Notes under the pieces: generated by a model | What the model was told of the DNA's origin: nothing | The model's database searches: none | What the model saw: the letters and a program-made list of their open reading frames with translations, nothing else | Assembly: GCA_000002445.1 (NCBI GenBank) | Contig: CP000069.1 | Location: forward strand, 1,376,001 to 1,440,000 | Length of the DNA: 64,000 nucleotides | Reading direction: 5' to 3' | Source of the DNA: Trypanosoma brucei | Lineage: Eukaryota | Shown: positions 1 to 64,000 of the stretch, in pieces | How positions within the stretch are numbered: the first letter of the stretch is position 1 | Layout of the letters: the number at the start of each line of letters is the position of its first letter | Made by a program: the position numbers and the translations under genes

Positions 1-404
1 AAAGAAAGTTCTTTTTTAAAGTTAAACTTAAAGTTAAATATAATAACACCACTAAAACAAACAAACAAACGAATAAACAACAACAACAACAAAAAGAAAG
101 CAACCGGATGGGGAAATATATATATATATATATACGAAAATGTTCGACAAAAAGAAAAAGAAATAACATTGTTTAATTGTTTGCGTGTGTTTGGTGTACG
201 TGTGTTCGTTTGTGTGTATGTGTATGCACTGGAGAGTTCGAAAGTGTGTGTTAGGTGTGATAGGGGAATTTCGTTTTCAAAACAAAAACGAACAAACAAA
301 CAAACTTCTTTTTAATTCCTCAAGGTAGGCAAAACAAAACTAATTTTTTTTAAAAAAAATTAAAAACAATATTCACTACCACTGCACGATAGTGAATATT
401 GTCT

Positions 405-435
405 GTCTGTCTGTTTGTTTGTTTGTTTGTGTGTT
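405..435. repeat. (TGTC)3(TGTT)4 tract. Its complement (CAAA/ACAA)n is found at 55..95 and 285..300.
   Basis: Direct read. Together the tracts form an imperfect long-range inverted arrangement across 0.05-0.43 kb. Confidence 0.8.
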
Positions 436-973
436 TTTTTGTGTGTTTGTGCTTGTTTGTACTACCCATTGCTGCTTTACATATATATGTTTGGAGACTC
501 GCTCTTCCATGTTATCTCGTTTCTTTCCCTTGAATTTGTTGGAGTGGAGTGGGAGGGGGAGAGGAAAAAAAAAAATAAAATAAAAATAAAAACTGTTTGT
601 TTTTGTTTTTGTTGTTTGTATTTCCGTTTCACTTTTTTCTTCTTTTGTCTGTCTGTGTTCTTATATTTTTAATATTGTTTCATATTGATTTTCATTTTAT
701 TGCTCCCGCTCTCCCTACTCTTTTACTCTGTTAGCTCCCATATTCTCCTCAGAACCTGCGTCAAAACTTCACTTTTTTTTTCTTTGCAACTTCTTCTTTT
801 TTAAAAAAAAATCTCTTTATCTAATGTTCGTTTCATCCACACTAGTAAATATAAGAAAGGAGAGAAAAAACACATATTTGCTTATAATATAAGAAGCATA
901 CGCACATACATATATATTTATCTATCACAAAAATAGCAATAATAATAATAGCATATATTATTATACATTATAT

Positions 974-976
<3 letters not shown>

Positions 977-1004
<28 letters not shown>
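977..1004. repeat. (TG)14 microsatellite in the cyclin 5' region. Similar (TG)n tracts occur at 7094..7117, 21732..21751, 26884..26907 and 63882..63899.
   Basis: This is a direct read of perfect dinucleotide runs. Four of the five lie 15-130 nt upstream of an ATG. Confidence 0.95.
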
Positions 1005-1008
<4 letters not shown>

Positions 1009-1033
1009 CGTAAAAAAGGATTTCACAAGTTAC

Positions 1034-1675
1034 ATGTCGGAAAGGGACAAGCAGCGAAGGTCGCTGGAGCGGGAGCGCATGGCGACTGTCATTTTTTCGT
1101 ATATTTCCCATTTGATGAGGACACATGAAGAAGAAACGACAGTTGCTGATGAGTTCATTCCATCAACGAAGTTTTTTCGTACAGAAACTCTACCAAACAT
1201 ATCACTTATTCACTACGTCCGACGCGTTGTGGAACATATGAACTGCTCTCCAGAGGCGTACATATTTGCACTCGCGTACATTCGAAGGTTATTCGTTGCA
1301 GGTTTCCCGTTACACACTCATTCCATTTATCGCCTTCTTCTCACCGCCGTTGTCGTTGCGACGCGAGTTCGGGATGATTTTTTATTCTCCAAAAAATATT
1401 ATTCAAAAGTGGGAGGCGTAACCGCTTGCGACCTCAACATGATGGAAATTCATTTTCTCGCTGATCTTCTTGAGTATCGAGTGGAGGTATCACCTGATGA
1501 GTATCGGGTTCTTTGCAATGAAATCACGGCGCTGCTGTCATCTGAAGTCTCAAAGTTTGACGGCAATTCATCAAACCCAAATAATGACACCGCTGCTGAG
1601 GGAGTTGCATCAATTCAAGAGCCGGTGGGAAACTCAAAGCCCCGTTGGATGTCGGAGTGTTGTTTATATTGGTAA
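1034..1675 (+). CDS. PHO80-like (CYC2-family) cyclin. Track ORF 977..1675 begins at a non-ATG TTG inside a (TG)n tract, so the first ATG at 1034 (MSERDKQRR...) is used.
   Basis: The cyclin-box-like segment (...EAYIFALAYIRRLFVAGFPLHTHSIYRLLLTAVVVATRV...NMMEIHFLADLLEYRVEVSPDEY...) is typical of PHO80/PCL-type cyclins found in kinetoplastids. The strand matches the other genes. Confidence 0.6.
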   Translation: MSERDKQRRSLERERMATVIFSYISHLMRTHEEETTVADEFIPSTKFFRTETLPNISLIHYVRRVVEHMNCSPEAYIFALAYIRRLFVAGFPLHTHSIYRLLLTAVVVATRVRDDFLFSKKYYSKVGGVTACDLNMMEIHFLADLLEYRVEVSPDEYRVLCNEITALLSSEVSKFDGNSSNPNNDTAAEGVASIQEPVGNSKPRWMSECCLYW

Positions 1676-2649
1676 CAATGTAATCATTTCAGCATATGAA
1701 CCCATACATGATGGTAGTGTAAATAAATATGTAGGCAAATTTATGCAAATGTTTGTGTGCCTTTATGTATGGGTGTAATTCTCATTGTGTGTCTCCAGTC
1801 CCTTTCAATTTGTTTTTTATTTTTAGTTTATTTTTGTTCTGTGATTTTATTCCTTCCTTTTCCCTTCCCGTATTGTTCGCGCTATTAGTGTTGCACGTCT
1901 TCAAGTATTGGTAAATAAATAAATAAATATATATATATTTCTTTGTTATCATTATCATTGTTGTTATTATCATTTACTCACTGAGTTTATGTTTACTTTA
2001 TTGTAGTGTTACCATTCATTAATTGTTCTCTCTAACATTTATTTACTTTCACTATTTTCATTATTTTAATTTTATCTTCCCAGGAGGTGGAGATCGGGGG
2101 TTGAATAGGAGGAGGAAAGTTCTGCAATAAACCTGAACTTTCTTTGTTGTTTCTCTTTTTTATTTAAGAAAAAAAAACTTTCCCCTCCCGTTCACAAACA
2201 CTGTAGGGAGCGATGAAACCACTTTTGGCATTTAACAGAAATAGATTTATATATATATATATTTATATTTTTTAAAAATTTTGACCACCCTCCCTTACAC
2301 TTATTTATCATCATCGGGGTTTTAATATATATTTTTTATTATCACAATGTAATTGTACCGTGAGGGGACTTACTATTATTTTTGAAATGCAGCTACTAAG
2401 ATCGGATGCTGTGTAGAATATATATATTTTTTGGTTTTTTTTTTGAGAGTTACTCAGCCACCGCGTAGCATTGGTTTCCTTTTGTCTCTTTTTATTGTAC
2501 CTCATATATATATATATATATATGTATTCGTGTATGTCCAAAATTAACAAACGAAATAAATGCATAAACAAATATGTGATGCATATATTTATTTCTTGTT
2601 TCTCTAAAAAAAGTAGGAAGTGTATTGGAGAGGAGTTAGGGTTATAGAG

Positions 2650-4308
2650 ATGTCCAAAGGTTACACGGTATATTCCCTCATGCATCAACCGCAAGAGACG
2701 GTTATTAATGAATCGTTAATCAGGGAATGCATTTACCTTCCAACTGCTCGTGTTACAGATGAGGAGCGTATGCGTTTTGTATGTGCCCGTGAGGAAGTTC
2801 AGCGAAAAAAGCGGGCAAAGGCCGCGATGGAGACCATGGAGTTGCGTAATGTAACAACACTGTTGGCATCATACCGGCGTATCGGAAGAATTGAAAACCT
2901 TGTTGGACTGGGCAACTTGACGAAGTTGGCACTAGACAATAATCTTATCACGACAATCAACAACTTAGGGCATCTGAAGAAGTTACAGTGGTTAGATCTA
3001 AGCTTTAATCAAATTACAGAGATAAGTGGTTTAGAGGAACTTACAGAACTCGACACACTTTCTCTCTTTGCAAACAAAATTTCAGTCCTACAAGGCATGG
3101 ACACGTTGACTAAACTAACATCGCTGAGCATCGGGAATAATAATATTGAGGCACTTGAAGACGCGGCCCGTTACTTACATCGAATCACAAGCCTTCGTGT
3201 TCTTACCTTAAAGGGAAACCGCGTGGAGAGGCAACCGCTTTACCGAACCCGTCTTTTGGCTTTTGTTCCTTCATTGCAGTTTTTGGATGGTCTCATTGTG
3301 CGACGAAGTGAAGTTGTGAAGGCTCGTGAAGAGCAACGTGAGCATTTGATGCCCATAGACGAGGAGGATCAACGTATAGCAAGTGAACTAAAGGCCCAAC
3401 AGGATGCTGAGGATATACGAAAAGATTATCAGAGATTTAACTGCCCTGACGAAACGAAGTTCTACGACGAATTGTTCCACCTGGAGGTGGATGGACGCAG
3501 CCTGTCTGAGATATTGCGGTTAGATGTTTTCGCCATGTTGTCGAAGGATTTAATTGAAAAATTCCAGGTGGAGTTCACTGAAAAGGCAAAGGATCTCGCG
3601 GAAACCATGAAGGCTATCCGTGCAAAGCGTGATGCCGATGAGCGAGTCTTCCAATCCACGGCCGACCGATACAAACATAACAATGCAGAGGCTTCCAAAA
3701 AAATTATAAAAGAATTCGAGAAGGAACTTAAGGTGCACATCCCGCGCACCTCTGGGAAGCACGACTCCAATGGAAAGGAGTTGCCTCAGGAAGTAATTGT
3801 GAGATTTGAGAAGCGTTTGCAGGAAGTACGGCACCAACTCATGGAGAAGGAAGCTGATCAATACGACGCTCTGGAATCTTTGAATGCTGGTACCATTGCG
3901 AAGTGGAAGGGGGACGCTGTCGATGTTATACTCCAAACCGCGTTTGAGAATTTTCTCAAGATGGAAGTTGATTTTCATGCTGGGCTCCGGAAGCTGTTCG
4001 ATACCGTGTTTGAAATGCGGCAGAAGCAGGAACATCAGTCCGATACTTACCATCAGCTGAAGCAGGAAGAGAGCTTGTTAACTGTTGTTGACAACAAAGA
4101 GGAATATTTGAAATTTCTTGGTGACTGGTTTGAGGCACGGAGGAAGCGCTTAGAAGAACTGGAACAGTTTTATGTTAAGAACGAGGAAAACCTGCTTAAC
4201 GAGCGGTCAGCCCGTATATTGAAAGATGAGCAGTGCCGACACAGAAACCGTATGAATGAAATACACGAGTTCGTGGAACAGATGTCCCTGTGGGTCCACA
4301 GTTGTTAG
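2650..4308 (+). CDS. Leucine-rich-repeat protein with SDS22-like 22-residue repeats and a long C-terminal coiled coil. It is possibly an axonemal DRC3/LRRC48-like protein.
   Basis: Tandem LxxLxxLxLxxNxIxxIxxL repeats (NLTKLALDNNLITTINNLGHLKKLQWLDLSFNQITEISGLEELTELDTLSLFANKISVLQGMDTLTKLTSLSIGNNNIE...) are followed by K/E-rich heptad sequence. The first ATG is at 2650; the track start 2620 is GTG. Confidence 0.6.
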   Translation: MSKGYTVYSLMHQPQETVINESLIRECIYLPTARVTDEERMRFVCAREEVQRKKRAKAAMETMELRNVTTLLASYRRIGRIENLVGLGNLTKLALDNNLITTINNLGHLKKLQWLDLSFNQITEISGLEELTELDTLSLFANKISVLQGMDTLTKLTSLSIGNNNIEALEDAARYLHRITSLRVLTLKGNRVERQPLYRTRLLAFVPSLQFLDGLIVRRSEVVKAREEQREHLMPIDEEDQRIASELKAQQDAEDIRKDYQRFNCPDETKFYDELFHLEVDGRSLSEILRLDVFAMLSKDLIEKFQVEFTEKAKDLAETMKAIRAKRDADERVFQSTADRYKHNNAEASKKIIKEFEKELKVHIPRTSGKHDSNGKELPQEVIVRFEKRLQEVRHQLMEKEADQYDALESLNAGTIAKWKGDAVDVILQTAFENFLKMEVDFHAGLRKLFDTVFEMRQKQEHQSDTYHQLKQEESLLTVVDNKEEYLKFLGDWFEARRKRLEELEQFYVKNEENLLNERSARILKDEQCRHRNRMNEIHEFVEQMSLWVHSC

Positions 4309-4385
4309 ATGTGTCATGTAAAAACAGTGCATGAAGACGAGGAACATGCGTGCGTGTGTACAATTATTTGCCAGAAACTTGGGAC

Positions 4386-4386
<1 letters not shown>

Positions 4387-4419
<33 letters not shown>
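4387..4419. repeat. (AT)16 microsatellite in the 3' flank of the LRR gene. Further (TA)n runs occur at 117..134, 2504..2523 and 41118..41131.
   Basis: Direct read. Confidence 0.95.
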
Positions 4420-4420
<1 letters not shown>

Positions 4421-4620
4421 GGCTCCTCAATGGCCTTTTCACCCTTCAACCACCTGTCAGCTTTTTGCGGGGAAGAAGGGTGATTTTTTACATATGTTAT
4501 TTTATCACTTTCTTCCCCCCCCCTTCGTTCCTGCGGAAACCTATTCGGTGGTTCTCTTCTGTCCATGTGACTAATCACTGAGTTGTCCTTAGCTGCAGCC
4601 AAGTAGTTTCAGCACTTTAT

Positions 4621-4665
4621 TTATGTATTTTCTTTTTTTTCTTTTACTTTCTCTTCCGCTAATTA
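4621..4665 (+). promoter_or_regulatory. Polypyrimidine tract plus downstream AG, a candidate trans-splicing acceptor region for RPL15
   Basis: ttatgtattttcttttttttcttttactttctcttccgc lies ~60 nt upstream of the RPL15 ATG. This is the kinetoplastid spliced-leader acceptor architecture. Confidence 0.4.
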
Positions 4666-4713
4666 TCTTTGGTTGCGTGTCTGTGACGGCTCAGTCGTAG
4701 GAAGCTAGAAGCC

Positions 4714-5328
4714 ATGGGGGCGTTCATGTACATGAATGAGCTATGGAAGAAGAAGTCTTCCGATGTGATGCGCTTCATCCAGCGTGTTCGTGCGTGGGAA
4801 TTCCGTCACCAGCACACCATCGTACGTCTGCGTCGCCCCACACGTCCTGAAAAGGCCCGTATGGTTGGCTACAAAACCAAACAGGGTTATGTTGTGTTCC
4901 GCGTGCGTGTGCGACGTGGTGGACGCAAGCGCCCCGTACACAAGGGTATCACATACGGTAAACCCAACACTGCTGGTGTGCTCGGCAGGAAATTGAACAA
5001 GAACAACCGCGTTGTGGCCGAACAGCGTCTTGGAAAGAAGTACGGAAACCTGCGCGTGCTCAACTCCTATTGGGTAAATGCGGACTCGACATTCCTGTGG
5101 TATGAAGTGGTGGCGGTGGACCCGATGCACCGCACCATTCGCCGTGACCCGCGCATCAATTGGATCGTCAACGCTGTTCACAAGCACCGTGAGCAACGTG
5201 GTCTTACATCTGCGGGTCGCAAGCACCGTGGGCTACGGCAGAAGGGCCACAAGGCCTCCAAACTCCGCCCATCTCGCCGTGCAGCGTGGCGCCGCAACAA
5301 CCGTATGGTGTTCCTCCGCAAGCGTTAG
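4714..5328 (+). CDS. RPL15: 60S ribosomal protein L15e
   Basis: The 204 aa product aligns end to end with eukaryotic RPL15 (MGA.MY..ELWKKK.SDVMRF..RVR.WE.R......[35 protein letters not shown]....V...; ...[12 protein letters not shown]....EV...DP.H..IRR.P...WI....[17 protein letters not shown]...GH...). Confidence 0.92.
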
Positions 5329-5836
5329 TCGTACATGCATTCGCAAAGCAAGTTGTTGGGGATATTCCGTGTCACAATTCCTTGGTTGTTTTCCTTTTTA
5401 CGACACCGTCCCTTTTTATTTTTACTTTTTTATTTGGTGAGTGGGATGAGAGGTGGGTATGGACATGGGAGAGATGGTGGCGAAACCGACCCTCTTTCTT
5501 CGGTACTCGATTCCTGTTGTATCCCTTGCCCCTTCTCACTTCTGTTTCAAACTCTTCACTTTATATTTGGCTTTGGGCAACGTGTTTTGCTTCCTCTAGT
5601 GGGCCGTTTCTCCCTGGAGTTGCGGATTCTGTGATTTGGATACTTTCAAACATATATGCTTCCTCCATTTTTTTTTTTTTGCTCCTTCTTCAATTCTTTT
5701 CCTTGATTGCTTCTCTGCCGGTACATATATGTATATGTATATACCTGCCTTGAGTGTGGATTATATAACGTTTCGTAGTACTGCATCGTAGTTTCGGTTC
5801 ACTCTTGTAAGACAGCATTGTGGAAGTGTTGAACTG

Positions 5837-6511
5837 ATGGCGGTTGAATCCGATGTGTTGCCTCCGCTAACGCGCCTCCCTCCTGATGAGGCCCTCAGTT
5901 TTATCTGGAAGATAACCCGATCAATTTTAATACTTGTTTTTGTCATTTTCGCAGTGATCCCTGCATTATGTGGCACCGTGTACCCTCCTTTTTCAGCTTT
6001 GTGGGATGTCATAGCTGCGATATCTCCATACACGTGGGGTTCCGTGGGAATAGGTATCGGTATTTCCCTTTCCATCGGTGGTGCGGCATGGGGAATATTG
6101 ACAACTGCTTCGTCTCTTAGCGGAGCGGCAATCCGTGCACCTCAGATACGGAGCAAGAATCTTATATCCATAATTTTTTGTGAAGCTGTTGCCATCTATG
6201 GTGTTATCTTATCCATTATTATGATGGGTAAGATGGAAGCAGATGGAAAAGCAGTGGACAGCAGTGGGATCTTCACTTATCGTGCAGCTGCAGCTGGTTT
6301 TACGCTTTTTGCAGCTGGTTTGGCAGTTGGTCTTGGGAATATGTGCTGCGGAATTGCTGTTGGTGTTGTCGGGAGCAGTTGCGCCATTGCTGACGCTCAT
6401 AGCAGCTCACTATTCGTGAAGATACTTGTAATTGAAATTTTTGCTTCAGCACTTGGTATATTCTCCGTTATTGTTGGTATTCTCATGGCCCAAAAGGCGG
6501 TGATGGTATAA
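5837..6511 (+). CDS. V-type H+-ATPase proteolipid subunit c'' (VMA16-like, 21 kDa)
   Basis: The 224 aa product has five predicted TM helices and an internally duplicated proteolipid fold (GAAWGILTTASSLSGAAIRAPQIRSKNLISIIFCEAVAIYGVILSIIM ... GLAVGLGNMCCGIAVGVVGSSCAIADAHSSSLFVKILVIEIFASALGIFSVIVGILMA), with the conserved glutamate in a C-terminal helix. Confidence 0.75.
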   Translation: MAVESDVLPPLTRLPPDEALSFIWKITRSILILVFVIFAVIPALCGTVYPPFSALWDVIAAISPYTWGSVGIGIGISLSIGGAAWGILTTASSLSGAAIRAPQIRSKNLISIIFCEAVAIYGVILSIIMMGKMEADGKAVDSSGIFTYRAAAAGFTLFAAGLAVGLGNMCCGIAVGVVGSSCAIADAHSSSLFVKILVIEIFASALGIFSVIVGILMAQKAVMV

Positions 6512-7131
6512 AGCGTGGAGGGGGAAAAAAAAAGAAAAAGGGAGGGAGCGAAGAAGAGGGAAAGAAAAGGGTTTGATGGGAGGGATAAAAAATTAGAGAA
6601 AAGTTCAAAAAGGACAAAATAAAGAGGAAGAGGAACCCCCTCACGGTATTGGAAAATGCCGTCCATACGGGTTTTCCCACCCCCGGTTTTGGATGCCTTT
6701 CACAAATAACGTCAGAATACTTGAGTTCTTTTTTATTATATTTTACAACCCCTGCTGTTTATCTTCCTTTCCTAACCCCGTCAATCACCTTTCTTTTTTT
6801 TTCTTCTTCTGTTTTTTAAATCCACAATACACTCTGAATCTTACATTTTCTCCTCTTCTCTTTTCCAGGTTCTTTTGCCTTCTGAGCCCTCCGTAGGGCT
6901 CCGCTGCAACAGGTACTCGACTACAACATTAAGCCTGCCGCGTTACTACGTTCTACGTAGTATCGGTTGTAATCTCTTCTTTTCTTTTTTTCCCCCTCTC
7001 TGTTTAGTTGAAGTTCTTACCTTTTTTTTAAAAATTATTTTTTCTCCCTTCTCCATTTTAATGCTTCCCAAAGGAAGGTTGGTGAGAGAGCTTTGTGTGT
7101 GTGTGTGTGTGTGTCTTATGCTGGTGTAGGA

Positions 7132-7587
7132 ATGGCTGCCTCACAGCTTATCGCGACCCGCTTTACAGATTTGCTCGCTGAAGGGAATATTGAAAGTGCC
7201 CTCAAGTACATAGCTAATGATGTGGTTTACAACACATGGTTGGGTGTTGTGTACGGAAAGGATAATGTGGAAGTATTTCTGCGCGATAACGTCCGATTTG
7301 TTCACCACGGGAGGAATTACAATCGATGGAAACAAGTTCAACACAGTTTGGATGCCTCACTCAAACAGTTCACTGTGAATGATGTTAGCGGCTACGACGA
7401 GAGCGCGCTTGACGTTCGCTCGTATTATGATTCAGAGGGATATGACTCGCAGGGATATGCCACATTTGAGCGTGACGGGACAATTGCATCACATGCTAAA
7501 TTCGCTGTGTTTCATGTAAAGGTGAAGGAGACAGTTGTTTTACGTAACAACAAGGTGGTATTGGTTAATGTGTCGAAGCGAGCATGA
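7132..7587 (+). CDS. Hypothetical protein of about 151 aa. Track ORF 7093..7587 starts at a non-ATG codon inside a (TG)n tract; the first ATG is at 7132 (MAASQLIATRF...).
   Basis: It is an uninterrupted ORF in the sense orientation of the unit, with GC content above the flanking spacers. I recognise no family. Confidence 0.4.
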   Translation: MAASQLIATRFTDLLAEGNIESALKYIANDVVYNTWLGVVYGKDNVEVFLRDNVRFVHHGRNYNRWKQVQHSLDASLKQFTVNDVSGYDESALDVRSYYDSEGYDSQGYATFERDGTIASHAKFAVFHVKVKETVVLRNNKVVLVNVSKRA

Positions 7588-7938
7588 AGGTTGTGCGCCC
7601 GTTCGTATCTTTTTTCTTTAGCCGTCTCCTTCTACCTTCCTGAGCCGTTTTAAGCGGCATAATTCGCATGTTCTTGTGTGACATATTCGTAAGTGTAAAT
7701 CTAGTGACTTGGTTTTATTTTACTTCGCTGCTTCTTTCCACTATAACAAAGCTTTATTAATTTCTCTCTTCTTATTTCCTCTTCCTATCCGTTTTGTAAA
7801 CGCCCTTTACACACATGTAAACGCGCTTCCATTTTTAATTTTTTTTAATTTTTTGAAAAAAATATAAACATACCTGTGTTTATATTGCTGTTTATATTTT
7901 ATATTTTGATACAGTTAAAGATACAAACGACATTGGCA

Positions 7939-9303
7939 ATGCGAGCAAACCCAATTGAGCGAAGAAAAGAAAGGGAGACTGCGCTCTCCGTGCGACAGAG
8001 GGAGTTGGAAGAGTTGCGTCAACGGAAAGCACAGCTGGGGGAGGAATTAGGCATGGAACTCAGTGCGTTAGAAGGTGACAATCTTGCAGCGGCCTTTCCT
8101 GTTATTCAATATTGTGGTTCGAGGCCAAAAAAGGATGCAAAAAAGATTCCAGTGGAGAGCCTGGGAAGTGTGATGAACCAATTCGAGATTGCCATCAAGG
8201 CAATTTCACAGAATAACCGAGATATTGAACAACAGATTACTGACCTCAATCGCACCATTGGCGTGGAAGCTCAACGCTTTACCAAGTTAAAGCGGCATTC
8301 AAAGGAACTTGCAGATGCCACAGGTGTCAGCCTGGACCCCAATGCTGTGCAACACCTCGCTGGTAAATCCCGAGATGGAGAGGACTGCAGTGGTGGTTTA
8401 AAGGAACTTGAGGAAACAACTGTGGTGTTGGAGGAACGTAAGGCTCTCGTTGAGAAAGAAATCAGGGCTGCACGCCAGCTTGTAAAAAAGAAGGAGGAGG
8501 CTGTTCTTGCAATGAGCAGTGCGCTGGAGTCACGCCAAGAAGAAATTGATCAGTTGAACAGATTGTACAACGATATCCGCGTTGTAGATCGTGATATCAA
8601 ATGTGAAAAGGAGACACTTCGAGAGATAATCAGTGAGCATGACATTGTGGATACCAAACTTAATGAAGCCATTGAAAGAAATGTATCACGAACTCGTTTA
8701 CTTATTGAGCAAGGTATTAATGAGATCAAGACAGAAATTGCTGATTCTGTGAGTGTATCGAGGCGTGGACAAGAACGGGTAATGAAGGCTCAAGAGTTCC
8801 GCATTGACCAGCTTGAGAAGCGACTTGATTGTATTAATAAGGCTCTGAAAAACAACCACCTCACGCGAGATGTGGAGGCCATTGTTTCTCACAAGTGGGC
8901 TGCGGCAGGTGATGCTCTTGTTGCTGCAACACCTGATGAAAGTATGTATGATATTGAGGCAATTATACCACCACAGGAAAGGTGCCATCCTGCTATATAT
9001 AACCTTCTTCTAACTGAGAAGGAAAGGCTGGCGCGACGCATCAGTTTACTGGGTATCATTGCGAAAGAAAAGAAAGAAGTAATTGACGCTCTTGCGTGTA
9101 AAGCCGAAGCATTGGCACGTGAGTGCCAACAAGCCATTCAGGAGCTTGACCACGTGGCCTCTGCTGCTGCATATGAGGAGGAAATGCAGCGTGTTGAGGC
9201 TATGGAATACATTCAGAAACAGCGCCTTCACTACAGTGATCTATTCAAGGAAATGTGGAAGCTTAAGACAAAGAATCAGGGTCCACTGTGGAGGGCGTAT
9301 TAG
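7939..9303 (+). CDS. Coiled-coil hypothetical protein of about 454 aa. The first ATG is at 7939 (MRANPIERRKERETALSVRQRELEELRQRKAQLGEE...).
   Basis: It is a long E/K/R/Q-rich heptad-like sequence throughout, with no enzymatic motifs. It is on the sense strand. Confidence 0.5.
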   Translation: MRANPIERRKERETALSVRQRELEELRQRKAQLGEELGMELSALEGDNLAAAFPVIQYCGSRPKKDAKKIPVESLGSVMNQFEIAIKAISQNNRDIEQQITDLNRTIGVEAQRFTKLKRHSKELADATGVSLDPNAVQHLAGKSRDGEDCSGGLKELEETTVVLEERKALVEKEIRAARQLVKKKEEAVLAMSSALESRQEEIDQLNRLYNDIRVVDRDIKCEKETLREIISEHDIVDTKLNEAIERNVSRTRLLIEQGINEIKTEIADSVSVSRRGQERVMKAQEFRIDQLEKRLDCINKALKNNHLTRDVEAIVSHKWAAAGDALVAATPDESMYDIEAIIPPQERCHPAIYNLLLTEKERLARRISLLGIIAKEKKEVIDALACKAEALARECQQAIQELDHVASAAAYEEEMQRVEAMEYIQKQRLHYSDLFKEMWKLKTKNQGPLWRAY

Positions 9304-10634
9304 CAATGAGGAAGAAAAAAACAACAACAAAAGACAACAGTGGCGAAGAAAAGAAGAAAAAAAGAGGGGAAGTAAACAACTTCTGATAGCAGCAATTTGA
9401 GCACGTTTTGTAAAAAATGAAAAAAAAAGTGGAGGCTTTGTGGTCCCTTCTTTCTCCTCCTCCTCCTCCTCCCAATTTCATTCCACCGTATTGTTGAAGG
9501 GGACAAACGCTTCCGTTCGTGTGTCTTACTACCGTTCTCTTTTAATATCTTCTTCTATGATTTCTACGCATGCGTGCATTTGTTGGTGTGCTTGCGAGTA
9601 TGAAGATGAAAAAAAAATAAAAGAGGGGAATCTCGTTCCGTCGTTTCTTGCCTGTAATTTGTAATCATCGCTCTTCGGGGCCACCGCTCGCCGATGAAAA
9701 GAGGAGGGTAGGAGGTAAATTCCGTAAAAAAAAAACAGAGCAGCAGCAGTGAACTAACAAAAGTCAAAGAAGAATTTAAAAAAGAAAACACACAAGCGCG
9801 CACACACACAGAGAGAGAGAGAGAAACTGAAAAAAATTGAATTGAATTGAATTGAAGGATACGATGTTTAGAAGTGGAGAAGGATTGCGATGCGGTGTAA
9901 AAAAAAAAAATGGATGTTTCTTGTTTTTATCTTCTCTCTGTCCTTTTTTTTTGTTTTTGTAATCCCCTTCCCCACATTCTCTTTGACACCATCCCACTCT
10001 TAGCGGGAGTTGCAAAACTATAGCAAATTAATGCTAATCCAACCCACTTTGGCTTATGTCTTTCGTTTTTGTGACCGGTGCTCTATTTTTCCTTTTGTTT
10101 GTAAATCTCTTTTTCAACTTTTGCCCAATTGCCGTCATTTTTTTTTCCCTGTTGTGTACGCAACCGTGTGACACAGATTCGTGGTGTTTGGATTTTTCCA
10201 AAGATATCACGCAAGGAGAGGGAAGGACGAAGTGAGTCACGCACAAACGTAAAAAGGGTGGAGTAAAAAAAAAAAAGAAGACAAGAGGAATAATAGGAGA
10301 AACACACTTAATTGTGGGGTATAAGTCATTCAGCACCCCACAAGGTAACAGTAATTGACAGTTGACAAAAGAAATAATATTAAAAATAGTAACAATAATA
10401 AAAGGCTGTAGGTAAAGTACAAAGGTAGAGGGTGGCAGAAGGAATATTGGTGAGGGGGGACGCAGTTTTCGTGAGTGGGTGTATTGCCGTTTTTGCAGTG
10501 ATACGCGGTGGGAGGTAACTCATCTTTTTTTTTCTTTGTTTGTTTGGTTATTACCGTAACTTCCTTCTGCTTAGTTGAGAAAGTCGTGAGCGCGTACTGC
10601 CACGCGGGTGAAGGCGGCCCAAAGGTTACTGGGA

Positions 10635-12335
10635 ATGCATTGTAGGACAGCATCTGATGAAGAGGAGCATCTGAGTCTCCACAATGCCGTTGAGGAGGCG
10701 GTGCATTTAACGTGGAACAATAACTATGAGAGGGCAAAGGAGATACTTTCTCGTCACAAGGCGAATCATCCTCGCTTTTCCCTAGAATTTGCGAATGTGT
10801 TTCTTGTTCAAACTCTCATGAACTCCACCAATGAAACTAGGGAGGTTTTGCTTGACCAACTCAAGGAGGCAGACGCGCTGGCCTCCCATGCCAAGCATGG
10901 TGATTCCATGTTTCGAGTTGGCGAGGTCGCTGGAAACAACGAAAATTTGAGGTTTATCAGCAAGTCCCAGCGACAAAAAAGGAAAAAGGAGTTTGAGCGG
11001 CGTCGGAAGGCCGCACAGAAAGCCGGTGAACCTTTCGACGACGCGTGGAAGTTAGAGTGTGACGTTATTTATGCGGAGGCGTTGTTCATGCGGGCTGTTG
11101 GACAGTTAATGATGAACGCCTACTTCCGGGGTGGGATTAACCTTCGAAAAGCGTGGGGTTTATATTATAAGTTGATTCAGCAAGTAGAGGCTGATACAGA
11201 CGATCGGATTCCAGAAGAATTGAAGATGTGCATCAAGTACGGCACCGGTACCTTCTACACGTTTCTTGCCTTTGTTCCGTCTACTGTGATGAAGGTACTC
11301 TCAGTCGTTGGTTTCGTGGTGGATAGGGAGTTGGGCGAGCGGTACCTTATGGAGGTATTCGAGAGTGATGGAATTCGATCGCCGTTTGCGGCACTTGTGC
11401 TATGCACATTTTACTTGTTTTTGCCAACAGGTCTCGGTAAGGTTGAGGAAACACTCGTGAAGGCGAAGCGCATACTTGACAAGATGAACGAGCGGTACGA
11501 TGCAAATACTTATTTTTATGGTTACTCCAACTTCTACCACAGAAAAAGGGGTGAGATTGAGCAAGCATTGGAAACAATTGAGAAAGCTGAAGCGAACGCA
11601 GAGCGTGTTGGGTTGGTTCCTACTTTGGTCCGTTACCTGCGCGCCGACACGCTTTTCATGGATCTGCGTTTTGAAGAAGCAAAGCAGCGTTACACCAGCG
11701 TCATTGAGCATCTCAGTGTAACAAAGCAAAGCTTCGCATACACAGGACAGGTGGTTCTCTCCCTTGCGGCTTGCTGTGTCATGCTCGGTGATGATAATAC
11801 TGCAGTGTCCTGGTTGAAAAAGGTTGGCTCAATGTACAACCCAAAGTCGAAAAATGACGCCAACTCCCCCAAGTTTGCCTCACGTGTGTTGAATAACAAC
11901 CAACTTCTGCCCCTCTGCGGGGTTTACATGCTATACATTAACCGTGACCTCGCCCACATGAACGTTAATCAGGCTGAACGCGTCCTGATGGAACTCCAAC
12001 GCGTTACCACTGGGAAAGATATGAGCAGCCCGGAGGCCATGTACATGCACACCCTTTTCGTGGCAGTTATTCAGAAGGGTTGCGGCCGCACTGACGAGGC
12101 AGAAGAAGGGATGAAGAAGATATTTGCCAACGAGAAGAGTATACCAAGGGATTCTATGGTTTTGCCTTACGCGTATTATGAAATGGGTGAGCTGGAGTTC
12201 CGACGGGGTCGAATTGAAGAAGCAAAGAGACTCTTTACGAAAGGTCAGTCAATTCCCGGTGATGGAAATGAAACATTGATGAATCGATATCGCATAGCAC
12301 TAAAACAACTTAAACAAAAGACTAATGATGGGTAA
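10635..12335 (+). CDS. TTC39/IML2-family (DUF3808) tetratricopeptide-repeat protein. The first ATG is at 10635; track start 10608 is GTG.
   Basis: The central block ...YGTGTFYTFLAFVPSTVMKVLSVVGFVVDRELGERYLMEVFESDG... matches the family hallmark (Fn...lSlLPp.vlkLle.iGFsGDR..GL..L). TPR-like helical pairs surround it. Confidence 0.55.
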   Translation: MHCRTASDEEEHLSLHNAVEEAVHLTWNNNYERAKEILSRHKANHPRFSLEFANVFLVQTLMNSTNETREVLLDQLKEADALASHAKHGDSMFRVGEVAGNNENLRFISKSQRQKRKKEFERRRKAAQKAGEPFDDAWKLECDVIYAEALFMRAVGQLMMNAYFRGGINLRKAWGLYYKLIQQVEADTDDRIPEELKMCIKYGTGTFYTFLAFVPSTVMKVLSVVGFVVDRELGERYLMEVFESDGIRSPFAALVLCTFYLFLPTGLGKVEETLVKAKRILDKMNERYDANTYFYGYSNFYHRKRGEIEQALETIEKAEANAERVGLVPTLVRYLRADTLFMDLRFEEAKQRYTSVIEHLSVTKQSFAYTGQVVLSLAACCVMLGDDNTAVSWLKKVGSMYNPKSKNDANSPKFASRVLNNNQLLPLCGVYMLYINRDLAHMNVNQAERVLMELQRVTTGKDMSSPEAMYMHTLFVAVIQKGCGRTDEAEEGMKKIFANEKSIPRDSMVLPYAYYEMGELEFRRGRIEEAKRLFTKGQSIPGDGNETLMNRYRIALKQLKQKTNDG

Positions 12336-14184
12336 TAGCGGTAACCACATGACATCGGGGGATGCAGGGGGCACATTTGTGCCGCCATCGCGCCGGCAAG
12401 CCCCGCGTTGCCATAGTTAGCAGCAACATTTCATTTTCCGAGCACAATCTTTTCGTTTTGTGCTTAAGAGGCTTTTAATATTTATACGGAGCTCTCGCCA
12501 CCGCCAGACCATTCCTTTCCACGTGTTGCACACGCAGCGGGTATTGCGTTCTGTTGTGTTGTTGTGGTTTCGTGGAGCTTATGCAAGCGGGTTTACCGCC
12601 GGTGCGGCGGGCTAATGAAAAGGTGGAAGGCGGACGTGCACAATGAGGATGCGGAAGGTGGTAATTTTAAGGGACATACGTCAAATACCACGCCTCTGGA
12701 GATGGAAAAAATAATTTTCCCATCTCAATAACCATTTGGTTATATATAGTTATCTATCTATCTATATAAGTGTCGAAACTTTTTAAAATGATTTTTCTCT
12801 TTTATCTTTGACACCGCCACCGCCACCGCCACCCCTTCCTTTTTTTTCTATTTAGTGCTTTGTAACGGCCCCACTACTGTCACATGCTGAAGCTCTTGTA
12901 TGTTTTTGTGGTTCCTCTGTTTCCTACTGACATTCTTTTTTTTACATTTCTTTCATCGAGCAACTTGGAGGGGGAGAAGGAGCATGTGATAAGGCACCGG
13001 GTGGACTAAACGATATCCATGTGTAGTTGTGTGCTCACCCGCCTCGCACTGCAGTTTATTATTATTATTATTATTCAGCACTTCCTCATTTATTATTTTC
13101 CTTCATCAGCACTAGCGGTGTCAAGCCCACGTATTTCCAGCATTATCCCTTTGTTTTTTTTTAAACTGTCCCTCTTTTTTTGTTTTTTTTTCACTTTTCA
13201 CCCTTTTATCGCCCGCTGAGTTCTGTATGTCGGCGCAGTCAATAACTCAGCAGGTAATTTATTGCTGGAGGTGTGTGGTTACCTACTTTTGCTCATTTCC
13301 CTCCCGAATTCATTTTAATTCCATCTATTTGAATTGCTTTTCCGCTTACTTGTGTCTTTTCTTTAACCTTTTGTTATCATTTCTTTGTTGCCCCTCTCTA
13401 ACTTCTTTGCCTCTCTAATCCTCTAAAATTTGATTTGCAAACTACCCATCTGCTCGCGTTGCCACGGTTGGAAGATAACAGAAAGCAAATAGGAAAATAA
13501 AATAAAATATAGACACCAAGTAGGGAGAGGGAGGGGGAAAAGAAAAATTAGAAGAAAGCAAAAAAGGATATCTCGAAGAAACAACTTACTATATTGAGAG
13601 GGGTGGACCCCAACGAAATCCTTTTATTGATTAATTGGTAGGCAGTCTGTACAAAAGTCCAAGGGATAATACAATAGCAGAAAAATAACAACAATAATAA
13701 TAATTACAAAAGAACTGACAGTAAAGGTAAAATTTTCCCAGTAGTGTCCGCAGCGAACGGTTCTTCTCCACCCGTTGCCGATAGTTAAGTAGATCTTTTA
13801 GTTAAGTGATATATCTATATCTATATCTATATATATATTAAGTATAGAGAAGGAGAGCGTTAATAGGGAGAGCAAAGCGCATTACCAAAGACATTGAATT
13901 TTTACTCGACATTTAGGGGCAATTGCATTTTTGTTGTTTAACCACTGGTGTTGTTTTATAGTTGTGGTTCTCGCTGTTTTTTGCTTGGAGTCAACAGTCG
14001 CGGAGATATCCCCGTGGCGTTTGAAAATATTTGGCGGCGGGAGGACAAACAGGAACTTGACACGTGATATAAGTACATATAGAAACCTCCATTAGCATAC
14101 CAATCTATAAATTTATCCGTTGACGGCAGTGAAACGTGCCTCGGTATTATTTTAAATAGAGTGTGATCGTTTATTGGTAAGTAC

Positions 14185-16644
14185 ATGGACCATGAGGAAG
14201 TTCACGCTGGGGCAAGGACGGGGGCTGGAGGGGGTGAAGAGGATGAAATAACGGAGAATATGGAGTCGGGAACTTATGATGGGACGCAGCAGCAAGCGAA
14301 TTACGATCCCAATGAGCAACTGCAGTATTATTATGATCCCGTTGATGGGAACTACTATTACTATGCACCCCAATATGCAAATGAAGCTGATCCGGCTGGA
14401 GACGTAAATGAAAATGTTGGTAGGTCTGACAAGCGTGTCACTGCGCAAGAATTGGAGAATTGGGAACCAGTGCGCTACAACTGGTTTTCAGACACTGTTT
14501 TGAGCATATTTATGTCACTTGGGTATAAGTTATACCTGTGCATGTTGCTCTATTGTGCCATCATCCTACAATTGATGCTGTCACTCAACTGGACATTGCA
14601 GGTTCTCTATAGGTTTTACGCACCGCAGAGTGAGGGGGATCCGAGCACGTGGTCACCCGTGTGCTTCTTCACTGTTTTTATCCTTCTTAGTTTTTTCGTC
14701 GTCACTGCCCTTTGCACCTCCTGCGATATGCTGCACGGGGCTTGGCGTGCAAAACGCGAGGACATTTACTTTTGGGGAGCTACAACGTGGGCAGGCAAGT
14801 CACCCCCTGTCTGGTTACATTTCTTTGTCATCCTCCTCACCACTGGCTTTCCATTTCTTTGGGCTACTGTTGAGGCGGCGGTGGCAAAAGGCAGCTTTAC
14901 CTACTTTCTATGCATTTATGCTTTCATTGCCGTTGTAACCGTGGAGTTTATGATCGTTGGTTGTTACGTGTGGTTTTACTTCTTGGGGATTCGAGGAAAA
15001 ATAACGGCAATGAGATTGTACAGGGGCCGCGATGATTTCGAAACATGGGAAAGGGCGTCAAAGTACAGTTACAACAAACAACTGAAAAAGCGATGGTACC
15101 ATGCTTCAACTCTATTGGAAGAGTACGGCCTAGACGAAAAGACGCTGCGCAGCAATGCGCTTTCATTTACAATCGGCTATGTTCCGCTTTTTGCGGTGTA
15201 CACGGCGCAGGCGTTTAGCACCAACGTGGACTATCCAGAGATGACCTGGGCCGCAATTTGCACCGTCGCGCTATGTTGCGTGTACTTTTTAGCATGGTTC
15301 ACTGTGTTCCGTAAAAGGTCACACTGGTCTGTGTACTTTGCTATATTTCTAATTGTAACTTTAGTACTAACCGGTATTATTGCCGCCATTACGTGTAACC
15401 TCCCCGGTGCACTCGGGCTTATTATTGTGCTGTTTGTTCTGTCTCAATGTATGCTTGCACGTAAGAGGGAACACACACTCACGCGGGTTGAGCAGCGCAC
15501 GTTGTTTGGGATGACTGATACAACTGAGCAGGAAGACCCCATTCCCAACCGCCGTGTTGACATGCATTTGTGTTGCTGTGGGGATGTGTTGGCAAACTGT
15601 TTCCGCTGTTTAGGGGCAAGAGAGGCTATTGGTTACCGTCACCCGGATGTTGTACGTGTGGAGGAGCAGTACAACCGGGAAAATGTTTCCCTCAGAACTG
15701 ATCAACGATTACTTATGTGGTGGTGGATATTTGTGATGGCTGTCGTTGCTTCTATTATTGGCATTGGGAATCATATGGCGTATGATTACCGAACAGAGAT
15801 AGCGGCAGCAAACGGTGCTCCCATTGAAGGGAACAACACTGGGCTGTTTCTATGCCAGATCAGGTACAACAAAAATGGTTCGGCACCTTTGGGTTTGTAC
15901 GACTTGTCGCTTTTGAGTGCTCTTGCGTACACAGTAGGAGAACCAGGAGAGAGGGATTTCGCTACATGGTTTTCTTTCTTTCCCAACTTTGTGCGCATGT
16001 ACCCGCGTCAGTTGCCACCAAATTCTACATATGCCACTGATGGAATTGAGATACCCTTTTCGCATTATGTGGACATGACAAGCGACTATCACGTCTTTAC
16101 TCTCAATTCTAACTCTCGCGGGCTTTCTTTCATGCGAGACGTTGATGAGTGGGGCATCTCCATCACCTTGCAGTTGGCGAAGGTTTTCTCCCCCTTTGTT
16201 GGTATGTGGCCGGAAGGTTTCCAGCGTTCTTTTGTGCAGCGGGCCGCATTTTTGCAGAGTTGGTTTCCAGGTGTTGATGTTCTCGGTAGCATCTCCAAAT
16301 CCATCAGTCAACTGATCGACGATGGCAAGAAGGAGCGTATTCTTCTTGTTGGTGATGGTTTCAACGGTGGCTACGTGAAGTTATTGTCGACCATTCATGG
16401 AGTGCCGTTTGTTGCATTAAATGCTCCAGGTATAGGTCAAAAGGCTGCTTTGGGAACGGAGGGTACACAGGTGTTGTCACCCCGTTCACTTCTGTCTTAC
16501 GTGGATTCAATTGAGGACACCACACACACCATTTATATTCCTTGTGACTCCCGTCTTTCTTTGGTCCGGTGCAGTAAAATTGAAGCCACTGTTAACACCT
16601 TACGGGGACTGTGCGGTGATGTTCACGGAAGGATGCTGCACTAA
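14185..16644 (+). CDS. Multi-pass membrane protein (819 aa) with a C-terminal lipase class 3 (DAG-lipase-like) domain whose nucleophile motif is degenerate
   Basis: The N-terminal two thirds contain at least 8 hydrophobic helices. The C-terminal domain ...KERILLVGDGFNGGYVKLLSTIHGVPFVALNAPGIG... has the spacing of the lipase_3 core (i.vtGHSLGGAlA.L.......v..vtfG.PrvG), but GHSLGG is replaced by GDGFNGG. Confidence 0.5.
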   Translation: MDHEEVHAGARTGAGGGEEDEITENMESGTYDGTQQQANYDPNEQLQYYYDPVDGNYYYYAPQYANEADPAGDVNENVGRSDKRVTAQELENWEPVRYNWFSDTVLSIFMSLGYKLYLCMLLYCAIILQLMLSLNWTLQVLYRFYAPQSEGDPSTWSPVCFFTVFILLSFFVVTALCTSCDMLHGAWRAKREDIYFWGATTWAGKSPPVWLHFFVILLTTGFPFLWATVEAAVAKGSFTYFLCIYAFIAVVTVEFMIVGCYVWFYFLGIRGKITAMRLYRGRDDFETWERASKYSYNKQLKKRWYHASTLLEEYGLDEKTLRSNALSFTIGYVPLFAVYTAQAFSTNVDYPEMTWAAICTVALCCVYFLAWFTVFRKRSHWSVYFAIFLIVTLVLTGIIAAITCNLPGALGLIIVLFVLSQCMLARKREHTLTRVEQRTLFGMTDTTEQEDPIPNRRVDMHLCCCGDVLANCFRCLGAREAIGYRHPDVVRVEEQYNRENVSLRTDQRLLMWWWIFVMAVVASIIGIGNHMAYDYRTEIAAANGAPIEGNNTGLFLCQIRYNKNGSAPLGLYDLSLLSALAYTVGEPGERDFATWFSFFPNFVRMYPRQLPPNSTYATDGIEIPFSHYVDMTSDYHVFTLNSNSRGLSFMRDVDEWGISITLQLAKVFSPFVGMWPEGFQRSFVQRAAFLQSWFPGVDVLGSISKSISQLIDDGKKERILLVGDGFNGGYVKLLSTIHGVPFVALNAPGIGQKAALGTEGTQVLSPRSLLSYVDSIEDTTHTIYIPCDSRLSLVRCSKIEATVNTLRGLCGDVHGRMLH

Positions 16645-18257
16645 GGACCCGCATGCGGCCGTATCGTTTACGTCTCGTTTGTTCTTTCTCACGTTTTTGT
16701 TTTTTAGGTTCTCCCTATTGTCTACCCATCGCTTTTGTTTTTTTTTTCCTTATCGTTTCTCTCTTCTCTGTAATTACAGATTTACGCTCCACTTTCGTAT
16801 TTTTGTTATTTATTTCTACTATTTATTGTTATCATTATTGACATTATTATTAATTTATATTTACTTAGTATGTCTGTGAAGAGAAGAGTTAGCCCATTTT
16901 TTGTGCATTTTTTTTTTACTGACTGTTCGCTACCGTGGTGTCATCAGGGATTCCGCAGCGCCTTTCTTTGTTCATTCATTCATCCCTTTGATGATGTTCG
17001 TATCGGTTTCGTTCTTTATAGACAAGAATTCGGAAATTTAGGGCTCCTTATGCTCTCTCGTTATAGAAGACCTCATTATTTGTGCGAGTTCGCTGTTTTT
17101 TTTTTTCTTTCCCCCTAGTTGGGCACCCTCAGTTTCATGCTCACTGTGCAGCTATCCATTTTTTTTTTTTAAATCAAGCTTAGGGATATGTGTGTATGTG
17201 TATGTAGGCACATGAAACTGTGGTTACCCTCCCACGCTCATCTCTCCCTCTTTTAGTTTCTTTACCAAATAAATCAGTTTCTCATGTATCGCGGTAATAG
17301 ATGTTTTATATTTGTTTCTGTGTTTTGTGTTTTTTCATAATTTTCTATATATATATATATTGTCCCGTCGTTCCGTCTCTACCCTTTCATCTGCTTTTTT
17401 TTTAAATTCTCTCCACCTTTCTTTGCACTTTAGAGTGATTTGTAATTGGAGGCAAAGCTGAAGAAAGGGGCAATGATTCGACGGACAGTAGTGACGTCAG
17501 TACGGTACACACGAAAGTTTGCAGCGGCTGCTACTCGACCGAGCGCCAACATCGCGCAGAAAGTTTCCAAAGTTAATGGCGCAACAGGTGCTGACGGCGA
17601 CTCGATTGTCGACAAGTTGTTTGTGTTGGGTTGCGTGAGTGCCGTTTCAGCATGGGCCGTTTTTGGACCCGCTGTCCAATCACACCACTAAACTTATGGT
17701 GGAATGTAGGAATGTAATTAATTAGCACAGCTTCCCCTGGCTTGTTACTGCTATCAATGATTTACGATTTATATGTCTGCCTTTTTGTGGCTGTTATCGT
17801 TTTATCACAACTTCTTCTTAGGAAATCTTCTCTTTATACATGCCAGATGCGTGCATGTGACATGTGGAACGGGTAGAGGAGAAATGGGAGTATGGATTAT
17901 AGGTTTTTTCCCGTTTCTACAACTTTCTAGGTTGGTGGGAATTCCTTCCACCAAGTTTCAAACCGTCTCATAACTCTCTCCCCTTCCTTTGCCTATGGTT
18001 AAGTCACATTAACTACTTACACGGCAATGCTGTGCCTACAGTTTAACCCATTATCGTTGATGTTATCGTGGGTTCGATACAGGAGAAACCCCATGTAAAT
18101 ATATTTATATATCCTTCTCTGTCCACTCGTTTCCTTTTCTGTTTTTTTTTGCTCCGCGCATGCGTGTGTTTGGTGGTGGAAAACAAAACAAAAAAACACA
18201 AAAAGTATTGATTCTCCTGTTGCAGGTGGGATAGACAACTGTAGGAACGCGGCACCT

Positions 18258-20783
18258 ATGTTTAACGTAAGAACGCCGATGTCGCGCGATGGGCGAGTTC
18301 ATGGAAGATGCTCGCCTGTGCTTGAGCTTTCATCTCCCCACGGGTATACTCCTTCGCTTCAGGAACGGGTATCACCAACGGTTGCTCCAACCCCGTGTTT
18401 CCGCAGCGAGGGGTGCCGATCCCCAGCAGTTCAGGGATTCAGACCACCTCCTCCGATTATTAGTGTGGGGCAACTAATTTATCCGACAGACCGCGACTCG
18501 CCCGCGACTCCTGGACTAAACACTGCCATTCCCTCCTCTCCATCACCATTGGCTGAAGCACGTTTTGGGATTGCGAGCGCAGGGCACATCCACCGGCCCT
18601 CCGGTATCGCTCCCGTGGCGCGTAAACTATCGACACCGTGTGCAAACCCTGTTGCCGAGGCAAAGCCAGTGGCGCGGCCCTCGTTTAGTAGTGATTGTGG
18701 TCGCATCGTGGAGCACCGCGACCCAACAACACATGAGGTTATCTCAAGTTATCGCTGTCGCATGCTGCTGGGCGCAGGTGGTTTCGCACAGGTGTTTGAA
18801 TTTGAAGAGGTGTCTACAGGTATCAGTTACGCTTGCAAGGTGGTGGAAAGGAAGAACCTAGCGCGTGGCGGGTCTTCGGCGAGATTTCGCATGGAGGTCG
18901 ATATACACAGCAGGATGAATCACCCTAATATACTTCGCTTCATAAAGTCATTTCAAGATGAATTTTACCATTATATAATACTTGAACAATGCAGCCAGGA
19001 GAGTTTAATGGATCTTTCAAAGAAGCGCGGTGCTTTCAACTGTCAGGAGATACAGTACATCATGCGACAGATTGTGTCTGCGGTAGAGTATATGCACAAC
19101 AGCATGATTATTCACAGGGACCTGAAGTTGGGGAACGTCTTGATTGACTTCGAAGGGAATATGAAGCTCGGGGACTTTGGCTTTGCTAGCGAGTTCACTT
19201 CGCCGTTTGAAAAGAAAACAACGGTGTGTGGAACGCCAAACTATTTGGCTCCGGAAGTTCTTGCATGCAAATCAACTGGTGTGGGATATGGGTTGGAAGC
19301 GGATATCTGGAGCTTAGGGGTGCTTCTTTATGCCCTTGCCGTTGGGAAGCCGCCGTTTGAAGCAAAAGATATCAGCGCCACGTATCACAGAATTCGAAAA
19401 GTGGATTACTCTTTTCCGGAAGGTATATCGATTCCGGAACCTTGCAAAGACCTTATTCAGTGGATGCTCCAGGGCGACCCGCAGAAGCGACCGGTTCCGG
19501 TGCAAATATTGGCGCACAGTTTTCTGTGTTTGCCTCTTCCGCCACGCACAGCGCCAAAGTCTCTTGTGCCTGTTGACGGACAGGTGGGGGGGTCCCGAAG
19601 TGAAAGGTGTGGATCTCGTCGGATCTCGCCTCCACCCGTGCAGGCACCTGCAACCCGCTGCAGTAGTGGGGTCGACGGGCGTGCGGACCGCTTCGCCTTG
19701 ACGCAAAACCGTATGGGTCCAACCGACTGCGAGGATCGGGCAGTGCTCCAAGAGGCTGCGGGAGTAGAGAGGTGTGGGGACGAAGCTGCGTCTGCAACTG
19801 CAGGTGGCACATTGACCACTGAGAAAAGGAACACAATTAAGCCTCCACCGCCTACTGCAATGCTTCAGAGTTGCGTGTCTTGTAGCAAGTACGGGTTTGG
19901 GTTTCTTACCCTTCAGAATGGCTGCCGGTATCCGGAGGCTTTCCTGAATGATAAAACCAAATTGGTTTTCGATCGCAACACGGATACTGTACTCTATTAC
20001 GACCGGTCGCGGCTTCAGGCAGTGACGAGAGAGTCCAGGAACCATAGTCCACTCCTCAGCGAAGATTTGGCCAAAAGGGGGTTCTGTGACGAATTGGTTG
20101 TTTTTCGCAACGCTTCCCGCACTCTGGTGCGTCGGAGTGAAAACAAGGACGACGGCGACCGCATGGAGGCTGCAGCAGCAAAGAAACTTGCCATAATAAA
20201 GTTTTTTCTACCATGTCTAGAGTGCGGCACAAGGGACAAGCGAATGACGGTCCTAACGTGTGCCCTTAGGGGCTGGTCCCCTTCTTGGGGGACGGAACTG
20301 TTTGCTCCTTGTCGAACGGGTGGCGAGCGACCTGACGTCGTTTACGTAAAGGACGCAGTTGCTGGGACCCTACATGAGCTAACTAATGAGCATCAGGATG
20401 TTGACATGACACTTCTCGCTGCTCGCATGTCCGACTACTCCTTTCACGTTTCCATGCGTTGTGATGCGGCCCAACAATCCCTACACCGTCCTATATATGA
20501 TGGCGGGGAAGCTAATGTCACGGAGCAACAATGGAGTTTTGATGTTTTGGTGTACTCCGGTTTCCATGCGCTTATGGCATTCGAGGATAGAGGTACACGC
20601 TTCGCTATGTCCTTTGAGGATCTACGAAATCACACAGAGGCAACGATGGGTGGGAAGGTGTACTTTGCCGCTGGGTCTACAGTTTGCAGCAAGCACATAA
20701 CGATACCAACACCAACACTACAGGCAATAGGTGTGCTACTCCGAAGAGTTCGCTGCTGTGCAAATATTGTGGAGTGCTTTTAA
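18258..20783 (+). CDS. PLK: Polo-like kinase
   Basis: The Ser/Thr kinase domain has GAGGFAQV...YACKVV, HRDLKLGN, DFGFA and GTPNYLAPE motifs. A C-terminal polo-box region (CVSCSKYGFGFLTLQNGCRYPEAFLNDKTKLVFDRNTDTVLYYDRS...) is present. A P/S-rich N-terminal extension of about 165 aa precedes the kinase domain, and the true start (18258 or 18279) is uncertain. Confidence 0.85.
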   Translation: MFNVRTPMSRDGRVHGRCSPVLELSSPHGYTPSLQERVSPTVAPTPCFRSEGCRSPAVQGFRPPPPIISVGQLIYPTDRDSPATPGLNTAIPSSPSPLAEARFGIASAGHIHRPSGIAPVARKLSTPCANPVAEAKPVARPSFSSDCGRIVEHRDPTTHEVISSYRCRMLLGAGGFAQVFEFEEVSTGISYACKVVERKNLARGGSSARFRMEVDIHSRMNHPNILRFIKSFQDEFYHYIILEQCSQESLMDLSKKRGAFNCQEIQYIMRQIVSAVEYMHNSMIIHRDLKLGNVLIDFEGNMKLGDFGFASEFTSPFEKKTTVCGTPNYLAPEVLACKSTGVGYGLEADIWSLGVLLYALAVGKPPFEAKDISATYHRIRKVDYSFPEGISIPEPCKDLIQWMLQGDPQKRPVPVQILAHSFLCLPLPPRTAPKSLVPVDGQVGGSRSERCGSRRISPPPVQAPATRCSSGVDGRADRFALTQNRMGPTDCEDRAVLQEAAGVERCGDEAASATAGGTLTTEKRNTIKPPPPTAMLQSCVSCSKYGFGFLTLQNGCRYPEAFLNDKTKLVFDRNTDTVLYYDRSRLQAVTRESRNHSPLLSEDLAKRGFCDELVVFRNASRTLVRRSENKDDGDRMEAAAAKKLAIIKFFLPCLECGTRDKRMTVLTCALRGWSPSWGTELFAPCRTGGERPDVVYVKDAVAGTLHELTNEHQDVDMTLLAARMSDYSFHVSMRCDAAQQSLHRPIYDGGEANVTEQQWSFDVLVYSGFHALMAFEDRGTRFAMSFEDLRNHTEATMGGKVYFAAGSTVCSKHITIPTPTLQAIGVLLRRVRCCANIVECF

Positions 20784-21763
20784 CGTATGTGTTTGTAATT
20801 ACACTTGTCCCCAAAAAGAATAGGTTTCAGCACAAGTCTGTTGGTTTGCCTGTGCACGTGTGTTGGGGAGGGAGGGGGGAGAGGGTGATAACTTAATGTG
20901 AAGGAGAGAGGATCGGAAAATAGGAGGAAAAACAAGTTTAGGTGTGTGGAAAAGCACCGAAGGGAGTGCCGTTATATATAGAGAGAGGAATGGCGTGCGG
21001 ACTTACTTTCGAATGCCGATTCTTCAGTAATTTGTTCAGAGCCAACACCCAAGTTTCAGATGTGTTACCATTGCAATGCATGGAGACACCTCTCATCCCC
21101 TCTCATTCTCTCTCTCTCACATCCCCCGTTTGTTATCATATTATTTTTGTCAGGATTCTGGCCTTCACTTTCCTTTTTGTTATTATTTTTTGTCTTTTAT
21201 TTTTCTGTTTTTAATCATTACGTGATTCATAGAACACCATATTATGCCTTGCAGATAGAGATCGACTGACACTCCCTCGTGGGCTTGTGAAGCATTTGAT
21301 ACGGTTTTTACTTTCCTTGTTTATAAATGTTGACCAACACTTCCTGCAGCGGTGGGTGGTGGCAGGCAGTGTGCAACCCCTGTTCGTGTGTATGACGGCG
21401 GTCTGCTGTCGAAATAAATACATTAATACTCTTATGCAACGTTAAAACCATTTGTGTTTCGGCTGTTTGTTCAATTTCAGGCACCTGCGATATTTTGGTT
21501 TTTGGAGTTAGTCATTTTCTTTCTCTCCTCTTTCTTTTTCGGATATATTGTATCGTGTTTGTGTATGTGTGTGTGTGCCTGCACCTGGTAACTTACATTC
21601 GCCATGACCAAGAAGAGTATTAAGAAAAGGCTGGGAAAAGAGATAAAAAGAAAAAAAAGTATAATACCAGCAGTGGAAGAGGAGGAGGAGTTCCACATTT
21701 AGCCAGCAGAGGTACCAATTCAGTAACTCCTTGTGTGTGTGTGTGTGTCTGTTTGGGAGGGGT

Positions 21764-24700
21764 ATGCCGTTTTTGGCGTCGACGACTAAACCCCCGACAG
21801 CAGTCAGTGGTGCGGTGACAGGAAATTTCTTGGGGGATGGGGAGAAACTTGTTCTCCTTAGTCGGTTAAACATTGTTTCGCTATTCAGGGCAGATGATCA
21901 CTCTTTTGAGCACGTAGCCGATTTTAGCTTGTTCGCTTCTCTAAGATTTGTCGAGAGCCTTCCGCTTTTCGACAATAGAGGCTGTGGTCGGCATGTTGTG
22001 TTTTTCCTCTCCGTCAAGCAGGAGGTGTCAGTCGTAGCGTTCGAGCGGCGCAACAATGGGCTCATTGGTATGGTGACTCTATTCCACGGTGATGTGGAGA
22101 CGTACTTCCATCAGGGGAAGATTAACGACGCTTCTCTGTGTTGCTCCGGAGTCTATCGATCGACCACTGGTAATTTACTGCCAATTGTGATCTTCTCCAT
22201 TTACCGTGGCGGAGTGATTGGATTTGACGTTGCTGCCGCCATATCTGGTTACAGCCGAGACTCGAAGACGGCGGCCGCGGCACTCAACGCCCTTTTCCCA
22301 TCAGATTACGTACAGGGCGTGTTGAAGAAGACGAAACGACGCTCCAATTTTGCCCATGGAAATTTTGCTGCTGCCGAAATAGATGTTAGGAGTATTGCGT
22401 TAGACCACAGGGATGGTATTGATGGCGCGGTGTCTCTGCTCGTGCTCTATGCGGACTTGACCGGAAAGACACACGTCAGCGAGTACTTGGTTAACTTTTG
22501 GAGAAATGCTGATCAGCGTCGGGTACCTAAAACACAGGGCCGATCGCGGATCCCAGAGGCCTTGAATATACTTCCTGGAGGTGACATAATTCAGAGGAAA
22601 GGGCTTCTATCAACAAGTGTGGAGACAAATGCATGCCTACTGCATGTGGTTCCCGATGGTTTTTTCATTCTTGGACCACAGCTTCTGAACTTTTGCTCTT
22701 GGAAGTCATCTGGTGTTCAATCCGGCTCTTCGAAGAATGTGACGACGCTTGAGGTTCCCCGTCTTGGCGCATATGTTGAACCGGTGTGTTGTGCTACCCT
22801 TCCTGGTCAGGAGTTACTTATTTTGTTCGAAGATGGGAGTTATCTTAAGGTCTCGGTAAGGGATGATTGTGAGGGATTAAATTCAGGGAAAAGTATGTTA
22901 AGTCAATCTTCGGGGGCGCCTTTACGTACCATACCGAAGTGTGTAGCGGTTGTGGGAGAGTGCTGCGTTGTTGGTTCGCACATGGACCACACTCTCTGGA
23001 TGCGTTGGCTCACGGGTGAGAGCGGGGTTTTGGTCTACAACTGTGGGCCTGTATTTGATGTCACAGTGGCTGCGGATGGGTCTCGCACCAGTGTGATTGC
23101 GGGCACTGGTGTTGGGTTGAACGGTGGTTTGAGTTTCGTGCGCTCTGCAGTAAGCGTGCGACAAGACATACGTGTTACCGGTTTGCAGAATGTGAGGCAA
23201 ATTAGCGTCTCTGAAGATACTATTATTTTTTCACTTCCCGGATATAGCCGAGTTTGTCGCTACTGTGTGGGGGAGACGATGGTGCTGGAAGAAATCCACA
23301 ATACGTTTTTTGGGACAGAAGAGACGTTACTTCTCGAATACAACAATGAACGAAATGTTTTCCTCCAGGTGACCACTGCCGGTCTTCGGAATGTGTGGCC
23401 TGATCGTGGCGAATATGTCATTAGGGTAATTAATAATGATATTGGTCACGCCCATGCAAGCGAAGGGCTGCTTGTTTTCTCGAACCCTGCGAACTTATAC
23501 GTGTTTTGTATGAAAACACTGACTCCGGTAGCTACTCTCTGCCTTGCAGATGCGATCTCATGTCTTTTGGTTTTTTCGTCAAGCAGTCTTTTGGTCGGTA
23601 CGTGGGGTTCATGCGCCGTACATCTTTACGAGTTGCATGACGGGATGATTCAGTCGAAGGTCATTTTGCAGTGTTCTGCCACGCCGTGCTCCATGTGTGT
23701 AGTATTTCACAGCGGAGGACACCGCCTTCTTGTGGGTTTGCATAACGGTTACGTTGCTGATGTTCCTATCAGTGGTGCAAACGTGTGTGGGGAAATGGTG
23801 GAGACGATGTTAACTACACAGCCCGTGCGACTATTTAATTTAGAGAGTCATGCCGCCGTTTTGTGCCTAGGAGAGATTCCACTTATTCTTATCGTTACCA
23901 ACACCGGCTTCCAGTTAACAGGAATTGATTTCCGTGACGTTTCTGCGTGCGCAATCATGCCGAAAATGCGGTCGCCGTCCAGGTACATATTCTTCTCCAA
24001 GAGTGAGTGTGCGCTCATTTTAGGAAGCATCACTAGTGTACAGAAACTAAACACGGATTACGTTGGTTTGAAGGCGACGGCAACATGTGTCAAGTACATG
24101 CCCTGGTGGAATGTCCTCGTTTTGTCCATACGCCGAATTGAAAAAGACCAGGTAGTGTCCACGATGGGGCATGAGGTTTCGAATCTGTCAGTTTTGCTTG
24201 ATGAGCCTAACTCATTTGAGCTGCTCGAAAATGAACGGTGTGCGTTTATCGATTGTGTCGCACTTGGGCAGGCGAATGAATGGGGTTCTTGCGGTGAGGT
24301 GGCAAGTGATGCGGGTGTTGTGCTTATTGGTACGACATTTGTTTTTCCAGACGAGCAACTCTCTCGGTCGAGCAGGTTCATGTGGTGCACTGTCGAAGTA
24401 GCTAAGTTAAGAACAGAGAAAACGCTTCTGCGACTGCAAGGGAGCAAAGATGTAGAAGGGGCGCTGCAGTGTTGTTGTATCGTGCCCAACTATGCGGGTC
24501 GGGTTGCATTAGGCATAGGTGGTTGTGTGGTGCTCTACAGCTGGAATGCGGCGGATGCCACGTTTGTGGCTGAGGAGACGATTCAAATTGGAACGCTCAT
24601 AGTCCGTCTTATACCAGTGATGCAGAAGGAAGTGTCGTACATTGTCGCGTCAGACGCACGGCATAGCTGTTTTTTTGTCCGGATAGATACCATACAGGGG

Positions 24701-25576
24701 AGCCTCAACATTGTAGCCAGGGATCCTGAATTGCGCGGTGTTATGGACTGCGCCATACTCCAGTACGAATCTCGCCACGATGTGTGCCTTGGGGATGATT
24801 TATTCAATTTTTTTTGTGTCTCTCACGTTGAGCCACTTGCAAATTCCTCAGGAGTGTCAGCACCTGCGATGCCCACCAAAAAGCTTCAGACAACTGCACA
24901 GTATCACATGGGCGACTTGATAACTGTAATGCACCAGGGTAGTTTTGCCCCTTGTTCAGTTCTAAATGATGTTGTGCCTATACCTGCAACCCTCGTGCGA
25001 GGCGTGTGTGGGCCTCAAATTGTGTATGGAACCTCTCATGGGGCTTTCGGTGCAATAACGCCCATTTCCAGTGAAACATTTATCCTTCTGAAAGGACTCG
25101 AGGTTTCTGTCGCCAGCGTCGTTCCTCCGCTTGGTGGGTTCACTCATGCCTCTTTCCGCGAGGTGCTCCGCGTTGGACAGGAACGTGGCGCCAGCAGGAA
25201 CGCTTCCTTTCAGGTGACCAACCCTCAGGCCACCGAACTGTTTAATCGGCGCCGCCGCCGTTGTGTTCCGCGCGGTGTGTGCTGCGGCGATGTGGTGGAA
25301 ATGTTTCTGACGCTAAGCGGTGGGGATCAGCTGCGGGTTGTTCAGGAGGCTAACCAACATGTTAGGCGGTGGTTTGCATATGCTTGGCCGACTCTAGAAG
25401 AGTATGCCATGTCAGATTTAGACGATTTTTCGTCTAACCAGGGGGATGAGCTTGCGCCAGACCGCATTGTTGATGCCGAGATAAATTCCCTTCTATTGAG
25501 GCAGGCCCTGCCTACGCTGTCACTCACAGTTGAGGCCGTGACTGCGTTTATACAAACCATCCAAAGAATTCACTAG
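21764..25576 (+). CDS. DDB1/CPSF160/SF3b130-family triple beta-propeller protein, DDB1-like. Track ORF 21731..25576 starts with TTG in a (TG)n tract; the first ATG is at 21764.
   Basis: The N-terminus (MPFLASTTKPPTAVSGAVTGNFLGDGEKLVLLSRLNIVSLFRA...) parallels DDB1 (...VVTAQKPTAVNGCVTGHFT...NLLIAK..RLEIY). The C-terminal end ...TVEAVTAFIQTIQRIH matches the DDB1 C-terminus (...DLIKVVEELTRIH). Length is 1271 aa. Confidence 0.6.
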   Translation: MPFLASTTKPPTAVSGAVTGNFLGDGEKLVLLSRLNIVSLFRADDHSFEHVADFSLFASLRFVESLPLFDNRGCGRHVVFFLSVKQEVSVVAFERRNNGLIGMVTLFHGDVETYFHQGKINDASLCCSGVYRSTTGNLLPIVIFSIYRGGVIGFDVAAAISGYSRDSKTAAAALNALFPSDYVQGVLKKTKRRSNFAHGNFAAAEIDVRSIALDHRDGIDGAVSLLVLYADLTGKTHVSEYLVNFWRNADQRRVPKTQGRSRIPEALNILPGGDIIQRKGLLSTSVETNACLLHVVPDGFFILGPQLLNFCSWKSSGVQSGSSKNVTTLEVPRLGAYVEPVCCATLPGQELLILFEDGSYLKVSVRDDCEGLNSGKSMLSQSSGAPLRTIPKCVAVVGECCVVGSHMDHTLWMRWLTGESGVLVYNCGPVFDVTVAADGSRTSVIAGTGVGLNGGLSFVRSAVSVRQDIRVTGLQNVRQISVSEDTIIFSLPGYSRVCRYCVGETMVLEEIHNTFFGTEETLLLEYNNERNVFLQVTTAGLRNVWPDRGEYVIRVINNDIGHAHASEGLLVFSNPANLYVFCMKTLTPVATLCLADAISCLLVFSSSSLLVGTWGSCAVHLYELHDGMIQSKVILQCSATPCSMCVVFHSGGHRLLVGLHNGYVADVPISGANVCGEMVETMLTTQPVRLFNLESHAAVLCLGEIPLILIVTNTGFQLTGIDFRDVSACAIMPKMRSPSRYIFFSKSECALILGSITSVQKLNTDYVGLKATATCVKYMPWWNVLVLSIRRIEKDQVVSTMGHEVSNLSVLLDEPNSFELLENERCAFIDCVALGQANEWGSCGEVASDAGVVLIGTTFVFPDEQLSRSSRFMWCTVEVAKLRTEKTLLRLQGSKDVEGALQCCCIVPNYAGRVALGIGGCVVLYSWNAADATFVAEETIQIGTLIVRLIPVMQKEVSYIVASDARHSCFFVRIDTIQGSLNIVARDPELRGVMDCAILQYESRHDVCLGDDLFNFFCVSHVEPLANSSGVSAPAMPTKKLQTTAQYHMGDLITVMHQGSFAPCSVLNDVVPIPATLVRGVCGPQIVYGTSHGAFGAITPISSETFILLKGLEVSVASVVPPLGGFTHASFREVLRVGQERGASRNASFQVTNPQATELFNRRRRRCVPRGVCCGDVVEMFLTLSGGDQLRVVQEANQHVRRWFAYAWPTLEEYAMSDLDDFSSNQGDELAPDRIVDAEINSLLLRQALPTLSLTVEAVTAFIQTIQRIH

Positions 25577-25810
25577 TGGAGAGTTGTTTGACATTTCGAG
25601 TGTGCAGAGAACAAAAGTCTACTCGTGTGCCGATGTGTGCGGGTGTGGGTCACAGCGGTTGGATAGGTGCGTAATATGTGCTTACATACGAGTCGCACAA
25701 ATCGGCATTTGGATTCTGTTGTTTGTTGGAAATTCCTTACACCTTACAAAATGGATGATTGAGAGTTTTGGTTTTTCTCCCCCTTGTGAAGCAAATTTCC
25801 TTCCCCTTGG

Positions 25811-25848
25811 CTTTACTTCTCTACTTATAGTGCAAGGCCCCTCAGTTA
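25811..25848 (+). promoter_or_regulatory. Pyrimidine tract (ctttacttctctacttatAG) just upstream of the P2 copy 1 ATG, a candidate trans-splice acceptor. It is duplicated at 26411..26448.
   Basis: The polypyrimidine-then-AG configuration sits ~20 nt before each P2 start and is repeated exactly in both tandem units. Confidence 0.4.
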
Positions 25849-26172
25849 ATGAAGTACCTGGCCGCTTACGCCCTAATCAGTCTCTCCGGGAAGACACCCT
25901 CGAAGGCTGATGTGGAAGCAGTCCTGAAAGCTGCTGGTGTCCCTGTCGACTCTTCTCGCGTTGAGGAGCTTCTTTCCGAAGTTGAAGGAAAAGACTTCGA
26001 TGCCCTCTGTGCTGAGGGTAAGGCAAAACTTGTTGGAGGAGTCACCGCCGGTGGAGCAGCCCCTTCAGGTGGTGCTGCCGCTCCCGCGGCTGCTGCTAGC
26101 GCCCCTGCTGCAGCTGCTGCCGAAGCTGAGGAAGAAGACGATGACGATATGGGTTTCGGGCTCTTTGACTAG
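25849..26172 (+). CDS. RPLP2: 60S acidic ribosomal protein P2, copy 1
   Basis: The 107 aa product has an Ala/Gly-rich hinge and the invariant C-terminal [13 protein letters not shown] stalk motif. The N-terminus [30 protein letters not shown] is P2-type. Confidence 0.92.
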
Positions 26173-26448
26173 GGATGTTTTGAACATATGTGTTTCTATG
26201 TTTTGTGTTGCTACAGTGCTTCTTTTAACTCCTCCGTTCATACCGTTTTTCTTTTCTTTGCACTGACTGCCAATGCACTGTTACGGAGGTCAAGTTCTCT
26301 GTTGCCGTGGCAGTTTCACCCTTGGCCACTTGACGACGGTGCTTGACTTTCCTCCTAATTTCCCGAGGTGAGGGAGAAAAGCGGTATGAAGCAAATTTCC
26401 TTCCCTTTGGCTTTACTTCTCTACTTATAGTGCAAGGCCCCTCAGTTA

Positions 26449-26772
26449 ATGAAGTACCTGGCCGCTTACGCCCTAATCAGTCTCTCCGGGAAGACACCCT
26501 CGAAGGCTGATGTGGAAGCAGTCCTGAAAGCTGCTGGTGTCCCTGTCGACTCTTCTCGCGTTGAGGAGCTTCTTTCCGAGGTTGAAGGAAAAGACTTCGA
26601 TGCCCTCTGCGCTGAGGGTAAGGCAAAACTTGTTGGAGGAGTCACCGCCGGTGGAGCAGCCCCTTCAGGTGGTGCTGCCGCTCCCGCGGCTGCTGCTAGC
26701 GCCCCTGCTGCAGCTGCTGCCGAAGCTGAGGAAGAAGACGATGACGATATGGGTTTCGGGCTCTTTGACTAG
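26449..26772 (+). CDS. RPLP2: 60S acidic ribosomal protein P2, copy 2 (protein identical to copy 1)
   Basis: The translation is identical to copy 1, with two synonymous changes within the coding sequence and one further change in the 5' flank. It sits on the second tandem unit. Confidence 0.92.
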
Positions 26773-27032
26773 GGATGTTTCGATGCTGACCATTTTATTT
26801 TTGTGACGGTTTTCCACGTTTGGAACGATATATATTTTTTTTACTGCAATTATGCCAAAACATTCAACCACCATGTTTGCTGTTGTGTGTGTGTGTGTGT
26901 GTGTGTATGTATGCACGCGCAGCACTTTTGAAGAGGAATGGGCTCCTGAACCTTCTTTCTTTGTCTCTGCAACTCATTTTAATATTCCAATTTCTTGTCT
27001 TATGCTTTTCTCTTTGTTGCTGACAGTTTTCC

Positions 27033-27695
27033 ATGGCGCTGCAGTTGAATAAAGACAAATATAATACAAATGAACTTAGCATGGCTTCTCTAGTTGCACT
27101 TTGCTCAGATTGCAAGAGACTTTGCGTCGAGAAGACCGGCAGAATGGTAGAGAACATGAGTCGGGCCCCACGTGGTTGGGAAGAAGAATATACGTCGGCT
27201 GCTGAGAAGCGCCGGGGGGAAGACTACGAGTTGTGCCACAGTCGCTGTCTTCGTGTAACGTCGGTTTGTCCATCACCAACAGCTCTCGAGTGGTTTGAGT
27301 CTTTGGGATACAGAAGAGTGGCGGAGATGTCCCCAACGGATGGAATTCCCACAATTCAGCAGGTGTCGAGGTGCGAATACGCCCTCACAGATTTCACCAA
27401 TGTGCTGTTTTCTCTGGCCCATAAGCCGAGCAAGGTCATGTTTGACAAAGTTAATCCCAAAACAGGGGAGAGGTTGGATAGGGAGGTGGGAGGCGAATCT
27501 TCGGATATCAAGAAGCCAGTGCTTGGGGCTGGGTCAATTGATGAGGCAATTTTGAATCGCTGGAGCTCCCCCAAACGGGGGCGTAGGGATATGGAAGACT
27601 TAGGTCTTATTCGATCCCCGCATGATTCGACCCAATTTAAGCGTGAACTGGAAAGGCAGGACATGAAGGTGGGAGGTACAACACCAAGGTGGTGA
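27033..27695 (+). CDS. Hypothetical protein (220 aa)
   Basis: It is an ATG-initiated ORF on the sense strand, preceded by a (TG)n/pyrimidine spacer. I recognise no motifs. Confidence 0.4.
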   Translation: MALQLNKDKYNTNELSMASLVALCSDCKRLCVEKTGRMVENMSRAPRGWEEEYTSAAEKRRGEDYELCHSRCLRVTSVCPSPTALEWFESLGYRRVAEMSPTDGIPTIQQVSRCEYALTDFTNVLFSLAHKPSKVMFDKVNPKTGERLDREVGGESSDIKKPVLGAGSIDEAILNRWSSPKRGRRDMEDLGLIRSPHDSTQFKRELERQDMKVGGTTPRW

Positions 27696-28692
27696 CACCG
27701 TGTTCTCTTACACTTTTCACTCATTGTTGTGTTGTCATCCCCCTTTTCAAAGAGAAAAGAATGACATACTGAATTTGTGCCCAATGCGTGGTAATGGGTA
27801 CTGAATGGAGAGTGCCTGGCGTATTGCGCCGCAGTAATTGTGGCGTTGCCGTCAGTTCCATCTGTATTTTGCCTGCAGCTGCCGAAGTTTTGTGCGACGT
27901 CATCTGTGCTTCGTCATTCACTTACTTTTATTTTTAGTCTATTCAACTATACTCTCCTGTTCCTGAGAAAACTCTTTCATTATGATACCGCTGTTATTCT
28001 CCGGATTCTGTCGGAATCTACTCTCACACATACGCGGGCGCGGAAATATGTTTACGCATATTTTATTTTCCATATCAGCTAACAGACTAACGAACTGCAT
28101 GTTTCTTGCTGATATGATGTCTTGCACATGAGAGAGGTAGTGAGTTAACTCGAAACTTTGGGCGTAAAAAGTTCGGTTTCCGTTGTCAAACATTAGTCGA
28201 TAGCACTACTAATTATACAGTGTTTGAGTGGATACCTTTCCTTTTTTTTCTATCGTTTTCACCCCTTTCCACTTTCAGAAATGACACCAAAGGTGAGTCC
28301 TTATGCGATTGCACATTCGGTGACGAACTCAATGATGTGATGGTTATCATCTGGCACTAAGAAACCAATGAAAAGTGATTTACTTGCTTGGGTGCGGCTG
28401 CACCAGTGCAAGTTGGAGTTGCATGCGTTTGCTCCGGGTACAAGAATATATGACCAGGTGCATGGCGTAAAGGGAATAGAGGCCAGCGCGTATCTTGTTT
28501 TTTTTTAAAATATCGAGTAGCGTATAACCAATTTTGTCTCGGGCCAATGAGTGTAAATTACCGTGAAGACAACAGTTGGTTACGTATACACCGCCACTGT
28601 TGCTCCTCTTCATTTAATCTACATTGTTTTTTTTTTACTTTGTTGCTACATTTTGTTACAGTAACTCGTAGGTTTATGTATGTGACTACTCC

Positions 28693-31600
28693 ATGGATTC
28701 CTCACCTGTCTATCCATATTTGCTGTTTCCGAATGCTGACGAGTTTCACGCAGCAGATAAGGTGAAATACGCAATTCGTCATGCTGTTGGACAGAGAAGT
28801 CCGAACAGGCTGCTTACACCGCGAGAGTTGCGCGAACATCATCGCCTTGTTCGATCAATTGAGGACCTTGAGCTCACGTTATTACTGAAGGACACATCAC
28901 CGATGGCGGTGGAAAGCAGTGCACCATTCGATGGAAATCATCAAAGTTCCACTGGTTCACTTTCCCATAACTCTGGCGGGTTTCCATCTTCATCCACTGC
29001 TTCTTCCGCGAAAGGGATTTGTATGACTAGCGGGATGAGCGCAGGTGCGGAAGAGGAAATTTGGGATAACGGGCGAGTCAATGCTGATCTGTGGAATTGG
29101 CCCGTGGAAGCGTTACACCAACAGTACAGCCTTTTGATTGCCATCGATTTTGGGGCTTCTTCATTCTGCGTATCTGGAAGGGGAAGGGTATTGGTTGATT
29201 ACGTACCATGTGCTGTAAAAACCGTGCTTGATGTGATCAGCACCACCCTCAAAACCCGTCGAGATGAAATGTCCCAAATCAAGCGATGGGTCCAACTTCA
29301 CGTGGAGGAGTCCGAGTGGGAAAATGTACTAGGTCAGGTGTGGGATCCGGTGGTTGATGTTACGATTATCCTCATCAACGTGCCAGTTTTCGATATTTCG
29401 CCCACAACTGCTCACGATGAAATGCGGCACTTGGAATCTGTAAAAGTATCTGGCGGAGATGACAACATTATGGACTTGTTTCCAGAAACTGCCCAGTCCT
29501 TTAATCGGTTCGAGAGGGGATTTTCCGACGAAACCATAAACAATTGCACCTGGATTCCACTAGTTACGCGATGTGCCGCTGAAGCATTGCTTCGCGACTC
29601 TACGCTCATTTCAAGGCTAGGGAGAACCTTAAGTGCTTATGAAGAGGCATGTCGTGCGCAATCATGTGGTGGTTGGCCCGATGTCAGTTTGTTTACTTCC
29701 ATTGAGCATCTTGTCCGCCTAGTGCCTGAACGATCATCACGGTGCACGAGTGTTGTTCTTCTCACTAATGCAGGTGAAGAGGCCCTATTCGACAACTACT
29801 CTCTTTTAGAGAGTTGCGTGAGGAGGAAGAACATTATACTCTCTATCTTACTTCTTAGTGAAGCCGGCTTTCTCCAAGGATCTAATATAAGTTTGCTTTC
29901 TCGGTTTCTGTTGAGTGTCGGAGGTTTCGCCGTTCATTTAGACCAATGGTTGTCTTTGGGAGCGCATTGGTTAAATGTTGAGTGGTGCCGCCGTTTCGTC
30001 GGCTCACGTTGTCTAGCGCAACAACTGTTGGTACAGCTTGAAACCAAGTTTCCCATCAACGTGCTCCACCTGCCACAAAATGTGCCGTTGACTGTGACCA
30101 GTCGACCCGATAATCACTACGTCCTGTACGATGCAAGCCACGGACTAGAGGATTTTTCACTCCCAAATACAAGTGGTGTTGTCCAGCTATTGCGCTGTAT
30201 AGCAGAAGGAAAAGTGAACGAAGGTTGGAGTGTGGTCATGAATTACTCCAGCGATGCTTCACAGGTTGCCCACCTTTACGCCCGATGGCATTGCAACATG
30301 AAGCGCGGGAGGCTGATAGTTTCGTATGAGATGGATATTAGTTACCCCGTTGTACATCGTTGTGTCTGCGTGTCTGGCACGAGGCTGTTGGTAGATCAGT
30401 TTGTGAAGGCGAAGGGGGAAGACAGAGGAGTTAGTGCTGGAGTAGGTATGGCGAGGACTAGTTGGGCAACTTCCCTGGCAGTGATGCGAAGTCAATTTGA
30501 CGGCTGGATGCGCGCTGAGGAGGTGGCGGTACAATGTCTTCGAACCACTGAGAACCCACCAGACTTTCCCATATTAGACGAACTCCGGCGGCTTTCGTCT
30601 CGTGAGGGGGTGTCCTCGTGGTGGCTCTCTTACTGCAACGTGCGTTCAATTGGCATTTTTTTTCGTTGGGATGATGAAACACTGCGCTCCCACCATTCCT
30701 ACACCACCGCCGAGAGGATCTGTGTGCCCTCCGTTACGGGAGAGGCCATTCATGTTTTGCGAGCTGCGTTGAAGAAAAACCACCGTCTTTTGGGTGGAAG
30801 CGAGGGCAGTGATATATATATCTTTGGGAGTGACAAGGGAGACGTCCAGTACGTTGTACAGACGTTGCTATTGGATGAGCCAACCGCAAGTGAACGTGGG
30901 AGTTTGCTTGCCGTGGGATTTGAGCTGCGGTTCAGTTTTTTTCTGCGCGATGCTGAAGGTGTAGAAAGAACACTTGCGAAAGTTGCGGGGGATGTGAAGG
31001 CATGCTTGTCGTCTTCTAAGAGGGGTGATTCCCGCATTAGCGGTAGGCAAACACTTGTGGTAGAAGTGGAGGCCGACGAGAGAAACCGGCGGGAGGTTCA
31101 TTTTTATAATTCGGTAGTCTCGTGTCAGAGGTTTGAGCAACTTTGTGAATTCCACGGTTCAAGTGCTTCCTGTTCGGCCCTCTCGGATAGGGTAGCTTCA
31201 CGGAGGAGCCATGTGAATGAACTTAGGTCATCTTCTGGTTTGGTAGGGAAAGTAAAGGCGACGAGGACAGCACATAAGTTTGTCTATCAGGCCTCTTTGT
31301 CGCCGTACATTGTGAGCCCGTGGGTGCTTGCAGATGCCCTCGTGCTCCACTGGGTGGTTGAGACTGCGGGAGCGTGGGGAACGTTTGCGAACGCATCATT
31401 CAATCTCTTTGTGATGCGACGCATACGAGATGGGTTTCGGTTACTTTATTGCATGGCACAGTACAAGGCTGTTTTGCATGTCACACGCGCTTACGATGAG
31501 CACGACCCTGTCGATGTTTTTGATGTCGTCGTTGCTCCTCCAGGTACTGCCGACGGCCGCCGCGGTTCACAGATAATATTGTACCGGGTTGTCCGACCTT

Positions 31601-34600
31601 TCAAGTTTGGAGTTTCCCCGAGGTATCGTTCTCAGTTAATTAGCGACATTTTAAAGGATATTCAGGCCAACACTGTGCTTCATACTTTCGAGGCTCTCTC
31701 CGCTTCAGCAGTGCTTTCCACGGAAGGAAGCTCGCAGCAGCCAAAGGACCTGCCACGTGGGTGTCTCGGACAGCGACCGCAACCACAACTCCTCCTTCAA
31801 TTTTGTTCGCCTGACTGCGGGTATAGCATTTCTCTACCCATTCTTTCCAGCCGTAACGGCGAGGAAGCGGGTAACGACCTTCGGGTGGCTGTGCAGCGTC
31901 TGTTGTCCCTCCTATGCGATGACTACACTTTCGTCTCCGAAAGTTTAGTGCCTGAAAGTTTACAGCAGAGATTATACGGCACGGTATCACTGAAATGCGA
32001 TGCACCCGTGGGCATCCCACCGCTACAACAACAACAACTTCTTGTTTGCGTGTTGAGGCCTGCGCAGTGCTGCTGTGTCACACTCCTCCTAGTTCCGGGG
32101 CCATCGACAGTACCGTCCTCAGGCGGGAACGCTCGTGAAGTAACCGTTCACGTTCTCTCGTTGGATGCCGCGGCATTGTATGAGGGAGTGATGAGGCACT
32201 ATGGCCGCATAACCGGTGACGTAGATAAAGGTGGAGTTCATAGTTGTTCGGATAACTCGCTTCGAGAATCACTTAACATCCTGTTAACTTCATTTAGCTC
32301 GTTGCATGTAGGCAGCCAATTCCTGCGTTATGAACGCAGCCATCAAGGAAACTTCCACGATTTACGCGCTATCTGGGGGGAGGAAATGCTACGTGTATTT
32401 ACACCCTTTCAGGACTATTTCAGGGAGATAGACGTTTCCTACCTTATTTTCATGCATCATGGGAGTTTCATAGATTGCACGAATGAGGAACCGTGCGAGT
32501 CGCGTTTGGAATCCTTGATTGCCTCTCTCCTTCAGTCGGCGTCCCTCCGGCCCATGTCTACCAACCCAACTGTTTTCCTTCGTGCAACTGAAGTGGTGGA
32601 GGATGTGCAAGTAGAAGAGGGTGTCAATACAAGCAACGTCTCTGAACTAGCTAATGTTCCGTTTCTGATGAAACTGGCTCTACTTCGCGTTTCTGAACCC
32701 GGTTATGTGAATGACTGTGCTTGGATTTCGGCACCATGTGAGGGAGTTACTGGGGAAACCGATTGTGTGAAGTTACTCTTGGACATTTTCATGCAGCGTA
32801 AGCGCTACCATCAAAAACAACGCCTTGTGCTTCAATGTTTTATCAAAACGTCTCCCTGCCAGCTTTTCGACGTTGCAGGGGGCGAACGGAGTTTGACACC
32901 GCAGGTAGCCAGGGATATCTTCCGGAAACTTCAGGAAACACCCCGAACACAAGGGGGTTCAGAACCCGCGTCCAACCTGCAAACCTTCTTTGCGGAGGAA
33001 ATGCACACAGAAACTCTTCAAACCCTGCGCCGTTGGTCACTTCCCTATGAAGAGATCCCAATGAAAGCCCGCCTTTCCTTTGATTCCCTTATATGGGGCG
33101 CCATATCTCAAATGGTGCAGTACAGTTTAACAGAGAGTTTGAAGTCTCAACCATTTGAAGAACTTCGGAATGTTGTCATGGGCGGCCAAACATCCGATGC
33201 AGAAGAAGGATTGGTTAGTGATTCTGGTCAGCCCAACAAGGTTACTTCTGATGCCAACGCTGCTGATGCGCGTGGGGAGGGCGTGGATATGGAAGTTTTA
33301 GCACACGACTCTGTGGATGTTGTGGAGGCTGTTAGTCGTATTGTCGGGTTGAGTGAGCTGATGTCGGTAACTGTCATTCCTGCACTTCTCAGTGTTCCGT
33401 GCTTTGAATTGGATTCGTTTACTGTGCAGTTTACTCGGCAGCCAGCGTGTGCTGACAATGTAGAGCCGTCGATTGTTTTGCGTGATGTCTTCACACGTTG
33501 TCTGTCGGAGGATCTTGTGTGTGTCGTACCCGCATCAGATTTTTGTTATTTGTTCATTCCGAACAGGAGATACTTCTCCTCGTGGTGGCTAATGATCGAT
33601 GTCAGAACTGTTCAAGAAACAGCGACGGAGTGTAGGTTGCGTCTTCTTTGTAACAAGCCCCGGGACCCCGACGTCTGCGGGCGTGTTGGAAAGCACTTAA
33701 GACGGCTGATAGAGGCTAGGGTGCGGGAGGCAAACCAAATGTATCTACTTAGGCAACTACGTGATACACAAAGTGCAAATAAGGAGCTGATACCGTTTCA
33801 TTGGGGAAACCAATTCAACCCTCCGGCACCTATCAATAAAAACAAGAAGGGCTCTGGGCCACCGACGCAATTGGCAATGACTTCTATGCCATTCCACTGC
33901 CGCGGTGTGGCTGTGCGTAAAATTCCAGTGTACTACAAGTTGCAACACCAGTGTCAAAAGGTTCTCAATCGTATAACGAACAGCAGTTCGAGATTGGAAC
34001 TCATAAACATCTACAACAGGGAACAATGCTTCATTGTTGCTGACGACGCACAGAAGGACACCTTTCACTACATTAGGCTTGTGTTTGTCAAAGACACGTC
34101 GAGTCAACCGTCGGTGACGGAGCCCGCGCCCAGATTATCCCCGGCTGATTGCTGTCCTTGGGTGGTGGTGCAACTCTTTAGTGCAACGAAAAATGCCCTC
34201 GTGAGCCGGCCTCTTCGCAAACTAGAGGATTTCCTTTACTTGTTGGCTGTTCAAGAGCTACGGGACCACCTGAACTACGTACAACACAAAGTTATTTCTT
34301 CTGTTGACCTCAATTTCTTGCAGTACAAGGCACTGGATCCAATTACCATTGATTTAAAAGATGCTAATGATGATCAAAACCTGGATGAAACTGATACGCA
34401 ACTGGCTTTTGCCCTTGTAGTTCTGAGTCTCCATGAGATGAAATTTAAGCACTTCGAGGTGGAGAGCGAGCAAACTGGTGCTTTCAGTAATTTCATGGAG
34501 TACTACAAACTTCAGATGCGGACAGATCGCTTGACTAATGCGTCCACCGCCGCGCAACCGGTACTTGGTGATGTATACAAGTGCGGTTGGAATGCGCTTT

Positions 34601-37533
34601 TGCGTTTCGTGAAGGTAATCGAGAAGGAAGCGGATGTACTTGTTTCTTGTTCTGTCCAGGTAAACAATGATTCACGGTTAGTAGTAAGCAAGTTTCTAAC
34701 TAAAGCGCCAGGTGACTGGTGTTGTGTGGGCGATTCTGAGAAAACCTACCTCATGCAAATCGATGATGCTGTAAGCATTGGTTTGAGCCGGTGGCGGTTC
34801 TTCATCATGACACGGGGTTTCGGGGTAATGACGTTGTCTCAGGTTGTGCCTGCCGTTGACAAGATGCTGGACTTCTGCACCAGCACATTGTGTGCCAACT
34901 CAGCGGTTTTACGTCTGAAAAAATTTTCGCTTGACCGTGTGAGTTTGGCGGTGTTCCCTTTGTTGGTTGAGCGTCTTGTCGGCGTGTTGGAGCCGCTCTC
35001 ACCGGTTTGTTTTGTGTGTAAACCAAACAATCCTCCTTCGTTCCTAGTTGGGTTCCCATGGCGGTGGTGTGAAGAACTCCAGGGTGGTCCGCAGACTGAA
35101 CATGCTGAGTTTGTCGTAGCGTGTGGATTTCACATCTCCGTTGGTGGAAGCGGAAGCACCTCTGGTAGCATTGTTCCAGTCACTCGAGCTATGCGTGTGA
35201 TACACCCCGACCTCCCTGTTAGTAAGACGCCGGCGTTAGCACGAAGCCAGTTTCTACTGTCGCAAAACATAAAAGTGTCGTCGTCGGGCGAACCCCGCGC
35301 GCTGATTCGGATCTCTCTCGCTGAAGGGCTGTCAGTATGCTTACTTGATCTACTTGATTCCGATAACTGGATGCAACTCGTGGGACACGTTGTTGCGGAG
35401 GTAGAGAAGGAATCAGACTTAATGCACGATATCATGGTTCAGCGTCTGGGTTTATCGTTGCCGGCCCGGCTAACGGAATCTATACTGGTGAGTTCGTGCT
35501 GTGGCTCCAGTGTAGACGTGCCGCAAGATGGCTGGATAAACGTACGGACTGACGAGTGCCGCTGGACCGGCAGCAATGTGCGGTTACCACCACAGTCTAC
35601 CCTTCGTTCCGACATGCTTACGATAGTTATGGAAGGGCTATGCAATCGTGGTCTGCTTGCGAACGATACAATAAGGATTGAAGATGCTGTTACTGCGCTG
35701 TATAACGAGTGTCCTCAACTTTCACTGAGGGCGTGTCACGATTTTCTTCGAAATTTTGTTCGTGAGGGAGTGTTCAAGGTAAAGCACAAGTCACTTACCT
35801 TCCGCACGGGAAACACAGTCAGTTTGGCGGAGGATGTGATGACCGCGTGTGCCTTCCGGAGACACGTCCATGGAGCACGTCTTCTCATTGAGTCGCAACA
35901 TTGGCAGAAAGGGAACGCTGATTCGCTCCAACAGATCGAGTCATTTTGGTGCACCGCACGCCGGGACGGTGAGGTGAGACTTGCTCAGGCCGTGGTGTCC
36001 CTTCAAAGTCATAACAAGCAAATTTACTGTTCTCGTGTCTCAGATTTTACTTTGCGCTCCCGGACTCACTGGCAGCCTTCAGATGATATTCTTCCACCTT
36101 CATTACCGCGGGGGGCTAACTCGCACTCTGAATACTGTCCTTCAGTGGACTCTGCTTTGCAGTCTTACGTTCAACACATTCACGGGATTTTCCCCACGGC
36201 ACGGGTCGTTGACTTGGACCCCCGAGACACAACTGTAACATCGGATGCGACACTGCTATGCCGATTCCGCTGCCGTTATGGTAAAATGGCTGACCCACAA
36301 GGAGGGGAAATAACCTTTGTTCCACATTTGTACTACGTGCTGGTCCCAGTAGCAGACACTGTTAAAATGATGGGACTGGCGCCGCTTAGGGAGGTGGGGG
36401 ATCACTGGATTGTAAAAGGTGGGTTGTTTATCGTGGAGATTGGATTTCAGGTTGTCCACTTCGCCCTGGACGTTTTTATGGTCAGCGGCTGCTCGCTCTC
36501 GGATGGCACAGCGGCCAACGCGGCCACGTGGTTCAAAAGGAAGCTTATGTTCAGCACTGTGCTCTATGATTTGACGGTTTGGCGGCTGCTTCATTGTGTT
36601 CAGATGTATGCGACCCATTTACCCGGGCAGTGGCAGACTTCCGATGCTATTGAAAACCTCGTGAAGTATTATCCAAATCCGCCTAACGAGAGCCTCAATG
36701 TCGCTGCTGTTTTCGACTTGGACGAGCCGAAATTGCGGCGCCTGCGACGACTAATGCCAAACGAGCAAAACGCTGCTCCCGGTGTCAACGCCGTCAACGA
36801 CGTCCATTTGCAGCAGCTTATCCCTGAACAAGGCGAGTTGCTTCATCGCGAATCCACAGGAGAAAAATATCAATATTGTGGTTTGATGTTATGGCGGTCG
36901 TTGCGCTTGTTAGTGTTGGTTTCCACTTTGCGCGACGTCGCCCATTGCGATAGGCGTCAGAATAGTGACCTTTACAAGTTGGTAATGAATGCGAAGAGCT
37001 CACTCCTTCGGATGCTCATAGATAGCACACTTCGGCAGCAGTTGCAACTAACGTGGAAGAGATTCCTCACACCTCCAATTGAAGCACAGGAGCTACAAGA
37101 GGGTGATGTGGAGGAGGCGTTGCAGGATTTACGCGTTTTGCAAACGAAAAGCGCAAGGGTATCTATTGTTAGTTTTTTAGAACCGTTCCTTTCCCTAGAT
37201 TTGAACTGGGCGAATGCGCTTTTCAACTCTGGAAGATACCTATCACGGTTGTGTTTTAATGAATATGCCCTTCATTTATTACCCGTTGATGGCAGTCAAA
37301 CGCGGGGTGGAGCCATTATGACTTTGGGGAGTGGCTCACTTGACTGTGGATGTCTCGTTGTTGTCGAATTCAGTCGTTGTGAGGAGCGTGGAGTAATAGA
37401 AAATGGGGTATTGTACAGGAGTTACGGCGAACGGATAACCTCCACTTCATCCATGAGTGAAGCCGAACTGGAACTTGTTGAGTGTGTGTTAGGGATTCTC
37501 TCTAGTCTTTTGTGGAGTGGTGAGGCATGCTAG
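28693..37533 (+). CDS. Giant hypothetical protein (2946 aa)
   Basis: This 8.8 kb uninterrupted ORF is far beyond chance length and sits on the sense strand of the unit. Composition is balanced and I recognise no catalytic motif. Confidence 0.7.
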   Translation: MDSSPVYPYLLFPNADEFHAADKVKYAIRHAVGQRSPNRLLTPRELREHHRLVRSIEDLELTLLLKDTSPMAVESSAPFDGNHQSSTGSLSHNSGGFPSSSTASSAKGICMTSGMSAGAEEEIWDNGRVNADLWNWPVEALHQQYSLLIAIDFGASSFCVSGRGRVLVDYVPCAVKTVLDVISTTLKTRRDEMSQIKRWVQLHVEESEWENVLGQVWDPVVDVTIILINVPVFDISPTTAHDEMRHLESVKVSGGDDNIMDLFPETAQSFNRFERGFSDETINNCTWIPLVTRCAAEALLRDSTLISRLGRTLSAYEEACRAQSCGGWPDVSLFTSIEHLVRLVPERSSRCTSVVLLTNAGEEALFDNYSLLESCVRRKNIILSILLLSEAGFLQGSNISLLSRFLLSVGGFAVHLDQWLSLGAHWLNVEWCRRFVGSRCLAQQLLVQLETKFPINVLHLPQNVPLTVTSRPDNHYVLYDASHGLEDFSLPNTSGVVQLLRCIAEGKVNEGWSVVMNYSSDASQVAHLYARWHCNMKRGRLIVSYEMDISYPVVHRCVCVSGTRLLVDQFVKAKGEDRGVSAGVGMARTSWATSLAVMRSQFDGWMRAEEVAVQCLRTTENPPDFPILDELRRLSSREGVSSWWLSYCNVRSIGIFFRWDDETLRSHHSYTTAERICVPSVTGEAIHVLRAALKKNHRLLGGSEGSDIYIFGSDKGDVQYVVQTLLLDEPTASERGSLLAVGFELRFSFFLRDAEGVERTLAKVAGDVKACLSSSKRGDSRISGRQTLVVEVEADERNRREVHFYNSVVSCQRFEQLCEFHGSSASCSALSDRVASRRSHVNELRSSSGLVGKVKATRTAHKFVYQASLSPYIVSPWVLADALVLHWVVETAGAWGTFANASFNLFVMRRIRDGFRLLYCMAQYKAVLHVTRAYDEHDPVDVFDVVVAPPGTADGRRGSQIILYRVVRPFKFGVSPRYRSQLISDILKDIQANTVLHTFEALSASAVLSTEGSSQQPKDLPRGCLGQRPQPQLLLQFCSPDCGYSISLPILSSRNGEEAGNDLRVAVQRLLSLLCDDYTFVSESLVPESLQQRLYGTVSLKCDAPVGIPPLQQQQLLVCVLRPAQCCCVTLLLVPGPSTVPSSGGNAREVTVHVLSLDAAALYEGVMRHYGRITGDVDKGGVHSCSDNSLRESLNILLTSFSSLHVGSQFLRYERSHQGNFHDLRAIWGEEMLRVFTPFQDYFREIDVSYLIFMHHGSFIDCTNEEPCESRLESLIASLLQSASLRPMSTNPTVFLRATEVVEDVQVEEGVNTSNVSELANVPFLMKLALLRVSEPGYVNDCAWISAPCEGVTGETDCVKLLLDIFMQRKRYHQKQRLVLQCFIKTSPCQLFDVAGGERSLTPQVARDIFRKLQETPRTQGGSEPASNLQTFFAEEMHTETLQTLRRWSLPYEEIPMKARLSFDSLIWGAISQMVQYSLTESLKSQPFEELRNVVMGGQTSDAEEGLVSDSGQPNKVTSDANAADARGEGVDMEVLAHDSVDVVEAVSRIVGLSELMSVTVIPALLSVPCFELDSFTVQFTRQPACADNVEPSIVLRDVFTRCLSEDLVCVVPASDFCYLFIPNRRYFSSWWLMIDVRTVQETATECRLRLLCNKPRDPDVCGRVGKHLRRLIEARVREANQMYLLRQLRDTQSANKELIPFHWGNQFNPPAPINKNKKGSGPPTQLAMTSMPFHCRGVAVRKIPVYYKLQHQCQKVLNRITNSSSRLELINIYNREQCFIVADDAQKDTFHYIRLVFVKDTSSQPSVTEPAPRLSPADCCPWVVVQLFSATKNALVSRPLRKLEDFLYLLAVQELRDHLNYVQHKVISSVDLNFLQYKALDPITIDLKDANDDQNLDETDTQLAFALVVLSLHEMKFKHFEVESEQTGAFSNFMEYYKLQMRTDRLTNASTAAQPVLGDVYKCGWNALLRFVKVIEKEADVLVSCSVQVNNDSRLVVSKFLTKAPGDWCCVGDSEKTYLMQIDDAVSIGLSRWRFFIMTRGFGVMTLSQVVPAVDKMLDFCTSTLCANSAVLRLKKFSLDRVSLAVFPLLVERLVGVLEPLSPVCFVCKPNNPPSFLVGFPWRWCEELQGGPQTEHAEFVVACGFHISVGGSGSTSGSIVPVTRAMRVIHPDLPVSKTPALARSQFLLSQNIKVSSSGEPRALIRISLAEGLSVCLLDLLDSDNWMQLVGHVVAEVEKESDLMHDIMVQRLGLSLPARLTESILVSSCCGSSVDVPQDGWINVRTDECRWTGSNVRLPPQSTLRSDMLTIVMEGLCNRGLLANDTIRIEDAVTALYNECPQLSLRACHDFLRNFVREGVFKVKHKSLTFRTGNTVSLAEDVMTACAFRRHVHGARLLIESQHWQKGNADSLQQIESFWCTARRDGEVRLAQAVVSLQSHNKQIYCSRVSDFTLRSRTHWQPSDDILPPSLPRGANSHSEYCPSVDSALQSYVQHIHGIFPTARVVDLDPRDTTVTSDATLLCRFRCRYGKMADPQGGEITFVPHLYYVLVPVADTVKMMGLAPLREVGDHWIVKGGLFIVEIGFQVVHFALDVFMVSGCSLSDGTAANAATWFKRKLMFSTVLYDLTVWRLLHCVQMYATHLPGQWQTSDAIENLVKYYPNPPNESLNVAAVFDLDEPKLRRLRRLMPNEQNAAPGVNAVNDVHLQQLIPEQGELLHRESTGEKYQYCGLMLWRSLRLLVLVSTLRDVAHCDRRQNSDLYKLVMNAKSSLLRMLIDSTLRQQLQLTWKRFLTPPIEAQELQEGDVEEALQDLRVLQTKSARVSIVSFLEPFLSLDLNWANALFNSGRYLSRLCFNEYALHLLPVDGSQTRGGAIMTLGSGSLDCGCLVVVEFSRCEERGVIENGVLYRSYGERITSTSSMSEAELELVECVLGILSSLLWSGEAC

Positions 37534-39894
37534 GGATGAATAAAGCAAATTACCTGGAAGACGTAGGATCCGTTGCACACTGTTTCCTTAGTTTTTACTG
37601 AGAAAATTGCACACGCCACGCAGCGCTGATAGTTGAATACAAGAAAATGGAATTCTCCACGCACTTGATCGGTGTGCTTTAAATGTCTTATACATTCAAC
37701 TCGGAGCCTTCCCCATTTCCTCTTCTGTCGTTTCTACACCCACCCTTCTACTTTTCCATCCGTGTTTGATAAACTATAAGGGGCAAAAGAAAAAGGCGAC
37801 AAAGGCACGGCGACATGTAGAAATTAAGGCGTCAGATCATATAGAGAATTCGCGTTCATCATCAACTTCTTGCGAATAACACGATCACAAGAATATACCG
37901 CAAACCTTAGTCGTTATTCAAAGATTAGCCATGTTCGTTCCTACGGTTGTTTTAACTCCGTTCGGTGGCCTGAATACTTGTTGGAGAGTGTAAACGTCTG
38001 AAGTAAAGCGTCAGTAGGGGAGGCAAAAGGTGTTTCTATCGGTATGCTTGGAGGGAGAAATTACTCTCCCTATTTACATTCCAGCCCGATCCTCAGTAAC
38101 TTCACTGTCGTGGAGACGATGTTGCCAACGTGGTAACCCGCGAATCTGTCATTCTGCTTTGGGTTCTGCTCACGAACTTTATCTTGTTAGGGAAAAAAAA
38201 TTAATAAAGCTGCCACACCTGTTAGGTGAGTGGCTTAACTCGCCGTGTTGCCAGAAGGTTAGACGCGGGTTCGGGTTTGTATAATACCAGGCAATTGCTT
38301 GTGTGGAGTTCGCAATTTTATTTGTTTGATTGATGGATGGAAAGTCCTGTTACAAAATAATGGCGTCTTATCGAAACCAGCCATATCACCTTATTGTCTG
38401 GGTTACGGACTCCGACGCGGTGTGTGCGGGGGGGAGGGGAATATTTTCATGTAAGTTGTTGTTTAGGTATTGAGGCATGTGAATTGCTGTTGGTTAATGG
38501 TGAAGGAGTAAACGGCAACGCGGTCTCTTTTCTCTGATGTGAGAAAGGGATTTATTCATACGGCATCCTCGGCATGAAGCTGCATTTCTATGGATATTCG
38601 ATGACAATTCTTGTTATTAGCGCCCAGGTGTGTCAAAAGGAGCACAAGTCCATTTTTTTTCGTGTCTCGCAATGGAATACTGGTGTCTTTTCCCAGTCAG
38701 GAAGAACAAACCTTGCGAAAGTGTGCTCGAGAAAAGAAGAGTGGGTTTTTGCACTTTACAGGAATTACATCTGTGTAAAGAAGGGGAACACACAATGACG
38801 TATTTATACCAGAACACTAGAATGACGTGATACCTTAAAGGTTGATTGGTGCTGACACTTGCGAGGGGTGCCAGAGACGTAGTACAGGGCTCGCAAGAAA
38901 AAGAATAATAATGGAAACTGTGGAAACGTTTCAACTAAACTGAAAGTCGATCAGGAGTGACGGAACACACTTGTGTCAATATGTTGCTGGGGATATCTGT
39001 GATTACCCGAGCACCGCTAGAGAAGGCACATAAGGGACAACTTAAGGATGTGCAGAAAAGAAATAGAATATCAATGAGAGGGAAGTGGAAACTTGAACAT
39101 CTTACATATCATTTGGAATGCTACCTTCGAATAGGGTTCAGCAGAATATCAGGGATAAACGATATTGGCATCTGAAGGAATAGTGGTTACTTATAGGAAT
39201 AGGGATTCACAATGAAGCTGAGGAAATTTTTTTCAGTTGTTGGAGGTGTAGGAACAGAGGCTGCATAAAGGAGGAGGGAAGACAGTGAAAACATTAATGA
39301 ATCTCTTGAGGAGTTAGAGAGACCGACGCCTGAAAAAAAAAAAGAAAAAAGGACACCGCCAGAAGGGCTGAACATAGCACACCATCAATTCGGATGCTGT
39401 GCTGTGAACTGTGCGTGTTCCTGCTCAGGAATCTGCTGAATATGCCAAGAGTGGCCACCCGTAGAGGGAGAATAGAGATTAAAAAGCTGCAAGTGACGCA
39501 ACTTTCCCAGTAACGAAGGCGTCTCCCAAGACGGCCCTCCAGCACCCTCAAATAAAACAAGATATACGTAGCGACTTGTTTTCTTCAAGCACGTGTGGTG
39601 CACGCGCAGACACATGGCATAGAAACAGCGTAATACTTTAAGGATAGAGTGCTGGGAAGCTTCATTGGTTTAATTCCAATATTGTGTCTTAAAGGTACTG
39701 CGCAGATAATGTTAATTGGGGATCACCTTGCAAAAGCGAATCGTTATTTCACATGGAATTGATACATTTCGTATGTAAAATATTCGAGCAACAACATTTA
39801 GAAATAACCCCAAAAATAACATATTCCTCTTCCGTCAAGTGCGCGAACACAAAGTGGAAGGGTCAAAGTTTTCCTTCAAATGAGCGACTTCTTG

Positions 39895-39954
39895 CGAGCT
39901 CAGACCTCTTCACAATTTATATTTGATGCTGCTCGTGTGGGTTATAAATGGTGA
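39895..39954 (+). repeat. Dispersed ~60 bp repeat, copy A. Copy B is at 62014..62073 with 2 mismatches.
   Basis: cctcttcacaatttatatttgatgctgctc[g/c]tgtgggttataaatggtgaga[g/a]gaggaca occurs on the same strand at both sites. The two copies bracket the RHS/ingi block. Confidence 0.8.
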
Positions 39955-42900
39955 GAGGAGGACATGTAAGGAAGTGTGTTGAATGGCGAACTAAATGGTG
40001 CCGACCAATCAGTGCAAATGACTGAAAGTGATCTCACCAAGATGCACATGTGCTAATAGAAAAATGGAGAAAAGGGGATAATTAATTATTATGATTATTA
40101 TTTTGATTAACCGGACGAATCAACACCCACATATATTTTGTGCGCATATCATAAAAAAATGAAAGAGTTTTAAAAAACACATGCATTATTATAGAGCCAA
40201 ATTATTCTTGTTAGTACTCGGAATGGTTGGGGAAATGTGTAATAAAACTGAAAGCGTAATATGAAGAAATTTGGGATTGCATTTGGATTGCTTTTGGTCA
40301 CTGCCTCGTCACAACGTTGAGTCAACTTTGAATGGAGACGGGAGTTAGCACAGCATGGGATCTCATTTATCAACTAAGGAAAGCAGAGATGAATGATTTA
40401 TTTTCTTATTGAGGCAAGACTGCGTGACAAGCTGTCAAGATATCGTGTTGGCTGATGCAGCTTTTGGGCCACACGTGTGAAACTGTTTTATTTTTCTTTT
40501 TTTTTTTTAAAGGAGAAACTGAAACATTTACTGCTGAGGATGTGCGGTTATATTCCTTGTTTGTCACGTGTTATTTAACTGTGCCATCTGTTGTTCTGTC
40601 TTCTGGAGGACATTATGCAAAAAAATTACAATTTTTTGAGATGATGTTGTGTATTTGGATGGGTAATGTCAAACAGATGTTGAATAAAGATGAATATAAT
40701 TAACATTATTCCCGCTTATAGTAACCATAAATTCAATGATATGAAATATATTACCGCTTAAACTTTTAGTAACAACACGATAGGAAATAATGTAAAAATA
40801 AAATCTGTGTGCAGTGTTGTACAGTATCATTTGTGTGCTTTGCGTGCATATGTTGATGATGCTTAGTTACTTATTTGCTACTATAAATGAGACTGTGTGA
40901 GTTTTGCTCTATTCTTTATTTACATTGTAAGATATGTTGAATTGTTGAACATTTTGCTTTTGTCACTTTACAGCTATATTAGTGTGGTTGTGTTTTGCTT
41001 CGATGCATGCTGAGAGTTCAATTGTTGGAAGTCGTTTCGACCAATAGGTTGCACTTACTTACGTTGAGTTTCTTTAGATACACTTTTATTTTTTATTTCT
41101 TTATCAATGCATGAAATATATATATATATATGTTTATATTTCTTGTTCTTACTTTTCTATCTTAATATTGATTATGTTTCCTTACTCTGTTGTGTAGTCC
41201 TCACATTCCTTAACATGCAGTAATTTTTTTAATCCCACAAAATCTCCCACACCTCTTTCATGGAAAAGGGTATACGTAGTAAGGTTTTGATTGCCACTAT
41301 TATGTTAGATATTAATTAATGATCAATTCAACTTATCATTCTGATAAAAAAAATGTATGCATAACTTAGTGTATTGCTTTCGAACTGTAAATGTGTACTC
41401 ATTCATGTGGAAGATGTTTTTATAACCTCATTTTTTGTATTTTCGTTTGTGCGATTTAATTTCAGAATATTTGTCTTCAGTTTGTGTTTGAACTCCTCAT
41501 GAGCATTTAGTTACTCCTTCCTTTGAGTAGTTTGTTATTCCATGTGCAGTTTAACTGAATTTATGATCATTTGTAGTAAATTGATGTTCTAACATGGTCA
41601 AGGTATTTATTATTTCTTGCTGGAAGGTGTTTGTAATTTGAACACGCACGAAGGTAAACATATGAATTTCTTTTTCACACTTACACAGTGGTACAATGTG
41701 ATTATTTCTATATATATTCTTTTCATAATACTTTGGATACTGCGCACATAACATTCCTTCCTTCTAAAACTTTGTACACCTTTTACTTTTTCTCTCTTGT
41801 TGTTTAGAAATTTTCATGACGCCGTACATAATAACATAACTAAGCATTAGGAATATAATTGTATTTAGTGTCATATTTACTCCCCTAGTATTACTTACAA
41901 TATGAAGGGGAAAACTGGTAAAGGAATATAAACATACAAGAAGTGAGATTACGTGACAGTATTTTCCTTATGCAACTGTGGAAACAGGAAATTGTGTATT
42001 AAATATCTGTCTGGAATGGGGAGAAAAACAAAGTTGAAAAGGTATTACGAAGGATTACAATGTGTTTTCATGATGTTACAATAAATGGTTTTATTCAGAT
42101 GCATATTGGGAGCACTTACCACGTGTTTGACTCCAACAATGTGAAAATGAATTTATTTATGGATATGCCGACTTTAATTGCCATCTGATGATTCATTACA
42201 TTCTATTATAATGAACTCAGCAGCTTACAGGAATCATCAACCGGAACGTGAAAATTTTATCAATAAAAAATTTGGCAACGGGAGATGTTGTCAAGTTACT
42301 GCACAAAACCGATGTATTACATTTTGTATATTGAGGAAGTAAGAATGGAATGGTTACTGTCTTTTCTGGAGTGAAGTTTCGGTTGTGTTGTGCCTTTAGG
42401 ATCGTAATATTCTTCAAAAATGAGAAGGTTATGACAGTGACAACATCGCGACAGGAATATACCAGCGATAATCTTTTTAACTGGAAAATGGAAAGTCTAG
42501 TTCTTGATGTGCTGTTGGAAAGTTATGCAGTTTGTTTTTTTATATACAAAAGCGGTGTCGCTTTTATTGTGAGTTTGCAGTCTGTAAAAAAAGCAACACA
42601 ACGGAGTGTACAGGAACTTTATTGTAAATGATGGCGGTCGAAAGCAGTAACAACTCGTACGTGTCTCTCAGTTCTACAGAGAAAAGCCGCGGAATCTCCA
42701 GTAAAACAAACCCAGCCAATGCACAAATGGGAAATCCATCCAAAATGCGATTCACTGGACAACGTAAGAAATCGAGTAGTCATGCATTTGGTTTGGATTA
42801 CTACCAGTTGGTGGAAAGGGATATAGCTTTACTGCGGAGGGAAAATCTTATCGCACATCTTCATAACAAGGATGCCATCATTGTGGATTAGGGAGCTCTC

Positions 42901-45114
42901 ACAATAACTTTCAATACTGATCCGTACAGGGCAGTGTGAGGCACGCGGTTATCGCAGTTGGGGGATATCAAAAAGTTTTTGAGTGTGTGGGAAAGAATAA
43001 CGGCACCCAGCAGTCGATTTGTCAAAAAGACACTAAAACCTTACGGAATGACGGCACCTTCAACAAAAAGGGGAGAACTTTCACCTTCACGCAACAGCAG
43101 TAGTCGCAACAGAGAACGATTTGGAATCCCGCATTTTAGCAGAAATGTGAAAGCATGTAAACACCAAGGAATTTCCTCGCAACACCGCTCGCCATCTCGA
43201 GTTGCGGGCTGACGTATGAAACGGTTCAGGAAATTTAACAGCACTAATGTAAAGATATTTGATGAATGGGCAGCTTTCTCGTAGATGATTTCACACCCCA
43301 CGAGGAAAGTAGCGGGACACGTCTTCATTCCAGAGGCTCAGCATTTTGTTATTTGCTCATCAAATTAAAGTGACTTCGGAGACTCAGCAGCAGCAGAACT
43401 TTCCGGTACAACAGATAGATGCGACTAGGTTATCACTGCATTGGGTTAGAGAGAGAGACCTAACATCCAGTCTCGACGGCGATATGATGAAATGTAGCAA
43501 ATTACGCGTAAAGCCCCGAAGCGTAGGAAGATTGGGAACAATAACCGAAATTGACTGTTTCCAAAGTAGATGCATTTATTTTGGAGACTCATCATGGGAT
43601 GGGTAGTGCCAGCTTTACAGTGATGAAGGGGAAGCCAAGTCACGAGTAGATGTTTTATCACACGGCCAAAGCTGATAAATAACCATGATAATTATGAAAC
43701 CATGGCCTCATTAGAACATGTGTTCCGTTATTTGATTGCAGTCTGCAATGAAGCTGCAGCATTCATCTTTGACTCAAAGGCTCCGTTTCTTTCTTTCAGG
43801 TGGAACTTGTAGCGTATATTTGCGCATGTCTCCGGTTGCCAAACGAAGAATGGAAAACTTGTGGAACCAATCCATCTTTCAATGGGTTATGAATATGGTT
43901 CAGGATATCCTACGCACGATTATACTCAGGCCCCGGAAAGAGACACAGAAGTGGTTTAAAGAAAATGTATCGCACCGCATCGCTAAAAACATGTGCGAAC
44001 TTATAACATTCGCATAAAGTGTATTACAGAAAGTCATCAAGGAGTTGGAGTGTAATGATAAGGGAGCATATGGTACAATACGGTGCCATGGTAGGAGAAA
44101 GCAAACTCTTCGCAGAATACAATTTCATATGGGTTCATTTTGATCACGAGAGAAAAATATGCCACCTTTCGGTGGAGCAAACAAACGGCAAAACTCAGGA
44201 AGGCCGCTTCGATGGAAAAAACAAAAACGAGAAAACAGTTGAAGAACATAATATCCCGCATGATGTACACGGCAGACGTACGAGGAAATTCTCTATTCCA
44301 ACAACATTATCTCTTTTTGAAGATGGTGCGCCGACGACCTTTAAAGCTCAATACATGATTATTGGAGGAAACTGATTCGACTCGCCTTTCATCGTATTCC
44401 ATGAAGAGAAAACAACAGTGGCTTAATATATTTCTTAACAGCGAGTATGTCAATTCACCGAGTTATTTACCAACACCATCCAAATTATTCGCAGGCACCT
44501 CAATGAAAGATTGGGAAGCAATACCGTTTAGGGTTAGTGGGAAGTTATGAGCCCCAGGAGGACCAGTGGGCGCAACCACATTTTTGTGTTTCGCAGGTGG
44601 AGGCGAGAGCAGTAGACTTGAAATTACAAAGGCATTTGGAAATAACATTTCATCACAGCTGCACCGGTGCATTAACAATACCAAGTTCATACATGTAACA
44701 ACTAAAGTGAATGTACAATTCATAGACTGTTGTGTGAAGTAACTTTAATCAACCAGATATTGAAAGAAGCGGAAGCATCAAAGTCACTTGGGACTGCGTT
44801 ATTTTTACACATTATTATGCTGATGGTATTTTACAGGACGAGGCAGTTATGGTCAGAGACATGACGAAATGCTGGAGCTTGCAATGCGGATAGTTGAGGG
44901 AAGATTAAGTACAGTAACAAGATTTCTTTCTTGTAATTTTTATTTAAAAATAATGTATAAGATATATAATAATTATTTTCTCTCGCTCAATACGTCTCTG
45001 GTTTGAGGTATGAAGACAATATATTTATATTTATTGTTGCTTTCAGTATTTTGTTTTTTTTATTTCTTTGTAAGGTGTGCCAGCCACTAACTATTCTGCA
45101 TGTAACTGAGTATT

Positions 45115-45548
45115 CTACGTTTTGCATAGCTTATCACTAAAACTATTATTTCCTATTCCTCAATGTAATGTCGAACTAATTTATTTTTTTTTCTTTTGCA
45201 TACATATATATGTAAGTATATTATTTTTTTCTGAAATGATTGTGTACAGTAGTTGGGAAATGTTGTTTGGGTTTTCCTCCAAACAGAAATGTTTATTCAT
45301 ACTGTCATGCCTTATTTGTGCTTAAGTTGCCGTGGCTCCCCAACACATGATAAGATTTGTATTGAATCCTAATTTTAGTAAATAGTTTTCATCTGTCATA
45401 TTAATTCCTAATATTCATTTATTGTATATTTATTTTGGTTTAGAAGTGTATCCGTTTTATATTCCCTCATCTTAATTCTTTTTTTTTATATTACAAAGAA
45501 AGGAAATAACACAACGCACTCAATTAAGATTATTATTCGGAGAGTGAA
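45115..45548 (+). repeat. RHS 5'-flank repeat, copy 1 (duplicated at 50283..50712)
   Basis: About 430 bp are near-identical between the two loci (catagcttatca.taaaact...gtttattcatact...atgataagatttgtattgaatcctaattttagtaaatagttttcatctgtcatattaattcc...caattaagattattattcggagagtgaaATG). Confidence 0.85.
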
Positions 45549-47003
45549 ATGAATCAACAGGTTCCTATTGAAGGAAGGGGTGACATTGAGGGAAGGAGAC
45601 GAGAGCGTGAGGAGGCTGCGCGTAACGATGCGGAACCTCCAGCAGTGCAGCAACGAGTGGAGAATAACAAACAACCACAATGGACAATTTTGAGCAGCGT
45701 TGAAGCAGTTTTGCTGAATGGTCTGCCGCATCCTGGAAATATGAGTGTAAATGATTTTTTGAGGTTTAATTTACTCGAAGATATCGATTTGGATCAGCGT
45801 CTCCTGAGAGCATCAATGTTTGCCTTTGTACAACGATGTGAAGAGTATATTAATGACGTTAATACACTCAATCGAATATTCGCGGCAGTAGCGTATAAAG
45901 TGTACAAACGTTTTGTCAGCATCTATGGTTTCTATGAGGATGAGGGAATATTGAATCTCAGGCGCTGGCAACAAGCAAATGAGGAAGTAAAGGCCAGGTT
46001 ACACGTGAATATTCGTGGACTGAGAAATGGAGATCAAACTTGGATTATTGTCACTAACATGTTGAATGATGCACTCAAAGAAGCATTGGGAGAAGCTGCC
46101 CAAACAGCTGGTGGTGCTGTCGAACTCTCAGGTTTGTATGATTCCATTTATAATGCGAAATGGAGTTACGTGATGTCGGGTTATGATGCAGGGCCATTTG
46201 GAATGTATGTATTCAATGGAAGACCACAGCGCATATGGACCGAAGCGGAGGTGGATATAACTCCTGATCCTGCGAATGTTGATGCAGAGATTGAGGAGAG
46301 ACCTTATGGTTTGGAGATTTTCGTTCTCACGTCTGAGGAAGGTTGGCCATACAACAGGTTTGAAATGGATTACACTACGGGGCGCAAAGCAGCATTTCAG
46401 CATGTATACATCCGTCGTGAAATTATGCGCGTGTGGTATATAATTCAACGAGGATTGCAAACATGGTGGGTGGAAAAGACGGCTCACAGACCACCGATAC
46501 ATATTGTTATTGGTACAGCTGGTATTGGTAAATCATGTGGTGTTGGATCATTTTTGCTTCATTCCCTGCTTCACTTCCATGAAGGAATGCTTGATGTTGT
46601 TGCGTATTTCACAGACACGATCGCCTTCCTCATATACAACAGAAAGGGTGATGAAAGAGGGAGGGTTGAGCGGTACGAAGGTTCGAGAGCTGCGGTCAAC
46701 GCCATGAATAAAATGAAATTTGAAAACGGAGGTCACATCATTATGGACACAAGGTACGCAACGCAGCAGCTGTATACTCATCTTCCCTCTTATACTTGGG
46801 GTGTAACTTTCCTCACTTTTCCGAATAGTGCCCGTTTTGATGACTGGACTACAAATAGGGGAGGCCGCCAAATTATTATAAACTGTGATGATGTGCGTGA
46901 CATGAAGGCATTTGTGGCATGGAAAAAGCTGTCAATACATGCAAGGAAAAAGGTATCCAACAGAAGAAGACACGAATTGAGGAAGGAAATGGAAGATGAA
47001 TGA
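45549..47003 (+). pseudogene. RHS: Retrotransposon hot spot (RHS) protein gene, 3'-truncated copy. The 484 aa ORF loses homology to the longer copy after ...DDVRDMKAFVAWKKLS (about nt 46934).
   Basis: The N-terminus MNQQVPIEGRGD.EGRRREREEAARNDAEPPAVQQRVENNKQPQWTILSSVEAVLLNGLPHPGN and the P-loop IVIGTAGIGKSCG are characteristic of T. brucei RHS proteins. Alignment with the second copy (50713..) ends where a full-length RHS would continue for more than 300 aa. Confidence 0.7.
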
Positions 47004-50000
47004 AAAATAGTGGAGGGACGTATTAATTCAATTGGGCCTCTGCATCCTTATATATCTGGTTTAAGATGTTATGAGTGGCGTCTGAAAAGAGTGCATGATG
47101 CGTTGGAAACTATGAAGAAATCGGGTGAATATTCCTATAATAATATTATTGAGCATACGGCTGCCAGAGAGAACAATGAAGTTATGAACAAGTTGGAGAA
47201 GATTGTAAGAGTAAAGGCAAATGTTGGAGGAATCGAATCATACAAATGTCAAGCTCTATCACCGATGATCCGACATATGATGATGAGCTAATTGTGCTCT
47301 TGTGTGTTAGTGAAATGCGACTTTGTAACATATGATGGATTTGATACCAAAAACTGTATTTATACTTTACTAATGGTTTGTGCATTGTATACTTTTCCTC
47401 TTTCTTCGAGTGCTTGATGCAGTCACATAATTTTGTTGAATTAGTTACCACACGATGGGAATGTGTGTTTAACAATTTAATTATTATTTTAGTGGCATGA
47501 GTCAATAAATGTTTCAGTTTATCCATTGCAGATGATTGTCTCTGATATCACAGGATTCTATTACTCAAAATAAATACATTGTACTCTACAACATCTTGGA
47601 CTCCAGTTACTTTATTTTGATGGATTTCTTTTGTTTCTTTTATGATGGGAACTGCAGGAATATTGAGGGGATTAAGGAAGTGCGCAGCGGTATGTTAAAA
47701 AATAATAAAATAAAAAGAGCACAACACTGATAACAGCTACATCGCAACAAAACGAATAAGTTTTTTGAGTGAGCATCGGACAATGCCAAATGACATTGTA
47801 GAATATTATACAAACATATCTGGTTCCGTTACATTAATTTGAAAGAACACATTAAGATGTGACAGTTCTCGTTTGTGAAGGAAAACATTGATAACATTAA
47901 ATTGTGAGTAACATTTTGTTATTTTTACATTCCTCACATTACAGTTAGTTAAGCATAATTATGTTATATCTCCTTGCTTTTTATTTTTTAACTTAGAATT
48001 TTACTTTTATTATTTATTTCTTTCTTGAGGGTTGTGAAGTTAACTATGTTTGACAGCAGCACATAACTCACAGGGGTACCCTTATGGTTTCATGCGAAGT
48101 TTTTCTTTTTTTCATGTTTATTTAAAATAAACTTTTGTTTTTTGACTTCTACATGTAGCCGACTAACACTGGCAGAGTCATAGGAAGTTTGAATTCAATT
48201 TTTTCTTCCAATGAGCAAAGCTATTCATCTGTTGGCAAATGGTTATATATAGCAGTAGAATATATTACGCAGTGCTTGTTGTATTTTAATTTATTTTTAT
48301 CATTTATTTTATTGCATATCATTATTTTACAGTTGCTATAATGAAATCATTGTTATTGTGTCGTTTCAGGATATTAGATCACTTATCATTTAACGTAATT
48401 TCAAATTATGATTATATTGAAACAAGTGCATGTTAGTGAAGAATATGCCTCTCTTGATAATTCATGTCTTTTTCTCTTTTAATTTTTAATTTTCAATTTA
48501 GTGCTATAGTTTTAATTAAATGCGTATATTTAACAATGTGGTATTGTTCCATATGGAATGTATCGCCATGGGTTACCATTCACACATTAGTTACTATATT
48601 TATGGTTAAAATGTTTATGGCTGAATGCTGCATTACATTGCTATCAAAATATTATGAATTGGAATAAAATGGAAAAGAAAGCTTGTATGTAAGTGAAATT
48701 ATATCAAGTGTTGTATTTCTGCTACTCGTCAACTTGATACATTTTGCATTTACCCCTCCCACCCCAAAAAAGAAACTAGGAATGCAAGTGTATAAATGTG
48801 TTTGATGTATCCAAATGCAACCAATTGGAAGGTGCGAGTTTTCTGTTTCTTTTTTTTCTGTTTTGTATTCTTTGAACTGTGACACTTTTTTTCAAGACTC
48901 CGGTGTTACGCTGCTGAGTGATCAAAGAAAATAGAAGCAATATCTTTGGAGGAAGTTATTAGTAATTAATTAATTAGTTTGACTCTGAGAGAAAATAAAA
49001 GGGAAAACAACCACTGCTTCTTGAGGAACACAATTCTGTTGTATAGCTTCTGATGTTGTGATCATATATAACACATTTATGGTTATTATATATTTGTATA
49101 TTCCACAAGGTATATCATAGTGTTGAATAGAAAACAAGGAAGGACTTTTGAGGGGGTTTTGTATGTTCTGCTGAATAAAATGAATGGGAATGAAAATATT
49201 AGTAGCTTAACATAACATAGAAGGAGTTTAGAGATATTATGATATGTAATGCTTAAAGTGTCTCACTTACACTTTTTTTTTTTTTGGAAATAGTTACAGT
49301 AACAAAAAGAAATTTACAGTATTTATAAGGAATGGAAATAGGCAGCTGAAACATTAGCGGGAAGAGAAGGGAAGGGAAAAGAAAAAAAGTAAATTATTAT
49401 TTCTCTCATGGATATTTACACTAATTTATATAGGGAGAAACAAGCGATTAGCATACGCAAAGTAAAATGAAATGTGTAAAACATTTAGTGATATATAAAG
49501 CAGAGAACACATACAAAGACACGCACAAGCACATCCGGCACTTCAGAATATATCATATATTTTCTTATATTTGATATATTTCCTTACATATTCCATATAT
49601 TCCCTATGTTTCTGGTTCCTTATATATTCCATATATTCCATATTTTTCAGATAGAGAGAAAATATTGTAAAGCATTTGTCCATGTGGCATACATTTTCAA
49701 TACTTCTTTTTCACCATTATTCGACTCAGCACACTCCTCAAAAGAGGCCTAATATTGGATTATTATTCCCACAAATATATTTGTTTCCTTCCGTGAGCCT
49801 TTCGTTCCTTTTGAGTTTCACCAAGGCACAAAAGCAGATGCATGGTAAGGTGCTCCAATACCAAAACAAAAACAAATACCTTTCATTCCTTCATATATAT
49901 TTCTTAGATTCATGGCTCCATGGTTGCAAAAAAGAAAAAAAAAGGATCACTTAAATAAAGAATAAAGAAAGTGAGCAGCACTTGTTCGTCAGGTGAGATC

Positions 50001-50282
50001 TTCCTCTTTGATGTATAAGATTTTATTTTTATTGGTTTTTACGGCGACTATTATTGTATATGTTTTGATATCTCGTACTCTTATTTGCACACTGTGTACT
50101 CATTCGGAGTGCAACAGTTGGCATTAGAAATATTTTTTCCACATTAGGAAGTTATGACAAAATGTCATTCCGAGTGACAGTTCATGTGGGATTATACGCA
50201 AGTTCTGATAGTTGTTTGTATTATTTCTTCATGTAAAGCGCCTTCATCATGCACATGAATACCTTTAACCAAGTATTATACA

Positions 50283-50712
50283 TTTTACATAGCTTATCAG
50301 TAAAACTAATATTTCCCATTTTTCATGGCAATGCCACATTTATTTATTCTTTTTGCTTTTCCATACCCATATATATCTAAGTATATTATTTTTTCTGAAA
50401 TGATGGTGTGCAGTAACTGGGAATTGTTGTTTGAGTTTTCCTCCAAACAGAAATGTTTATTCATACTCTCATACCTTATTTGTGCTTAAGTTGCTGTGAG
50501 TTCTAAACACATGATAAGATTTGTATTGAATCCTAATTTTAGTAAATAGTTTTCATCTGTCATATTAATTCCTAATATTCATTTATTGTATATTTATTTT
50601 GGTTTAGAAGTGTATCCGTTTTATATTCCCTCATCTTAATTCTTTTTTTTTATATTACAAAGAAAGGAAATAACACAACGCACTCAATTAAGATTATTAT
50701 TCGGAGAGTGAA
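50283..50712 (+). repeat. RHS 5'-flank repeat, copy 2
   Basis: See copy 1 at 45115..45548. Confidence 0.85.
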
Positions 50713-51712
50713 ATGAATCAACAGGTCCCTATTGAAGGAAGGGGTGACAATGAGGGAAGGAGACGAGAGCGTGAGGAGGCTGCGCGTAACGATGCGGAAC
50801 CTCCAGCAGTGCAGCAACGAGTGGAGAATAACAAACAACCACAATGGACAATTTTGAGCAGCGTTGAAGCAGTTTTGCTGAATGGTCTGCCGCATCCTGG
50901 AAATGTGAAGTTGAATGATTTTTTGAGTAGTAATGTCTATAGAAGAAACCATGTGAATGAAGTAAATAATGTATCATTGTTTTTGTTCTGTAGAATGCCG
51001 GAGCGATACATTGAAAGAAAGGATATACTGGACGAGGCATTTGATCTACCTGATTTTGGGACGTACAAACGTTTTGTCAGCGTCCATCGCTTCCTTGAGG
51101 ATGAGGGAATATTGAATCTCAGGCGCTGGCAACAAGCAAATGAGGAAGCAAAGGCCAGGTTACACGTGAATATTCGTGGACTGAGAAATGGAGATCAAAC
51201 TTGGATTATTGTCACTAACATGTTGAATGATGCACTCAAAGAAGCATTGGGAGAAGCTGCCCAAACAGCTGGTGGTGCTGTCGAACTCTCAGGTTTGTAT
51301 GATTCCATTTATAATGCGAAATGGAGTTGCGTGATGTCGGGTTATGATGCAGGGCCATTTGGAATGTATGTATTCAATGGAAGACCACAGCGCATATGGA
51401 CCGGAGCGGAGGTGGATATAACTCCTGATCCTGCGAATGTTGATGCAGAGATTGAGGAGAGACCTTATGGTTTGGAGATTTTCGTTCTCACTTCGGAGAA
51501 GGGTTGGCCATACAACAGGTTTAAAATGGATTACACTATGTGGCGAAAAGCAGTATTTCAGCATGTATACATCCGTCGTGAAATCATGCGCGTGTGGTAT
51601 ATAATCCAAAAAGATCTGAAAGCATGGTGGGTGGAAAAGACAGCTCACAGACCACCGATACATATTGTTATTGGTACACCTGGTATTGGTAAATCATGTG
51701 GTGTTGGATCAT

Positions 51713-51729
51713 TTTTGCTTCATTCCCTG
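51713..51729 (+). repeat. Target-site duplication copy 1 (ttttgcttcattccctg)
   Basis: The same 17-mer recurs at 56980..56996 (between ingi and RIME) and at 57494..57510 (after RIME). It is single-copy at the homologous position of the uninterrupted RHS (about 46554..46570). Confidence 0.8.
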
Positions 51730-54700
51730 GCGATGCCGGCCACCTCAACGTGGTGCCAGGGTCCAGTACCCCGTATCATCGGGGGAAGCCAAGAGCCAGC
51801 AGCGTTCCTTTCATGGGGAACACTGCTGTGCTCCGGCTACGGCATCATACAGCACAGGGATCAGCAGCGTCTTGCTGGGACACCGTCTTTCATTTGTCGG
51901 TCCCTGGGCACGTGCCAGCGTGCCATCAGCAGTATCATCCGCACTAAGATGCTGCTGTCCGGTGATGTGGAAGAGAATCCCGGCCCGTCGTTGCGCGGGA
52001 TGCAGTGGAACTGCGCCGGGCTATCTCAAGGAAAGAGATTAGCACTCCACAAAACCCTTGTTGATGAGCGGATCGCCTTTTGTCTGTTGAGCGAGACAAG
52101 GATGACGCCTGGAGAGGCGGCTTGCTTTAGCGTTGCTGGCTACCAACATCACGGAATAGCTCGTAACTGCAAAGGAGGTGGTGTATCAATACTAGTGAGG
52201 GAGGACCTACCAGTCGAGACCGGTATGGCCGTTATTGGTCGCATTGAACAAGTGCATGCAACAATTCACCTTGCACGTGGAACGGCGCTGACTGTCACGT
52301 CGGCATACATCCCACCAAAACACACCTTCACGGCAACTGACCTAGATACGCTTCTGACGACTGACGGTGCCCAGCTCATCGGTGCAGACGCTAACGCACA
52401 CGCGTTGGCATGGGATCGCGCGAGCCCACCAAATACCAAGGGTGAAACCCTCACACAGTGGTGCATTGACAACCAGTTTCTGGTCTGCAACACTGGTGAG
52501 TGCACCAGGTACGCGCGCCACCACGGGGAGTCCACCCCTGATGTGACACTGTCAAGGAATTGCACAGTGTACACGTGGACATCGCTGTATTCTCCCGATA
52601 GCGATCACCATCACATATTTTTCGACGTTATCGTTGGAGACGACACAGATGCACTGAGTTGCCCGCGGCTTCAAAAGCCCATGTACGCATGGCTAAAAGC
52701 TAACTGGAGGAATTTCCGTCTCAAGGTTGACGAGCTCTGCAGGAAAATTAGTAGAGAGAAGAACGTCAACACCCTGGAACAGAAATTGAGCTCCGCCATC
52801 CGCATTGCGACGAAGGTCTCCGTCCCCCGTGGCTGCAGAGCAACGCCACCACATTGGACACCTGAGCTCGCGAAACTCGATGAAGAGATCGCTGGATGCG
52901 GACCCTCCCACCGAAGGGAAAAGTTGGTAGCCACGCGTAAGCAGATCCTGGACCGTACCACAAAGAAGAGATGGAGCACGCTATGCTCCAGACTTGCGGT
53001 GTCAGACCGCTGCAGTCGGCACATTGTCAAGAAGGTATATGCGCCACGACCACTAACCACACCGGCTGTACTTGTAGATAACGCGGCCATCACGGACTAC
53101 CGTCAAGCTGAGAGGTTCAGTAAACTGTACTCGTCCCGCGCAAGAAGGCACCCCGACTCACACCCACCGGCACCAATAAAGACGATAGCGAGTGAGTTCA
53201 GTCCCATCACGATGGCTGAACTACGGAGATCGATCAAACTGCTACCGAGTGGATCCGCAGCCGGACCTGATTGCTTATACAACGAGGCACTGCAACATCT
53301 CGGCAGAACAGCGCTGAATGTTGTTCTGAGGCTATTCAATGAGAGCCTACGAACGGGAGTCGTGCCGCCTGCATGGAAGACTGGTGTTATCATCCCCATC
53401 CTGAAGGCCGGAAAAAAGGCGGAGGACCTCGATTCTTACAGGCCTGTGACGCTCACGAGCTGTCTCTGCAAAGTCATGGAGCGCATAATTGCCGCGAGAC
53501 TTAGAGACACTGTTGAGTCCCAGCTGACGCCGCAGCAATCAGGCTTTCGCCCCGGATGCTCAACGCTCGAACAACTCCTGCACGTCCGCGCTGCCCTCTG
53601 CCGTCCCACGCACCAATATCGTACGGGTGCTGTATTCGTTGACTACGAGAAGGCATTTGATACAGTAGACCACGACAAAATTGCGAGGGAAATGCACAGA
53701 ATGAAGGTATCACCCCACATTGTGAAGTGGTGCGTATCATTTCTGAGTAACCGAACTGGCAGAGTGAGATTCAAGGAGAAGCTTTCCAGAAGCAGAACAT
53801 TTGAGCGAGGAGTGCCACAAGGAACTGTCCTTGGCCCAATCATGTTCATTATTGTCATGAACTCGTTGAGCCAACGCCTTGCAGAGGTGCCGTTACTGCA
53901 GCACGGATTCTTTGCAGACGACCTAACGCTACTTGCGAGGCACACAGAGAGGGATGTCATCAACCACACACTACAATGCGGTCTAAACGTGGTGTTACAG
54001 TGGTCAAAAGAGTACTTCATGTCTGTCAACGTAGCGAAAACAAAGTGCACACTCTTCGGGTGTATAGAGCGCCACCCCCTTACATTACAACTGGACGGTG
54101 AAAGAATAGGAGCTGACAGGACACCGAAGCTTCTAGGAGTAACATTCCAGTGTCTGCAGGGGATGGCAACACATGCGGCCGAAACGAGACGCAAGATGGA
54201 CTTCCGACTACTGCAGATAGCAGCCATCTCAGCTTCTATATGGGGGCCAATACGACAAGTGCTGAGAGCTTTTTATCTAGCACTCGTACAGGCACACACC
54301 ATGTATGGCATTGAGGTATGGTACTGGGACGCTTCGGAACGAAGTCGCGACCTCCTTGCATCAGCACAACACAAAGCCAGTCGCATCATAGCCGGCATAC
54401 CGCATGGGACGCGCAAAGAGGACTCTCTGCTGGAAGCAAACCTCCTGCCACTCAAGACGACCACTCTTGTGCGCAGCATGAAATTCATGCTGATGTGTGA
54501 GTCACGAGGCGGATGTTTGCGGCGCAGTGCTGAAGAAGTATACCACAGCAAACACCCAGTCAGAGCCCTACATTCCCGTATCATGCGGTCCTACCCCCAC
54601 CTCCGCATTGAGCCACGCGAGCACCCACTAGAGACATCGACGCTCCGCCACAGCTGCCGACCGATATTTCACACGCAGATAAAGCCTGTGTGCGCTGATG

Positions 54701-55866
54701 ACCCTGACGATGTCAAAAGGGAGGCTTCCGAAAAGTGGATTGAACGACATTTTGCACGGAGGGGGAAGGAGCCACCGCGGCGAGAGCACTACGAATTGTG
54801 GACTGATGGATCCGTGTCCCTCGGTGAGAAGTCCGGAGCAGCTGCCCTGCTCTATAGAAACAACACGCTGATTTGTGCACCTAAGACAGGAGCAGGGGAA
54901 CTTTCATGCAGTTACAGAGCGGAATGCGTAGCATTAGAGATAGGACTGCAACGGCTGCTGAAATGGCTTCCGGCATACAGAAGCACACCGAGCAGGTTGT
55001 CCATCTTCTCTGACTCGCTGTCAATGTTAACAGCACTGCAGACAGGCCCCCTAGCCGTAACGGACCCAATTCTAAGACGACTATGGAGGCTTCTGCTTCA
55101 AGTTCAGAGAAGGAAGATACGTATCCGACTGCAATTTGTGTTTGGCAATTGTGGCGTGAAACGGAATGAGGTTTGCGATGACATGGCCAAAAAGGCCGCA
55201 GATTTACCACAGTTGCGAGACACATGGATCCCCGACATCATTGCTTATGCGAAGCGAGTGCTTAGGTCGGAAGAAGTCCATGAGAACACTCATAGGTTTG
55301 GTATCACGGGCAACCACTTTCCAACAAAACATAAGGAAGAACTGACGAGGGAAGAAGAAACGGCACTGGCACGCTTTCGGGTTGGGTCTTCAAGACACTA
55401 TGGATGGATGTTGCGAAAGATTAACCCGAGTGTGCCTCCACAGTGCCGATGGTGCAACCCGCAACATGCAGAGATAGGGCCAACAATACAAACAGCCCCA
55501 ACTGTTGCGACACGCACTCTTCAGAGAACCTCCGAACCGACCAAATGTACTGAATGTGATGCCACATACCAATGCCGCTCGAGTGCTGTAACGCATATGG
55601 TAAACAAACATGGCTTTGTGCGAGCTGATGCCCTTCGAAAGATAAAATACGGCGATGCAACACCTGCAGTGGATATCCCCCCGGAGCCCCCTCCAGTGGT
55701 GGCGATCGTTCCTCTACCATCGAGCACACGAGTTACGATGAGACCGCAGGTGCTTCATTGTACCATCTGTGCCTCCAAATTCGCAATGCCAGGCAGACTA
55801 CTACACCACCTTAGAACAATACATGGCATAGGCAGCGGCAGTTGCCGCGTGAAAAGGGGGCGATAA
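51730..55866 (+). CDS. ingi ORF, main part (1378 codons). It is in frame with the upstream RHS fragment and ends at TAA 55864..55866. The same frame continues 55879..56706 (C2H2 fingers), so the element has 1659 codons interrupted by a single stop.
   Basis: Track ORF 50713..55866 and ORF 55879..56706 lie in the same frame (offset 5166 = 0 mod 3). The endonuclease/RT/RNase H/Zn-finger domain order is that of ingi/L1Tc-type elements. Confidence 0.8.
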   Translation, partial: AMPATSTWCQGPVPRIIGGSQEPAAFLSWGTLLCSGYGIIQHRDQQRLAGTPSFICRSLGTCQRAISSIIRTKMLLSGDVEENPGPSLRGMQWNCAGLSQGKRLALHKTLVDERIAFCLLSETRMTPGEAACFSVAGYQHHGIARNCKGGGVSILVREDLPVETGMAVIGRIEQVHATIHLARGTALTVTSAYIPPKHTFTATDLDTLLTTDGAQLIGADANAHALAWDRASPPNTKGETLTQWCIDNQFLVCNTGECTRYARHHGESTPDVTLSRNCTVYTWTSLYSPDSDHHHIFFDVIVGDDTDALSCPRLQKPMYAWLKANWRNFRLKVDELCRKISREKNVNTLEQKLSSAIRIATKVSVPRGCRATPPHWTPELAKLDEEIAGCGPSHRREKLVATRKQILDRTTKKRWSTLCSRLAVSDRCSRHIVKKVYAPRPLTTPAVLVDNAAITDYRQAERFSKLYSSRARRHPDSHPPAPIKTIASEFSPITMAELRRSIKLLPSGSAAGPDCLYNEALQHLGRTALNVVLRLFNESLRTGVVPPAWKTGVIIPILKAGKKAEDLDSYRPVTLTSCLCKVMERIIAARLRDTVESQLTPQQSGFRPGCSTLEQLLHVRAALCRPTHQYRTGAVFVDYEKAFDTVDHDKIAREMHRMKVSPHIVKWCVSFLSNRTGRVRFKEKLSRSRTFERGVPQGTVLGPIMFIIVMNSLSQRLAEVPLLQHGFFADDLTLLARHTERDVINHTLQCGLNVVLQWSKEYFMSVNVAKTKCTLFGCIERHPLTLQLDGERIGADRTPKLLGVTFQCLQGMATHAAETRRKMDFRLLQIAAISASIWGPIRQVLRAFYLALVQAHTMYGIEVWYWDASERSRDLLASAQHKASRIIAGIPHGTRKEDSLLEANLLPLKTTTLVRSMKFMLMCESRGGCLRRSAEEVYHSKHPVRALHSRIMRSYPHLRIEPREHPLETSTLRHSCRPIFHTQIKPVCADDPDDVKREASEKWIERHFARRGKEPPRREHYELWTDGSVSLGEKSGAAALLYRNNTLICAPKTGAGELSCSYRAECVALEIGLQRLLKWLPAYRSTPSRLSIFSDSLSMLTALQTGPLAVTDPILRRLWRLLLQVQRRKIRIRLQFVFGNCGVKRNEVCDDMAKKAADLPQLRDTWIPDIIAYAKRVLRSEEVHENTHRFGITGNHFPTKHKEELTREEETALARFRVGSSRHYGWMLRKINPSVPPQCRWCNPQHAEIGPTIQTAPTVATRTLQRTSEPTKCTECDATYQCRSSAVTHMVNKHGFVRADALRKIKYGDATPAVDIPPEPPPVVAIVPLPSSTRVTMRPQVLHCTICASKFAMPGRLLHHLRTIHGIGSGSCRVKRGR
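51964..51987 (+). other. 2A-like ribosome-skipping motif DVEENPGP near the N-terminus of the ingi ORF
   Basis: gat gtg gaa gag aat ccc ggc ccg encodes D-V-E-E-N-P-G-P, the canonical D(V/I)ExNPGP 2A consensus. The RIME breakpoint (57240) falls inside this motif (ggtgatgtgga|cctcc). Confidence 0.8.
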
Positions 55867-56979
55867 AACGAGGACTCAGTGCAAGGAGATGGTAAAGCCC
55901 CAGCAGCGCCAGCCTCTCAGGATACACGGAAGCTGCCGTTTCAATGTGACCTGTGCGAGGCGAGCTTCGGTACACGTTCTTCCCTGACACTACACAAGAA
56001 ATTCAAACATAAAAGCATAGTGACGGAGGACGGTACCGTGGTGTTGGTGCAATTCCCTCGTAAGCGTGCCCGTGAGGGAAACGTTGACGTCCCGGGGAAG
56101 GGCGAGGTGCAGTGCGGTGTGTGCCAAAAAGTGCTCAGTTGCAGGGACTCCCTCATCCGACACTGTAAGGCTTTCCACAAAGGTGAGGGAGTCGAGCTTA
56201 AATGCAGCAAAAGCACAAAATTGTGTGCCACTGATTCCCCGCATACAAACACATCCATGTTGGTGTGCCCGACATGCGGAAGGCAGTGTGCTAGCAAAAC
56301 TGGCCTCACCCTACATCAAAAGAAGATGCACGGTATGAAGGTAGAGCGCGCTGTTACCAGCCAACGCGGCGACTGCGAAGAAACGTCGCTGCACTTGATG
56401 AGCTGTCCCGGTTTGAAGGAGTTACGTGTCAGATTTGCGGTAGAAGGTGAGTGTGTGCAGGATGTATGCTTCTCCAAAAGGCTGGCGCAGTTTCTCATTG
56501 CGGTTGAACGGAGCCGGCCGCAGGTGAAGTCCTCACCTAAGGTAACAGTCATACAACCCACTCTCCCTTCTGCAACTTCCCCCCTTATTGCCGAGTGTGG
56601 AGCAAGCAGGAAAAGCACCGGACGCAGGAATAGTCCAGACACCCTCAGAGACAGAGGAGGTATGCAGTCAACAAGCAACAGAAACAGAAAGAGGGGGAGA
56701 GAATAATAAACGAATAACAAAAATCAAAACAAAAGGATTGCTAATTGACATCTTTGGGAGAGTCCGGGGTGAGGGGGGCTTCTCGCCCCATCTGCTGTAT
56801 TCCGTTCAACTGCGGAGCTACAACAAAAATTATAGAGGGTGTGTTAGGATGAATAAAAAAGGGAGACTCTGCCACAGTCGCCAGACCGATAGCATCTCAG
56901 GGCTCTACGGTGATGGCTGATGGCCGCGCCAGTTGGGAGAAACTCTCACGAAGGCACGAAGAAAATTCAAAAAAAAAAA

Positions 56980-56996
56980 TTTTGCTTCATTCCCTG
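56980..56996 (+). repeat. Target-site duplication copy 2, lying between the ingi poly(A) and the RIME 5' end
   Basis: The 17-mer ttttgcttcattccctg is identical to the 17-mers flanking the composite insertion. Confidence 0.8.
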
Positions 56997-57493
56997 GCGA
57001 TGCCGACCACCTCAACGTGGTGCCAGGGTCCAGTACCCCGTATCATCGGGGGAAGCCAAGAGCCAGCAGCGTTCCTTTCATGGGGAACACTGCTGTGCTC
57101 CGGCTACGGCATCATACAGCACAGGGATCAGCAGCGTCTTGCTGGGACACCGTTTTTCATTTGTCGGTCCCTGGGCACGTGCCAGCGTGCCATCAGCAGT
57201 ATCATCCGCACTAAGATGCTGCTGTCCGGTGATGTGGACCTCCAAAAAAGGATTGCCAATTGGCATCTTTTGGAGAGTCCAGGGTGGGAGGCTTCTCGCC
57301 CCATCTGCTGTATTCCGTTCATATGCGGAAATACAACAAAAATTATAGAGGGTGTGTTAGGATGAATGAAAAAGGGAGACTCTGCCACAGTCGCCAGACC
57401 GATAGCATCTCAGGGCTCTACGGTGATGGCTGATGGCCGCGCCAGTGGGGGGAAACTCTCACGAAGGCACGAAGAAAATTCTAAAAAAAAAAA
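56997..57493 (+). mobile_element. RIME (ribosomal mobile element, 497 bp), consisting of ingi 5' 251 bp plus ingi 3' 246 bp, with terminal poly(A) at 57483..57493
   Basis: 56997..57247 matches ingi 51730..51980 and 57248..57493 matches ingi 56734..56979. It ends in A11 followed by the TSD. Confidence 0.88.
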
Positions 57494-57510
57494 TTTTGCT
57501 TCATTCCCTG
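57494..57510 (+). repeat. Target-site duplication copy 3
   Basis: ttttgcttcattccctg is followed directly by RHS sequence cttcacttccatgaaggaatgcttgatg, colinear with 46571.. in the intact copy. Confidence 0.8.
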
Positions 57511-60500
57511 CTTCACTTCCATGAAGGAATGCTTGATGTTGTTGCGTATTTCACGGGCGGGATAGCCTACTTAATATATAACGATAAACCCGGTGAAGAG
57601 GGGAGAGTTGAGCAGTATAAAGGCGTGACAGCTTCTGTGAGGGGAATAAATGCAGTAAAGTACGAAAAGACAGGTCACATCATTATGGACACAAGGTACG
57701 CAACGCAGCAGCTGTATACTCATCTTCCCTCTTATACTTGGGGTGTAACTTTCCTCACTTTTCCGAATAGTGCCCGTTTTGATGACTGGACTACAAATAG
57801 GGGAGGCCGCCAAATTATTATAAACTGTGATGATGTGCGTGACATGAAGGCATTTGTGGTATGGAAAAAGCTGTCTGTAGCATCATGCTATGCGATACTT
57901 GATAAAGAGTCACAGGTGAGGATTGTAGAAGAAATCAAAAATGAGTGGAAAACAATAGAGGGCCGTGTTGATGTAGTTGGGCCAGTGCCTCGTTGCGTTT
58001 ACGACAGCATGGAGTACACAAAACGTGTGTCTCAGGCAAAAAAGACGATAACGGCCATCAATGATGATAACAAAAGACACTACGAGGACATAATGATGAA
58101 AATTGCCGGTTGGCAAAATGATAAGGTAACGCACAGGTTAGTGAGAATCGTTCGTGTGCGAGATGCCGGAGAGAGCATCGATGGATACCGCTGCAGGCCA
58201 CTTTCGGCTTGCATTGGGAATGCTATATTTTTAAAACTGCTTTCCATTATTGTGCAGAAAATGGCTATCCGTCAAGTTATGATTTCAGACGAGAGTGCTG
58301 CGGCCAACGTTTTCAAATCGGGGGCGTTGTTTGCATTTCTTTTTCCTCGAGTTTTTAAAGTTATCAGAGACAACATAAAATACCTGCGGCGGCCGGGTGG
58401 ACCGGAAGAGAAACGATGCATACTGAAAGACATGACTCCTCAGCAGTTGAGACTCACTGGGCAGAAGTTTTTACCAGATGCCAGACAGCAGCCAATGGAG
58501 AAGTGTGAATACATGGTTCTCTACCGCCCTGCCACAGTCAATGAACCCGTGGTGGATGGCTTTTTTTTCGTTGAGGGGCGGCTCAGGAAAACTCCTAAGG
58601 GCAGGGCGGCACTGACCACTCCAAATATAGCTGTGCTTTTACAAGTAACCAAGTTGGCATGTCACCCCACCACTGCGTCAAAGGTGCAGAAGTTCCGAGA
58701 AAACATGGCAAGATATTTTTCTGATTGGGGTGCGTTTTCCAGCAACATGGTTTGGGAGATGATATACATCAATGGAGCTAGTGGTGGTGTGATTACAAGA
58801 TGGCAGCTTTGTGATGGCGACGACCCCGCCGAAGCGGCTGATATGTGGAGAAACATGACTCAATACCAAGTAACGTTAAGAGAAGAAATGCAGGGGCAGC
58901 TAATGCGAGCATATGCAGAAGAAGGTTGGTATCGGGATGCTCCACTTCTGGCCATGGAGCCTGCGCCGCAGCCACGCAACGAGCAAGCGGGAGCGCAAGG
59001 AGGGTGAGGCGATTTCACAGCATTGAGTGAGGTAGAAGCTGAGTAAAAATATCCGGCCTGGTATGTTATGGTGGACGCGAGCAGTCAACAGTGTACGGTG
59101 CTAATGTGGGGCGAGGCGGCGTTTTTTCCATTCAAAGTCAAATTGAGTTATCGTATCATTGGGAGGCCAGCAGTCCTAACTGCCAAAACAGGGTAAATGG
59201 CTTTGTCTTAATGCTTGACATGACAGGATGCGCTGCAAGGGAGTAATATTCAGCAAATAGCGGCTATAGTAATCATCTTATTCTTTTCAACAAGCAGTCA
59301 AATGCGGCGGTTAGTGCAGGAAAGGGACGTGATAATTCGCTTGAGTGTCGGGAGGGATGGGAGGGAAGTGGAAATGAAGACGACTAAGGAATAGTAAAAG
59401 TAGTATTTTATCGGCTAACGCGTAACTGGAGTTAAGCCACATCGTAATCTTAAGGGGCACAGAGAAAGACAGAAATAATGTTATCGACGGACGTAAGAAA
59501 ACATTGTAACGTTTTGTTTTCATTTTTGCTATTACCAACTCAAGAATTGGATTATACTAGACTAACTCTTCACATCTTCCTTTCATTTATACAATCTAAA
59601 TTTTCCATCCGTGTAGAGATAGGAATCTATAGTCCAATGATAAAAGGAACAAAAATGTAATAGTACTTTTCGCTTCTTCGCCATCCGTGGTGGAGAGAGA
59701 GTATTGGAAACATGCCTCAACTCTAACTCTGCTGAATCCTATTTCCAGTAGGTGTAATGGGAGAGGGATTGTGACGGAGTGAAATATGCAAACATTAGAA
59801 GCAGTTACTGGATGTGCTGTTTCATATACGAGCTGTTATAATTATATTATACATGTTAGTTATGGTTGCAGTTATGGAGCAGCTCTTGATGGTGTTCTTC
59901 GCAGACGCGCAGCTGGTGACGTGATTGTGTCCATTTTCCTCTCTCACTCTCTTTCTTTCTTCAATTATTTGTCGGTGTGCAAACATACTATGATATGTTG
60001 TCTTCTCTTTACTTATAATCACTTCTGTTATCCTGGTTGAGGGTTGGCAGTTGGGCCTCTCTCCACACGTGGCAACCTTAAACTTATGTTGCTGGTTGCC
60101 TCCAGCAGCAAATCCCATATCATCATCAACATTGATACGAAAACCATGCAGTGATCGTATGTAACGGCAGCAGTGGAGTGACCATGACCTCGTCTATTGA
60201 CCCACATGTGCGAACTTATTTCTCTATTCAAGTCAATGGGGAATGGTGCATGCCCCTCCTTGCGATACCCCAGAGGGTGAAAGTTGTTGCTGTTTGGTCA
60301 ATAATTTTGCTATTCTTAGTCAGGTAACACTAGAGATGAATAATTTGTTTTTTTACACGCGGATGCGTACAATTTTGGGGTGGAGTAAATGGATTGTATC
60401 AGCCCCAACGAATTTCTTAAATACTACGCAGTTTTTCTCAATGAAGTGCTGATGTGCGTTTACCGGTACATGATCCGTTTGTGTCGGGATGTATTACGAA

Positions 60501-62013
60501 CCCTGAGGAACACAGGCCGCTTGCATCCACATGTTTCTATTGCGATAAATGACCGCCAGAAGAGTATTCGAATTGTTTGTGTCGACGGAAGGATCGTGAG
60601 GTTGTATGTTTTTGTTGGCGATGGGAAACACGCTGTAATTTCTCAACACCTTGATAACTTGAGTTCAGGCAAGTGCTCGATTAACGATGTTTTAGTTGAA
60701 GGTTTGTTGTGGAATTCACTGACGTAAATGAAGCGAATGACTACCTTATAGCAGTTCACCATAGAGACATTGAGCAGTACAAGAGACTCACTTGGGGTTG
60801 TCGCTAGAATTATTCTCCTTTTCACATCACAATCAATTTGCACGACACACATTACAGTCAGCCATGGGCAAGCAAGCTGTTGGAACCATTGCGTATATTC
60901 AGTACATTAGAAATGGACACAGTACTTATGTTAAGTGCTTACTCTCAACGTTCCCTTTGCTGGACGAAGGCTATGAACCTAAGCAACTACAAAATATTAG
61001 TTGCAGGAATTAGTACGATGGTATGCATTATGACCTATAGAGGCTACAATATTGAAGACTCAAAGGTGTACAACTGCAGTTCGCTCAACTGTGGCTACGG
61101 GTGCTGTGTTGTTTTTTGTAAGCATGAGATGGAACTGGAAAGACTTCCCAACGGTGAGTATGATATAATTCTTCCAACAGATTGAAATGTTGCGAGACGC
61201 AATGCCTTTAATAGTGATGGTATTGCCAGTAGTAAAGGGGCGGTTATTCGTCAGTTTGATATTTTGGTAAACAAATAAACTCCCGTGCTGTCCATAAAAA
61301 CAAGACCTAATTTTCTTGAATATAAATACCCTCAGCCTGCTTTTGTGAACCAAATGTGGTCATCTCTCACCTTCCAGTGACTCGGATATATCAATGGATG
61401 TAGAACAATAAAGTTAAAGTTTCTACGAGAGAAGTTCGCGGTCCCGAGTCCTGAAATAAGTTTTCCTCACGGCACTGGCTGGAGGGAGTAGTGGATCTCA
61501 TCACTGATGGTGTATTAACATGCCCTTCAATGAGTAAAGGCATTTTCCCAGATATGATCAATAAATTCTCATGGATTCCCGAGCCGTATGACAGTTGGAA
61601 AGTTGCTGGAACTTGTTAGCTTAAAGGTGTGAGTGCATTCACGGAAAAATTCGGCGATGGCAATGCCTTTGGGTACTGATAAGGATGAAGAGCTGGATGA
61701 GGAATTGATACAACATGGATACAATTATCTTCGAGGAGATGATGCATATTTTCCACTCGGGCATAACGGGGAAGATGATACGCACTTATGTTTTCTTTGA
61801 CCCCATTTATTACCAACACCTCAAACACATGGTTACTGATAAGATTAATGTTCATGCCACTTGGCGGGCCCCGTTTCATGCTGACGAGGTCAACACATTC
61901 AAAGTCGATTCCGCAGTGGAGGTTTGCGTATTGTTGAAATGGAAAGGGATTACATGGTTATATATATGGTGCATCTAAATTTCTCAATGATAGCGAGTTC
62001 TTGTGATCTCATA

Positions 62014-62073
62014 CCTCTTCACAATTTATATTTGATGCTGCTCCTGTGGGTTATAAATGGTGAGAAGAGGACA
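62014..62073 (+). repeat. Dispersed ~60 bp repeat, copy B
   Basis: See copy A at 39895..39954. Confidence 0.8.
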
Positions 62074-64000
62074 GGTATTGCTCATAATGTAATGCCAAAA
62101 ATACCCGTCTCACGTGTAAATTCCCCCTATGTGTTCAAGCTTTTACTTCAGGAACTTCAAGGAATGGGAATAAGTACGTGTCTTTCGCTTGATTTTATGG
62201 GATCGGATTGGTAGAAAGAGAAGAAAGTGTGATTGCTCTTTTTTTCTTTTCTTTTTTTCACATCTCTCCTGTACTAAGAAAGATGAATCAGGTGAAGTTG
62301 ATCTGCACACTAAAGTGCCAACCGTCACATGAGGATTTTTTTTTAAAAATAATATGTGGCACCAAATGTGTAACTCAGTAATTGTGTTAATTTTCATTGT
62401 TCGTTTTGTTATCACTCGATAACCAAAGAAGGAGGGACAGAAAACAACAACGAAAATAACGATTTCGCAGTTTTATGCCGAGAAAATTCAGTGAAATTGT
62501 ATTCACTCCTTCAACTATTTTCTTTTCTTTTGCTTTATTTTAAATACATTGATATATTAATGTGTCTGAAGGTGACTCTATAGGAAGTGTATGTAACATG
62601 AGTAGTCGATACATGCGGAAAGGAAATGAGGATGTGAGAGTTTCTGTGTTGTTCCATATCGACGAGGGTGCTGTTCCGCCTATGCATGCTTTAGCTCTGC
62701 TTGTGGTGTTGCTGTCATCTTTGGAAAAAATGCAGATCAAGACGACCAGTGCCGTGTGGATTTCTTTACTCCTCTCGCTGAGATTCCAGAAAATCGCATT
62801 GTGGCTGCTGTTCCGAACACAACTGTTTGGACGGTAGATGACATTCATGATGATGATGTTGAGGGGCTCATGCCACCATTGCAGTCCTGTCAGAAGGACT
62901 GTTCATCACCATCTGTTTCTAAACATTTTTCATAAATAAAAGTTATTATTATTATTGTATCTCTCTTCCTCATGGTCACATTGGCAGAAGCGACATCAGT
63001 TATGTCCACCAGACGCGTCTAAAAATAAAAGCGATGTGGAGGTCCCTGTTGCCACCGCGTTTCTAAAAGTACTTCCAGCAAACAGTATTGTAGCAACCAT
63101 GGAAGTGTATGCTAAAAATGTATCGGTACACACACAAACTCACTCATGTCACTTGACAAAAAATCGAATGAAGTTGAACTTAAAAGAAGGACAGGTGCTT
63201 TTCGTCATGCCTTTTAGTGGATTTAATGATTTCCCAAAATGTGGCTGAGGGAAATGTTGCATTGCGGCGGTGTGATGCCTGGCAGTTTCGTTCTCTCATG
63301 AGGTCAAATCCTTTAAAATGTGCGAAACAAAGTCTTTTGGTTTGTGACGATGATGCGGCGCATTGGCTGTTGGAAACAGTTGTAGCCGTAAAGGAATATA
63401 TTTCACTTCATTTAAGAAGCAACGGGTTGACACCTGGCGTAACGCCGTTATGTTGCTGCCTTCCGCATGCATGTGCTCGCAAAACTTGGGGAAGGGGAAC
63501 CACAATGCAAGCGGCTGCAGTTGCGTTTTTTTTTTAGCTGACATCCCCACTCTTTCCTCTTCCCCACACCAAAGAGGACAAAATTAATACTGTACAGGCA
63601 TCCTATTTCCGCAGTTGGCTTGTACTAATTAGTTCTTTTAACTGTAATTATAATTGAAGGAAAGAGAATGATTGGCAACCGTCCCTTATATCCCGTGGTT
63701 GTTTCACTTCCCTGCGCGCTACTGCTGAAGGAAAAACACTGTTAATTAGTTTATTTTCATAATAGTGAAGAGGTGACGTTATTGAAATGGTGGGCCCAAG
63801 TGAAGTGACGTAATGGCGTTTTTTTTCTTGATTTTTTTCTTTTTCACCTCAGAATAAGTTTGTGATATTTTTCTAAATCTACTTTGTTACGTGTGTGTGT
63901 GTGTGTGTTCCCTGCCGCCTCCCCAATCCCTTTTCTGTGCGTACAGTTACTGCAGCTTTTTTTGGTTAGCACCGCAGAGTTTCGTGCGTAATTTTATGGT

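What the first reader, a model, noticed from the sequence alone, without database searches (positions are those of the whole stretch)
51713..57510. Back-to-back ingi and RIME insertions at one nucleotide position of an RHS gene, with the 17 bp target-site duplication present three times
The 17-mer ttttgcttcattccctg sits before ingi, between the ingi poly(A) and RIME, and after the RIME poly(A). The uninterrupted RHS copy carries it once. This is what two successive retrotranspositions into exactly the same phosphodiester bond would leave, that is, the second event re-cut the regenerated TSD. It is a molecular picture of a retrotransposon hot spot. It implies strong site selection by the ingi endonuclease, or recombination between elements that share TSDs. 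Preferential ingi/RIME insertion at one position in RHS genes is established knowledge. The precise tandem ingi-TSD-RIME-TSD arrangement here was read directly from the sequence.
Basis: partly seen in the sequence, partly recalled or inferred. Interest (0 to 1): 0.55.

Follow-up and report, generated by a model that had tools for sequence, protein, structure and literature searches.

The report
Stacked ingi and RIME in RHS
A Trypanosoma brucei RHS gene carries a full-length ingi and a RIME retroposon side by side at the family's known insertion hot spot; this is a textbook case of a published arrangement, but the duplicated host sequence is the standard 12 bp, not 17 bp.

Summary
TTTTGCTTCATTCCCTG occurs exactly four times: once at the empty site of a neighbouring RHS copy (46552), and before ingi, between ingi and RIME, and after RIME (51713, 56980, 57494).

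The "17-bp TSD" is really a 12-bp TSD (TTTTGCTTCATT) plus CCCTG. CCCTG is nucleotides +1 to +5 of ingi-clade retroposons. Published L1Tco, NARTco, Tvingi and SIDER copies at unrelated sites all start with it directly after their TSDs. It also forms the covarying P1 helix of the 5' ribozyme hallmark. The RHS target happens to carry CCCTG after the 12-mer as well.

The published Tbingi/TbRIME target signature (A-N7-T-N3-GT-N-GG-N-T-N3^N-T-N-T-NN-T-N5) matches 10/10 at only two places in the window: the empty site and the RHS/ingi junction. In both, the predicted nick falls exactly at the left edge of the 12-mer. The middle and right 12-mer copies have lost the upstream signature.

The best reading is two independent signature-guided insertions, with the second going into the 5'-most copy. 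That makes RIME older and ingi younger, which is an inference.

Tandem ingi/RIME pairs separated only by a 12-bp TSD, and RHS pseudogenes with one or more elements, are already in the literature. The finding is ordinary and already known.

The parts
50713..51712 (+). 5' half of the interrupted RHS gene (ATG to the first-strand nick site). P-loop GTPGIGKS is aa 321-328, and the nick lies in codon F334, five codons after it.
   Evidence: ORF list, translation, Pfam RHS_N and RHSP on the rejoined protein.
51691..51712 (+). 22-nt upstream part of the published ingi4 (Tbingi/TbRIME) target signature, AAATCATGTGGTGTTGGATCAT; 7/7 specified positions match.
   Evidence: Signature text in PMC3820030; scan and scoring.
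51713..51724 (+). TSD copy 1 (J1), TTTTGCTTCATT; 3/3 signature positions match.
51725..56979 (+). Full-length ingi, 5255 bp including an 11-A tail (56969-56979). It begins CCCTGGCGATGCC. The ORF runs from ATG 51733 to 56703 (4971 nt, the canonical length).
   Evidence: Self-BLAST; Pfam APE endonuclease, RT, RNase H and C2H2 zinc fingers; canonical sizes in PMC3447711; 5' end defined.
51725..51803 (+). 79-nt 5' hallmark (Pr77 / HDV-like ribozyme region) of ingi. P1 helix is nt 1-7 CCCTGGC paired with nt 31-37 GCCAGGG.
55864..55866 (+). Single in-frame TAA interrupting the ingi ORF, between the RNase H and zinc-finger regions.
56980..56991 (+). TSD copy 2 (J2), TTTTGCTTCATT, preceded by the ingi poly(A). 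Upstream signature 1/7.
56992..57493 (+). RIME, 502 bp including an 11-A tail (57483-57493). Its 5' 247 nt are 99.2% identical to the ingi 5' end, and its 3' 248 nt are 94% identical to the ingi 3' end.
57494..57505 (+). TSD copy 3 (J3), TTTTGCTTCATT, preceded by the RIME poly(A). Upstream signature 2/7.
57506..59007 (+). 3' half of the RHS gene, beginning with the host's own CCCTG (57506-57510). It rejoins the 5' half in frame to give an 837-aa ORF without internal stops.
46530..46568 (+). Unoccupied target in the neighbouring RHS pseudogene (45549-47315): 22-nt signature, 12-mer and CCCTG. It serves as the empty-site reference.

Best explanation
An RHS gene was hit twice at its hot spot by the ingi retrotransposition machinery. 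The ingi-encoded APE-type endonuclease recognises the signature A-N7-T-N3-GT-N-GG-N-T-N3 and makes the first-strand nick at 51712|51713. Reverse transcription then copies the polyadenylated RNA. A second nick 12 nt downstream leads to duplication of TTTTGCTTCATT. After one insertion, the 5' junction still carries the complete 22-nt signature and the 12-mer. It also keeps the next 5 nt unchanged, because the element itself begins CCCTG just as the host does after the 12-mer. That makes 39 nt identical to the virgin target, so the junction is a fully competent target again. The copy behind the poly(A) has lost the signature. A second element therefore lands upstream of the first. This gives signature-TSD-ingi-TSD-RIME-TSD-RHS 3' half, with RIME the older and ingi the younger insert. 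Shown directly: the anatomy, the perfect and unique signature match, the 12+5 partition, and the independence of the two elements. Inferred: endonuclease recognition of the signature (a published inference, not tested biochemically here), the strand order of the nicks, and the order of the two events.
For: Three identical 12-mers (17-mers) flank the elements. The ingi4 signature printed in PMC3820030 matches 10/10 only at 46530 and 51691 among about 128,000 positions, against 0.17 expected, and in the register that puts the nick at the left edge of the 12-mer; all shifted registers score 7 or less. J1 keeps 33+12+5 nt identical to the empty site, whereas J2 and J3 keep none upstream. Upstream signature scores are 7/7 at J1, 1/7 at J2 and 2/7 at J3. 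The 12-bp TSD is a constant of Tbingi/TbRIME and relatives. CCCTG is the element's 5' end: L1Tco, NARTco, Tvingi, TbSIDER1, LmSIDER2 and TvSIDER1 at unrelated sites begin CCCT(G/T) or CCTTG right after their TSDs, and the NARTco host flank continues GCAACC. P1 pairing of nt 1-7 is kept 7/7 in 9 of 11 elements, with both-sided changes at positions 3, 6 and 7. In L1Tc, +1 is C1 and reverse transcriptase stops at G37, which matches the numbering here. The RIME 3' end differs from the adjacent ingi 3' end by 6% (15/250), so the pair is not a local duplication or deletion product. Removing both elements and two 12-mers restores an intact 837-aa RHS ORF, consistent with clean TPRT events. The literature states that such tandems separated only by a TSD are frequent and arise by independent insertions at the same position, and that RHS pseudogenes carry one or more retroelements.
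Against: No second T. brucei locus or strain could be examined, so the order of events and the independence of the two insertions rest on one locus plus published generalisations. The published signature may have been derived partly from RHS-borne copies, which would make the perfect match partly circular. PMC3820030 does report the same signature upstream of TbSIDER2, but whether those copies lie outside RHS genes was not checked. Because host and element share CCCTG, the second nick could lie anywhere from 12 to 17 nt downstream; at this locus alone the 12-bp value is the parsimonious reading, not a proven one. All three repeats are identical and both tails are 11 A, so nothing in the sequence dates the events.
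Confidence: 0.75

Rival explanations
1. Literal 17-bp TSD: the second nick was 17 nt downstream in both events, and both elements are 5'-truncated by exactly 5 nt, starting at GCGATGCC.
For: The empty site really does contain all 17 nt, so a 17-nt stagger would give the same product. Microhomology-primed second-strand synthesis on CCCTG would also leave this sequence.
Against: It needs two extra coincidences, each repeated twice: a non-canonical stagger and an exact 5-nt truncation. The TSD length is reported as constant at 12 bp for this clade. CCCTG is the conserved +1 to +5 and forms the covarying P1 helix. With CCCTG included, the element lengths are the canonical 5255 bp and 502 bp.
Confidence: 0.08
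2. Recombination rather than re-insertion: an RHS::ingi pseudogene and an RHS::RIME pseudogene were joined by unequal exchange or microhomology-mediated end joining within the shared 17 nt (12-mer plus CCCTG).
For: RHS copies clearly exchange sequence at this site. The two copies in the window are 95.5% identical 5' of the site but 87.1% identical 3' of it (Fisher p = 2.6e-6). PMC7563717 mentions crossing-over near the insertion site. Many RHS copies are said to be occupied, which would provide the substrates.
Against: In the required misaligned register only 17 nt of homology exist, flanked by non-homology on both sides. A signature-guided second insertion needs no special event, and it is the published explanation for such tandems.
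Confidence: 0.12
3. Same double insertion but in the opposite order: ingi first, then RIME into the 3' TSD copy behind the ingi poly(A).
For: The 12-mer and 49 nt of downstream host sequence are intact at that copy. The TSD-internal signature positions match 3/3. In other systems, such as human Alu next to L1 tails, poly(A)-adjacent re-insertion is known (own knowledge).
Against: The upstream 22-nt signature, which holds 7 of the 10 specified positions, is replaced by poly(A) (1-2/7 match). The literature places the recognition motif upstream of the TSD.
Confidence: 0.2
4. The pair moved or was copied as a unit: either read-through retrotransposition of an ingi-TSD-RIME dimer from another RHS locus, or segmental duplication of an already stacked pseudogene. 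An assembly artefact joining repeats belongs in the same category.
For: RHS targets are conserved, so a donor-derived internal 12-mer would look identical. RHS genes are multicopy.
Against: The 5' ribozyme/promoter hallmark of the RIME is reported to ensure the individuality of copies transcribed from tandems. An internal 11-A tract would have to be read through. Segmental duplication only moves the question of origin elsewhere. Junction J2 (poly(A)-12-mer-CCCTGGCG) cannot be produced by collapsing solo insertions.
Confidence: 0.04

Closest known systems
Tbingi/TbRIME insertions at the RHS hot spot of Trypanosoma brucei (Bringaud et al. 2002, Eukaryot Cell 1:137; as summarised in PMC7563717)
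   Same: The gene family is the same (Pfam RHSP/RHS_N). The position is the same, five codons after the P-loop. The RHS halves flank 'one or more retroelements'. The C-terminal part diverges downstream of the site.
   Different: Nothing of substance. The primary paper was not readable here, so I could not check whether this very locus, or the 5-nt host/element identity, is described there.
Tandem autonomous/non-autonomous ingi-clade pairs separated only by a 12-bp TSD (Tvingi/TvSIDER1, Tcoingi/TcoSIDER1, L1Tc/NARTc, Tbingi/TbRIME; PMC3820030)
   Same: Architecture is element-TSD-element-TSD with identical TSDs, attributed to independent insertions at the same position through recognition of the same target.
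   Different: Here the target lies inside a protein-coding gene family, and it additionally shares 5 nt with the element's 5' end. The repeat therefore looks 17 nt long.
Site-specific non-LTR retrotransposons such as R1/R2 in rDNA and SLACS/CZAR in spliced-leader genes
   Same: Repeated use of one nucleotide position in a multicopy host gene, and a 5' HDV-like ribozyme that trims co-transcripts (R2, L1Tc).
   Different: ingi has only 'relative' site specificity: a degenerate 10-position signature and many non-RHS sites. It uses an APE-type rather than a REL-type endonuclease.

Membership tests
Tbingi (ingi4 subclade, autonomous non-LTR retroposon) | About 5.25 kb, with a single long ORF of 4,971 nt / 1,657 aa | tested here: met
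   Element is 5255 bp. ATG 51733 to 56703 is 4971 nt, with one premature TAA at 55864-55866. Canonical values are from PMC3447711.
Tbingi (ingi4 subclade, autonomous non-LTR retroposon) | [quoted passage not shown] | tested here: met
   Pfam Exo_endo_phos, RVT_1, RNase_H and zf-C2H2. DVEENPGP lies about 80 aa into the ORF. The 2A in Ingi is described in PMC3708506.
Tbingi (ingi4 subclade, autonomous non-LTR retroposon) | 76-79-nt 5' hallmark (Pr77 / HDV-like ribozyme) starting at C+1, with P1 pairing to about G37 | tested here: met
   The alignment with published L1Tco, NARTco and Tvingi starts exactly at CCCTG. P1 pairs 7/7, with covariation across the clade. Rfam has no matching model. The MFE fold alone is not significant.
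Tbingi (ingi4 subclade, autonomous non-LTR retroposon) | 3' poly(A) and a 12-bp TSD | tested here: met
   11-A tail, with TTTTGCTTCATT on both sides. The 12-17 ambiguity caused by the shared CCCTG is noted in the report.
Tbingi (ingi4 subclade, autonomous non-LTR retroposon) | Preceded by the ingi4 target signature AxxxxxxxTxxxGTxGGxTxxx^xTxTxxTxxxxx | tested here: met
   10/10 at 51691-51724; unique in the window apart from the paralogous empty site.
Tbingi (ingi4 subclade, autonomous non-LTR retroposon) | Endonuclease actually nicks at this signature; element is retrotransposition-competent | not testable with these tools
   This needs biochemical nicking or retrotransposition assays. This copy has a nonsense codon, so it is probably not autonomous.
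TbRIME (non-autonomous partner) | About 500 bp made of the first and last ~250 bp of ingi, with no coding capacity and a poly(A) tail | tested here: met
   502 bp. The 5' 247 nt are 99.2% and the 3' 248 nt are 94% identical to the ingi ends. 11-A tail.
TbRIME (non-autonomous partner) | Flanked by a 12-bp TSD | tested here: met
   TTTTGCTTCATT at 56980 and 57494.
RHS (retrotransposon hot spot) gene family | RHS N-terminal domain plus RHSP P-loop domain | tested here: met
   PF20445 scores 1.6e-30 and PF07999 scores 9.7e-65 on the rejoined 837-aa protein.
RHS (retrotransposon hot spot) gene family | Retroelement insertion site just downstream of the ATP/GTP-binding motif (five codons) | tested here: met
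   GTPGIGKS is aa 321-328 and the nick lies in codon 334. The statement is in PMC7563717.
RHS (retrotransposon hot spot) gene family | Assignment to subfamily RHS1-6 by the C-terminal region | not tested
   No reference RHS sequences were available in the accessible databases.

The most novel reading that the evidence does not exclude
The 5-nt identity between the RHS target (CCCTG after the 12-mer) and the first 5 nt of ingi/RIME may not be a coincidence but part of why this site is a hot spot. It would allow microhomology-guided, full-length 5' joining. It would also make each insertion regenerate a perfect 39-nt target, so that stacks grow upstream. In addition, the insertion is in frame, so the RHS start codon reads through into the ingi ORF, where the 2A motif could release the enzyme. 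This could let ingi borrow a trans-spliced host mRNA for translation.
Probability: 0.15. Interest if true: 0.4.

Novelty: already known. Interest (0 to 1): 0.15.

Why it matters
It matters little beyond annotation. The locus is a clean, undecayed example of a documented phenomenon: relative site specificity of ingi/RIME, stacking at the RHS hot spot, and a 12-bp TSD. The useful outcomes are a corrected boundary (12-bp TSD; elements start at CCCTG) and a demonstration that the published target signature picks out this site uniquely in 64 kb. There is also a simple testable rule: in stacks, the 5'-most element should be the youngest. The host/element CCCTG identity is a small lead on 5'-junction formation that a genome-wide RHS survey could settle quickly.

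Tried and rejected
1. I sought independent T. brucei ingi/RIME insertions through the protein database. The best ingi hit had only 37% identity, so T. brucei is effectively absent, and I dropped look-up of encoding contigs.

2. Exact scans for the ingi/RIME 5' signature in metagenome, prokaryote-genome and viral contigs gave 0 hits.

3. An Rfam scan of 51600-57700 at E<=1 found no family. This is uninformative, because no L1Tc-type ribozyme model matched.

4. Single-sequence MFE folding of the 79-nt hallmark gave z-scores of -0.6 to -1.4, not significant and as expected for a pseudoknotted ribozyme. I replaced it with the comparative P1 test.

5. MAFFT mis-registered the SIDER 5' ends, so I tabulated P1 anchored at the published +1 instead of using count of structure pairs.

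6. The primary papers are not held: the Bringaud 2002 RHS paper (PMC118050, and PMC118051, a mistaken id I tried first) and an id recalled from memory for the Bringaud 2009 ingi-subfamilies paper (PMC2756862). I had no PMC id for Bringaud 2004 and did not look it up. I relied on later open-access papers that restate their results.

7. A full-text search for the target sequence, and one for CCCTGGCG together with Pr77, found nothing relevant.

8. tblastn and sensitive blastn searches for more RHS copies, degenerate ingi-related elements or extra 5' hallmarks in the window found none beyond the two RHS copies and two elements.

9. I considered the RIME as a local deletion derivative of the adjacent ingi and rejected it, because the 3' ends diverge by 6%.
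Full report
**Observation.** An exact search finds TTTTGCTTCATTCCCTG four times on the + strand, at 46552, 51713, 56980 and 57494. No further match appears at up to two mismatches, against 0.01 expected from shuffles. The repeat finder independently returns the three copies in the interrupted gene, with spacings of 5267 and 514 nt. It also shows that the first two copies extend into 259 nt of shared sequence, the element 5' ends. The base before the repeat is T in the host (51712) and A after each poly(A), so the left boundary is unambiguous. The neighbouring RHS copy has the sequence once, uninterrupted...GGATCAT TTTTGCTTCATT CCCTG CTTCACTTCC....

**What the pieces are.**
- Self-BLAST shows one 5.25-kb element and one 0.5-kb element. 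The short element's first ~245 nt are 99.2% identical to the long element's 5' end, and its last ~250 nt are 94% identical to the long element's 3' end.
[quoted passage not shown] It has the DVEENPGP 2A-like motif about 80 aa into the ORF, which is known for Ingi (PMC3708506).
- From ATG 51733 to 56703 the ORF is 4,971 nt, exactly the canonical ingi ORF length given in PMC3447711. A single TAA at 55864-55866 interrupts it.
- Both elements end in 11 A.
- The flanking halves belong to an RHS gene. Joining 50713-51729 to 57511-59007 gives an 837-aa ORF with no internal stop, which hits Pfam RHS_N and RHSP.
- The nick site lies in codon 334, five codons after the P-loop GTPGIGKS. This agrees with the description of the hot spot in PMC7563717.

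**The repeat is 12 + 5, not 17.** PMC3820030 states that the TSD of Tbingi/TbRIME and their relatives is a constant 12 bp. TTTTGCTTCATT is 12 nt, and the remaining CCCTG is followed by GCGATGCC.

The supplement of PMC4035085 prints ingi-clade elements with their flanks:
- L1Tco: ACTTGTCTTTCA|CCCTGGCGCAGCC...
- NARTco: ...ACTTGACGCGAC|CCCTGGCG..., whose 3' flank reads CTTGACGCGAC then GCAACC, so the host there has no CCCTG.
- Tvingi: AAGTAGGTTTTC|CCCTGTTG...
- TbSIDER1, LmSIDER2 and TvSIDER1 likewise start CCCT(G/T) or CCTTG immediately after unrelated target sequence.

In an alignment with the window's ingi and RIME, homology begins exactly at CCCTG, and the preceding 12 nt are unrelated.

Nucleotides 1-7 (CCCTGGC) pair with 31-37 (GCCAGGG). 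This helix is kept 7/7 in 9 of 11 elements and 6/7 in the other two. Both-sided changes occur at positions 3, 6 and 7, for example CCCTGAT/ATCAGGG and CCTTGAT/ATCAAGG. In L1Tc the mapped +1 is C1, and reverse transcriptase stalls at G37/C38 at the triple-GC end of P1 (PMC3185411). The numbering is identical here if the element starts at the first C of CCCTG. With CCCTG included, the elements measure 5255 bp and 502 bp.

So at J1 and J2, CCCTG is element sequence. At J3 and at the empty site it is the host's own (codons TCC CTG). Because host and element coincide, a second nick anywhere from 12 to 17 nt downstream would give the same product. The 12-bp reading needs no extra assumption, whereas the 17-bp reading needs an unusual stagger and an exact 5-nt truncation, each occurring twice.

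**Site selection.** PMC3820030 prints the ingi4 (Tbingi/TbRIME) target signature 5'-AxxxxxxxTxxxGTxGGxTxxx^xTxTxxTxxxxx-3', with the arrow at the first-strand cleavage and 12 TSD positions after it. In the window it matches without mismatch at only two places, 46530 and 51691, against 0.17 expected. These are the empty site and J1.

| Copy of the 12-mer | Upstream signature | TSD positions |
|---|---|---|
| Empty site (46552) | 7/7 | 3/3 |
| J1 (51713) | 7/7 | 3/3 |
| J2 (56980) | 1/7 | 3/3 |
| J3 (57494) | 2/7 | 3/3 |

Over about 128,000 positions on both strands, the scores are 10/10 twice, 9/10 once and 8/10 seventy-two times. Shifting the register at J1 by 1 to 6 nt either way drops the score to 7 or less. 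The predicted nick therefore coincides with the left edge of the 12-mer, and the 12 TSD positions end just before CCCTG. At J2 and J3 the upstream signature has been replaced by element 3' end and poly(A). One caveat applies: the published consensus may owe part of its strength to RHS-borne copies. The same paper does report the signature upstream of TbSIDER2.

**Mechanism.** The simplest account is two independent target-primed reverse transcriptions at one site. After the first event, the 5' junction is identical to the virgin target over 33+12+5 nt, while the 3' junction has lost everything upstream. A signature-guided second event should therefore go into the 5'-most copy. That places the newcomer upstream, making RIME older and ingi younger. 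This order is an inference, since nothing in the sequence dates the events.

The RIME is not derived from its neighbour, because the 3' ends differ at 15 of 250 positions. The clean restoration of the RHS ORF on removing the elements fits precise TPRT.

The rivals are as follows:
- Recombination or MMEJ between RHS::ingi and RHS::RIME copies within the shared 17 nt. This is possible, since the two RHS copies in the window show a step in identity exactly at the site (95.5% upstream against 87.1% downstream, p = 2.6e-6). It is less parsimonious.
- The reverse order of insertion.
- En-bloc movement, segmental duplication or assembly artefact. These are unlikely.

[quoted passage not shown] From memory, unverified here, the abstract of Bringaud et al. 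2002 speaks of RHS copies containing 'a RIME and/or ingi' at exactly the same relative position. The arrangement and its explanation are therefore established. Every membership feature I could test for ingi, RIME and RHS was met.

**What could not be done.** No T. brucei sequence outside the window was reachable, and the primary papers were not held. I could not survey other RHS loci or strains, nor check whether the CCCTG coincidence has been noted before.

**Verdict.** This is a real, cleanly preserved but ordinary example of a published phenomenon. The TSD is 12 bp. The apparent 17-mer arises because the RHS target continues with the same five bases that begin the retroposon. Interest is low. 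The only mildly open point is whether that 5-nt identity, together with the in-frame RHS-ingi fusion and its 2A site, contributes to the hot spot.

Noticed in passing
window 50713-55866: The RHS start codon opens a 1,717-aa ORF that runs in frame from the RHS N-terminal half straight into the ingi ORF (...GSFLLHSL|AMPATST...). The 2A-like DVEENPGP lies at fusion aa 415-422. Translation started on an RHS mRNA could in principle release ingi protein by ribosome skipping.
   Followed up: partly
window 45549-47315: The 'uninterrupted' RHS copy is unoccupied at the hot spot but is itself a pseudogene. It has in-frame stops at codons 485 and 581, similarity to the other copy ends near aa 589, and many stops follow.
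   Followed up: yes
window 45902-46933 versus 51063-51712 and 57511-57875: Identity between the two RHS copies drops from 95.5% upstream of the insertion site to 87.1% downstream (79% in the first 100 nt), with the step at the site itself (Fisher p = 2.6e-6). This fits the known divergence or recombination of RHS C-terminal parts at the hot spot.
   Followed up: partly
window 55864-55866: The ingi has exactly the canonical 4,971-nt ORF apart from one TAA, which separates the endonuclease/RT/RNase H part from the C2H2 zinc-finger part. It is a very young or recently inactivated copy.
   Followed up: partly
window 20695-20728 (- strand): This is the only 9/10 match to the ingi4 target signature in the window. 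It lies antisense within the protein-kinase ORF (18258-20783) and is unoccupied. The sequence after its would-be 12-mer is GCTTG, not CCCTG.
   Followed up: no
window 56969-56979 and 57483-57493: Both elements carry poly(A) tails of exactly 11 A. The 12-mer that follows begins TTTT, so the primer end left by the first nick would be A-rich and not complementary to poly(A), unlike L1-type targets.
   Followed up: no
window 57225-57260: The internal deletion junction of the RIME falls inside the 2A motif region (GDVE|). About 7 nt (CCTCCAA, 57239-57245) are not alignable to this ingi copy.
   Followed up: no
window 1-38000: The left 38 kb is a same-strand array of housekeeping-type ORFs: an LRR protein, ribosomal L15e, an ATP-synthase subunit C family (PF00137) protein, a TTC39/Iml2-like TPR protein, a protein kinase, a CPSF-A/DDB1-like beta-propeller protein, and a 2,946-aa ORF with no Pfam hit. 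The two RHS copies therefore sit at the edge of a core polycistron rather than deep inside an RHS array.
   Followed up: partly
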